Part shown: piece after piece, positions 1 to 64,000 of the stretch
Layout of the letters: each line of letters begins with the position of its first letter
How positions within the stretch are numbered: the stretch's first letter is position 1
Source of the DNA: Octopus sinensis
Lineage: Eukaryota
Length of the DNA stretch: 64,000 nucleotides
Direction: 5' to 3'
NCBI RefSeq assembly: GCF_006345805.1
Contig: NC_043000.1
Coordinates: 58,900,001 to 58,964,000 of the forward strand
Made by a program: the position numbers and the translations under genes
Notes under the pieces: generated by a model
What the model was told of the DNA's origin: nothing
What the model saw: the letters and a program-made list of their open reading frames with translations, nothing else
Database searches by the model: none

Positions 1-751
1 CAAGATTTTAAGTCAGAATGTAAAGGGCATTTTGTCTGATGCTTTAACAATTCTGCCAATCCATTGCCCTGATAAATAATTAATAAATGATAGTTGACAA
101 AGTTCAGGTAAGACCCACATCTTGGTTCTACTGCTGTACATCAGACATCCTAGATTTGAAAGGAACTGTCTGTCATAAGGCCATTCACAGACAAGCTCCA
201 GCCTTTAGCCCTTGGATAAGCTATCTTCTCTGCCTTTCCTATTATGTTAATAATGGCCTCTGTGCCTTGGAGATAGCAGGGTTCATGGTATTTCAACTTG
301 TTGATCTCGTCCCACATCTCCTCTCCTTCTTGTGTCCAACTCAACAAGGCACCACATTAATCACTACAGCTATTCATTCCTTCCTAGAATGTTGTCCCTC
401 TGGAATTTTGCCTATACCTATATTTTTCCTGCAAATATTGATTTGTGAAAAATTATGAGGAACATTAATAGAAGCACACTCACTGGTCTAAGAGGGCCTA
501 CAAAGACCATGGGCACAACCCCTTCTGTGAGACTCAACAAATAAAAGCGAAAAAAATTTTAATATAGGCACAAGGCTTCAGATTTGAAGGGAGTTAAAGG
601 ATTAGATCAACTCCAGTAGCTGACTGATATTTTAATATTACATTTTATAAATGGCAGAGGAAGGTGAAATTGACCATTCAAAACAAGAGCCAGAAGAAAT
701 ATCACAAGGCATTTTTTTTTTTTTTGCAGTTCTGTCATTTTACTACCAATA

Positions 752-1116
752 ATAATAAGAGCACTCAGAGAGTGCAAACCTCCGCCAAGGTAACATCAAT
801 GTCCTCTCAATGAATAACCAGAGACGATTTTTAAAATGAGAATATCTGAAATAAACTCAACTGCTCTCACAAACAAGAATACTAAAAATGAACCCAACCA
901 CTCTCAAAAATTAAGTGAAAAAGCAAGAAAAATAATGCAGAAACATTGTTCGATACCAGATCAATCCCAAAATCTAATCAGTTTGTGCCAGTCACGAGGC
1001 CAAACATCCCTCAGAGTTTCATCCAAATCCATCCAGCAGTTCTTGAGATATCTTGTCCATGGACAAACAAACACAACTGAAAACAATACCTCCACCTTCA
1101 CTAAGGTGGCGGTAAT
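752..1116 (+). mobile_element. Non-autonomous DNA element, Helentron-associated (HINE)/MITE-like
   Basis: 5' aagagcactcagagagtgcaaacctccgccaagg; 3' hairpin cctccacctt...aaggtggcggtaat; no coding capacity. Confidence 0.45.
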
Positions 1117-1254
1117 AACAACAACAACAACAACAACTGTGCAGAAGTACAAACACATGACTGCTTGTAAATTACTAAATAACACAAGTAGTGGGAAGTC
1201 AAATAAATAATAAGGCTATAATAAATTCAGAAATGCTATTTTACCATAGTTTTA

Positions 1255-1810
1255 CCTCTCAAATTATCCTTCTCATATCTTGCATGTATGTATGTATGCA
1301 CTGGCTGTTTTCATAGGCATAAGTTTATAATAAAAAATGAAAGGAAATGTGCACAAACCCACTAATAAATGATATAGGTGAGGTTTCCAGTAGATTAGCT
1401 TTACAAAAGCCATATTGGTAGTCAAAGATTATAATTATGGCTATTTTCATCACCTTTGAGATGTTAGAAGTAACATGAAAATAGCCAGTAGGATCAGCAT
1501 AGGTTAGCCTTCTTGAGAGTGAGACATATAGCAGAATGTTTGAAACAATCAGCATTTATTCCTTAGAACATTTTTGTGAGTATAGAGGTTAGCTCTGGGG
1601 CAACTGTATAAAAGAAATGGAAGGGAGATCGTGTAAACCAGTGGCTACAATAAGTGCTTTCATTCTTGATGTGTGATTGCGCATGGGATTGAGCCCATTG
1701 AAGTGAAGAGGATAATTTCTGAGGAAATTTTGCCTAGTGTATACAGTAAGGATTTGGGTGCAAAGCAGGTGACAAATGTTGAGGCTTTCTATGTGAGAAT
1801 ATAGCTTTCA
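1255..1810 (-). mobile_element. Degenerate LINE reverse-transcriptase fragment
   Basis: Minus-strand peptides APELTSILTKMF, DPTGY..TSNISKVM and DYQYGFCKA resemble LINE RT motifs; interrupted by stops and frameshifts. Confidence 0.6.
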
Positions 1811-4459
1811 AAACCAACATGATTAAGAAATAGAAAAAAAAATTTTGTAAAGTTGGTAATGATCATTTTGACAAAAGAAAAAGACACTGATTACAGGAAG
1901 ATTCAAGCAAATAAGAATCAAACATGTGGAATCTTCACTACACAAACAATAACTATGCAGCTATTTTAATATAATGTAATTTTTTAAAATCCATTTTTCA
2001 CAAGTTCAAGGATAAGAATGCTGATTTAATTCAGTTATTTTCTTGAAATTTTTGAAAAGGTTTTCTGACAATAACCTAATTCCAGCCACTTTTCCTTGAA
2101 TTTTTATTGGATAACATTAAGGCAGTATTGTAGTCATTGCATGAACTTCAAGCATCAACATAATAGAAATATTTTTTATCAAATAATACTGACTACACAC
2201 ACAAACTCAGATTATAACCTGCCACCAAAAAAAATATTATATATATATAATCCACCACAATAAAGGGATTTTTATTTAACAATTTGGAAAACTTTTTTTA
2301 AAAAGTGAGCATAGTACAAGTTAAAACCCCATTAATGTTAAAATAATGCAATTAATTTTAGTTTCGGATTTTATATAACAGTAGTTAGGACAAGATAAGT
2401 TCATAAAAATAAGTTAAATTCATTTTCTAATAAACTTTCACTTAAAAAGATAAACTTATCTACCACAATTTGAAGTTTATCTTTACCAAAATTGCTTATT
2501 AAAAAAACTTATAGCAATTATCTTACACTTACTTTATAACTAAAATCATAAAAAATCTTCCAAAATATGCTTAGCAAAAATGTTGAAATTAAAACTAATT
2601 TTTCTATCTTTAACAAAAAAATTAAACTAATCAAAAGCAAACTACATAGAAATTTAAACCTTTAAAATGTGTTCCTTTTTAACAATTAAAAACAAATGAA
2701 TGAATTTGTAAGTTTTATGAACTGTTTTGTGTGGAGTTTTTAAAGACAATCTTCATTCTACATTAAAGTGCTTGGTGTATTTTGAGAAACTTTCAAGCTA
2801 TTGTTTTTACTATGAAATGTCAAATAATGTGCTCAACATGCTTGTATCTATTTAAGTTGCCAGTTGAAATCACTTCACTTCTGTTATTAATATAGTCTTT
2901 GCTAAAAGCACAGACATATTACAAGTTTGAAGTAACCTTCAAGTGAAAAATCAATGTTAATGTTATGTCTACAAGAAATTGTGAATAAATTAGGGACAGT
3001 GTACCAAATGAACAAATTCTTAAATTAACAAAATCCTAAATTAAGTCTCTACAATCTAGAAAAACGTACTATTTTCAAAAATCAAGCGAGTAATCATCTC
3101 TGACAACTCTAGAATGTAATTCTTTATAATTGAGAGTAATGTCACTGTACTAAAATTAATTCTAGATATCCCAAAATATCAATTAATATACCTTGTAGCT
3201 TGTACACTAAAATATCATGACATATGTACAAATATTTCCAATAGTTAAAATCCATAAGAATTTTTTTAAAAAACCAAGTAAATTATAACCACATTCCTTT
3301 TTTTCTAATGTGACTTATTTGGAAAACAAAGATGCAGTAAATGGTCTAACCAATGTTTACTACAGTTATAACTCATCTAAAAAATAAGCAATGTAATTAA
3401 TTGAAAAAAATTATCCTTTAATTCTATATAAATATCTTGAGTTAAAGCAAATGATTATTCAGTATGCAAGAAAGTACAGAACAAGAATATTGTGTAGTCA
3501 GTGTATTAAATGGATACACAAAAACTGCTGTTGAATAGTCAAGCTAATAGATAACCAAAATTTTACATGCAGCAGATCAACTTAATGTAGACTGAAGATC
3601 ATGAGCTGTGGGTAGAAGCTCATGATCAACTAATGTAGACTGAAGATCATGCAGCTGTGGGTAGAAGAACTTCTGTCTTTTTTGGCAACAAAAGAATTCT
3701 CTCTGAATAAAAGGTAAATTGCATATGGCTGTGAAAGCAGAGAAGTTGCAATGATTGGAAAGGAAAAGTTGAGCACAGTATGTTGAAAATGTGTTTGTGC
3801 CTCAAAGAAACTGACCAGTATAATATGCAAGTGAAATGTAATGTAAGTGGATGATGCACGCTGAATGAAAAAATGGTGGCAGAAGATATTCAGGGAAGGA
3901 AACAAAAATCAAAACTATGAAAAAATAAGTTTGATAAAATTAACTAATTAAACTTCTATGTAAATATCTATGTGAAACCTGTTAAGGAAGATAAAATTTG
4001 CGCTAATGTGAGCTAGTACTTTAATTTTCCAGTGATTTGTATCTTCTTTCCTTTCCTTATCAAATAACAATTACTGAACATTTCCTTAACTTCTTTTTAC
4101 TCTAAATGTATTCAGCCATTTCTGATTTGATGAGGTTTTCTGTAATTGCTCATGGCTTTACAATTTCCTTAATACTAATCAAAAATGGAGTATCAGGATA
4201 TCACCTTTGTAACACTAACCACAACTGTAATAGATAAGAACAGACAGAAACAATACTGGAAATTTTCAGCATGATATACATATTAGCTTCATGAAGTTAA
4301 GATGTACCTATATGTGGAAAAAAAGTGGTGAGAAAACTTGAATTGGGAATGAGAAATAAAATTGATTAATAGTGCAAAAACATTTTAATAATTATGAAAG
4401 CAACATATGTGAAAATATTAGCAATACTTCAAAAAGACAGAAACATTATACTAGGAATT

Positions 4460-4559
4460 NNNNNNNNNNNNNNNNNNNNNNNNNNNNNNNNNNNNNNNNN
4501 NNNNNNNNNNNNNNNNNNNNNNNNNNNNNNNNNNNNNNNNNNNNNNNNNNNNNNNNNNN
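4460..4559. other. Assembly gap (100 N)
   Basis: Run of N next to a (TA)n tract. Confidence 1.
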
Positions 4560-4598
4560 TATATATACATATATATATATATACATACATATACATAC

Positions 4599-4649
<51 letters not shown>

Positions 4650-4660
4650 CATATATATAT

Positions 4661-4722
<62 letters not shown>

Positions 4723-5782
4723 TGATATGGAGGTCAGTTGAGAAACAGAGTGCTTGTGGCCTGGTTTCGTGGTTTGGCACCAGGCAGACAGGATAAAGCC
4801 TTTGTCCTGTCGGTTTCTGGAGAGATTAATGGGTTTGGAAGAGACATCTGACCCTTTTTCGGTCAGGGAAAGTTTAAGAAACCACCCTTTAAATGCAACG
4901 AAAACGGGTTTGTTGGTCAGTTCTGCCTGAGACAGTGAATTGGCAACAGGGCAGTTCGGCAGTTTGGCCAAAGACAGCAGTGATACGGACGGTCAGCCAA
5001 GAAGGTGGCGATGGCGAGAGGCAACGACAACGTTGAGAAAGACAGGCAGTGAATGTGAGAGATGACAAGCGCATTGAGAAAGACAGACAGATAGCATTGG
5101 GGACATGTAAAGCGAAAGAGAGGGATTACGGCGGAAAGGCATGGCTATTGTAGTAGGAGTTTGTAACGGTATGTTTGTTTATGTTTTGATGTGAAATGTA
5201 AAAGAAACAAGATTGTGACATAAATTGTAATCTGTTGTAAAGAACTAAAAAAAAAAGAATTGATGAAGAGAAAAAAAGAATTGTGTCAAAGAAAAGAGAA
5301 CATTGTGAATTGAGGAACAGAGGAAGAAAAGAAAGAAAGAGAAAGACTTTAATGTTGAACTGTTCCGAACTATATTGCATCAATTTGAACTGTTTTGATT
5401 GTCTCCGGACTTGGTGTATCGTGCATACCTTTGATTGTTTTTGAACGACATGTTATGTTTAAATGCATTGGTTATTTTTCTTTTTAATTCTGTTGCATGT
5501 TATTTTCTTTAATGTAACTGATATGTTTCACGTTTTATTTGATGTAATAATTGTTATAAACTGTTCTTAAATGTAAGCAAATTGCCTTCCGCCGTCTCTC
5601 TATCTCTTCCTGCTGTTGTTGTTGTTGTTGTTATCTCTGGTCGCCGGTTCGAGTTCACTGCCATCCCCCACCACCGTTTTTCTCTCTGTGGCAGATTCCT
5701 GATTTGACTGAGCTGGTCAATCGTCGTCGCTCGACTTAGTAGGGTCCCGGGTTAGAGTTTGAGCGACAGCAGGTTCGCAACA
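4723..5782 (-). mobile_element. Probable solo LTR (~1.06 kb) inserted in (TA)n
   Basis: Block of unique sequence bounded by TG (4723) and CA (5782), ATAT on both sides, AATAAA on the minus strand near 5535, no coding capacity. Confidence 0.5.
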
Positions 5783-5825
5783 ATATATATATATATGTAC
5801 ATATACATATATATATATACATATG

Positions 5826-5889
<64 letters not shown>

Positions 5890-5951
5890 TATATTATATA
5901 TAATATACATATATATATTATATATATATACATATATACTATATATACATA

Positions 5952-5992
<41 letters not shown>

Positions 5993-6048
5993 GTATATAT
6001 AAATATGTATATATATATATAACATATATATGTATATATATGTATATA
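5783..6048. repeat. (TA)n microsatellite
   Basis: Visible dinucleotide run. Confidence 0.95.
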
Positions 6049-6352
6049 TCATCATCATCATCATTTAGCGTCCGTTTTCCATGCTAGCATGGGTTGGACG
6101 GTTTAACTAGGGTCTGTGAAGCCGGAAGGCTTCATCAGGCCCAGTCAGATTTGGCAGTGTTTCACGGCTGGATGTCCTTCCTAACACAACCACTCCATGA
6201 GGTAGTGGGTGCTTTTTACGTGCCACCTGCACAGGTGCCAGACAGAGCTGGCAAACAGCCATGAACGGATGGTGTTTTTACGTGCCACCGGCACGGGGCC
6301 AGGAGGGGGCTGGCAACGGACACGAACGGATGGTGCTTTTACGTGCTACTGG

Positions 6353-6354
<2 letters not shown>
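6049..6354 (-). mobile_element. RTE-type LINE 3' tail with (GAT)n end
   Basis: catcatcat...ttccatgctagcatgggttggacgg is the same 3' end as the ORF-bearing copy at 49611-50310. Confidence 0.75.
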
Positions 6355-6396
<42 letters not shown>

Positions 6397-6699
6397 CATA
6401 TATATGTATATATACATATATATGTATATATATATACATCTATATGTATATATATATATATACTATATATGTATATATGTATATATATTTATGTATTATA
6501 TATATTATATATGTATATATATATATTATATATATGTATTATATATATATATGTATATATATCATAATATGTATATATATATATGTATATATATATAATG
6601 TATATATAGATATGTATATATATATTATGTATATATATATATATATATAAATATATATATATATATTATATGTATATATATATATAATGTCATATATAG

Positions 6700-6732
<33 letters not shown>

Positions 6733-6872
6733 TATATATATATATGTATGTATATATATATTGTATATATATATATATATACATATATATGTATATATAT
6801 ATATATATATACATATATATGTATAATATATATATATATGTATTATAAATATATATACATTATATATATATA
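6355..6872. repeat. Degenerate (TA)n microsatellite
   Basis: Visible low-complexity run. Confidence 0.95.
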
Positions 6873-8212
6873 TACTTGATACTTTGATAGGTTTTCGGCC
6901 ATTAATTGCCCAGGCCATGTCTAACTTAATAGCACACCTGGTGAAGTCTTTCAAGTCAGAATTTGGGCACTATGGCCCACTCAAGTAGAGAGTTATTGTT
7001 TACAGAGACATATCCAGGTGTAGGGGGTTTATCCGGGATTTCTTAGGAATCTGTCCAAAGACTTCTTGAACCCTATAGGGTCAGTTTCTGTTTTAATGTG
7101 TTTGGTGTAATGTTAAGAGAGCGGGGCAATTGAGGTGAAATAATTGTGCCGTATTGTGTGTTATGAGATGAGAGTGCGATTTTTGTTTTGGGCGGATGGC
7201 ACGGGGCCCAAGCCTTGGATGTACCTTAAAGGTGATGCCAACATCATTTGGGCAATGCTGATGGAAATTTTCCACATCATGCAGATGATGTAGCGCTCAC
7301 GACGACGTTGGAGAGAATAGAGTTTTAGCTTTTCTACCCGCCCCAATAGTCGAGGCCTGTCATGCCATCTATCTTTTTGTGATTGCCCTTTGAGGTGCTT
7401 CAACTTTTATGATACCTTGTATTGCGTGGGGAGACCACAGTGGACAACAGTATTCAAGGTGGGCAAAAGTGGAGAAGAGAAGGATAATGGTGTGGATATC
7501 TCTCGACTGGAAAGTTCTGAGAATCCAGGAAACACATTCTGCGGGCCATGTCAACTTTGGTGTTTATATGAGTGGCCCAGCTTACGTTGTTGTCCACAAT
7601 TACTCCCAAGTCTCTGATGTTGTTGGACGCTGCGAGAGTTTCACCTGAAGGAAGGGAGTATGGGAGTTCAGGGCATCCTCTTTCCAAAGTGGATTAGCTC
7701 AAATTTATCCTGTTCAGCAGCATATTGTTTTTTCTGCCCATTGGATAACAGCCAGATCTGACTGAAGGCATGTCCGGTCACTCGCCTCATTTATGACCTT
7801 CTGTAGCTTGGAGTCATCTGCAAAGATTTTATGTTGCTGTGCTTGATGATGTCATTAATGTCATTAATGTAAATGATGAAAAGAAGTGGGCCCAGCACAG
7901 TGCCTTGCGGAACGCCACTACTGACTTTGGCTGGGCTTGATTTTACCCCTTCAACTACAACATGTTGAGATCTGTCTGTCAGGAAACACTTAATCCATTT
8001 CAGTAACTTTCCAGAGACACCAATGTTGGATAGTTTTTCAATAGGATCTTGTGATCGACCCTGTCGAAGGCCTTACTGAAATCAAGGTAGATGACATCGG
8101 TGTTGGAGCCCTCTCCCAAGCTCTCAAAATGTCCTCAAAGTGATGCAGGAGAGCCGTTAGGCAGTCCCTTCCATTACGGAACCCATGTGGTTGGAGATCA
8201 GCCGTCTGTTGC
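6873..8212 (-). mobile_element. 5'-truncated CR1/L2-like LINE with a frameshifted RT
   Basis: Minus-strand motifs DVIYLDFSKAFDRVDH, SGVPQGTVLGPLLFIIYIND, FADDSKL, LEYCCPLWSPH, LYSLQRRRERY. Confidence 0.9.
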
Positions 8213-8323
8213 TATATGTATATATACATAATATGTATATATATATATATATATATGTATATAATATATATATGTATATATGTATATATACATATATATG
8301 TATATATATATATATATATGTAC

Positions 8324-8361
<38 letters not shown>

Positions 8362-8394
8362 TATATGTATAATATATATATGTATATATATATG

Positions 8395-8452
<58 letters not shown>

Positions 8453-8515
8453 TATGTATATAATATGTATATATATATGTATATATATATATATATGTAT
8501 ATGTATATATATATG

Positions 8516-8549
<34 letters not shown>

Positions 8550-8567
8550 TGTATATGTATATATATG

Positions 8568-8600
<33 letters not shown>

Positions 8601-8640
8601 GTATATACATATAGTATATATATATATGTATATATATATA
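8213..8640. repeat. Degenerate (TA)n microsatellite
   Basis: Visible low-complexity run. Confidence 0.95.
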
Positions 8641-8812
8641 AAAAATAATAGTTATCGCCATACTAATATGGCATTCTTATAAAAATAAGAAAAAAGCTGT
8701 CCGCTATTAGCTCCATGAGGCCATCGCCTTAAGTTAGCTATTTGATACACAAACTGTATCCATATAACCTTCGAACAAGGGAGGTCAGTCGCTCCACACT
8801 ACTTGACCGGCA

Positions 8813-8854
8813 GCTACAGACGCGTTTCGGAGTATTGCCCCTTTTCAATGCAGC
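8813..8854 (-). ncRNA. Minimal type I hammerhead ribozyme, copy 1
   Basis: Minus strand GCUGCA-UUGAAAA-GGGG caaua CUCC-GAAA-CGCG-UC-UGUAGC: 6-bp stem I, 4-bp stem II, palindromic stem III (ACGCGU), GUC cleavage triplet. Confidence 0.8.
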
Positions 8855-9172
8855 GTAGCCAGCCAGTAGGTGTCGCTTCCGACAATCTCTGTTCGATGGT
8901 TTTATTTACCTAGTTTCGGTGGAATACATCCACTTGTTTTCAATAATAGAAATATTAAAATAACTAAGTCTCTCTAAAGAGAACAGCGGCAGCGTTCCCG
9001 GAAAATAATAGTTATCGCCATACTAATATGGCATTCTTATAAAAATAAGAAAAAAGCTGTCCGCTTATTAGCTCCATGAGGCCATCGCCTTAAGTTAGCT
9101 ATTTGATACACAAACTGTATCCATATAACCTTCGAACAGGGAGGTCAGTCGCTCCACACTACTTGACCGGCA

Positions 9173-9214
9173 GCTACAGACGCGTTTCGGAGTATTGCCC
9201 CTTTTCAATGCAGC
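9173..9214 (-). ncRNA. Minimal hammerhead ribozyme, copy 2
   Basis: Identical to copy 1, 360 bp away. Confidence 0.8.
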
Positions 9215-9531
9215 GTAGCCAGCCAGTAGGTGTCGCTTCCGACAATCTCTGTTCGATGGTTTATTTACCTAGTTTCGGTGGAATACATCCACTTGTTTTC
9301 AATAATAGAAATATTAAAATAACTAAGTCTCTCTAAAGAGAACAGCGGCAGCGTTCCCGGAAAATAATAGTTATCGCCATACTAATATGGCATTCTTATA
9401 AAAATAAGAAAAAAGCTGTCCGCTTATTAGCTCCATGAGGCCATCGCTTAAGTTAGCTATTTGATACACACAACTGTATCCATATAACCTTCGAACAAGG
9501 GAGGTCAGTCGCTCCACACTACTTGACCGCA

Positions 9532-9574
9532 GCTACAGACGCGTTTCGGAGTTATTGCCCCTTTTCAATGCAGC
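9532..9574 (-). ncRNA. Minimal hammerhead ribozyme, copy 3
   Basis: As copy 1, with a 1-nt insertion in loop II. Confidence 0.75.
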
Positions 9575-10110
9575 GTAGCCTTGTTCGAAGGTTATATGGA
9601 TACAGTTTGTGTATCAAATAGCTAACTAAGGCGATGGCCTCATGGAGCTAATAAGCGGACAGCTTTTTTCTTATTTTTATAAGAATGCCATATTAGTATG
9701 GCGATAACTATTATTTTCCGGGAACGCTGCCGCTGTTCTCTTTTAGAGAGACTTAGTTATTTTAATATTTCTATTATATATATATATATTGTATATATAT
9801 ATATATGTATATATATGTATATATATATATATATATGTATATGTATATATATACATATATATGTATATATATATATGTATATATATATGTATATATATAT
9901 GTATATATATATATGTATATATATATATGATTTTCAATCACGGTAATGGCAGTACTCCGGAAGAAGGTTGCGGGTGATCCATAGGTCAGGAAGAATGGTA
10001 ACAATAATCCGTAGGTGCAAAAAATCCATGTATATATATATATGTATGTATATATATATATATATACATATGTACATATATATATATATACTATATATGT
10101 ATATATATAT

Positions 10111-10452
10111 CCTTAAATCCTTAAAAATGTTTTAGCCCGAAGGCCACGGCCATGCTAGGGCACCACCGCTGAATGAGCTACACTAGTTTGTGAATCCACC
10201 TCTGATACGTGGCACTTGATCAACAAGGGAGTTTGATGCTGCTGCCCGCATCCGTGTCTCCTGTCGTGAGGTAGGTTCATCTGGGACTCCCAACAAGAAG
10301 AGATCCAGTTTAGTTTTAAAGAAACACATCCACACCATGTAAGTCTCTCAGGCATTTAGGGAGGATGTTAAAGAGCTGTGGTCCTCTGAAACCCAAGCTG
10401 TTGCAGTATCTGGACCTGTATTTTGATGATGTGATGTTGGAATCCTTGGCAC
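10111..10452 (-). mobile_element. 3' end of a CR1/L2-like LINE
   Basis: Minus-strand RYCNSLGFRGPQLFNILPKCLRDL...VPDEPT...AAASNSLVDQ, then a short (ttaagg)-type tail. Confidence 0.7.
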
Positions 10453-10453
10453 C

Positions 10454-12087
<1,634 letters not shown>

Positions 12088-12107
12088 GAGAGGGTTGTAT
12101 ATATATA

Positions 12108-12545
12108 TTCTTTTGCCTCTGTCATTTGACTGGAGTCATGCCGGAGCACCGCCTTTTAGTCTAAGAAATCGACCGCTAGACTTATTCCTTTGAAGCCTGG
12201 TACTTATTCTATCGGTATCTTTTGCAGAACCGCAAAATACGGGGGATGTAAATGCACCAATATCGGTTGTTAATCGATGGGGGCGCACACAAATACAAAC
12301 ATATATATATATACATAATATATATATATATACGGTCAAAATACAGTTTAAGCCTCCGTCATGAAAACAAAAACAGCCTACTAGCTCTAACAAAATGTGT
12401 AGAAAACGAATATGAAAACAAAAAACATAGCGACGAGCTTCTTTCAAACTCCGTCTACCAAATCCGCTCACAAGGTGCCACGCAGTCGGACGAAACCCGG
12501 AACCTTTTGATCGGGAAGCGAGCTTCTTACCATTCAGTCACGCCT
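12108..12545 (-). mobile_element. tRNA-derived SINE (head near 12545)
   Basis: Reverse complement of the family at 30074-30420: ggcgtgactgaatggtaagaagctcgcttccc...ggttccgggtttcgtcc. Confidence 0.7.
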
Positions 12546-13563
12546 GCGTCGATATAATACATACACTCAAGCGCGCGAACCGTATGACTCGCGGTTTAGT
12601 TCAACGTTGATGGCAGATTAAATGTAACCAAAGACCGTGAAATAAAATTCCGTAAAGTGTACTTTCATTATATCAACGCACAATATTATCAACGTGAACC
12701 AATGCATTCGGCATATACAAATACTGAACTAGGTATGACAACGCTAATATCTAAGGAAAGCAATTAATTTGCATTGTAATAAATAATGAAAAGTTAAAAA
12801 GAAAACGAAATTGTATGTAATACTTATAAATTTATATAGTTACAACACAGACTTTCCGGACAGTAGAGGTCAGGAACCTTTTATAATCTATAATCCGTAC
12901 TAATTTACGAGCAGAAACTTCAAATTCCTGCGGCTGCCAAAACTAGTTTACTGCTACCTTACGGTACATTATTAATAAACTTATATCATTAACACTAATG
13001 TACAAGTAACAGTATTTCATTTAATTAGTAAAGTAAATTTAATATTTATTTATTTTAGAATATGTTAACCACGGTGACCAACCCTGATACGAGAAAAAAA
13101 AAATCAATAGTCCAAGAAGGCTTTGGAACCAAAAGGTTTGGAAAAATCGAATACTTCTATCGGTCTGTTTGATCCTGCCTAAAATTCACAAAATAGAACC
13201 CTTTTCTTTTATGCACCGAGTACAAATGGTATTAAATGAAAATTATGCATAGTACACGTATCTAACATTCAATATTAGGCGTTTTGTATTTTATTTTATT
13301 TATTTTTGTTGTTTTTATTCAAGCTTGGTAACGTTTTGCAAATCGGAATGTCGTAGTAACTCAACTCTAGGTGCAGAGGGCGCAATGAGAAGTTTTTACT
13401 CCATTTTTGACTTTGAGAAATATATTTTTTACAAATGTTCACTACTTTACAAAAACTATATCAGCCAAGCAAATAGTCTTCTCTAAACGCATTAAAAGCA
13501 CTATAACATTACGAATACTATTTCAGAAAATTATCCCCGTTCTCTTTCTTCAGCAAAATTTAG

Positions 13564-14163
13564 CTGGAGTAAAATGAGTAAGCCAAGATAGGTAAATTTG
13601 CATATTCAATTTTCCAACATTTGAAAACAGAATCATACACATAGATATCCAACCTTAGACTCCAGAAAGATCAGAAATGCAACAAAAATTTAAAGTATCT
13701 AGGTCAAATAAAAGAGCGTCATGGAAAAATGAAATTCGACTAGAACAAAATATTCTCCGTAGCTTCTTCATGATATGCTGGAGTGACTCTCTTCTTGATA
13801 TATTTATGCACCATTGCAGTTAAAGAGAGGAAATTATTTTACCCCATTTTAGACATTATTTTGAAAATTGAAAATTATTAAATTAGACGCTAGTATGGGT
13901 GGGGGTGACTTGGAATCCAACTGAGAAAAGAATATTGGTTGTTAATCACCAAAAATTATCCAAATATTTTATTAGCAACTTCAATTGAGTCGTGGAAAAT
14001 TTCTTGAAAAACAAGTACAAGTCACTTATATTCCAAACTCTCTCAACTCCAACTATGCTGACCAATTTTTACTCTGGAAGAGGGTGCAATACTTGCAGTG
14101 TAATGATTTCAAACAGGTAGTGAGAAAATAATGAGAAATCAGAAATTACTCATTTTACTCCAG
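13564..14163. mobile_element. MITE with 18-bp terminal inverted repeats
   Basis: ctggagtaaaatgagtaa (13564) / ttactcattttactccag (14146-14163). Confidence 0.6.
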
Positions 14164-15041
14164 TTACTAATTTTATCCCCCACCACCACCACCAAACACA
14201 CCGTTGAACAAACTACCAACAGTGTTGAAGAGCTGCTGTAGTTAGTGTTAATATACTTAAAGTAACGAGCACGACAACTTTTAACTAATCGATACTATTC
14301 ACGTACAGAAGAGAGATAAACATTATTCAACAGTATGAGCTGATTAACTGCGAAACCTGCTCAGTAGACACTCGGAATGGCTGTCACGAAATGTGTATTT
14401 CTTAGAGGTTTTTTTGTTTTTTTTTCGGTACCAAAAAGGGTTTTGTAGCATATATGGATGTCACAGGAATTCATTCAACGAAAAAAAAAAAATTCCAATG
14501 GGTTCCCCTAATCGCCATCCTCCTTTCTCCCGAACCAAAATTAGGGATTTGCAGCATATTAGGGTACTTGATTCCACGCAAAAAATCTGAGTCTTTTTTT
14601 TTTTTTTTTTCTTCGTGAAAATCGTGCGGGTGATTACCATTTTTTTCATTTACTATCACGATCAAAATCTAATGTAATACATTTTTAAAAAATACTTAAA
14701 TATCAATTCCATCGTGCCTTCGGAATAGCTGTCACAATTAAAACGTTTTTTTGGGGTGGGGTGATGGAGGGGTTCGTCATTTTATAATACTGCACATTCT
14801 GAAACAATTGTAATTCACATGTTAAAAAAAATATTTGTTTTCAGATTTCTTAACCGCTTCTTCTACCCCGCCCCCAGACAACAAAAATGAATTTATTAAG
14901 CTGCTAATAGTCGCTGGAGCTGCGACTTACACAAGTGGATGTTTGAGAAACAAAACTAGAATCTTGAAAACAAATTTTGAAGAGGTATCTATAAAAGGAT
15001 AATTTCACTTGTTTGAAATGGAGAAAAGAATGATTTTAGCG

Positions 15042-15500
15042 TTCTTTCGATAGCTATACATGAAAAGTGAGTCTTTGTTCGGCAATTTCCGTAATTCTTT
15101 TTTCTTTCTTTCATATTCTGAATCGCTTGTGCTTATTACACTTTTGTGTATGTATATGTACGAGGGGTGCTGAAAAGTTATTGGCTTTAAGGGTGTCTCA
15201 AAAGGCCTGGTTGGAAGCCCAACCTTCCAAGTTCAGGACTTTGAAAAACTGAAGGACCGCTGCAATAAGTGTGTGAATCTGAGAGGGTATATAAGTATAC
15301 ACGTATTTATGTGCACGAATGTATATATGTATACACACACACATATATATACAGTACTTACTTACACAAATATACACATACACACAAACGCACGATACAT
15401 AAACATAAGCGATTCAGTGGGTGGGGGGTAAAGGAATAAAACTGTTCACGGAAATTGCCGAAGAAAGACTTTCACTTTTCATGTACGGTTATCGAAAGAA
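15042..15500. mobile_element. MITE with ~50-bp imperfect TIRs enclosing a mariner-type TIR fragment
   Basis: ttctttcgatagctatacatgaaaagtgagtctttgttcggcaatttccgt vs acggaaattgccgaagaaagactttcacttttcatgtacggttatcgaaagaa; internal TACGAGGGGTGCTGAAAAGTT near 15159. Confidence 0.6.
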
Positions 15501-15860
15501 TTGAAGAGAGGCAAACACTTGCTGCTCATATCGTAGGCAACAGTTCGTAGCATTTTTTCTAAAGTGGCACAGTTGTTTCCATTTGTTTTTTCTCTACGTT
15601 TTCTAAATAACTGAATATTTCGTTTTGAGGAAAGGAAGGAATCTTGTCGAGAAATACAGATACCCTAAACTGAAAGATGCACACTCTTAGTTTTGTCCGG
15701 GGAATGAAAAAACGGTACGTAAATTCAATTTGATATGAATTATATCAATTTCTATTTGCTTTTTTCTGTATATTTTCTAATGTAAAAAAAGTAATGTTGC
15801 CATAAGTTGTTCAAGTTCCCCTTCAATACAAACGCTAATTTAGGGGAGGGGAATATAAAC

Positions 15861-15952
15861 GGCGGAGGTAAAGAATACGTACACCGACCGTTTTCAGCGT
15901 AACAAAAACCCTAACCTTTAAACATCGGGTGTACGTATTCTTTATTTTCGCC
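15861..15952. mobile_element. Short hairpin MITE
   Basis: taaagaatacgtacacc / ggtgtacgtattcttta arms around ccctaacc. Confidence 0.55.
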
Positions 15953-16130
15953 TGGAAACCCTGCATTTAGAATGCAGAACTTTCTATATGAAGTACGCTA
16001 CTAATTTTTATCTGAATACCCGTGCACCACACAGTCCCACTCCAATCTGCATTAGTTACACACTAAATATAAATTTGTCAAAGTCTTATATACGAGGTTT
16101 TGACAAATATGTAATGAGTGTGCAAAATGC

Positions 16131-16888
16131 GGGGCTAATGCAGTTTCGCATCTCTCCTTGAAAAATCCCTTTTTTGAAAACATTTTTTCGGAATCCTACG
16201 TTGTAGATGTCGGAGATTACGAGTATGCAAAAACAGAATTTTTTTTTAATTTCACACACACACAAATTTTAAATTTTTTCGAAATTTTTTTTCCCTATAT
16301 TTTAGATGACAGATTCTGAATATGCAAGAAACCACGTTTTCAAAATTTTTAATTCAATAAGCATATAGATATGTGTATAGATAGATATGAATGTATTCCT
16401 GGGGCTAAAAACAACAGTAAAACCGTCTTCTATAGGATCGCCACATTTAGTTGACAAATATATTTTATGAATAAACGGATAGGAATAAATAGATAGAAAG
16501 ATAAATAAATGGATGAAAAAGTTCAAAATTTTAAATTGGGGAGGAGGTGAAATTTGAGCCCCCTATTAAACTTTATAACATTAATTATTAAACATTGTTT
16601 CTCATAAAATGGTGTATATTTAATTTGCATTCAATTATTTACGATTATAAACACAAGTAAAACGCAAATTCTTTTCACTTTAATGTTTTTGTCTGTATTT
16701 AAATTCGATTTGCACATGTTCGTCAATTCGCTACGATCTCTTTAAAGTAGATAAAATCTAAAATTTAAATTAGCAGGTAAGTTGTTTTTTTTGTTTTTTT
16801 TTTTGCATATTCGTAATCTCCGACATCTAAAAAGTAGGAATCCCCCAAAAATGCAATTCAAGGAGAGGTACGAAACTGCATTAGCCCT
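16131..16888. mobile_element. MITE with ~100-bp imperfect TIRs
   Basis: gggctaatgcagtttcg...tagatgtcggagattacgagtatgcaaaa vs ttttgcatattcgtaatctccgacatcta...cgaaactgcattagccc. Confidence 0.7.
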
Positions 16889-17878
16889 CCCCCACCACAA
16901 ATGCTCCCCTAGGTTATTCACTTTAGACGGTGACCCAAAAAAAACAAGACTGACCAGATAAAACTTACACTAATATCCTTTAATTCACCATTATCCAACA
17001 TAAAAGGAAAATATTAAATAATGTAAGTATGTAGGTCAGTGGACAACTGGAAATGAAGAGAATAATTTAAAGCTGCTTAGTGATTATCTCCTTGTTTATT
17101 ATAATGTTAGCGATTATGAAGTTCTCGTTCCCCAAGCGCTATTCATAACGTAACATTTAAAAGATTGAAACATGAACACTTCATTCTTTGTTTTTCAACT
17201 GATAACCTGACATAAAAAAAAAATGTAAACCCCATCGCGGAAACTACCGGTTATGCAAAGAAAAATATAAACAATCTGGAATTACCATACAAGAGGCACG
17301 CACCTTAAGATAGGCATATCACATACCTAGATGTGACAGAATAGAGTAGGGTGGAAACATGTTAAAGACATTTACCACTAATGACAAATTTTTGCTGAGA
17401 ACACCGATTTTGGACTATACTGAAAACACCAGAATTGGTACCTTGAAGTGTACAATAAACGCACGCATCAAACAACATTCGTGTAGCAAATAACAAAAAT
17501 ATTAAATAAAGGTAGAATCACCTTGTAATCACACTAACTGAAAAGCAATAACCCAACTGCAACCGTAAGCCATGAAATACAACAGAGTATGATGACCCTC
17601 TACAAAAAAAAAAGAATCTAGTAACTAAAGAATTAAACTAAGTGGGGCTGTGGTTCTCAAACTAATAAACATCAGCACCCACTTACCTACTGACCTCCAG
17701 AAAAATGTTTTTACTCCTCCTCCTCTTTCTAAATGAGAAGACAAAATGTTTGCATCCATCTTTCTTCGCCATCGAGTTAGACACGCTTAAAACCCGATTT
17801 CATTAAAGATGGCAAACTGTCCACTCACTTTACAATTTTAACAATTCCCCTCCCTCCGTACCAGAAGGATAATATAAA

Positions 17879-18190
17879 GGCTCATGATTTAGTGGTTAGA
17901 GGTGTTCGACTCACGATCGTAAGGTTGTGAGTTCGATATTCGGCGGTTCGTTGTCCTTGAGCAAGTTTCTTTATTTCACATTGCTCTAGTCCACTCAGCT
18001 AGCAAAAATAAGTAGTACCAGTATTTCAAATGGCCAGCCTTGTCACATTCTGTCATGCTGAATCTCCCTGAAAATTTACGTTAAGGGTGCGCGTGTCTGT
18101 TGAATGCTCAGCACTAGCATGTTAATTTTAACGAGCAGGCTATTTCGCTGATCGGATCAACTGGAACACTCATCATAATCGACGGAGTGT
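17879..18190 (+). mobile_element. tRNA-derived SINE
   Basis: A-box-like tagtggttag, B-box-like gagttcgata, followed by tgtccttgagcaag core. Confidence 0.7.
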
Positions 18191-18340
18191 TAGTGATATT
18201 CCTACAAAGGCCTCCAACAGAAAAAAAAAGTATTAGTTCGCTGACGCATAAATTTATTCTTTTTTAATCTAAATATTAATAAATTGCAAAAGAATTATTC
18301 CATATATTAGAAAAAAAAAAGATAAACAAAAACATCTTAC

Positions 18341-18359
18341 GTTTAGACAATACACGGAA
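18341..18359 (-). other. Candidate 19-nt micro-exon of the divergent gene
   Basis: Minus strand reads tttttcttcttcctcttacag|TTCCGTGTATTGTCTAAAC|gtaaga. Confidence 0.35.
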
Positions 18360-18499
18360 CTGTAAGAGGAAGAAGAAAAATATCAGTTAGGTATGGATAT
18401 TTTAAAACTTCCGTTTCCAATGACTGATATATTGGAATAATTGTAGTCTATATTTAGTTATAAAACACTTTAAATAAACTAACTAACTAACTATATATA

Positions 18500-18542
<43 letters not shown>

Positions 18543-21318
18543 ATAGTCATACTGCGTTTGCAAGCAAAACAAAAAGGATTCATGATAAATAAGTCGTCTG
18601 CTAAGAATATACAAGTCAACTAATTGTTTTTGTATTTTGTATATTTCCTAATAGAAACCACTTACTTTTGGTATAACACACATTATATTCTAAGAACATA
18701 TAAGTAAAACCTAGTTGGACGAAATAGAACTCATTACGGTTATAATTGAATAAGTTTTTATTTGTAGCTTATTTTTTTTCACTCGGACAGAATTTACGAT
18801 TAAAATGTATTTGTGTGGACATGCATTGAATATGTAAATACTAGTATTTGCTGTAAAGTCATATTATTCAACTTATGGTCTCCTTGATCTTTGATTCAAG
18901 AATTTTCACGCACATAATGTGCGTTTATACGAGTTCAACACTATGCTCCTAACTTGTGGACTAATTTACCATTCATTACAAGAACGGGGTTATATGTCTG
19001 TCTCTCTCTCTCACACACTATAGAACCTTGTAGCTTACTTGAATCACTTTGTAAAACGAGTTTAAGACTGAGAGATTCTTAAATGAAGAAAGGAATAAAT
19101 CTAATAACCTTTTCAAACAATCGGTCTATTTAGATCAGTATCTTAATAGACCGATAAATCTTCGTTTATTTTTTCATGTTAAGTCTTTATGCTTGAAACA
19201 TTCTTTTTTTTTTTTTTTTCGCATTGTAAGAAACTGTGTTTGTAAGATACATAGAACTTGCTTTAAGAGATGTATCTAAGACATACATATAGCTTACATT
19301 AAAACTTGCTTTCAAAATATACATATATGCAATAAAACTTCTTTTCAGAATATATATATATATATATATAATGCGATTGGTTGCATATATATACTTATAT
19401 ACATACACACAGCAACTTGCTTTCATTATATATATATATAGTCGAAATTTATAGAAAAACAAAAGACGAAGACAGGTGTATGAACAAGCAAGTAAGTGTA
19501 TTAGTTTGACGCTCGGGAAAATAAAGTCATACGTTTCGGGCTTAGGCTCTTCAACAGAAAGGAATAAGAGAAAATAAACAGAGAATGAAAAAACTTGTAG
19601 CTTTCAGCGGTCTAGCATGGCGAATGATATATATACATACTTTTGTTTAATAATATATCTATCTGTCCAGCGAAAATGCATATATCCACAACTTGCTTAA
19701 TATATAAAAGTGAGTATCGGCTTAACTACATGTTGGTTCCCCCTCAACTGCTTTCTCGTAACTTTCTTTAAAATGATTATATATATATATATATTAATAT
19801 ATATATATATATATAACTTGCTTAGTTTGCATTGAGAATGTACACACCATCTGCAGATATATATATACATAACTATAAGAAACAAATGTATGGTTGTATA
19901 TTTTATGTATGTGTATATTTATATATATATACACACACATACAATAAGTCAGTTGCTGTGTGTATAAAACACACAGAAAAAATAAATATATATATTCTAA
20001 GAAAGTGCTTTGTAAAAAGATTTGGGAGGAAATATCTAAATGGATGAATTAAAAGTAAAGCAACAAAAAGGAGAAACTTAAGAATAATAATAATACACAA
20101 CAGTGGCTATTTTCGCAGGCAACAGGAGTTCTGGTATTTCAATATTTGTAAATGAATATACATGATTTAGATTGAGTATTATCAATAACAGTCGAAACAT
20201 AAAATGAACGAAACTCCTCATTTAATGAAAAAATATCTCAGACAACGAATGTATTGAAAAGAATAACTGTATAGAAATAGATGAAGCATTCTATTAAATA
20301 TAGTCCATTGACAATGTTTATGATACAATATGGCCACTGATGCAGTCGTTCGCTGAAAAATCTGGCATACACCTGAGTAATTGTTTGCAATCTGATCTGA
20401 CTAAAAGAGTTTGAAACATTTTTCTGAATACAGCATCGAAATTTCAATTCAATGAAGATCGTGAAGAATTTAAGGTTTAATATTACAATAAAAATATTTC
20501 AAAATCTATATGATGAGTCTTCCAAGTGTTTTAACATGTCAAGAATGGAGAGGTTATAAATGAAATCAGATGTAAACAAAAGCTATTTAAAATTTCTCTC
20601 TATTCCACCAGACTATCTCTAATTTCATATTCTGAATGCATTTTGTCAAATATAAAATTAGTCATAAAATCTGCAGCACTCGTCGCTTTTATTGCTTAAT
20701 ACTACAACCATGGCCTATTAGTCAGCTAAAGCATACAAGCAAGCAGGCTATAGCCGACATTTGTAAATAATCGCCACAAAGTGAGGGATCAGCTTTTTCT
20801 GTAAATCAATACTAAAACGATCCCTCACTTTGTGGCAAGTGCCCAGCTTCTCTACCTAAAATTATTTTGTCCGTAAACATTTATATTAAGAACAGATACT
20901 TAATGAAATGTTGAAAATAAAAGTATAAACAAAAAAGTTCTGACAAAAAACATCTTACAGTATTTCATCATCAGATCTATTAATAAAGAGAAAGCTCCGC
21001 TCGTCTGCTCATAATGAAAATTACCAACATAAGCTTTAGTAGTAGCAATATCACACCAAACAGGGTATAGTAACGATCATATATCGTCTCTAAATCATTT
21101 CTTACAGAAATTTTTAACCAAGTAAATGAAGGATTCATTTTGTTGAAAGATATTTAATGATATTTTATAGAAAAAGTCAAGACAAGTTGAATTTATGCCA
21201 TACGTATGCTGTCGTCATTAAGCGGAGGTTCAGTTTTCAGTTTATTTATCAATTTAAATGAACCTCCACTTCTTGTCAACACATTGAGAATAAGAAAGCG
21301 TAATAATTAGTCTCTTAC

Positions 21319-21500
21319 CTGTATAACAGAAGAGGCTTTCTGAACTAAAATATCCAAAATAAATGTCATTGCTAAAAGAAATAAATATAAATCCAAGCTA
21401 AGCTTTTTTTCCTCCGTTTAAGAATAGCAATCGCTTAGTTTTAATCCACTCCTTGGACTACCATTTTTCCCCGTTTTACGACTACTCACACTGCTTCTCC
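21319..21500 (-). other. Candidate early exon of an unidentified divergent gene
   Basis: Strong minus-strand donor CAG|GTAAGA at 21319/21318; ATG at 21369 is open to the donor (MTFILDILVQKASSVIQ); no homology recognised. Confidence 0.35.
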
Positions 21501-23529
21501 TTCTTGCGCAGACAAATACATAGTTATGAGTGAGGGTGTAATGAGAAAGACAGACACATACACAAAGAGAGGGGCTCTCTCTCTCTCTCTCTCTCTGTCT
21601 ATATGTATGTGTGTGTGTGTGTGTGTATACAAATAATGTGTGAGTGTGTGTATTATATGGAGGTATTTCTGTTTGTATATCTAAATATGTATAAATATAT
21701 ATTCTAAATGTGTGTGTATATGTATCTATATATGTGCGTATGATAGGGCGAAAGAGAGATGCGTATGAGAAGCATATAATAATAATCAGTCTTTTCTTTT
21801 TCAAGGTAATTGCGAGGTGGCAATGAATTTTTTTTTTTTAGTGCACTAATTAATGCTTGTTTAGCGCTGGTATTCTCTAATAGCATAAACTATAACGGCG
21901 CCAAAAGAAAATTGTTAGTAAATTCGTTAGTAACTTAGCAGGGCTTCAAAACTCCCTCCGGGTCTTGACTCACCCTCTCTACTGAAAACAGTTTTTCTAT
22001 CTCTTAGTATGCACTAGTGTCGTACTCCCTCTCTATTTAAATCTTTCATTACCCGTCTGTTTCACCATACACTCTAGTTAATCATCTCTTTCTCTATCAT
22101 AGTTCGACATTGGTTTACACCCTTTCTATTTAATCCTCTGCCCTCTCTCTCTGTTTTTGTGTCTGCTTTACATTATCGTATATAACAGACTCTTTTTGAC
22201 GTACATCGTCTTTGAGATACTCCGTCTCTATCTCCAACTTTATCTTATACATTTATCCCTCACTCTTCTTTCTACTTATCTAAATTTAATATTCGCCCTT
22301 TCCTTACTTCATTCTTTCGGTCATTGTCTTGCTTCTCAAGTAGCTTTGACATCAGAAATATATTTTTCTTCAAACAAACATTGCCTTGATTTTTTTTTTT
22401 TCATACGCAGTCGCACAACTCACTACCAGTGTTTATATATTCACATTATTTGATATTCGCTTTAATTTCCAACGTGACTTATCATATAAAGTCTTTTCTC
22501 TATACTAACTTTCTTTGTAAATGTCAAGCTTTTAAAGCAATTTCACATATTGAGCAAAAATATATATCGTTAGATATAATAACTGTTATAATTTCAGGGG
22601 TTAGTATGTATATTTGTAATTATTCAGAATTCCCTACGAATTTCAGACGAATGGGGGAACTAGTGCACTACTGGAAAACAGGTCGACCGATACTCAGACA
22701 CACAAAGCAATATCTCTCTTTCCTATACATTTTTTTTTTCTTGGTATGTACTTTGTCCCTTAAATCCACAGCTAATATTCCATTTTATGTTTAAAGAAAA
22801 AATAAAATTTGTCACTTATGATCTACATAAGATTAAATTTAACATTCTATCGAAAATAATTTACCAGGACTTTGATTTTAAAATGTGGGGAAAAGGCGGT
22901 GGAATGATATAAACGGCCGAGCGCCAGTTTAAAACGCTTTGCAGTATTTAGTTTCGACCGTAGGCATTCTGAGTTCAAATGCCACTGGGGTCGTCATTAC
23001 TTCACATTTCTCTGTGATAGATGAAATAAGTTATCAATCAATCAAGTACCATTGTTAAATTCAATAGACTTTTGTGCATAATTCTTCGCTGAATAAAAGA
23101 AATTGGTTTAAAAATACTGAAAAAGAAATACAACAAATATGTTGTAATTGTTTCTACTATAAAGCACATTGTTTATGAATATGCTTATTAATACTATGAA
23201 TTATGACGGCAGTGATATTTCGCTTCTTTTTGGAATAAAAATTAATAAATGTGTCGAAAGGTTAAATTTTAAAGAATGTTGACATCCGGGTGACTTAATG
23301 CTACTGCTGATTAATTTAACATATATGGACAAACGCATGCACACTCTCCCTCTCCCCATTTCTCTTTCTTTCCTCTTTATCTTATATCTATAGATATATG
23401 TAAACATATATATATAGATTGATATGGATAAGTATAGATATATGTAGATAGTCTCCAGCAGCTAAAATCGTATGATAAAACAATTATTAAAAGCGAATAA
23501 AATATTACAGCGTCCTTCGTGTTAACACC

Positions 23530-23541
23530 AAAATGGCGCCG
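23530..23541 (+). promoter_or_regulatory. YY1-like site (AAAATGGCG) overlapping the SCP2 start codon
   Basis: caaaatggcgccg matches the AAnATGGCG consensus common at housekeeping-gene starts; motif match only. Confidence 0.35.
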
Positions 23542-23616
23542 CTACATGCCACTCGTTCACTCAACTCATCATCCAGTTACAACGATGTCTATGTCATCGG
23601 GGTTGGAATGACCAAG
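23533..23616 (+). CDS. SCP2: SCP2/SCPx thiolase, coding exon 1 (MAPLHATRSLNSSSSYNDVYVIGVGMTK)
   Basis: ATG in AAAATGG context; VYVIGVGMTK matches the SCPx N-terminal motif (human VFVVGVGMTK); donor AAG|gtaac, phase 0. Confidence 0.93.
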
Positions 23617-24607
23617 GTAACAACATAAAATGCCTCTAGAATTAATATTAAGACTTATATATGTATCTATATCATTGCTGATAGTCAATTGATCACTTTA
23701 TAAATAAGTCACTTGCCAGAATAACTCATTTATTTTTTTGGTTTTCAACATTATTTAAATTTTTTTAATGAAAAATCAAATACTATTTTGTAGTCCTTTT
23801 TTTTTTTTTTTTTTGCTTTTGCTAAATATTGAATATCGGGGTTTACCCAACTGTTTATTTTTGTATTTTCTGTTTCCACGCTTTTGGGTATGGATTGTTC
23901 TCCAAACTATTCTTGATGAATTAAGTACACTTTTTAGTTGTTCTTTCTTATAGCATTATATATATATATATATATATTAGTTTGTTTTGATTTGGTATCA
24001 CGTCTAATATTTAGGGAAGTGAAATCTGTTACATTTTTTAACCTAGGATTCGAAACCAAATCTTGTACTTATGTTTACCGATCTTTAACCGACTTGACAA
24101 CACAAGGAAAGGGGCGGTCTCTTGATCGCTTAGAAATAACGGCCAAAACATAGGGAAGACACATTACGTTTAATGTTGTTCTAGGAACATATTAAATAAG
24201 TGAAAATAAAATGAGATAGCCATGGCTAAAATATTGTTAATCATAGGTTATTATGTTCGATGAGAGAAGAGGTGGGTCTAAACAACATTGAGACACGAGC
24301 CAACGAGTGAGCTTTCTACAGAATAATTTGACCTGAAAGAAATAGCAGAAAAATCTGCTTCGGATCTACTTCAATCTTAAATAATAAATTGTTTTATATT
24401 AATGCTACATACACATAAAAAAGGCGAAGTGCTCTATTTTATTGTCTTCGATCAGAGGCCTGTTCAATTAGGATGACTTGGAACACTCCGAGATACAAGC
24501 CAACAAAAAGCCCTTACGTAGGCGCCCATTCTGTTGGAAACAGCAGCCAAATATCCTTTAGTCACTCAACTTTGTTGCGTGCTTTTTCTGATTTGAGTAT
24601 TTAGTTC

Positions 24608-25030
24608 GAGCTGACAGGTTGTTAGCATGCCGGGCGAAATGCTTTGTAGTATTTCGTCCGCCGCTGCGTTCTGAGTTCAAATTCCGCCGAGGTCGACTTT
24701 ACCTTTCATCCTTTCGGGGTCGAATAAATAAGTACCAGTTACGCACTGGGGTCGATATAATCGACTTAATCCGTTTGTGTGTCCTTGTTTGTCCCCTCTG
24801 TGTTTAGCCCCTTGTGTGGGTAGTAAAGAAATAGATTGTTAGCATGCCGAGCAAAATGCATTTCGTCCGTCATTACGTTCTGAGTTCAAATTCCGCCGAG
24901 GTCGACTTTGCCTTTCATCCTTTCGGGGTTGTTAAAATAAGTACCAGTCGAGCACTGGGGAGGGGTCGATGTAATCGACTTAGTCTCTCTCCCCCGAAAT
25001 TGCTGGCCTTGTGCCAAAATTTGAAGCCAA
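24608..25030 (+). mobile_element. Two adjacent SINE copies
   Basis: Repeated gttagcatgccg...ttctgagttcaaattccgccgaggtcgacttt...catcctttcgggg...aataagtaccag; degenerate relatives elsewhere in the window. Confidence 0.75.
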
Positions 25031-25844
25031 TATTTACTTCGTTTTATGTTTGACAATCTCTGTCTTACACACACACACACACATATACATACATACCGTC
25101 ACTTGCAACCGAGTATGACTTGGTAGCATTTAAGTATGCTTTCGCTAATTGTTTTTAAGTGTCTATAGTATCTAGCAGACACTCCGAGACTGGTGGAGAA
25201 CGGACTCACAACTTTCGTTGTTATTTAGAAATACATCAGGATTCGGTCAGTTCTATTCCTGAAGTGCGAAGATAAAGGACTCTTTGCCGAACGAACTGGA
25301 GAACAGCTTGACTAGTTCTCGCTGCCTTAATCCATTCATATTCGTCCTACAAGGAGAGAAAGCTTCTTCGAGTTATGAGTAACAGGCGTTTTTATGTAAA
25401 AATGACATCTGTACATTCACTGGTTGCACATATAAAATAAAAGAGCCCCAATATTGCGACAGCGTACGTGTGGAAAAATTTGGAATAAGTTAACTCGCAT
25501 ATGCATCTTTAACAAACATGCATTCGTACATTCTGCCTCCTGCGTAGACCCGTTTGATAGAAGACAATAGGATCGAAACTAGTTCAGTTACTTTCCAGTT
25601 CATGCTCCAGATGTAGATAGCTCCATGCATAAACATAAGGCTGAATTTGTTTTTATCAAACATATGAACTTTATCACAATTTATCCATGCACTTATTTAA
25701 CCGTTAACATTTCGGAGGACGCCCAATTTCTAATAAATAATGATTTTAGATATTTTCTCTATTAGCTCCACACTGATATATCTCATATCCACTTGTGAAT
25801 GCAAATGTTTGGATATTTTCTTTTTACTGATTATTGATTAGCCT

Positions 25845-26390
25845 TTCTACTTAAGGCACAAAGCCTGAAATTTGATGGGAGAAGAATAGTCGATTACATT
25901 GACTCCAATGTTTCACTGGTACTTAATTTATCGACCCTGAAAGGCTTTAAAAATAATTACTGGGGTTGATACATTCGACTAAAAGGCATAGTCAATCTCG
26001 GTGGAATTTGAACTCAAAACGCGGCAGACGAAATATCGCTAAACGTTCGCCCGGCGTGCTAACGTTTCTGCCACCTGATTGAAATAACTAGATTATTATT
26101 TTGTTTACTATTTCAAAGACACTTGAAAAATCTTTAGATTGTCGCTTGACTTGGTAATATCCTATTCGCCCTCAAATCACACCCAATCGCTTTAAGTAAA
26201 AGAACATGTTGAATACCGTTGTCCACAATTTAGGCACAGGTGTGGCTGTATGATAAGTTTGCTTCCCAACCACATAGTTCCGAGTTCAGTCCCACTGCAT
26301 AGCATCTTGGGCAAGTGTCTTCTACTATAGCCTCGTACGGATTAAAGCCTTGTGGGTGGATTTGGTAGACGGAAACTGAAAGAATCCCAT

Positions 26391-26433
<43 letters not shown>

Positions 26434-27000
26434 ATATGTAAAAAAACAAAGTTCCTTCCCGAGCCACATAGATCTATAGGGCCGGTTTCTATGACGTATA
26501 TATTCCCCACCTGGACAGGACGACGGTCCGTCGCAGGATTAATCATTTTTGCCAGCTTGTGTTATTGCTCAAAAACACAAAACGTCACCCGATCTAGGAA
26601 TCGAAACCACAAACATGGGTCCATCACCCTAATCACTAAGCCACGCGCTTCCATCGTGTGTGTGTGTGTATAAATAAATATAAGATCCAACGATCGAGGT
26701 GTAGCAAGAAAGTTTCAACCAATCCGTAGTAAATATAAAAAATAACTTTCATGGACAATAGTGGTATATTGAGACGGAAGGTTGTAGATTTTTTTTTCTT
26801 ATTGAAGTGTGTGTGTGTGTTTGTCCCTACCACCACCACCACTTAACTCGTGTTGGTGTGTTTACATACATGTAACAAAAGAGACTGATAGGATAAATAC
26901 CTGGCTTTAAAAAATAATTACTGGGGTTGATACATTCGACTAAAAGTTCTTTAAGCTAGTGTCTGGCATGGCTGCAGTGTAATTACTGAAACAAGTTAAT
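25845..27000. mobile_element. Cluster of SINE copies and fragments in both orientations
   Basis: 25845-26075 is the reverse complement of the 24608 family; 26235-26395 is a tRNA-type head; 26450-26650 is a minus-strand SINE; 26810-27000 is a tail segment. Confidence 0.65.
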
Positions 27001-28619
27001 AAATATATATATATATTATGAAAAAAGGCCTATAACTTAAGTACCTTTGTTGAATGGTCTTCTTGATCAGGACTGAGCTTTCTAGGAAAACTTAATTCTA
27101 CTTGCCTTATGAAATTTAAGATTAGCTTTGGCTTAGTTAGTAAGAGGATGGGGTGAGTTAGATGTGTTAGTAAGCCATGATTAGAAGAAATACTGAACAT
27201 TTTGGGTGGAGTCTTTGATGAAGGGTTCTGTCTAAAACATTAGATATTTCCTTTCATTTAATCTCATTAACAAATATATTCTTCTGTTTAGCTACCAAAG
27301 ACATATCCTTGGTTTCTGGTTGAGCAGTGCCCTATAATGTATCCCAAATTGAAAAATACTTATAAGAACTGGTACTTAGCTCCTCTGTTAAAAGCAAAAG
27401 ATAAATCTCTTGCAAAATGGTTTTTCTACTACTTGCAACATTCTCTGAAAATCCAGTACATATTCCTTCAGAACAAGAGCCACGTGAACTAAAACTCAAC
27501 CTTACAAATGCATTTAGTCAATAGTCCAATAACTAATCTACTTGGCCTTTTCATCTTTTCAAACATCTTAGCCAGAATAAACAACAGATCCACTACATTG
27601 ATCAACATAAAGAAATTACATCTGGCCAACAAGGAAGGACTCATTTGGATAATAATGTAATCTGAATTACAGTTGTGTAGAAAACAGATGGGAGTTTGGG
27701 ACAACAATAAGGTTCTTTCTTTATCTACTTAACATTATTGAATATGAAGCTGAACTACTGCGTGCTTAACTTTAATGGGATGATAGATGAACTTGTTTTT
27801 GATGATCTTGAAACTATAAGATCCTGAGTTCTGTCACTTGCCCCATCACAACCTCTCAAGTTATATTCACAAACTAGGACCAACATATTGAAGCCAATCT
27901 TTTTTTTTTATATTTTTTGTTTGTTTTTTTTTAGCATTGATCTAAATTCATTTATTAATAAATTCTAAAAACTTAGATAAATCTTTGGTGATCAGTTAAT
28001 CATATTGAGATAAACACTAAAATGATGACTCTATTCAAAGTTCATAGTTCAGCTTATCTTAAATTATATAAAAACACATATTTTTAGAGTCCAGTTTATT
28101 GCTTTTTGATAACATTATTTATTGTTGTTGGCAGAATCAGTAACACGAGATAAAATATCATGCGGTATTTAGTTACATTGTTTTATGTTCCAAATTCAAA
28201 TCTTGGCCAAGTCAACTTAGCCTTTCATCTTTACAAGTTAATAAATACTAGTCATTTACTAGGGTTGATATAATTGCCCCAAAATTTGTGATAATTTACC
28301 TATGTTGGAAAACAGACTTTGAGAAATTGGTAAAAGAGTTTGTTTTTTCAATTAAATCTTTCAGTATTATAAAGAATTACAGTTGGCCTTATGTATTAAG
28401 TGGAAGCTTACTGAACAAAACATTACAGTATTAGTATCTTATCCCTAGTACCATAATTCTATGTCTGTACCATATGTCTACTGCAAAGTCTCTTCATGCT
28501 TGGTGGTTCACTTTAGCAATGGTAAGTATGTGAAGTCAAAGGAAAACTATTTCTGTATATATTGACCCTTTTGGAGATGACAAAGGACCAAGATATCTGG
28601 CACTTTGCTGTACTCAAGA

Positions 28620-28921
28620 AGACTCATCCTGCACAGTAGAAATGTTAATGCTGCCACTCCAGTGAAGAGGATTGACCTACAAGAGCCTTGTGCCAGTGCC
28701 ACATAAAAAGTACTTGTGCTACTGCCACATATAAGCACTTATGCTAGTGCCACAATAAAAGCACCCAGCATGCACAGTAAAGTAGCTGGCATTAGGAAAG
28801 ACATCCAGTCATAGAAACCAAGCCAGATCAGACTGGAACCTGGTGCAGCTCTCCAATGGCTTGCCAGCTCTGATCAAACCATCCAACCCATGCCAGCATG
28901 GAAAAGGATGATGATGATGAG
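28620..28921 (+). mobile_element. Degenerate RTE 3' tail with (GAT)n
   Basis: ccatccaacccatgccagcatggaaaaggatgatgatgatga. Confidence 0.65.
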
Positions 28922-30073
28922 CCACCACCACCACATCTTTAAAGATCAATAATTATGATAAAATAAATAGTTAATTTAATCCTAAAACTTTTGAAATCTT
29001 ACAATGCTATGCATTATAGATTTAAAGGTAAGCTTCCAGCAAGCCAAGTGCAACACTGTTTAACTCTTTAGCATTCAGATTATTCTGTCAAATGTAATGC
29101 CTATTTATTCATGAAGCCAGATTTGTCCAGTTTGAACCTAAATCATGTAGAATATTTGAGCCAGATATGGCTGGTTTTAATGTTAACAGGCTAAATCCAC
29201 AGTTGGAGCCATTTCACTTGATTTGTGTTGCTATTGCACTTAGGAGAGACATCTTCTTCACAATATCATGTTTCTTCTACTCCTCAAATACAAGTTCTTG
29301 GTTCCTATTCAAAATTAAATCAATATTTAAATCAGTATGTGTAGCATTTTAAATTAGCATTAATAAAATAGAGATAAGAAAGGTTCCATCTGAATAATTT
29401 ACCCAAATATGCAGTGCACCTACAACCAAATGAGTTGTGGGACTTACTAATACCAAATAGATTAGGTGAAACTTCCTTACAGAAAGAAACATCTTGAAAT
29501 AAAGTTATTGCATTGTTTTGGGAGTATATTTTGATTATTAGTTTATATATATATATATATATATAGTTGCCTAATTGAATTTGTAGTGTAATATGAACTT
29601 GAAGAATATTGACTAATATTAAAGGGATATTAGCTAACTTTTTAACATAGATTAAACTCATAACATTAAAATGACAGTTAAGTGATCCAGCTCTATCATA
29701 AACTAATCAAGCATTTATTACTCAACTTCAGACTGCATTAGGTTTCTCTGCTAAAATTTGCATTGTATGATGTAGTAATAAATCTTTGTACAGAGAATAC
29801 ATCGTTTCACCTGAAGCTATCCTAAGGCATGAGCACACAGGCCAGTTACCTGCAGACCCAATGCTAATGTGTATGCTGCTGTTATGTACATAGCAGCCAC
29901 AGTACATTGCTTTGTCCAGATGCCTGACCTGAACTTAAGATAAGTGATTAGAGTCCATTGGTTAATAAAGATTTTAAAAAGAAAATTATTTAGTAATTTT
30001 TATTGTTTACAATTTCAAGTAAAATGTTTTTATGGAAATTGTTTCATTCATTCATTCATACATACATACATAC

Positions 30074-30420
30074 AGGCATAGCTGTGTGGTAAGAAGCTTG
30101 CTTCCCAACCACATGGTTCTGGGTTCAGTCCTACTGCATGGCACTTTGGGCAAGTGTCACCAACTAAAGCCTTGAGAGTGAATTTGGTAGATGGAAACTG
30201 AAAGAGTTTCGTCATATATATATGTAAATGTTTGTTCTTTGTTTGTCACACACCCCCCACCATCGCTTAACAACCGATGTTAGTGTGTTTACGTCCCCGT
30301 AACTTAGCGGTTTGGCAAAGCAACCAATAGAATAAGTCTTGGGGTCAATTTGTTCAACTGAAGGCGGTGCTCCGGCATGGCTGCAGTCAAATGACTGAAA
30401 AAAGTAAAAGAATAAAAAAT
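30074..30420 (+). mobile_element. tRNA-derived SINE
   Basis: ggcatagctgtgtggtaagaagcttgcttcccaaccacatggttctgggttcagtcc (A/B boxes); family also at ~31925-32340 and, on the minus strand, ~53515-53775. Confidence 0.75.
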
Positions 30421-31355
30421 ACATATAAACAAACGAACAAAGTATAGTGTTCTGTTTTTGCTTTTTTTTTCCATTTTATTTAGAAGTTTTCCTATCCTTA
30501 CTTTAGCCAGGTCTCTGATTTGTATGTTTTCTTTAATATCCAAAGTTGTCTCCCTTACTTGCCAAAATAAATTATGTAGAATTAATCATTGACTGTATCG
30601 CTTTTTCCTCACTGATTATGTTTTTAATCAGCTTTTTTTAATGTTGCTTGCATTAAATATGTCATCTACGACTTGACTACTGTCTTATATGGTTGGCGTC
30701 TCTCTGTATATATTCTTTACATAAAGTAAGCAAATAACTCATAAATCAAGTCATCTTGCTTTTTATTGTATGCTTACTAAAACATTTTCAGTGTATCCTG
30801 GCCAAATGATACAACCCAAAATTACTGCTAAATTTCAATACATGTAATAAGCATGAACCTTTTAGGGACTAAATAAGAATATTTGATCCCAAATCGTTAA
30901 TAATGCAGAAGTAATTAACCAGATGCACTTTATAAAATTCTCCAATATGTGGTACAAATAAAGAACTGTTGTCATTGTCTTCCTTGTGTTATGTTTCAGC
31001 AACACATTTCATGGTATAAATATTCACTGAAACTTAAGTGTGCCTTACTTCTCACTTTCATTATATTTGGACACTTCTTGGTATTTTATTACAATTTGTT
31101 CTACAATTGGTGTCCTCAGAATTTTCATTATGATATTCAAAACTGGTTCTGATACATGCAAAATTATTAAAGCATCTGAAATATTGTAATTTAACATTTT
31201 CAAACCTGAATACTTTTTCCCACAGAATAAAGCACTTCTGAATAAACTTGCTATTTATTTTCTCCAGATGCAGACAACAAACTGTATTACTGTAAAAATT
31301 TAACATTATACTAAATTCGTTAGTTATTAAAGACAGATTTCATTTGGCTGTTTAA

Positions 31356-31576
31356 CCCTTTAACATTTAAACTGGCCATATCAGGCCCAAACATTCTCCC
31401 TGTTTTAGGTCCAAGTTGACCAGATCCAGCCTCTCACACTTATTCCACAATGTTATTCTAAAAATAAACAATCACATCATCAAAATCTTGAAGTTACAAG
31501 ATAGTGCTGTATTAAAAATGATTAAAAGTGATTAAATAAGCATTACATTTGACAGAATAATCTGAATACAAAAAGG
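31356..31576. mobile_element. piggyBac-type MITE with TTAA target duplication
   Basis: TTAA|ccctttaacatt ... aatacaaaaagg|TTAA; a degenerate inverted relative lies at ~29064-29193. Confidence 0.6.
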
Positions 31577-33305
31577 TTAAGGATTTTGCTTACCAAACTT
31601 TCACAATAAAAAGTGTTCAAATTTTGTGTGATTCCTATAATGATTGACTTCATCAAATTAATGTTATTGGCTGTTTGAAATTCTAGATTGTTGTTTCTTA
31701 AATAATATTAATGAGGATTATCACATAATTGTCAAAAAGCATATGTACTGTTCTTGATTCCACATTAAGTCCAAAATCTTAACTTATTAACCATAATTAA
31801 TGCAAAATGGGTACATTTCCCAATCTACACTATAAAGCATTTGAGTTAGTACTTTCCTCAATACCCAATGACTTTCATTTATCAGTTCCAAGCATTTTTT
31901 AACAGTTATTTTAACCATACAAGTGTAGGCCTGGCTGTATTGTTTAAAAAAGTTCACTTCAGGTTCAGTGTCATTGCATAACTTTTGGGGCAAGTGTCTT
32001 CTGTTGTAGCCCCAGGCCAACCAGAGTCTTGTGAGTGGATTTGGTTGACAAAAACTGAAAAACCCATCGTTTGTATGTATGTATTCACACATGTGTACAC
32101 GTGTATGTATGGGTCTGGGTTTGTTTACCTTTGCACTTCTCGAAAAACCATGAACTACAAGCAGTGATGATGTCATTTCCCCTATCAGTGAATCATATAC
32201 TGGGCTTTGTATCTTTGAAGATATAAGAGATCCCTTACTCGAAAAACAGGTATAGGTTAATGACAGGAAATTTATACAGCTGTACAACAATGCTTCAATA
32301 ATATATTCATCTAACCTATGTTAACATTGCAAATTAGATGTAAAAACTAATTTTGAAGAATACTTTTATTAACAAGCACAGAACTTGTTTTGTACTTGTA
32401 GCTCATAGAACCATTCTGTGTATTCAGTAACACTGGCTTATTTCATCTGCATTATTCAATTCATTTACATACAATTATTGAGGCAAAACAAGACAGTTTG
32501 TGGATTTCCATTATTCCCTATTTATAACATCAACACTGTCCTTCTCAATGTGTGCTGTCTTGTATTTCATGTTGTGCCAAATTTTCAAGACAACCAGCAT
32601 CTGTTGATTTGAAATTCTTATGACCTGACATTTTAGCACACTCTTCGGACTCGTGTGTCAATGTTGAACAAGTGGCAAATACACTTCATTAAATTACACT
32701 AGTGAACCACTGTAGGCAGTTTCTGTGATGTCTAGTTATTTGCCTTTATACTTTTCCCCCAGTTTCTTCATTGAATTTCTTGCAGTGTTCATTACAGATT
32801 ATTTTGCTGATACATTACATATTTACTTTTAAACGTTGGCACTCTAATTATCTCCAGTCGCCAAGTGATTGGCTTTTTAATATGGCCAATTAAAGCACTT
32901 ACCACAGTTAATATCAAATATCTTCATGGCAGAAGTTAAAACAAAAAAAAAATCAAAAACAAAAGAAATACCAAAAGTAAAAGATGCTTACACTTTTCTA
33001 TCTGAATGCATTAATTTATTAGTGAGTCAGTTCATGTGGCACATGTGTGTGCTTATTGCTATTGGAAGGGGATTTGGCTGCAGTTGCTAGTGCTCAAGCA
33101 AATTGTGTTGGTACATGCTAGTTAGGATAACTAGTACACCATTTAACAGTTATTGTGTATATAATTGGTGCTTACTTTTAAAGACTGCTACCAATTAGTT
33201 TGGAAAAGAAATTTTAAATAAGTTTTTACATTAAATTTAGAAAGTATTTTTTAATATGTAATTCTTTTTACTAATTCATTTGTTCTTTAAATTTTACAAC
33301 TTTAG

Positions 33306-33363
33306 TTTGAAAAACCTAGAAATCGTGAAGACTTTGACTATCCAGATATGGCTTTTGAAGCAG
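33306..33363 (+). CDS. SCP2: SCP2 exon 2 (FEKPRNREDFDYPDMAFEA-G)
   Basis: tttag| acceptor, CAG|gtat donor, 58 nt; DYPD motif of SCPx. Confidence 0.93.
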
Positions 33364-33878
33364 GTATATGGCTTTTCTTGACATCAGTAAAGATCAGTTT
33401 AAAGATACTAATATATTCATCATCATCATTGTTTTAACAGCCACTATAATGATATTAATTTTATTAATCCTTATAACTAACATTTAACAGTTTTCTATCA
33501 TCTCAGCTCAATACTGAAGTTCAAAAAATTATTAACCACAAATCTATTTTGGGGCAAGACTAAAAATATTCTTAGAATGGATTAATTCATATTCTCTGTG
33601 GAATATTACAGAATTTTTATGCTACATTTATCAAACCTTTATAATCTAATTAGAGAACATACATATTGCTTCAGCATTGAGTTTGAATGAAATCAAACAA
33701 TTCAATTTGTAATTTTTCAGTCATCAGACCTACATGCATTCTCTTAATTTTTCATTTCTAAAATAATTTTAGAACTATCAAATGGTGTTAAAATTAAACA
33801 TATTGAAATATAATATTTTACTTTTTTGTATATAATACTTGAGTAATTCACTGAATTTTTATTTTTGTTGCTGTCAAG

Positions 33879-33950
33879 GTACCAAAGCTCTACATGATGC
33901 AAGTATATCCTTTGAAGATATTGAACACGCAGTTGTTGGCTATGTTTATG
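33879..33950 (+). CDS. SCP2: SCP2 exon 3 (GTKALHDASISFEDIEHAVVGYVY-G)
   Basis: aag| acceptor, |gtaaat donor, 72 nt, frame continuous with exon 2. Confidence 0.93.
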
Positions 33951-35921
33951 GTAAATCAATCACTTCACTGAAATATTAAAATCATTTTAATCTTTTTTTT
34001 TTTTTTCATGTTGTCTTTAATCTTTTCTGAAAATAATTATGATAAAACAAATTTGAGCTTGTATTTTCCAAAACCTTAAAATATTGTGTCTACGGCAATG
34101 AGTCTGATATGACCAATTTTGTACCAGTGTTTTGAGTTGAAATCCTTTTGTGAGTTAATAAATACCACCAGGATACTAAGTCAGCCAACTAAAACTCATT
34201 TCTTACAGACTGGCCAGTACCAAATCAAAGCATACAAACTAAAGAAAAGTGCAATATAAAAGGTTCTCTACTTATCATCTAGTTTCTTTAAGAGATACTT
34301 TTTGGGCAGGTATATAAATTTTAGCCAAGGTTTCAGATCCGTCCCATTAGTTTATTAGTTCAAATCCTTTCTCAGACATTCTGATATATAATTAAGAAAG
34401 TTACTGTTTACCCCATAATTTAGGAAATTGGTAGGAGTATTGCTTTACTATAAAATTATCAGGTTGTTATGACAAACAAATCTTAGAAAAAGAGTTGTTA
34501 AAAGAAAAATTCCTGGGAAAGTAACCATGTTGTCAATCGTAATTATTGATAATATGACTAGTTTATAAAGAAAAACAGCAATAACTGCACAGACAACTCA
34601 CTCAAGTTTGTAGTTGTGAAGAACAATGACTTTTCACATTGATACAAGGCCATATATTTGTAAAGGAAATGCAATGTTTACTCTGCAAGATTTGAATTCA
34701 GAACATGCAGGAATAAAACCAAATAATGTAGAGTATTTAGTCTGGCACTCTTCTATGTCAGTTACCTAATTATAATGATTTCTTATATTGGTACAAGGCT
34801 ACAAATTTGTAGAGGAGTATAATTGATTGAATCATCTCTAGGAGATGTTAGATACTTATTTTACTGAGCCCCACTCAAGAATAAAGAATATTATTTCATA
34901 ATATAGAAGAGAAAAAAATAAATACCTCAAGGCATTAAAGCTTGGCTCTGCAATGTTTCTACCACTCTCTTAACTTTGCAGTAAAGAATAATTAATATTT
35001 TCATTTTCAAGTAAGGAATGACAAGTGTTAATGAAATAGATATTATTCTGGGATAGAGAAAAGTGAACTAAATTTGTGAATTAGTTTTCAGTGCAGATTT
35101 ATAAATAAAAGTCACCTGCTTTTGAAAAGCATAACTGCTAATCCTAAATTCCACAGCTGTCTATTAAGACATTTATCTCCCTTGGTAGGAGTACTGGGTT
35201 TTTACATGTGCCTTCTCCGCAATCCAGCATTATAAACTTACAAAACTCATCGGTTATGATATTCTCACTCCTTACAGAGTGTACTAAAATCACCTGTGAT
35301 GTGCAGTTTGAATGAAGTAACCTGAGACAGTAAAAGCTAAGTGTCTTTACCATTGACTCAGTGTATGAATAAATCTGAAATAGGAGTTATGACCCTTCCA
35401 CCAGCACATGTATCCTCTATCTATTAATAAACAAAAACATTTGTGTTTGCTATCAGCTGTGATAATGCTTTAGATTTTCTTAATCTGCTTATTCTCCTGT
35501 TTAACATTTACCAATGTTCAAACTGAAGAATGGGCTCCTCTTATCTTCAATAATGATCAAATGAATATATATTGGATCATCATCATTGTTTAACATCCTC
35601 TTTCCATGCTAGTATGGATTGGATGGTTTGACTGAGGACTGGCAAGCCAGGAGGCTGCACCAGGCTCCAATCTGATCTGGCAAGGTTCCTACTTCATGTG
35701 GCAAGATATTAAAATATGAGGTAGGGGAATATGAATGGAGCTAATTTCTATAGGGTGGGGTGGGGGTCCAGAGGTAATGTCTTCATGTTGGGAGAAGCAA
35801 GTGGTTAACAGAACTGAGAGAGGCTGGCCAAAGACAAAACATGAGGAAATCAAATTGATATTAATTGTATGTGAATTAAAAGGAAAATGTTTCAGCTTTG
35901 TTTTTTTTTTTTTATATATAT

Positions 35922-38900
35922 CGTGCTGTGGGCACATAACAAACACCATCCGATCATGGCCGTTCGCCAGCCTCATCTAGCACCTGTGTCGGTGGCACAT
36001 AAAAACCATCCGAAGACCCGGCAAGACTAGTCAGGCCATAACCCATGGCCCCTACCTGGGACGTAGTCAGTCCACCTGTGCATACCTTCCTCCTTGTGAT
36101 ACTTGTGAAGGCCTGTTGAGGCAAGTGAAAATCAAAATCAAATCAAAATAGATGAACATCAATGGAATTTGTATCTTTGTGGTACCAGTGCCGGTGGCAC
36201 ACAAGAAATCCATCCGAACGTGGCCGTAGTCAGTACCGCATCGACTGGCCATCGTGCTGTGGGCACATAACAAACACCATCCGATCGTGGCCGTTCGCCA
36301 GCCTCATCTAGCACCTGTGTCGGTGGCACATAAAAACACCATCCGAAGACCCGGCAAGACTAGTCAGGCCATATCCCATGGCCCCTACCTGGGACGTAGT
36401 CAGTCCACCTGTGCATACCTTCCTCCTTGTGATACTTGTGAAGGCCTGTTGAGGCAAGTGAAAATCAAAATGAAATCAAATCAAATCAAATCAAAACAAA
36501 TCAAAATAGATGAACATTAATGGAATTGTATCTTTGTGGTACCAGTGCCGGTGGCACACAAGAAGACCATCCGAACGTGGCCGTAGCCAGTACCGCACCG
36601 ACTGGCCTCCGTGCTGTGGGCACATGACAAACACCATCCGATCGTGGCCGTTCGCCAGCCTCATCTAGCACCTGTGTCGGTGGCACATAAAAACACCATC
36701 CGAAAACCCGGCAAGACTAGTCAGGCCATAACCCATGGCCCCTACCTGGGACGTAGTCAGTCCACCTGTGCATACCTTCCTTCTTGTGACACTTGTGAAG
36801 ACCTGTTGAGGCAAGTAAATCAAAACAAATCAAAATAGATGAACATCAATGGAATCTGTATCTTTGTGGTACCAGTGACGGTGGCACAACTTTGTGGTAC
36901 CAGTGCCGGTGGCACACAAGAGAACCATCCGAACGTGGCCGTAGCCAGTTTCGCATCGACCGGCCTCCGTGCTGTGGGCACGTAACAAACACCATCCGAT
37001 CATGGCCGTTCGCCAGCCTCATCTGGCACCTGTGTCGGTGGCACATAAAAACACCTTCGAAGACCCGGCAAGACTAGTCAGTCCACCTGTGCATACCTTC
37101 CTTCTTGTGACACTTGTGAAGACCTGTTGAGGCAAGTGAAAATCAAATCAAATCAAAATAGATGAACATCAATGGAATTTGTATCTTTGTGGTACCAGTG
37201 CCTGTGGCACACAAGAAATCCATCCGAACGTGGCCGTAGTCAGTACCGCATCGACTGGCCATCGTGCTGTGGGCACATAACAAACACCATCCGATCGTGG
37301 CCGTTCGCCAGCCTCATCTAGCACCTGTGTCGGTGGCACATAAAAACACCATCCGAAGACCCGGCAAGACTAGTCAGGCCATATCCCATGGCCCCTACCT
37401 GGGACGTAGTCAGTCCACCTGTGCATACCTTCCTCCTTGTGATGCTTGTGAAGGCCTGTTGAGGCAAGTGAAAATCAAAATGAAATCAAATCAAATCAAA
37501 TCAAAACAAATCAAAATAGATGAACATTAATGGAATTGTATCTTTGTGGTACCAGTGCCGGTGGCACACAAGAAAACCATCCGAACGTGGCCGTAGCCAG
37601 TACCGCACCGACTGGCCTCCGTGCTGTGGGCACGTAACAAACACCATCCGATCGTGGCCGTTCGCCAGCCTCATCTGGCACCTGTGTCGGTGGCACATAA
37701 AAACACCTTCCGAAGACCCGGCAAGACTAGTCAGTCCACCTGTGCATACCTTCCTTCTTGTGACACTTGTGAAGACCTGTTGAGGCAAGTGAAAATCAAA
37801 TCAAATCAAAATAGATGAACATCAATGGAATTTGTATCTTTGTGGTACCAGTGCCTGTGGCACACAAGAGAAAACCATCCGAACGTGGCCGTAGTCAGTA
37901 CCGCATCGACTGGCCATCGTGCTGTGGGCACATAACAAACACCATCCGATCGTGGCCGTTCGCCAGCCTCATCTAGCACCTGTGTCAGTGGCACATAAAA
38001 ACACCATCCGAAGACCCGGCAAGACTAGTCAGGCCATATCCCATGGCCCCTACCTGGGACGTAGTCAGTCCACCTGTGCATACCTTCCTCCTTGTGATAC
38101 TTGTGAAGGCCTGTTGAGGCAAGTGAAAATCAAAATGAAATCAAATCAAATCAAATCAAAACAAATCAAAATAGATGAACATTAATGGAATTGTATCTTT
38201 GTGGTACCAGTGCCGGTGGCACACAGAAAACCATCCGAACGTGGCCGTAGCCAGTACCGCACCGACTGGCCTCCGTGCTGTGGGCACGTAACAAAACCAT
38301 CCGATCGTGGCCGTTCGCCAGCCTCATCTAGCACCTGTGTCGGTGGCACATAAAAACACCATCCGAAAACCCGGCAAGACTAGTCAGGCCATAACCCATG
38401 GCCCCTACCTGGGACGTAGTCAGTCCACCTGTGCATACCTTCCTTCTTGTGACACTTGTGAAGACCTGTTGAGGCATGAAAAATCAAAACAAATCAAAAT
38501 AGATGAACATCAATGGAATCTGTATCTTTGTGGTACCAGTGACGGTGGCACACACTTTGTGGTACCATGCCGGTGGCACACAAGAGAACCATCCGAACGT
38601 GGCCGTAGCCAGTTTCGCATCGACCGGCCTCCGTGCTGTGGGCACGTAACAAACACCATCCGATCATGGCCGTTCGCCAGCCTCATCTGGCACCTGTGTC
38701 GGTGGCACATAAAAACACCTTCCGAAGACCCGGCAAGACTAGTCAGGCCATATCCCATGGCCCCTACCTGGGACGTAGTCAGTCCACCTGTGCATACCTT
38801 CCTTCTTGTGACACTTGTGAAGACCTGTTGAGGCAAGTGAAAATCAAATCAAATCAAAATAGATGAACATCAATGGAATTTGTATCTTTGTGGTACCAGT

Positions 38901-41900
38901 GCCCGTGGTACCAGTGCCTGTGGCACACAAGAAATCCATCCGAACGTGGCCGTAGTCAGTACCGCATCGACTGGCCATCGTGCTGTGGGCACATAACAAA
39001 CACCATCCGATCGTGGCCGTTCGCCAGCCTCATCTAGCACCTGTGTCGGTGGCACATAAAAACACCATCCGAAAACCCGGCAAGACTAGTCAGGCCATAA
39101 CCCATGGCCCCTACCTGGGACGTAGTCAGTCCACCTGTGCATACCTTCCTTCTTGTGACACTTGTGAAGACCTGTTGAGGCAAGTGAAAATCAAAAAAAT
39201 CAAAATAGATGAACATCAATGGAATCTGTATCTTTGTGGTACCAGTGACGGTGGCACACACTTTGTGGTACCAGTGCCGGTGGCACACAGAGAACCATCC
39301 GAACGTGGCCGTAGCCAGTTTCGCATCGACCGGCCTCCGTGCTTGGGCACGTAACAAACACCATCCGATCATGGCCGTTCGCCAGCCTCATCTGGCACCT
39401 GTGTCGTGGCACATAAAAACACCTTCCGAAGACCCGGCAAGACTAGTCAGTCCACCTGTGCATACCTTCCTTCTTGTGACACTTGTGAAGACCTGTTGAG
39501 GCAAGTGAAAATCAAATCAAATCAAAATAGATGAACATCAATGGAATTTGTATCTTTGTGTACCAGTGCCTGTGGCACACAAGAAATCCATCCGAACGTG
39601 GCCGTAGTCAGTACCGCATCGACTGGCCATCGTGCTGTGGGCACATAACAAACACCATCCGATCGTGGCCGTTCGCCAGCCTCATCTAGCACCTGTGTCG
39701 GTGGCACATAAAAACACCATCCGAAGACCCGGCAAGACTAGTCAGGCCATATCCCATGGCCCCTACCTGGGACGTAGTCAGTCCACCTGTGCATACCTTC
39801 CTCCTTGTGATGCTTGTGAAGGCCTGTTGAGGCAAGTGAAAATCAAAATGAAATCAAATCAAATCAAATCAAAACAAATCAAAATAGATGAACATTAATG
39901 GAATTGTATCTTTGTGGTACCAGTGCCGGTGGCACACAAGAAAACCATCCGAACGTGGCCGTAGCCAGTACCGCACCGACTGGCCTCCGTGCTGTGGGCA
40001 CGTAACAAACACCATCCGATCGTGGCCGTTCGCCAGCCTCATCTAGCACCTGTGTCGGTGGCACATAAAAACACCATCCGAAAACCCGGCAAGACTAGTC
40101 AGGCCATAACCCATGGCCCCTACCTGGGACGTAGTCAGTCCACCTGTGCATACCTTCCTTCTTGTGACACTTGTGAAGACCTGTTGAGGCAAGTGAAAAT
40201 CAAAACAAATCAAAATAGATGAACATCAATGGAATCTGTATCTTTGTGGTACCAGTGACGGTGGCACACACTTTGTGGTACCAGTGCCGGTGGCACACAA
40301 GAGAACCATCCGAACGTGGCCGTAGCCAGTTTCGCATCGACCGGCCTCCGTGCTGTGGGCACGTAACAAACACCATCCGATCATGGCCGTTCGCCAGCCT
40401 CATCTGGCACCTGTGTCGGTGGCACATAAAAACACCTTCCGAAGACCCGGCAAGACTAGTCAGGCCATATCCCATGGCCCCTACCTGGGACGTAGTCAGT
40501 CCACCTGTGCATACTTCCTTCTTGTGACATGTGAAGACCTGTTGAGGCAAGTGAAAATCAAATCAAATCAAAATAGATGACATCAATGGAATTTGTATCT
40601 TTGTGGTACCAGTGCCCGTGGTACCAGTGCCTGTGGCACACAAGAAATCCATCCGAACGTGGCCGTAGTCAGTACCGCATCGACTGGCCATCGTGCTGTG
40701 GGCACATAACAAACACCATCCGATCGTGGCCGTTCGCCAGCCTCATCTAGCACCTGTGTCGGTGGCACATAAAAACACCATCCGAAGACCCGGCAAGACT
40801 AGTCAGGCCATATCCCATGGCCCCTACCTGGGACGTAGTCAGTCCACCTGTGCATACCTTCCTCCTTGTGATACTTGTGAAGGCCTGTTGAGGCAAGTGA
40901 AAATCAAAATGAAATCAAATCAAATCAAATCAAAACAAATCAAAATAGATGAACATTAATGGAATTGTATCTTTGTGGTACCAGTGCCGGTGGCACACAA
41001 GAAGACCATCCGAACGTGGCCGTAGCCAGTACCACACCGACTGGCCTCCGTGCTGTGGGCACGTAACAAACGCCATCCGATCGTGGCCGTTCGCCAGCCT
41101 CATCTGGCACCTGTGTCGGTGGCACATAAAAACACCTTCCGAAGACCCGGCAAGACTAGTCAGTCCACCTGTGCATACCTTCCTTCTTGTGACACTTGTG
41201 AAGACCTGTTGAGGCAAGTGAAAATCAAATCAAATCAAAATAGATGAACATCAATGGAATTTGTATCTTTGTGGTACCAGTGCCTGTGGCACACAAGAGA
41301 AAACCATCTGAACGTGGCCGTAGTCAGTACCGCATCGACTGGCCATCGTGCTGTGGGCACATAACAAACACCATCCGATCGTGGCCGTTCGCCAGCCTCA
41401 TCTAGCACCTGTGTCGGTGGCACATAAAAACACCATCCGAAGACCCGGCAAGACTAGTCAGGCCATATCCCATGGCCCCTACCTGGGACGTAGTCAGTCC
41501 ACCTGTGCATACCTTCCTCCTTGTGATACTTGTGAAGGCCTGTTGAGGCAAGTGAAAATCAAAATGAAATCAAATCAAATCAAATCAAAACAAATCAAAA
41601 TAGATGAACATTAATGGAATTGTATCTTTGTGGTACCAGTGCCGGTGGCACACAAGAAAACCATCCGAACATGGCCGTAGCCAGTACCGCACCGACTGGC
41701 CTCCGTGCTGTGGGCACGTAACAAACACCATCCGATCGTGGCCGTTCGCCAGCCTCATCTGGCACCTGTGTCGGTGGCACATAAAAACACCATCCGAGCG
41801 TGGCCGTCTGCCAGCCCCGTCTGGCACCTGTGTCGGTGGCACATAAAAAACACCATCCGAGCGTGGCCGTTTGCCAGCCTCGTCTGGCACCTGTGTCGGT

Positions 41901-42080
41901 GGCACATAAAATCACCCACTACACTCTCGGAGTGGTTGGCGTTAGGAAGGGCATCCAGCTGTAGAAACACTGCCAGATCTGACTGGACTGGTGCAGCTTT
42001 CGGGCTCCCCAGACCCCAGTTGAACCGTCCAACCCATGCTAGCATGGAAAGCGGACATTAAATGATGATGATGATGATGA
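35922..42080 (+). repeat. Tandem satellite (17 units plus a partial, ~296-373 bp) derived from an RTE LINE 3'UTR, ending in the normal RTE 3' end with (GAT)n
   Basis: Recurrent ggtaccagtg...ccatccgaac...gacccggcaagactagtcag...gttgaggcaagtgaaaatcaaa; homologous to the reverse complement of 49900-50100; terminal ggaaagcggacattaaatgatgatg. Confidence 0.92.
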
Positions 42081-42169
42081 TATATATATATATTTAACTT
42101 ATGACTGCAAAATTCTATTTTTTAATATTTGATTTAAATTTATTGCTTCTATTATATTTTCCTTTCCAG

Positions 42170-42234
42170 GTGATTCTACATGTGGTCAGAAAGCAGTCTA
42201 CAAGTTAGGATTAACTGGCATACCAATCTATAAT
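42170..42234 (+). CDS. SCP2: SCP2 exon 4 (GDSTCGQKAVYKLGLTGIPIYN)
   Basis: polypyrimidine tract + ccag| acceptor, |gtaggc donor; GDSTCGQ motif. Confidence 0.95.
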
Positions 42235-44046
42235 GTAGGCTATTTTACTATTTGGGAGCATTGTTCTGGGTGGTAAAATACTGTTTTGAAAAATAGTTTG
42301 TTGTTGTTTGGCCCTTGTTTTGACCTGATGTAGAAGACCTATAACACATGTAGCAAATTTTTTTTTTTTTTGTCTTTGATCAGTAAGTGTTATTTCCTAT
42401 TTGATTCTGTCTACAAATCAAAGGAAATGACTACTATTCCCTTCAAACTTTGATTTTCTGAGCTGGATATCAATGTTTTGAAACTGACCTATTTTCCATT
42501 ACATTTCAGACAGATTCAGTGCTGAGTTGCTGAAGCAGAAATATCATTATAGCAAATATTCTGCTTTGATCTTTACAGTGTAATTAGAAGCATTCTTTCC
42601 ATGATTATCTTGTCTTTTTTATCTTAGACTATATTATCCAATGTGTCATTTGACATCTTTTTCTAGGAGTATGAATGGCTATGTAAAGACCCACTTATTA
42701 ACCTGAATAAATACATTGCACTTGTGTAAAAAATATTACAGCCCTCTGCCTAAAGATCTTGTAGAACCAGCTTTTATCTAAAGGTGATTCATAATCTTCA
42801 CATGCCTTCCTAGATTGAAGTATTTCATCTACAGCTTGAACATTAGAGTTTGGGGTGTCAAGGTGGTTATAGTTCTGAAATATAAATTGGGTGAAATGTT
42901 AGGTACAATATTTACAGAGTGAGACATAGCAAGAATCATATGAGAAGTAATTATATCAGGTGAACTTTGACAGATGTATTTAGTTTGGAAACTTGGAGAA
43001 GCATTAAAGTGTTTTAGTAGTGGTAAAAGAGTCAGTAACAGGATATGTCAGTTTGTTGGTATTTATAATGTGTAGGTGGGTGAAAGTTTGTCTTATTTTT
43101 GTGCTATCTAAAATGTTTATATATGTGTGGTAGCTGCTAATAATCTCTGGTTTGCACATGTACTTTATAAAGAACCAGTAACTGTTACAAGTGGAGTACT
43201 TTCTGATTTTGAAGTGAGTGCCATACTTTTGAGTTGTAAATATGGCAAACACCACTCAAATTATTACAAAATATAGATAATAGAAAATTCATATTTGGTT
43301 ATAACAAAAATTAATCTAAGCAAAAAATAGGTTTATAATGTTCAATTTTAATAATAAAATATTGAAAAATTTTCAGAAAATGTTTACCATTATAAAATTA
43401 TGTTAACATTATATTTGATATATCATGAGAAAGAAACACATTGGAAAATTCTAATTCTCAAGTAATGTTTCAAAAATAACGAAACATTTTATACCATATC
43501 CTCAGCTCAAAATTTTTAAATTTTTATAAAGAACCACTTTGTAATGCAAATGTAATGCTCTTTACTTCCAAAATATTATGGAGATTTTAGTAAATCTTGA
43601 ATTAAAAGTCTCTTACTGAAAGTCTCACATCACTACATATACTGACTATTAAAAAATACCATGTTTGTCTTTAAATTCTCTTTATTATCTCTCTACTTCT
43701 AATACTAACCTATATTTGTTCTATTGTATTCTTTCATATTTTCTCTTAAAAATAAATCAGTAAACAAAGAATTGATCTGCTTGCTCAGAGATTGGAGGGT
43801 TCATATCTGTCATATTTGTTTTTCTATCAATACATATGTTTGTTTACCTTGCTAGATAATTTTGGAATAATTCATATACTGGAGCAAATTTTATACTGCG
43901 AGGAAGAAGGATAGATAAGCAAAATTATGTAAAAATGTATATGTTGTGCCAAACACCCATTATACAATGACCGGTATTGTCAATTTACAGTTGTTATTTA
44001 TCAAATGCATGTTCATAATTATGCTTTTCTTTCAATGAATTGATAG

Positions 44047-44110
44047 GTGAACAACAACTGTTCCACTGGTTCTACAGCATTAATGCTGGGCAAACAACTC
44101 ATTGAAGGTG
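44047..44110 (+). CDS. SCP2: SCP2 exon 5 (VNNNCSTGSTALMLGKQLIEG-G), contains the catalytic Cys
   Basis: NNNCSTG is the SCPx-type thiolase nucleophile motif; atag| acceptor, |gtaagt donor. Confidence 0.95.
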
Positions 44111-44899
44111 GTAAGTAGGCTAATTAAGGTTTCTATAATTCATTATCTTTCTCACAGTATTTTGTCTAACTCTATGTAGAGGAAACAGAAGAAATACTGT
44201 TTGTTACTTGTGCCTAACACTCGTGAGCTATTTCAATGAACGGGCCATCAGATGGCTGCTCTACTTGTGATAAATAGCAGCCTAATCTCCTTTAAATTAA
44301 CAAAGATGCATTTGATATTGTGCTCGTACACATCCCTAAAAAGATGGTGTGATCATAATTGGAACTTGTTTGAGCCTAAGTCCACTCAAACAGGATTAGC
44401 CTGTAGCTAAACAATAACAATAGTGCACCACTGTAGAAAACAGCCTAGATCTAAATGCTTATGACACGATGTGAGTTACTTTTGTAAACTGCAGCAGCTC
44501 TACAAAAATTGACAACTTGTTTGTTAGCTTGCAGTGCTCAGTTCAGTCCTGCCTCTAGAGAAACCTGAATACTTGTAATAGACTGTTTTATCCAAGGAAA
44601 GCTTTTTCTTAATATTGTTGAAACTAGAGATATACTCTGTCTCTGTAGATTGAAGGACTCGGTGAAAATATATTCTTTTCTATAAGCGTTAAGAAGACAA
44701 CCAGGAGCTGTGTTTCTTCAAACAGGTTCATCATCTGATGAGAATTTTTATTTATACAAAGTCAAGCAATTGACATGGATACTACAAATTTTGGCTCACA
44801 TATATAAGTTTGACTTTCATTAAATAAATATTGATGAAAAAATAAAATATATTTCAAAAAAGAGGAAAAGAAAGAAACAATTATTTTATTAATTTTTAG

Positions 44900-44964
44900 G
44901 TCTAGCTGATTGTGTGTTGGCTCTTGGATTTGAAAAGATGGCCAGTGGTTCTTTATCTTCTCAT
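44900..44964 (+). CDS. SCP2: SCP2 exon 6 (GLADCVLALGFEKMASGSLSSH)
   Basis: CVLALGFEKM motif; tttag| and |gtaaga. Confidence 0.95.
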
Positions 44965-45560
44965 GTAAGATTTTACTTCTTTCTTGAAATAACACCTGTA
45001 AATTCATTAAAATGAGAAAAAAAAAAAAAAAAAAAATTATGAGTTTAAAGATGTAAAAATTTCTGAGATGGAATAAAATTGATTTAAGAAATGTTCTTTA
45101 AAAAAAATTTATAAAACATAGTTAATTCAATAACTTTCCCTCTTGGGAAATTTGATGTTTTAAGTTTACTGTTCGCTAGTGAATTAGACAGCACATCCCT
45201 ACTTTTTCTCCTTTTTCTTTGCCTGTTAATGTAACAGCTTAAACAGAATCGTTAAGACTTGGACTTCAGTAGAACCTTTTCAAAAATGTAACAAGAAATG
45301 GTTTAGATAATACTAGTGTTTTAAATTAGCTTTTTGCAATATTATACTAAATATACAGGTTAAATTTGGTTGAATTCATTTATATCTTTCATTCAAAAAT
45401 TGTTCTGTATACTTTAGAAGAAAATAAAAAACATGTTTTTACTTTTTGAGATTAAACTAATTTAAAAAATAGATGTGGTGTGCTAATAGATATTATAACC
45501 AAAAAGAAAACCAAAATCTCTGTATTTGATAATGTGATAATGATAATTTTATTTAGCAAA

Positions 45561-45789
45561 AATAATAAACACAAACACATACACTGGTTCAGTTTCACTT
45601 CTTTATTGTTTGTCAATTGGTTGGCTATTTAACTATTTGATTAATCATTTGGTTAATTAATCAGTTAGCTGTATTTATGCCAAGGTCCTTTCACCACCAT
45701 TTGCAATCTCTTCAATGACAAGCAAATTAGTTAAATAGTTAATTAACAAATAATGAAGTGAAAATAAACCTGTGTGTGTGTTTATTATT
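45561..45789. repeat. Imperfect inverted repeat / MITE relic
   Basis: aataataaacac...tttcacttc...ctatttaact vs agttaaatag...gaagtgaaa...gtgtgtttattatt. Confidence 0.5.
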
Positions 45790-46688
45790 GGCATGATGAC
45801 CCTCCTGAGATATAGCAAAATTTGTTTAAACATGAGGTCACATCAAGAATCTTGCAAACACAAATACAAAAACAAAATCTATTAAAAAGTTTTTAGAAAA
45901 ATATAATCATGAACATCCTGGTTCTGTATTCTCTAAATATTAATCTACAATACCTTGTTCTGTTTCTGAAGCTATATTCATTGAGTCTCTTAGAACTTAT
46001 GCTTATTGTTACAGCAGATACAGTCTAGAATATTGAAAAATTCATACACAAAAGACAACTGTAAGTTTTGAGAAAATTATGCTAAAATAAGCCAATGGTT
46101 TTGAAACTAGTTTATCCCATCACAAAAATTAATAAAAGATAGAAATAGAGAGAGGCTATTTTACAGACTAGTCTTACAATGTCTGAAGAGTGGGCATACA
46201 ATTTGTGCTTGTCATAATGGGGTATTATATTTTTGCATATATTTACTTTCTATTTAATTATCAGTAATTTAAAATGGATTGGCAAGTTGGATCAAATATA
46301 TTGTTTTTAACACTATTAACCCAACTGATATTTCATGCTGTATCAACTGTATCAGTTTATTATTATAGAACACTTGCTTCCAGATGTTATATATGTGATA
46401 ATATGCTTTAGTTAATCTCAAGCTGTTTCTTTTATTTTGAGTTCTAATTTCAGTGGACTTCTCTTTTGCATACCTATCTTTTAAATGCCAAAAAATTTTA
46501 TTATTTTAAATACATATGATTCTGTAACCATACTTAAATTTATATTAGTTCTGTAGTTCATAAAAGTATTAAACACATATTACACAAATATATTCTAATA
46601 TCCTTTAATGAAGAATATAAAATTGTAATGGATGAAAAATCATGGAATTCAGTTTATATTGAGGTTTGTATACTTCTTTCTATTCTAG

Positions 46689-46815
46689 TTTAATGATCGT
46701 GCCAACCCTCTTGAAAATCATGTTAATTCCATGGCTGAAATGAGAGGTATTGAGGCATCACCAATTACTGTACAGATGTTTGGAAATGCTGGAAGGGAAC
46801 ACATGGAAAAATATG
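46689..46815 (+). CDS. SCP2: SCP2 exon 7 (FNDRANPLENHVNSMAEMRGIEASPITVQMFGNAGREHMEKY-G)
   Basis: QMFGNAGREHMEKYG motif; ctag| and |gtaatt; 127 nt. Confidence 0.95.
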
Positions 46816-48088
46816 GTAATTAACTATTCAAATTTTATTAATAACTTTTTATCAATTTGTTGTATGGCTAGGTTAATATCTTCTTGACATCGGAGTGTTA
46901 CAACAAGAGGGAAAATAATTTTTATATTCAATTTTAGAATTGCCAAGGTGAGAGAAATGAGTGCTAGTTCTCTTCATATATATGGGGAGAGATAGAGAGA
47001 GAGCAAATATCATAGGTTTTTACCTACTCAAATGTAACTAAACTTTCTTTTACAATAAATAATTTTGTCTACTTTCCTTCATATTTTGTTTTAAACTGCA
47101 CTTAGATTTGAGAGTGAACCTAATATACTTAGTTGCTGTAGATTTTAAAATGGCATGTCAAGCTGACATGAAATTGATTGTCGTTTTTGTTTTATTATTA
47201 ATTACTACTACCACTTTTTTTTTTCTTAAGGTTTTACATCTAACATAAAAGCATGCATTATGATGGTTAGCATATGAAATGCAAATAGAACATGTATTTT
47301 ACTGCTAAAAAATAAAAAATACCTAATAAAGAAAGATATTGTATCTTGTTTAGATAATCGATTTGAGCTTTATCAGATATTTTAAATTCTATTTGTTGGG
47401 AGGTTCTGAAAAAACTGCAATAATTAATGAAGCAATGTTTTGCATAAATCATAGTCCCCTGTACGACTTGATAGCATCTATCATGTGCTTGCTAATTGTT
47501 TTAGGTTCCTATGTAGTTGTAAGCAGACATAGGCATTGTTTTGTTGCTTCCTACCATTAACCCAGTAGAACTTCAAGTTTGGGACAATAGAAGAGAAAGA
47601 GGGTTACACCAGCACTTGGCTGGTACTTATTTTATCTGAGCAGTCTGCTGCAACATGAATTAAAAAAACCATGTTTAATTACACAATGCATCATCAAGTC
47701 CAGGACTCAAAACCACAATTTCACAATCATGAGCTTTCTACCTTAAATACTTGGCCACACACTTTTACACTCATGACCATTTTCAGTTCCACTATCAAGT
47801 GGAACCTACTTCAACCTAGGTTAACTAATGCAAGTTGTGTAAATAAAATGATGCTATATTGTATTATCTGTTGTGTGTGAAGTTTGAACTCTTGATCTAC
47901 ATCTTAACCATCCATTGTACATCTAACAACATGATTATTAAATTTAATTCTTCTCTCCCTATTTCATTTCTTCATAAATTCTTTTCTCATCCAATAATTA
48001 TTTCTTTTAATAAGAAAGTTGTACACAACATATTTCATTGTTTTAAAGACACTTAAAATGTTTTGTTATTCATTGTTTGTACTTTTAG

Positions 48089-48152
48089 GAACTACAAAAC
48101 ATCATTTTGCTAAAGTTGCATGGAAAAATCACAAACATTCTGTCAATAATCC
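48089..48152 (+). CDS. SCP2: SCP2 exon 8 (GTTKHHFAKVAWKNHKHSVNNP)
   Basis: WKNHKHSVNNP motif; tttag| and |gtaagt. Confidence 0.95.
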
Positions 48153-48279
48153 GTAAGTTGAATTGTAAATTGACCTTAACAAAATCTATATGAAATATTT
48201 TATGAAACTCTAGAAATAAAATCAAAAACCCTTCTTTCTCTCTCTTCCAAAACTTGCATTTATTAAAAGCTTTTCTTTT

Positions 48280-49230
48280 TATTAGATTGGTCTACAAGAA
48301 ACTATTTTGCCAGTGACTTTTGCATGCTCTCCTAGACCTGAGATATCCACGCATTTCAAGTTTAACTTGAACAGATGCCGAGAAAATATATGCAGAGTGA
48401 GAATTCCAGAGGTTCCATCTGATGAACTAGATGTAGAAGTTAGTATGGGCCAAATATATTGGACAATGAGTCAGAAGTCCCAGAGCAGAGTTAGCATTAG
48501 ACCAGCCATCTCTGAGGATCAGAAAGAAGAGATGTGTTAGGGGTTGTACTATGGTGTTGAGTTTATTCCAAAGAAACAAGCAACCTTTCTTTGTACACGC
48601 ATCGGGGATGTATGTGTGTGTGGCAGCAGCAGTATCATCCCAAATGTGAGAGCAGTACTCCAATATGGATCCCACATGACCTTCATAGAAGGTTAGCTGT
48701 AGATGGGGGTATGAAATATTTTCCAACCCTGACTTCTAGTTGCATACTGTTCATGTTTAGGAGTGGGGAGCAATAATGTTTTCTCGATATGTATAATGAG
48801 CATGTTTTTGTGTTGCTGACGGAGACAAGACTGGCATCATTCCATTGGAAGATGTTTTCAAGGTTTCTGTTTATGGAATCAGTACAGGATTGATGTTAGA
48901 TGTCCAGGTTGCATGTGGAAGAATGAAGTGTGGTATCATCCATGTATGAGTGGGCACTGGAAGTGATATACAGATCCTTGATGTATAGGAGACAGAGTAT
49001 GAGGGAGGGTCAAAACCAAGCCTTGAAGTACTGCAAAGTTGAGTGTGAGTTACAACAAACTCCATCAACACACAATGTACTAGAAGCCACTAGTCTGAGA
49101 AATGTGACATGGTTGGAGTCCATAGGGAACAGCTTTACCAGGAGATTTGCATGCCAAATGTGGTTGAATACCTTCATGCCAAGAATGTTTCAAGGTCAGC
49201 TACAAATTATATCTATTGTGGAGTAGCCAA
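48280..49230 (-). mobile_element. Degenerate LINE RT C-terminal fragment
   Basis: Minus-strand FYEGHVGSILEYCSHIWD resembles the LINE YKxxIRPxLEYCSxxW motif; many stops. Confidence 0.6.
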
Positions 49231-49610
49231 AATTTGTCTAATGGTCTACAATCTCTCATGACACAAACTAATTGCATTAACATACAAAATCATAAGTTAT
49301 TTGAAAGCAGAGATAGTGAACGATATTTGTTGTCAGTAATGATATGAAATTATTGGATACCTTGTCAACCTTTATATCAGTGGCATAACAGAAAACTATT
49401 TCTGAAAGTAACATTAATATCCCTTACACGTTGTACTTAATCAATTGTTAATATTTGATTGGAGATTATGATTTTGGCATAATCCATTACTTTTAGGTTT
49501 CTCATTCTGTCAGACTCTTTAGATTTAATTTCTTCATAATCATAAAATTTTGACATATTTTGCATATCTTCAGGATTTTAAAAAGATCGTTTAATATGTT
49601 CTATCATTAC

Positions 49611-50310
49611 ATCATCATCATCATCATTTAGCGTCCGCTTTCCATGCTAGCATGGGTTGGATGCCCTTCCTAACGCCAACCACTCCGTGAGTGTAGTGGG
49701 TGCTTTTTACGTGCCACCGGCACAGGTGCCAGACGGGGCTGGCAAACGGCCATGGTCGGATGGTACTTTTTACATGCCACCGGCACGGGAGCCAGGCGAG
49801 GCTGGCAACGGCCACGATTGGATGGTGCTTTTTACGTGCCACCGGCACAGAGGCCCGTTGGGGCGGCACTGGCAACGGCCATGTTTGGATGGTTCGCTTA
49901 CGTGCCACCGGTACTGGTATCACAGCTACAATTTCCATTGATGTTGATCGATTTTGATTCTGATTTCCACTTGCCTCAACAGGTCTTCACAAGTAGAGTT
50001 TTGTGTCCCAAGACGGAAAGGTATGCACAAGTGGACTGGCTACATCCCAGGTAGAGGCCATGGGTTATGGTCTCACTTGTCCTGCCGGGTCTTCTCACGC
50101 ACAGCATACTTCCATAGGTCTCAGTCTCTAGTCATTTCCTCAGTGAGACCTAAAGTTCGGAAGTCGTGCTTCACCACTTCGTCCCAGGTTTTCCTGGGTC
50201 TACCTCTTCCACAGGTTCCCTCAACCGCTAGGGTGTGGCACTTCTTCACACAACTATTTTCAGCCCTTCTCGTCAAATGACCATACCAGCGCAAACGTCT
50301 CACTTGCACA
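49611..50310 (-). mobile_element. 5'-truncated RTE (BovB-like) LINE: ORF C-terminus, 3'UTR and (GAT)n tail
   Basis: RRLRWYGHLTRR...GRGRPRKTWDEVVKHD is the typical RTE C-terminus. Confidence 0.9.
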
Positions 50311-51650
50311 AATCAATTAGAATACCAATTTACAGAAGTATATAATTTACAAAATTAAATGAATAGCAGTAAGTCAAAAGAAACCCACTTATTTAAGATT
50401 ATCAAATTAATTAATTCCCTTGTATTCTACTTACTATCTTATCTACCAAGCATAAGTAGTAGACAAAGTTCTAGATATTTCACACAGACAGAAAAACACA
50501 CAAACAATCAATTGTCAAAATTGTTGAAGTAACAAAGTACTATGTAATATTTAGCTATGGCCCTTTCCCTTCTGACATCAGATGCCACCAAGGTTGACTT
50601 CATCATTTACCCTTCTGAGGTTGATTAGATACTGTCCCAGTGTAGTACTAGGTTATTATTATCAACTGTACCCTCCTTCCCTCCCTCCAAACAGCTAGCC
50701 TTTCCCTTTGTAAGAAATCAATATTGTGGATTATTAGTTTTATTATTGCTTGTGAATGTAGAATTTTAGAGCAATTAAATTTAAGCAGCAAAATGAAGAC
50801 TACTATCTATTAATCTAAATTAAGTTTGACAAGAAATATTATTTAAATTTTGATTTAATATTACTTAATTCAACTACAAAATGTGCATGTATTTTTGTTA
50901 TCTTTTTTTATACATTCTCATACTTTTTACATCAAGACGTTTTGAAATTGATATATGGGCAACTTTTATTAGTGGGTTAAAGCATGATTTAGAATAACAC
51001 TTTAAAAAACTTATTAAACTAAAACAATGCCAATAAGGTGATAAAAATGATCAAGTATTAAACAAAATGTTTCAAAATTTATTTTCATTTCTCTTCATTT
51101 TGATTTCAATTTCCATCAAGTCAACATTATTTTCCATCTTCTAAGGTTGATACAATAACTATCAGTTACATACTGGTGCCAATTCATTTGATTATACATC
51201 TCTTCTACAAAAATTAACCTTATACCCAGTTTAAAAAATTATATTAGAAGGTAAACATTCTTCAAATAGAATGGTGAATTGCCAGCTGGATTGAACTTCA
51301 TTTGTATTAGTTTCTATGTGAGCACTCTATAATTTGTTGATTACTAACTTAAATAATGTTATTAATGATAATTAATATTAAATTAAACTTTGCAATAACT
51401 AGGTGCTGGCACTTACAATTAATTAATTCCCTTGCAGAAATGTTAATTGCTAATCAGTTTAAGTTATATTGAGAATATATAATTGAAGGAAAACAATTTA
51501 AATCTATTGAGATTCTGATCAGATTTAACATTTTAAAGAAATCAATAATTGTAATCTGAAGTTATTTTACGTTTCATATTTTACCAATAACTTCATTTTT
51601 TAAAAAATGGTTTACATGTTAGGTAGTTAAATTTTTATTTTTATTACGTA

Positions 51651-53416
51651 CTAGCAGAATTGCCCGGCGTTGCTCGGGGCTGAATTGCTTGAAAGTACTG
51701 TTAATGATTGCACTGAATTATGATGATTATTCAGGCAAATATTGATATAAGCTTACGGTGGGAGATAAGGACTTAACGATCAAACGTGTGCCATTGCATT
51801 GTTTTGGGGGAACCAAATTTCTGATGAGCATTATAGGGGCACCAACTTTAAGCTTGAGAAAGTGTGGTGGTAGTCCGGGGTGCTCAAGGAATTGAGTACC
51901 TCTATTGGATAGTTGATGACGTCCTCTGGGTCAGGAGTTGTATCGATAGACTGATATACATAGACTTCCCCAGGAATGAGTTTTAGCATTTCATCATTAA
52001 TATGGTGAACAGTTTTATTCCTCGGGGCCAGTATAGCCTTTTTGCCAATCCAATCCATATTCTGATAATTAGCTTGTAGATCTGGGAACACTGCATCTCT
52101 GAGATCAGAAGGCGTCTTAACAATGGTACAAATGGAATCGATGGCAATATTACCAGTTTCATCCCCTGGTATTTTGCCTTCGCCAAGTGCAAGGAGGGTG
52201 TGAGGAAATGCTGCTGATGTGATATTACGTCGCATATGAGCACGCATATTGGTGTGAAGTTTGAGAGTTACTTCCGTTTATTTTTAAAAATATGCATTAA
52301 AATGGGAAAAAATGATGGTAAATTATTTGTAAAATCATAGACTCATCTTAGACGCGCGCTAATACCCAGAAGGGCTCGATATGAATCACGACTATAAGAT
52401 ACCCGGTTTTGGTTAAACTGCATCGCAAAATGTGGGAGTAGTTAGGAATCTAAATCGGAGTAGACAGACACACAACCTTTCTTTTATATATAAATATTTT
52501 CGTCCTAAAAAACTTTGTATGGATTGAATGGTTACCTCTATGGAAATATATACACGCACATTATACATACATGTGTGTATAGATGAATATATAAATACAT
52601 TTAAATATCTATATACACTTTTGGGCGATCTTTCTGTTTCTTAGAGATAACTTTAGATCTTATTTTCGTGCTAAAAAACTTTGTATGGAGTGAATGGTTA
52701 CCTCTATGGAAATATATACACACACGTTATACATACATGTGTGCATAGATGAATATATAAATAGATTTATATATCTATATACACTTTTGGGCGATCTCTG
52801 TGCTACTTAGAGATAACTTTAGATCTTATTTTCGTCCTAAAAAACTTTGTGCGGAGTGAATGGTTACGTGTATGGAAATATATACACACACATTATACAT
52901 ACATCTGTGTATAGATGAATGTATAAATACATTTAAATATCTATATACACTTTTGGGCGATCTTTCTGCTACTTGGATATAGGTCTTATATTCGTCCTAA
53001 AAAACTTTCCTGTCACACACTCACGCACGCGCACACACACACACACACGCACTCACTCACACGCACGTTAGCTTACAATTTTATTTATATATTTGCGTGT
53101 CTATGTGTGTAAAGAGGAAGTGGCAGACTGAAAGAGTCACTCACTACAAAAAGTGAATTACTTTCATTTTATTCGTTGCACACTGTGCGTGTGGTGTAAA
53201 CCACATTAAGAAAAGCATTTGACATACACACCAGAATGTGAGTTTTCTGTAAATTTTGCTTAATTGGAGTTTAAATTTTAAAAACTGGACCTGGCACGAC
53301 CCGATGCATTCTACTCTTAAAAATGCTAGGTAAATTGTAATTGAAGAAATCCTATATTGTAGATTTCTATAAGTGACAAAGGGAGGCAGATAAAATCTGC
53401 CTTTTATAATAAGAGA
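51651..53416 (-). mobile_element. Non-autonomous Helitron with a Pif1 helicase fragment and internal ~166-bp tandem repeats
   Basis: Minus strand A|TCTCTTATTATAAAAG 5' end; 3' hairpin cccgagcaacgccggg then CTAG|T; peptide KAILAPRNKTVHHINDEML...YPIEVLNSL. Confidence 0.88.
52495..53008. repeat. Three ~166-bp tandem units inside the Helitron
   Basis: cgt(c/g)ctaaaaaacttt recurs at 52501, 52667, 52833 and 52993. Confidence 0.9.
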
Positions 53417-53904
53417 TGAAAAGAGTAATAATAAAAATTATGAAAATACTTGTCTCTTTGACATAGAGGTTGTAAAGTTTAGGCAAAAATCTGTAATGTT
53501 ATAAGTTCTAATTTTCAATAGTCATTTGACTGCAACCATGCTGAAGCACTGCCTTCTAATTGAACAAATTGACCTCAAGACTTATTCCTTGTACTTATTC
53601 TATCAGTCTCTTTTGCTGAACTGATAAGTTACGAGGATGTAAACACTACATCAGCTGTCATGTGATGGTGAGGGAAACAAACACACACACAAATATATAT
53701 ATATGACTGGCATCTTTCTTTTTCCGTCTACCAAATCCATTCACAAGGCTTTGGTTGGCCCAAAGCTATCGTAGAAATATATATTTGTTTAATTATCAAC
53801 AGTGTTCTTCATGTGAAATGCTATTCATGTGAAGAAAAAGTAAATGTCAGTCTTTTTTCTTTTCTAGTGTCTTATTTTTATTTATTTGTTTTAAATTTTT
53901 ACAG

Positions 53905-53991
53905 TTATTCTCAGTTCCAAGAGCCTTATACTTATGAAGAAATACTTTCATCTAAAGAAATTCATTTTCCTTTGACTAAATTACAGTGCTG
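53905..53991 (+). CDS. SCP2: SCP2 exon 9 (YSQFQEPYTYEEILSSKEIHFPLTKLQC-C)
   Basis: YSQFQ...LTKLQCC; acag| and |gtaagt; 87 nt. Confidence 0.95.
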
Positions 53992-54681
53992 GTAAGTTAT
54001 CTTTTAGAGTTCTTTGTAATCTCCTTTAAATTTAAATAACATTATTTTGCATTCTATATACATGTTCTAATAGGATAATGTTACTTAAACACTTTATTTG
54101 CTTATTTAATACTAACAGTCTGAAACAAAGATGTCATTTTAGATAGTGAGGCTACTAAAATGATCACACTGAAATTAGGACAGGAAAAAGTCCTATAAAA
54201 AAAATAGTTAGCTAATAATGCTTTCTCATCATCAGTCCACTAACTTAACCTCCCTAAAGCACAAAGGTTAAAATTTCCAAATAGTAATCAATTAACCTCT
54301 AGAGCAATTAACTCCTAGAGAGAAATCTGCTGACCAACCGGCCCTTACATCTACCTACATCTTTTTGTGAGCAGTAAAGAATAAGATAAATAAATTTGTT
54401 TACAAACAATACCATGACAAGCTTGACTGATAACATTCACCTTCCCAAAACAAAGAGGTGAAATCTCCAAAATAACACCAACAACAAGTAAAGAAATCTG
54501 CTAACCAATTAACCTTACCATGTACTTATGTTCTTTTGTGAACTCTCAAAAACTCCGAAAATGTTGTTGTGTAGAGTTAATAAAGTTTTGGTATTACAGA
54601 CCATGACCATGGTATTTTGGGGAGAAATTATTCCAAAAACATTATGCCTAAAGTTTCTTTTTTTTTTTTAATTTATTTTAG

Positions 54682-54829
54682 TCCAACATCTGATGGAAGT
54701 GCTGCAGTTGTACTTGCCAGTGAAAAATTTGTTCGAAAGCATAACTTAATGCCACAAGCTGTAAAAATATTAGGAATGGAAATGTCCACTGATCAGTCTT
54801 CAACATTTAACACTGATAGCATAAATTTG
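54682..54829 (+). CDS. SCP2: SCP2 exon 10 (PTSDGSAAVVLASEKFVRKHNLMPQAVKILGMEMSTDQSSTFNTDSINL)
   Basis: PTSDGxAA thiolase motif; tttag| and |gtaata. Confidence 0.95.
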
Positions 54830-55089
54830 GTAATATTTCAGAGTATATTTTAATTTTATTTATTTGTTTCCTGTCAAATAAAGACTAGAGCAATTATGTT
54901 TCCTATCAATAACTAACACAGTATTATTTTTAATATAGCTTGATTTATGAATCAAACGCATTGAACATTTAAACATACATGTGTATATATTAAACATATA
55001 TGATATATATTTATGAGAATACTATGTACATGACTGGTGTAGAATCATTATAGTCAGTTGCTACTAGGGTAAATGAGATGCCTTTGATA

Positions 55090-55575
55090 GAAATAATTAC
55101 AGAGGTATCAAATTGCTGGACCAAGTGATGAAAGTAACATAGTTATAACCCAATTAATTAATGAAATATAGTTTCATCTAGTCTAACTTTATGCAGGGTA
55201 GAAGTACTACTGATACTGTCTTTGTCAGAAGTATTTAGCTAAGAATAAACTATTGTACTTGGAATTCATTGACCTGGAGAAAGCTTTCAACAGAACATCA
55301 TGTTCTGTGATATGGTAGCCTCCAAGGAAACTAAGGATAGATGAATTACTTGTGAAAACTGTACAGGGGCACTGTCAGTAAGGTAAGAGTAAACAATGAA
55401 GTCAGTAACAAATTTAGTGTACAGGTAGTGTTCACCAGGGCTTGGTTATCATTTCTCCTCCTATTCACCATCCTCCAGGCCATAACAAGAATTTAAGACC
55501 AGCATTTCCTGGGAACTACTATATACTGATGATTTTGTTCTCATAACAGAATCTGTAAGAGCTAGAAAAGAAATT
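55090..55575 (+). mobile_element. Degenerate RTE RT fragment
   Basis: FIDLEKAFNR and WELLYTDDFVLI (YADD-like) motifs. Confidence 0.7.
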
Positions 55576-56668
55576 AAACTATTATGCTCCTATATACACC
55601 AGACTATTAATATGAATTTGAGCTTTTAGTTTTGTCATTTTATTTATCAACAGTTTGTATAGTTACAGACCAAAACTACTTGTTTTCATTCTAATTACAA
55701 CAATTTCAATCCCAGTTATAATGCTATTCTCTTCCACGAGATATTGTATGATTTATTCATGAAGCTTTGGTCTGACCTTAATGCTCTTTTATACATGTTT
55801 TGTAACTCTCTATCATATTTAGATAATCAAATTGCTTTGTATTGGAATGTCAAGTGATACTGATATGTCTACAAAATCTTACAATATTCTATATTATTGT
55901 GATAAAGGTGAATGAGAGTCACTTTAAAATCAGCTCTTTCCTTTTAAACTGAAAGTTGTGCACAACCAGTTCAACAGTGCAGAAAGTTTCAGCAATTCAT
56001 ATGTTGCTGTATCTATTTATGTTGTGAACATAAAGCATTCAACTTATTACAGTTCATTCTGCTTAGTTATAAATAGGTACCACTGTGTAATATAGTTCTC
56101 TATTATAAGCAACAATAAAACTGATAGCTTGCTGTGATGGGGTCAACTGCTAGAAAGTGACTGGCATTTGACCAACACTCTACATAGGATGAAATTTATT
56201 TAATATTTGCTTATCTCCACATAAATTATATATACTGTCCAAGATAAGTGGTTGTGACTTCTGTTCATATATCAGTTACAGCAATACTACAAACTCCGTA
56301 CATTAGTGCAATTCTTCAAAGTCATAATTGTAGTCTCTTTTACTTCAGAAAGTACTTTTGGATGAAAGTTTTACTTTCTTTCATGGCTGTCAAATTTGGT
56401 CTCCAATGTCATCGGTGCTGAATATTCTGGCCCAGAATATTAACAATGAAAAATGTTGATTTTTTTTTTTGTTTTGTTTATTCTATAAAATTCTAATTTC
56501 TAGTTGCAATAAAGAAAAAATACAATATACAGTAGTGTTGGTATTTAGTAAATAGTTTTGCACTGTTTTATTTTACATTTGATAACTACTCTGTATTTTT
56601 TTTCATTATTGCTGGTGTTTGTTTTTGTTTGTTTTTTCACATTTATCATTTTTATTGAACATTTTTAG

Positions 56669-56720
56669 GTTGGTTTTCAATTAACTAAAACTGCAGCTGA
56701 AAGACTTTACCAGAAGACAG
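56669..56720 (+). CDS. SCP2: SCP2 exon 11 (VGFQLTKTAAERLYQKT-G)
   Basis: aligns to human VGFDMSKEAARKCYEKSG; tttag| acceptor, CAG|gtctgt donor. Confidence 0.9.
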
Positions 56721-57097
56721 GTCTGTTGCTTTATTTTTTTACTCAAATGTTTTCTATGTATTTTGTTAAATGTCAAGAATGACATCCTACTTTTAAACTA
56801 ATACTTTTCTTTTCTCAATAAATTGTATAGTATATTATTGTTATATACTACACTAAAAGCTACAAGATACATGTATGGGTTTAGTTTTGGATATTTTTTA
56901 GTAAATGTAGATACAATGATATAATATTAACGTTAACTACCACATGTACCACCAGTGGTTTGTAGCAAATTTCACAAAACAGTCATATGCACCACCAGTG
57001 GTACATTTTCATAATTTGAGAAAATATTTTATTTTGTATCTTTGACATGGTTTCAAGGATATTTAAATAACATGATTGCTAAATATTAAAGCTTGAT

Positions 57098-57558
57098 TCT
57101 ATATTTAAGAGATGAGGAATTATGTACATTATTTACATTCTCATCTTGTTTGTTGTTAACACATTTCGGCTGATATACGCTCTAGCCTTCTTCAGGTATC
57201 TTGGGGAAATTTCGAACCTGGGTTCTCATTCGTAAGGTATTTTCGATGTTATTATTGTTCAGGTCACTGCTTGGAATCAAACTCGGAATCCTGAGGTTAG
57301 TAGCCCATGCTCTTAACTGCTACACCATATGGCATAGGGGTTAAGAGCATGGGCTACTAACCCCAAGATTCCGAGTTCGATTCCAAGCAGTGACCTGAAC
57401 AATAATAATAATAATATCAAAAAATACCGTAGGAATGAAAACCCAGGTTCGAAATTTCCCAAGACGCCTGAAGAAGGCTGGAGGGTATATCAGCTGAAAC
57501 ATTTTGTTAACAACAAACAAGATGAGGACAAATATCCATCAAATGTAAATAATGTACA
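57098..57558. mobile_element. Palindromic head-to-head element: tRNA-like head plus hammerhead-like tail, 13-bp TSD
   Basis: Arms of ~200 bp inverted around ccatatgg (57325-57332); ATTAAAGCTTGAT at 57085-57097 and 57559-57571. Confidence 0.8.
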
Positions 57559-57867
57559 ATTAAAGCTTGATAATGAAATATTGTTAAAAAGCAAAAAAAA
57601 TTACATTTATATAATATAATGAACCTATTGTATACAGTGATCAGGTGCACTAAATTTCTTTGTAATTAAATAGTATGCAGTGTTACCAGAAATTTAAAAC
57701 TTTATTTCCTATCTAAAAAATGAAATAAACATTTCCTGAGACACTATAGCTGTTTTTACAGCTTAACTTACTGTGCAATCTTTCAAAGCATGATAGACAC
57801 AGCACAGGCTTATTTTCACACTTATTACACACAGTCTTCACTCTTCTTACTTTCTTGGCTGTGACTG

Positions 57868-58785
57868 CATCATCATCATCATCATCATCGTTTAACGTCC
57901 GCTTTCCATGCTAGCATGGATTGGACGGTTCAACTGGGGTCTGGCAAGCCCGAAGGCTGCACCAGGCCAGTCAGATCTGGCAGTGTTTCTACAGCTGGAT
58001 GCCCTTCCTAATGCCAACCACTCCGAGAGTGTAGTGGGTGATTTTATGTGCCACCGACACAGGTGCCAGACAAGGCTGGCAGACGGCCACGCTCGGATGG
58101 TGTTTTTTTATGTGCCACCAACACAGGTGCCAGACGAGGCTGGCGAACGGCCACGATCGGATGGTGTTTGTTACGTGCCCACAGCACGGAGGCCAGTCAA
58201 TGCGGTACTGGCTACGGCCACGTTCGGATGGTTTTCTTATGTGCCACCGGCACTGGTACCACAAGGATACAAATTCCATTGATGTTCATCTATTTTGATT
58301 TGGTTTGATTTGATTGTCGTTTAATGTCCACTTTCCATGCTAGCATGGGTTGGACGATTTGACTGAGGACTGGCTAACCAGATGGCTGCACCAGGCTCCA
58401 ATCTTGATCTGGCAGAGTTTCTACAGCTGGATGCCCTTCCTAATGCCAACCACTCTGAGAGTGTAGTGGGTGCTTTTACGTGCCACCAGCACGAGGGCCA
58501 GTCAGGCGGTACTGGCAACGGCCACGCTCAAATATGTTTTTTTTTACGTGCCACCTGCACAGGAGCCAATCTAGCAGTACTGGCAACAACCTCACTCGAA
58601 TGTTTTTTCACGTATCACCAGCACAAGTGCCAGTAAGGCGATGCTGGTAACGATCATGCTTGAATGGTGTTTTTTACGTGCCACCGGCACAGAAGCCAGT
58701 TAGCCGCTCTGGCAACGATCATGCTCGGATGGTGCTCTTAGCACTCCACTAGCATGGATGCCAATCATTGAATTTGATTTTGATT
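57868..58785 (-). mobile_element. Two adjacent RTE 3'UTR/tail copies
   Basis: (CAT)n-cgtttaacgtccgctttccatgctagc; 57868-58316 is a close reverse complement of 41590-42080. Confidence 0.85.
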
Positions 58786-58799
58786 AATTATATCATAAC

Positions 58800-59620
58800 A
58801 TTCTTGACATTCATTTCCTTACGTCTCTGCAGTTTCCTTCCAGTTCTACAAGTATGACAGAATCGCCCCCTTTTCAGAGTACCTTCCATTTTCAATTTCT
58901 TCTGTAAGATTACCTGTTAGAAGTGATGAGACTAAAGATTCTCATAATGTTTTCACTGACAGAATTTTCAAAGTGTGGTACTTATTGAACAAAATTCACA
59001 ACAGAAATGCCTAGACTGTTTAAACACAGCTTTTTATACCATTTCCTAACTTTGCAAAGAAGGAATAGCAAGCTGCCCTCTGAATTGAGTAATTTACCCC
59101 CTTTTTTGCTGTTTTGTAGTCCAGCACAGTGACGTTTCTCTGTGCCATGTCTTCATTGACCTGTTTTTATTTTTCATCTGTATGTTTTCAGTTTGATAAG
59201 TAGCCACAATTTGTACAACCAATCAGTAATAGCTGATTGACTGTTGCAAGCATAATACAGAATTGATTTGAATTTATTTCTAGACATAGTATTCTGTATC
59301 AGTTCAACTCTAGACATTTCACTTTTGGACAAGTAATTTGTTGGTTGTTTGTTCAAACCCATCAAAATTAGAATTCCTAGTAATTTATGAATATCTGCTT
59401 GTGTTACTGTTTCCATTTTCATTTTAGATCTTCTAGTAATATCTTGCCTACTGTATCTTCAATATATTTGTTTGCTTCTGTAACTATCAAATCGATGGCT
59501 TCATCATTTGATTTTCTTTCATGCTGGGAATATTCAGAAATGTTGTCTTCTACTGCATCTTCAGATGACAACGCTCCTTGATTCCCATAGAATTTTGATT
59601 CATTCATTGTGTCTGAAAAT
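58800..59620 (-). mobile_element. Degenerate piggyBac (PGBD4-like) transposase remnant
   Basis: IDLIVTEANKY, DIHKLLGILILMGL...NTMSRNKFKSIL, RKVRKWYKKL and a Cys-containing tail (RFCHTC); frameshifted. Confidence 0.75.
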
Positions 59621-60399
59621 ATTTAGTTTATTTTCATAAATTGATAAAATCAAATTACATAATACATGTTAAATTGACCAGATATTATATGAAAAATAAA
59701 AGATATAAAAATTTACAAACTTTATTTGTTATACCACTGGTGCTCCAAGACTGTTTCATATCTGTCTTTGGCCATTTGGCTGTAGGTGGTACACATTGCA
59801 TTGCTAGATAGTGCCTCAGAAGTTGAACACACTCATCTCCTTCTGTCACAGCTGTCACTACATTGTGAGCAACAGCACATGAAATATGTGGCATCACCAG
59901 TAAGTTCTAGTAAAAGTCCATGGTGGTTAACATGTTAAACTATTCAGCAAATAAACATGAGTATCTAACTCATCTGTTGATACATACATTGATTGTGGAC
60001 CTTATTAGACCAGCAATTAAAGCAATGTTATTACATGTGTACATATATTGTACTTTCAGGTAAATGCTTATACAAAAGTGGCCTATTTTTCTAGAATATT
60101 TCTAAAACTAGAAGTTTAATAAAACATAACTTAAAATTTCAAAATATACATATAAAGCAAGTTTGGTTTAATTTCTTCATCACTGTCTTACTCAAAACTC
60201 AATACTCTCCATTCTTAATGTCTTGAAATTATCTCTCTTCTTCTTCAGAACTACTAATAATTGTAGCTTGACTTTTGTTTTATTTCTCCAGCTAAAAGTA
60301 AATTTCAACTCATTGAGACTGAAGCCTTATGAGTGAATATGGTAGACTTATATTTCAGCATAAATAAATATTTTAATAAACATTTGTGCAACTAGTCTT

Positions 60400-61837
60400 G
60401 ATAATGATTTTTTAAGCAAATTATTCTATGAAACCACCTTCAGGTTCAATGGCTGCTTCAATGCTGGACCAAAATCACTGGCATGCTGACACTATATGGT
60501 CCTTATTCATTTCTGACATCACCTGGACAATGGTGGCCTTCAGTGAGGCTATGGTATTATCAAGATGACGATTAGTCTCCTTTTCAGCAGTGCTCCACAT
60601 GTTGTAGTCCATGGGGTTCAAATATGGCAAGTTTGTAGGCCACATATTGGGTGTTACATAATCCTAAAGATTCTTGGGTGGTTAGGGCCTTGTGAGGAGG
60701 TGCTGAGTTTTGTTGAAGCACATATGGCCTTCCATTGCATGCTTCATCAATCCAGGACTTGATAAGAGTTTCCAGTACCTCAATGTGTCCAGCAGCATTA
60801 ATTCTACGACCCTGTGAAAGATAGTAGTGAGGCATCACATGACCATCGCAACTCACCACACCTAAAACCGTAACAGTTGCTGGAAATTTTGTGAGCATCA
60901 CTCTGGGTACTTTGGAAGGTTTTGCACATAACCACCTACCATTTCTTGTTAGACTTTTGATCCTGGTTGAAGATTTTTACGTCAGTGAAAGACCAAAACA
61001 TGCCTTGTTCATGAAGGTTTTTCACTTTAAGTAACCATTTTGAACAGATGAGATGGTTTTCTTGTGTCTTTGCAGACACAAATTGGTCTTTGCTCATTAC
61101 ATAGGACTTGCATAGACTGTCACGATCTACCAAAGTTCTGATAGTCCACTCTGACACCCAAAGTTCTTTAGCAATGGACATCATTGATCTTCTGGGGTTT
61201 TCATCAATAATATTTTGAACATCATCATTTAGCATCCGCTTTCCATGCTAGCATGGGTTGGATAGTTCAACTGGGGTCTGGGAAGCCAGAAGGCTGCACC
61301 AGGCCCAGTCTGATCTGGCAATGTTTCTACGGCTGGAAGCCCTTCCTAACGCCAATCACTCCGTGAGTGTAGTGGGTGCTTTTTGCATGCTACCGGCACA
61401 GGTGCCAGACAGGGCTGGCAAACGGCCACGGTCGGATGGTGCTTTTTACGTTCCACCGGCACGGGGGCCCAGACGAGGCTGGCAACGACCACGATCGGAT
61501 AGTGCTTTTTACGTGCCACCGGCACGGGGTCAGGCAAGGCTGGCAATGGCCACGATCGGATGGCACTGGCAACGGCCACGTTTGGATGGTGTCCTTTTAG
61601 TGTGTGATACAGCTGAACCATTACCACCATGTGCTTCCAGTTCCAACCGAACTTTGTGTACAAATGATCTTGCAAAATTTAGAAAGTTCCAAATCTTTAA
61701 ATCACTCTGTATGTCTTTTAATTCCTTGAGTTAGCATGATATCTTGAAAGGGTTATCTGAAAAAAAAATGATACGCTAAATAATTTGCAGGTGTTATGAA
61801 CTAAAAACGAAATGTCCTCAAATGCCCCCACATCCTG
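60400..61837 (-). mobile_element. Tc1/mariner (maT / DD37D-like) transposase remnant interrupted by an RTE tail at 61220-61600
   Basis: FARSFVHKVRLELE (N-terminus), IIDENPRRSMMSIAKEL, FTDVKIFNQDQK, VLGVVSCDGHVMP...YVLQQNSAPPHKA. Confidence 0.8.
61220..61600 (-). mobile_element. RTE 3' tail nested in the maT element
   Basis: catcatcatttagcatccgctttccatgctagcatggg... Confidence 0.8.
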
Positions 61838-62035
61838 TGTGTGTGTGTGTGTGTATATGAGAGAGAGAGAGAGAGAGATGTATATAATAAAAAAAAAATG
61901 TAGTCCATGTCAGTAGATAAAAATGCTGCTATAATACTCAAAATGTTGAATCAAATTTCCAATCAGCAGTAGGGGATCCTGTTTCCTTTTTTAAATACAT
62001 ATCCTTGAATTTGAACACTGACCCTTTATTTCTGA

Positions 62036-63463
62036 CTAGCAGCATAGCCCAGCGTTGCCCGGGTATGTAAGAGCCCCTAGTAGGCAACGACTAATCCCAA
62101 TCTAGTCCTTTCCCTCTAGGGAATGAAGGCGCATGTGTAGGTTGCAATGTCTTCTCTTCACTCGAATACTTCTGTGTATACAATGTTCCTAGCTGTCCCT
62201 TTGGGCGAAAACATGAAAACATCATTGTACCTCCCAACGCGTGAACAGCCCACGTAGAGTTGACCGTGGGTGAAGCACTGTTCGCCCAAATGTAACCCAG
62301 CGACTTGTAGCGTTTGGCCTTGGGATTTATTGATGGACATTGCGAAGCAGAGTTTAACAGGAAACTGAGAATGCCCAAAGTGGATTGGTAGGTCAGCGCC
62401 CAACGGTTGAAGGTGCATGCGTGGAATGAAGACGTCCTCTCCCTTCCCACAACCAGTAAGTATTGTGGCTGTTATTAAATGTGGTGCCAAATGTTTCACA
62501 ACCAGACGTGTGCCGTTGCACTGTTTAGGTGGAACCAAATTCCTGATGAGCATAATGGGCTCACCGACTTTTAACTTCAGGATGTGTGGCGGCAGGCTTG
62601 GCGGTTCAAGTGAATTCAGGAATTCAACAGGATAATCGGCAAGGTCGGTGGGGTCTGCTGTCCTATCTATAGATTTGTAGACGTGGACATCACCAGGAAT
62701 AGTTTCAAGTAGCTGGATATTGATGGAGTTGACGCTTGTATTTTTGGGTGCGAGAATAGCTCTGCCTGCCAGCCATTTTAGGTCGTGGAAGACAGCGTCC
62801 CGGAGGCTAGCAGGGGTGTTGACAGTGGTGCAAAGTGAGTTAAAAAGGTCGAATTGCGCCCCCTAGACAGTCTGTGGTTTGTGTTTAATACACAAATCGG
62901 TTTACTATGTGTGCCACATATGCTTTTATTAACCGATTTTTTCCAGTAATAAAGTATCGTATTGGAATAAAAAGGACCATATAGCTCCTTGGAGCAGACA
63001 TGATGCTCACTGTGAATTAAAAAAAAATTCCTGCCAATTTGTGAAAGATATTGTCAAAAATATGTCATCTTGAATTTGAACGCGATTTCCCAAAATGGCA
63101 TGATTTTATCGATTTTTTTCTGATGGTAAGGTATTGCATGGAAAACTAATGTCAGAATTAAGTTTCTTAGGGTAACATTAAGCTTCACCATGAGTTTGGT
63201 GAAAATCGATTGCAAGTTGTGAAAACTACAACAGAAAATGTGTTGCATATAAAAAGCTTAGATTCTCGACCCCATGTCGAATCTATCAATTTTTTTCAGA
63301 ACTGGGGGAAGTTTTCAAAATTTTCGCTGCGTTAGTTTTGAATTATGACATTGGGTTATGTGTGTGTCAAGTTTCATCAGAATCGGTTGAAAGCCGTGGT
63401 CAGGGTGAGGGTACAACCTGACAGACACACAGACAGACAAACTGCCGTTTATATAGAGAGAGA
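62036..63463 (-). mobile_element. Non-autonomous Helitron carrying the Pif1 helicase C-terminus
   Basis: 5' A|TCTCTCTCTATATAAAC; 3' hairpin plus CTAG|T; ORF CNGTRL...QFPVKLCFAMSINKSQGQTL...HGQLYVGCSRV...NIVYTEVF*. Confidence 0.92.
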
Positions 63464-63697
63464 TGTAGGTTTTGATCCTTGTCAAAGATTTTTTCATCAG
63501 TGAAAGATCAAAGCATGCCATGTTCACAGATGAGACAGTTTTCTATAACCTCTGGATCAGCTAGCATGAGCAGTCTTAGTTCTTATCCATTTTATTTCTG
63601 TGGTGTCATCGTCATTATTGTTTGTCATTTTATATCTCTATTATTACTTTCTTTCGGCATATAATAACTCTAAGTTTATTTTTCAATTGTAATTCAG

Positions 63698-63793
63698 GTA
63701 TTAATCCTCAAGATATAGATGTCATAGAGCTCCATGATTGTTTCTCAGCCAATGAACTAATTACTTATGAAGCCTTGGGTCTTTGTGAAATTG
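63698..63793 (+). CDS. SCP2: SCP2 exon 12 ([33 protein letters not shown]); gene continues beyond the window
   Basis: ELHDCF is the diagnostic SCP2-type thiolase HDCF motif; ttcag| and |gtaagt. Confidence 0.96.
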
Positions 63794-64000
63794 GTAAGTA
63801 ATCAGATCCTTGTTTTAGTCTACCATTAAGAGAAGTTATGCAGTAGAAGATACTACAAGATAACATGGAAGACCCAAAGAATTGTAGTGGGATTAATCTT
63901 CTCTCTTGGCTTTGCAAGCAAAGATTTACAAGATGGGTAAAGGATTTTATGCCTGAAGTGGAACTTCACAGGTGTGGACATCCCCCACCTGATCAAGCAG

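What the first reader, a model, noticed from the sequence alone, without database searches (positions are those of the whole stretch)
57085..57571. TSD-flanked palindrome fusing a tRNA/Pol III head to a hammerhead-like tail: candidate Penelope-mobilised SINE
Seen: two ~200-bp copies head-to-head around ccatatgg, bounded by a single 13-bp direct repeat (ATTAAAGCTTGAT), so probably one insertion. Each arm starts with a tRNA-like head (A-box TGGCATAGGGGTT, anticodon-arm-like atgggctactaacccc, B-box GAGTTCGATTCC at 57373-57384). Each then carries CUGAAGA-A-GGCUG(loop)CAGCY-GAAA (57468-57500, mirrored at ~57160-57200). Stems I/III are decayed in these copies. Known: SINEs normally borrow LINE 3' ends, whereas minimal hammerheads and inverted duplication are Penelope hallmarks. 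Inference: a Pol III-driven, ribozyme-bearing non-autonomous element using PLE machinery, a combination I do not recognise as well described.
Basis: partly seen in the sequence, partly recalled or inferred. Interest (0 to 1): 0.78.

Follow-up and report, generated by a model that had tools for sequence, protein, structure and literature searches.

The report
Penelope retrotransposon with tRNA-derived promoter
This palindrome is a short, doubled piece of a protein-coding Penelope-like retrotransposon that carries a tRNA-derived sequence just before its start codon, which likely lets RNA polymerase III, normally reserved for small RNAs, transcribe the whole element and shed thousands of SINE-like copies.

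Summary
The palindrome and its 13-bp target-site duplication are real, but the unit is not a separate SINE. It is the terminal repeat (pLTR) of an autonomous Penelope-like element (PLE): one 2.65-kb turn, about 835 aa, RT plus C-terminal GIY-YIG. The head follows the stop codon in 20 of 20 ORF-end loci, and the hammerhead half encodes the protein's N-terminus. The head is about 70% identical to host tRNA-Arg(ACG), with A and B boxes. The family majority restores a minimal dimer-type hammerhead; both window copies are decayed.

In 85 sampled insertions, 5' ends pile up at the head, most sharply 6-7 nt before tRNA +1, and template jumps land there too. The sense strand has no run of four Ts, whereas 19 of 19 related ORFs have some. 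Both point to Pol III transcription (inferred, untested). In 31 of 34 two-ended insertions one arm carries the 30-nt tail and the other lacks it, which suggests priming from both target strands. Pol III plus hammerhead is known (schistosome SMalpha). A PLE with a tRNA-type promoter was not found in my 10 paper searches.

The parts
57085..57097 (.). left target-site duplication (13 bp)
   Evidence: exact repeat; 11-15 bp repeats flank 15 of 34 two-ended family insertions vs 6 of 197 mismatched flank pairs
57098..57328 (-). left arm: pLTR copy ending at the long 3' site (turn position ~298, with tail)
57098..57122 (-). PLE 'tail': continuation of the ORF's N-terminal coding sequence, present in this arm only
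   Evidence: tail concept
57158..57200 (-). decayed minimal hammerhead, left arm (stem III region deleted, stems I/II mismatched)
57227..57229 (-). inferred PLE start codon, left arm
   Evidence: (L213 frame)
57261..57328 (-). tRNA-Arg-like head, left arm (A and B boxes decayed)
57325..57332 (.). self-complementary pivot where the two arms join
   Evidence: the same pivot in L002 and L081
57329..57558 (+). right arm: pLTR copy ending at the short 3' site (turn position ~272, no tail)
57329..57396 (+). tRNA-Arg(ACG)-like head with A box 57330-57340 and B box 57375-57383
57398..57417 (+). (AAT)n spacer, highly variable in length across copies
57435..57558 (+). first ~41 codons of the PLE ORF (ATG 57435-57437; frameshifted in this copy)
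   Evidence: L213 reads this stretch in frame into RT; its N-terminus aligns with relative P0003
57463..57508 (+). decayed minimal type-I hammerhead inside the ORF start, right arm
57559..57571 (.). right target-site duplication (13 bp)

Best explanation
[quoted passage not shown] Shown: in the tandem unit the order is stop codon, 29 nt, tRNA-like head, (AAT)n, ATG, hammerhead within the first ~25 codons, two 3' end sites ~125 and ~155 nt into the ORF, then RT and GIY-YIG. Inferred steps: (1) Pol III starts at a G 6 nt before tRNA +1 and can read the whole 2.65-kb turn because there is no T4 terminator. (2) The PLE protein cuts both target strands about 13 nt apart and starts reverse transcription internally, one strand at the short site and the other at the long site. 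(3) When this happens at the repeat nearest the RNA 5' end, the cDNAs are at most ~270 nt. They anneal through short palindromes at their ends and give head-to-head copies like this one, so the autonomous element sheds SINE-like copies by itself. (4) The hammerhead would cleave only as a dimer and is probably not needed for insertion. How an uncapped Pol III RNA would be translated is not explained by my data.
For: PLE identity: the head follows the stop codon in 20 of 20 loci viewed (L031-L050, the best 20 of 150 scored; one is the query's own locus). The tail runs on into the ORF, and L213 has a 401-aa open frame through the hammerhead into RT. Relative P0003 (847 aa) aligns from the hammerhead-encoded residues onward, 47% over 350 aa. 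Head: 51 of 73 letters match host tRNA-Arg(ACG), score 68 vs 20+-5 for shuffles. Defined 5' edge: of 85 insertions sampled by a 3' motif, 32 start at turn positions 16-41, none at 0-15, 6 at 42-108 and 13 reach the ORF, about 15-fold more stops per nt than in 42-108. 29 of 97 head-bearing arms end at 26-28 and 2 at 2-24, and four direct template jumps land at 27-28. Genome-wide 17-mers: 4092 in the head vs 853 just upstream. T4+ runs: 0 in the 2652-nt majority and 8 in 20 kb of 11 decayed long copies, vs 9 and 10 in two same-genome PLE ORFs and at least 1 in 19 of 19 related ORFs. Two primings: 31 of 34 two-ended insertions have one short and one long end, P=4e-7. In L040, L105, L118, L156 and L163 the tail sits on the small arm, which fold-back from the large arm cannot give. 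In vitro, an anole PLE cuts and extends both strands from two internal start sites.
Against: There is no direct evidence of Pol III use. RNA reads cover the family equally in both directions, with no start or end pile-up. The lack of T4 is not significant against the element's own codon usage (P=0.068) or Markov nulls (P=0.07 and 0.27), and G4 runs are absent too. The 5' edge coincides with a small hairpin that could also stop or redirect RT. The one PLE promoter I read about (D. virilis) is an Inr/DPE-type internal promoter like those of LINEs. Pol III RNA is uncapped (own knowledge) and has been argued to be too short-ranged for autonomous elements. No fully intact copy was found: the longest open frame is 551 aa, and the majority has two frame breaks. 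Arms of one insertion share non-majority letters only modestly more than unrelated arms (0.70% vs 0.43% of columns).
Confidence: 0.62

Rival explanations
1. The element is an ordinary Pol II-transcribed Penelope/Poseidon-type PLE whose pLTR once received a tRNA-derived insertion. The head is a passenger or drives only short RNAs, and the 5' pile-up comes from RT stalling or switching at the hairpin before the head.
For: Known PLE promoter is LINE-like. T4 absence is borderline under self-derived nulls. The hairpin sits at the edge. Inversions pivot on palindromes there. RNA data show no defined start.
Against: Ends sit at the 5' base of the hairpin (26-27), after it was unwound, including clean non-inverted jumps. 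The head lies exactly between stop and start codon. All control PLE ORFs contain T4 runs.
Confidence: 0.2
2. One reading: a distinct non-autonomous SINE lineage, propagating from short Pol III-transcribed master copies and mobilised in trans by the PLE.
For: Short copies outnumber ORF-bearing ones (72 vs 13 of 85). They keep A/B boxes and both RT start sites, so re-mobilisation is plausible. Two non-CpG variants are somewhat commoner in head-start copies (13 of 28 vs 7 of 21; 7 of 29 vs 2 of 24).
Against: The unit is colinear with the PLE's own pLTR. Divergence is equal and there are no exclusive diagnostic letters. Copies continuing into the ORF start share the same 5' edge.
Confidence: 0.15
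3. A foldback DNA transposon or MITE whose terminal inverted repeats mimic the arms.
For: The structure is a long inverted repeat with a direct repeat outside.
Against: Only 34 of 85 insertions are two-ended, arm lengths vary, the ends are unequal (short vs long), TSDs are 11-15 bp, and the unit is part of an RT/GIY-YIG ORF.
Confidence: 0.01

Closest known systems
EN+ Penelope-like elements, Penelope/Poseidon clade (D. virilis Penelope; Anolis PAc)
   Same: Single ORF with RT then GIY-YIG, pLTR, 5' truncation, partial tandems, inverted 5' copies, optional 30-40 bp tail, hammerhead overlapping the ORF start, two internal RT start sites (Craig 2021 PMC8557442, passages; Frangieh 2024 PMC11167929, parts 1-2 of 4; Cervera 2014 PMC4209133, parts 1-2 of 4).
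   Different: A tRNA-Arg-derived A/B-box head fills the space between stop and start codon, and the sense strand lacks T4. D. virilis Penelope uses an Inr/DPE-type promoter (PMC2377424, passages).
Schistosome SMalpha / Sjalpha SINE-like elements
   Same: Pol III-type promoter plus a minimal type-I hammerhead in a short repeat (review PMC6765202, passages; PMC8490949, passages; the original papers were not read).
   Different: Described as non-coding, often tandem elements. Here the unit is the pLTR of a coding PLE and appears as single or head-to-head insertions.
TRIMp3: Cassandra, Helenus, Ajax
   Same: A small-RNA-derived Pol III promoter placed inside the terminal repeat of a retroelement (Kojima 2024 PMC10886601, passages).
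   Different: These are non-autonomous LTR elements of 0.3-1.3 kb, and that paper expects autonomous partners to need Pol II. This one is a coding PLE.
Octopus tRNA-derived SINEs (Ohshima and Okada 1994)
   Same: Three tRNA-derived octopus retroposons (title seen in a reference list). That one is ~270 bp and tRNA-Arg-related is recalled, not seen.
   Different: Paper not held. The short unit may already be named there or in Repbase/Dfam as a SINE; I could not check.

Membership tests
EN+ Penelope-like element | single ORF with PLE-type RT (DKG motif) and C-terminal GIY-YIG endonuclease | tested here: met
   Motifs read in copies and majority; 1703 relatives found, nearly all of the 120 listed with RT domains and a few with GIY-YIG. 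Pfam itself missed the decayed copies.
EN+ Penelope-like element | pLTR: the same unit after the stop codon and before the ORF start | tested here: met
   (L351 is a true tandem junction)
EN+ Penelope-like element | 5' truncation, inverted copies, optional 30-40 bp tail | tested here: met
   48 of 86 with an inverted part; 3' ends bimodal at ~270-277 and ~299-307
EN+ Penelope-like element | minimal hammerhead in the pLTR (core, extra base before stem II, palindromic stem III) | tested here: met
   majority: 5-bp stems I and II, ACGU palindrome; complete in 9 of 28 arms of L002-L030
EN+ Penelope-like element | hammerhead self-cleavage | not testable with these tools
   only a hint: 3 of 18 arms lacking the hammerhead start at the predicted cut
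Penelope/Poseidon clade | no Zn-finger-like linker between RT and EN; phylogenetic placement | tested here: inconclusive
   Linker absent, unlike two Neptune-type families of this genome, from which it is far in a quick tree; no named Penelope or Poseidon reference was in the tree.
SINE2 (tRNA-derived SINE) | tRNA-derived head with A and B boxes | tested here: met
   10 tRNA isotype classes compared
SINE2 (tRNA-derived SINE) | non-autonomous lineage distinct from its partner, sharing only the 3' tail | tested here: not met
   whole unit belongs to the PLE; no separate subfamily signal
SINE2 (tRNA-derived SINE) | transcription by RNA polymerase III | tested here: inconclusive
   indirect support; RNA-seq uninformative
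Foldback DNA transposon / MITE | fixed terminal inverted repeats in all copies, short fixed TSD | tested here: not met

The most novel reading that the evidence does not exclude
An autonomous, protein-coding retrotransposon that is transcribed end to end (2.65 kb) by RNA polymerase III from a captured tRNA promoter, with its coding sequence purged of Pol III terminators. It is its own SINE factory, and its paired ends record two-strand priming in vivo.
Probability: 0.45. Interest if true: 0.88.

Novelty: new variant of a known kind. Interest (0 to 1): 0.74.

Why it matters
The usual split is that coding retrotransposons use Pol II and only short non-coding ones use Pol III (stated). A PLE driven by a tRNA promoter would break that split and raise a testable question: how an uncapped 2.6-kb RNA gets translated. 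It also offers a direct route to a SINE, with no separate head-tail fusion. The strict pairing of one tailed and one untailed end is genomic evidence on how PLE inverted insertions form, which the papers read call undefined. Practically, thousands of copies likely annotated as SINEs are PLE ends.

Tried and rejected
Rfam gave no tRNA or hammerhead hit on the window, on four loci or on one head alone. ARAGORN called nothing at default and was noise when relaxed. A Pfam GIY-YIG search of the genome returned other, Neptune-type families that do not share the tail; these became controls. My first guess of a tRNA-Thr origin was rejected (score 51 vs 68 for Arg-ACG). Pure fold-back as the origin of the palindromes was rejected for five insertions by tail position; it is not excluded for symmetric ones such as the window's. 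A separate SINE subfamily was not found. A cluster of 5' ends at the hammerhead cut was too small to call. Sequencing runs: no RNA holder was listed on record. Three raw RNA runs of one study showed both directions equally and no end pile-up, mirroring copy number. Among the 16 best tRNA-like hits in 80 relative loci and 14 same-genome PLE loci, those I looked at appeared to be unrelated SINEs; their positions were not checked systematically. Earlier scan findings: none. Ohshima and Okada 1994 and Lunse 2017 are not held. The O. vulgaris annotation supplement holds no consensus library. Repbase and Dfam could not be consulted and may already name this family.

Full report
Observation. The region holds two head-to-head arms, 57098-57328 (minus) and 57329-57558 (plus), 86% identical, bounded by an exact 13-bp direct repeat. 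The fold is far beyond chance (z -31.9). The left arm is about 25 nt longer at its 3' end. The genome is 2.72 Gb. That the host is an octopus is my recall from repeat content and size, not a call result.

Family. One 21-mer in the hammerhead has 6358 exact matches and the reversed control has 0, so this is a lower bound. One of the 30 best-match loci (L021) had a GIY-YIG-like C-terminus directly upstream of the head. Searching with it gave 150 scored loci of 3367 candidates. In all 20 viewed, the head follows the stop codon. Upstream lie DKG, RT and endonuclease motifs, and downstream of the tail the sequence runs into the ORF start. A majority built from the fetched loci spans 2652 bp and about 835 codons, with two frame breaks left. 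In turn coordinates (1 = stop codon), tRNA +1 is at 33, the ATG at 148, the hammerhead core at 182 and the predicted cut after 217. L213 reads in one frame from the ATG through the hammerhead into RT. The unrelated-source protein P0003 aligns from those same residues. So the 3' half of the 'SINE' is PLE coding sequence, as in the anole PLE whose ORF begins in the hammerhead. The protein lacks the Zn-finger-like linker of the genome's Neptune-type families and is far from them in a quick tree without named references. Penelope/Poseidon is therefore assigned by architecture only.

Head. Host tRNA genes were fetched. The head matches tRNA-Arg(ACG) at 51 of 73 letters from +1 on (score 68). Arg-TCT scored 63, eight other classes 36-55, and 2000 shuffles 20+-5. 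The acceptor stem is degenerate, so this is a promoter-like remnant rather than a tRNA. Rfam and default ARAGORN miss it.

Hammerhead. The majority forms 5-bp stems I and II, the core, the extra base before stem II and an ACGU palindrome in place of stem III. That is the minimal dimer type of Cervera and de la Pena. It is complete in 9 of 28 arms from L002-L030 and broken in both window arms. Activity is untested.

Anatomy of insertions. I took the first 94 of the 100 listed matches (all on contig C1). After merging paired arms and dropping two duplicated loci (L160, L161) this gave 85 insertions, plus the window's own. The sample needs an intact 21-mer but is blind to the 5' end. 5' ends: 13 in the ORF, 0 at 0-15, 32 at 16-41, 6 at 42-108, 25 at 109-135 (the AAT run) and 9 later. 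Four of the 25 have a head piece over 1 kb away that was not chained, and one has unchained ORF pieces. 3' ends are bimodal near 270-277 and 299-307. Of 34 two-ended insertions, 31 pair a short with a long end (P=4e-7), and 15 have 11-15 bp direct repeats vs 6 of 197 controls. The window copy is typical (298/272, 13 bp). In five insertions the tail is on the small arm, so both arms were templated by RNA. This fits the in vitro finding that a PLE cuts and extends both strands from two internal start sites. Annealing of the two cDNAs at palindromes is my inference.

Evidence for Pol III. First, the 5' edge is sharp. Of 97 head-bearing arms (a set that includes loci selected for a full head; automatic classes imperfect), 29 end at 26-28 and 2 at 2-24. 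Among 40 loci that continue into the ORF start, several are partial tandems where an ORF piece joins a unit beginning at 20-39, four of them cleanly at 27-28, and only two run upstream of the head in tandem. Position 27 is a purine after a pyrimidine, 13 nt before the A box, where a tRNA-type promoter would start (own knowledge). Second, the sense strand has no T4 run. Controls: 9 and 10 in two same-genome PLE ORFs of similar T content; at least 1 in each of 19 related ORFs (19 of 80 loci had a frame of 300 aa or more); 59 runs in 17.6 kb for the 14 with T at most 25%. Poisson P is 2e-4 at that rate, ignoring composition. Against: P=0.068 under the element's own codon usage, 0.07-0.27 under Markov nulls, and G4 runs are absent too. 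A hairpin coincides with the edge. RNA-seq is uninformative, though its loose ends show the same stop-to-head junction in another coded organism.

SINE or PLE end. Short and ORF-bearing copies are equally diverged (5.3% for 29, 5.7% for 27) and share their variants, most of which are CpG decay. I read the short copies as products of the PLE's own RNA, reverse-transcribed from the start sites nearest its 5' end. Re-mobilisation of short copies is possible but not shown. No intact copy was seen (longest open frame 551 aa), so the family looks inactive in this genome.

Comparison. PLE hallmarks are known. Pol III with a hammerhead is known from schistosome SINE-like elements. Pol III promoters in terminal repeats are known from non-autonomous TRIMs. 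Ten full-text searches (listings read, selected papers by passages) showed no PLE or other coding retrotransposon with a tRNA-derived promoter. The library lacks most subscription papers, and Repbase, Dfam and the 1994 octopus SINE paper were not available. Two cephalopod repeat papers (passages; one supplement) do not describe it.

Verdict. PLE pLTR with a tRNA-derived head: about 0.95. Two-strand priming: about 0.7. RNA starting at the head by Pol III: about 0.65. Pol III making the full coding RNA: about 0.45. It is a new variant of a known kind; interest 0.74.

Noticed in passing
window 62158-62862 (-) and 51831-52277 (-): Pif1-type helicase fragments, probably Helitron remnants (Pfam Pif1_2B for the first; the second similar by eye, no Pfam hit).
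   Followed up: partly
window 35920-41797: Tandem array of ~300-357 bp units built from the 63-64-nt-repeat element that is also dispersed at 6034-6354, 49608-50094, 57875-58740 and 61210-61563; GC 50% against ~32% around it.
   Followed up: partly
window 8440-9928: Nested direct (98%) and inverted duplications of a few hundred bases; could be an assembly artefact or another inverted insertion.
   Followed up: no
window 60584-60976 (-): 130-aa frame resembling a Tc1/mariner transposase piece by eye; no Pfam hit.
   Followed up: partly
G000:C2 about 3.129-3.149 Mb (L224, L225): Long tandem array of tRNA-Arg(ACG) genes at ~206 bp spacing, dozens of units; the same tRNA that the PLE head resembles.
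   Followed up: partly
L197 1253-3592, L198; rows with 781-aa frames: Young Neptune-type PLE families with near-intact ORFs and many identical-scoring copies, with further open frames upstream.
   Followed up: partly
L338, L343, L352-L356, L363: Partial tandems in which an ORF-start piece ending at variable positions (turn 334-733) joins a unit starting at the head, suggesting template jumps onto internal sites of another RNA.
   Followed up: yes
family unit, turn positions ~234-286: A 9-bp stem encloses the short 3' end site and a small hairpin lies at the long site in the predicted fold, like the stem loop at the anole PLE's RT start.
   Followed up: partly
L256 about 2070-2210: A related PLE from a metagenome record has two hammerhead-like motifs in tandem after its stop codon, one with the U3-A8 core variant, and a T-rich UTR without a tRNA head (by eye).
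   Followed up: no
L002 minus strand 197-1264: C2H2 zinc-finger array gene about 240 bp from a family insertion.
   Followed up: no
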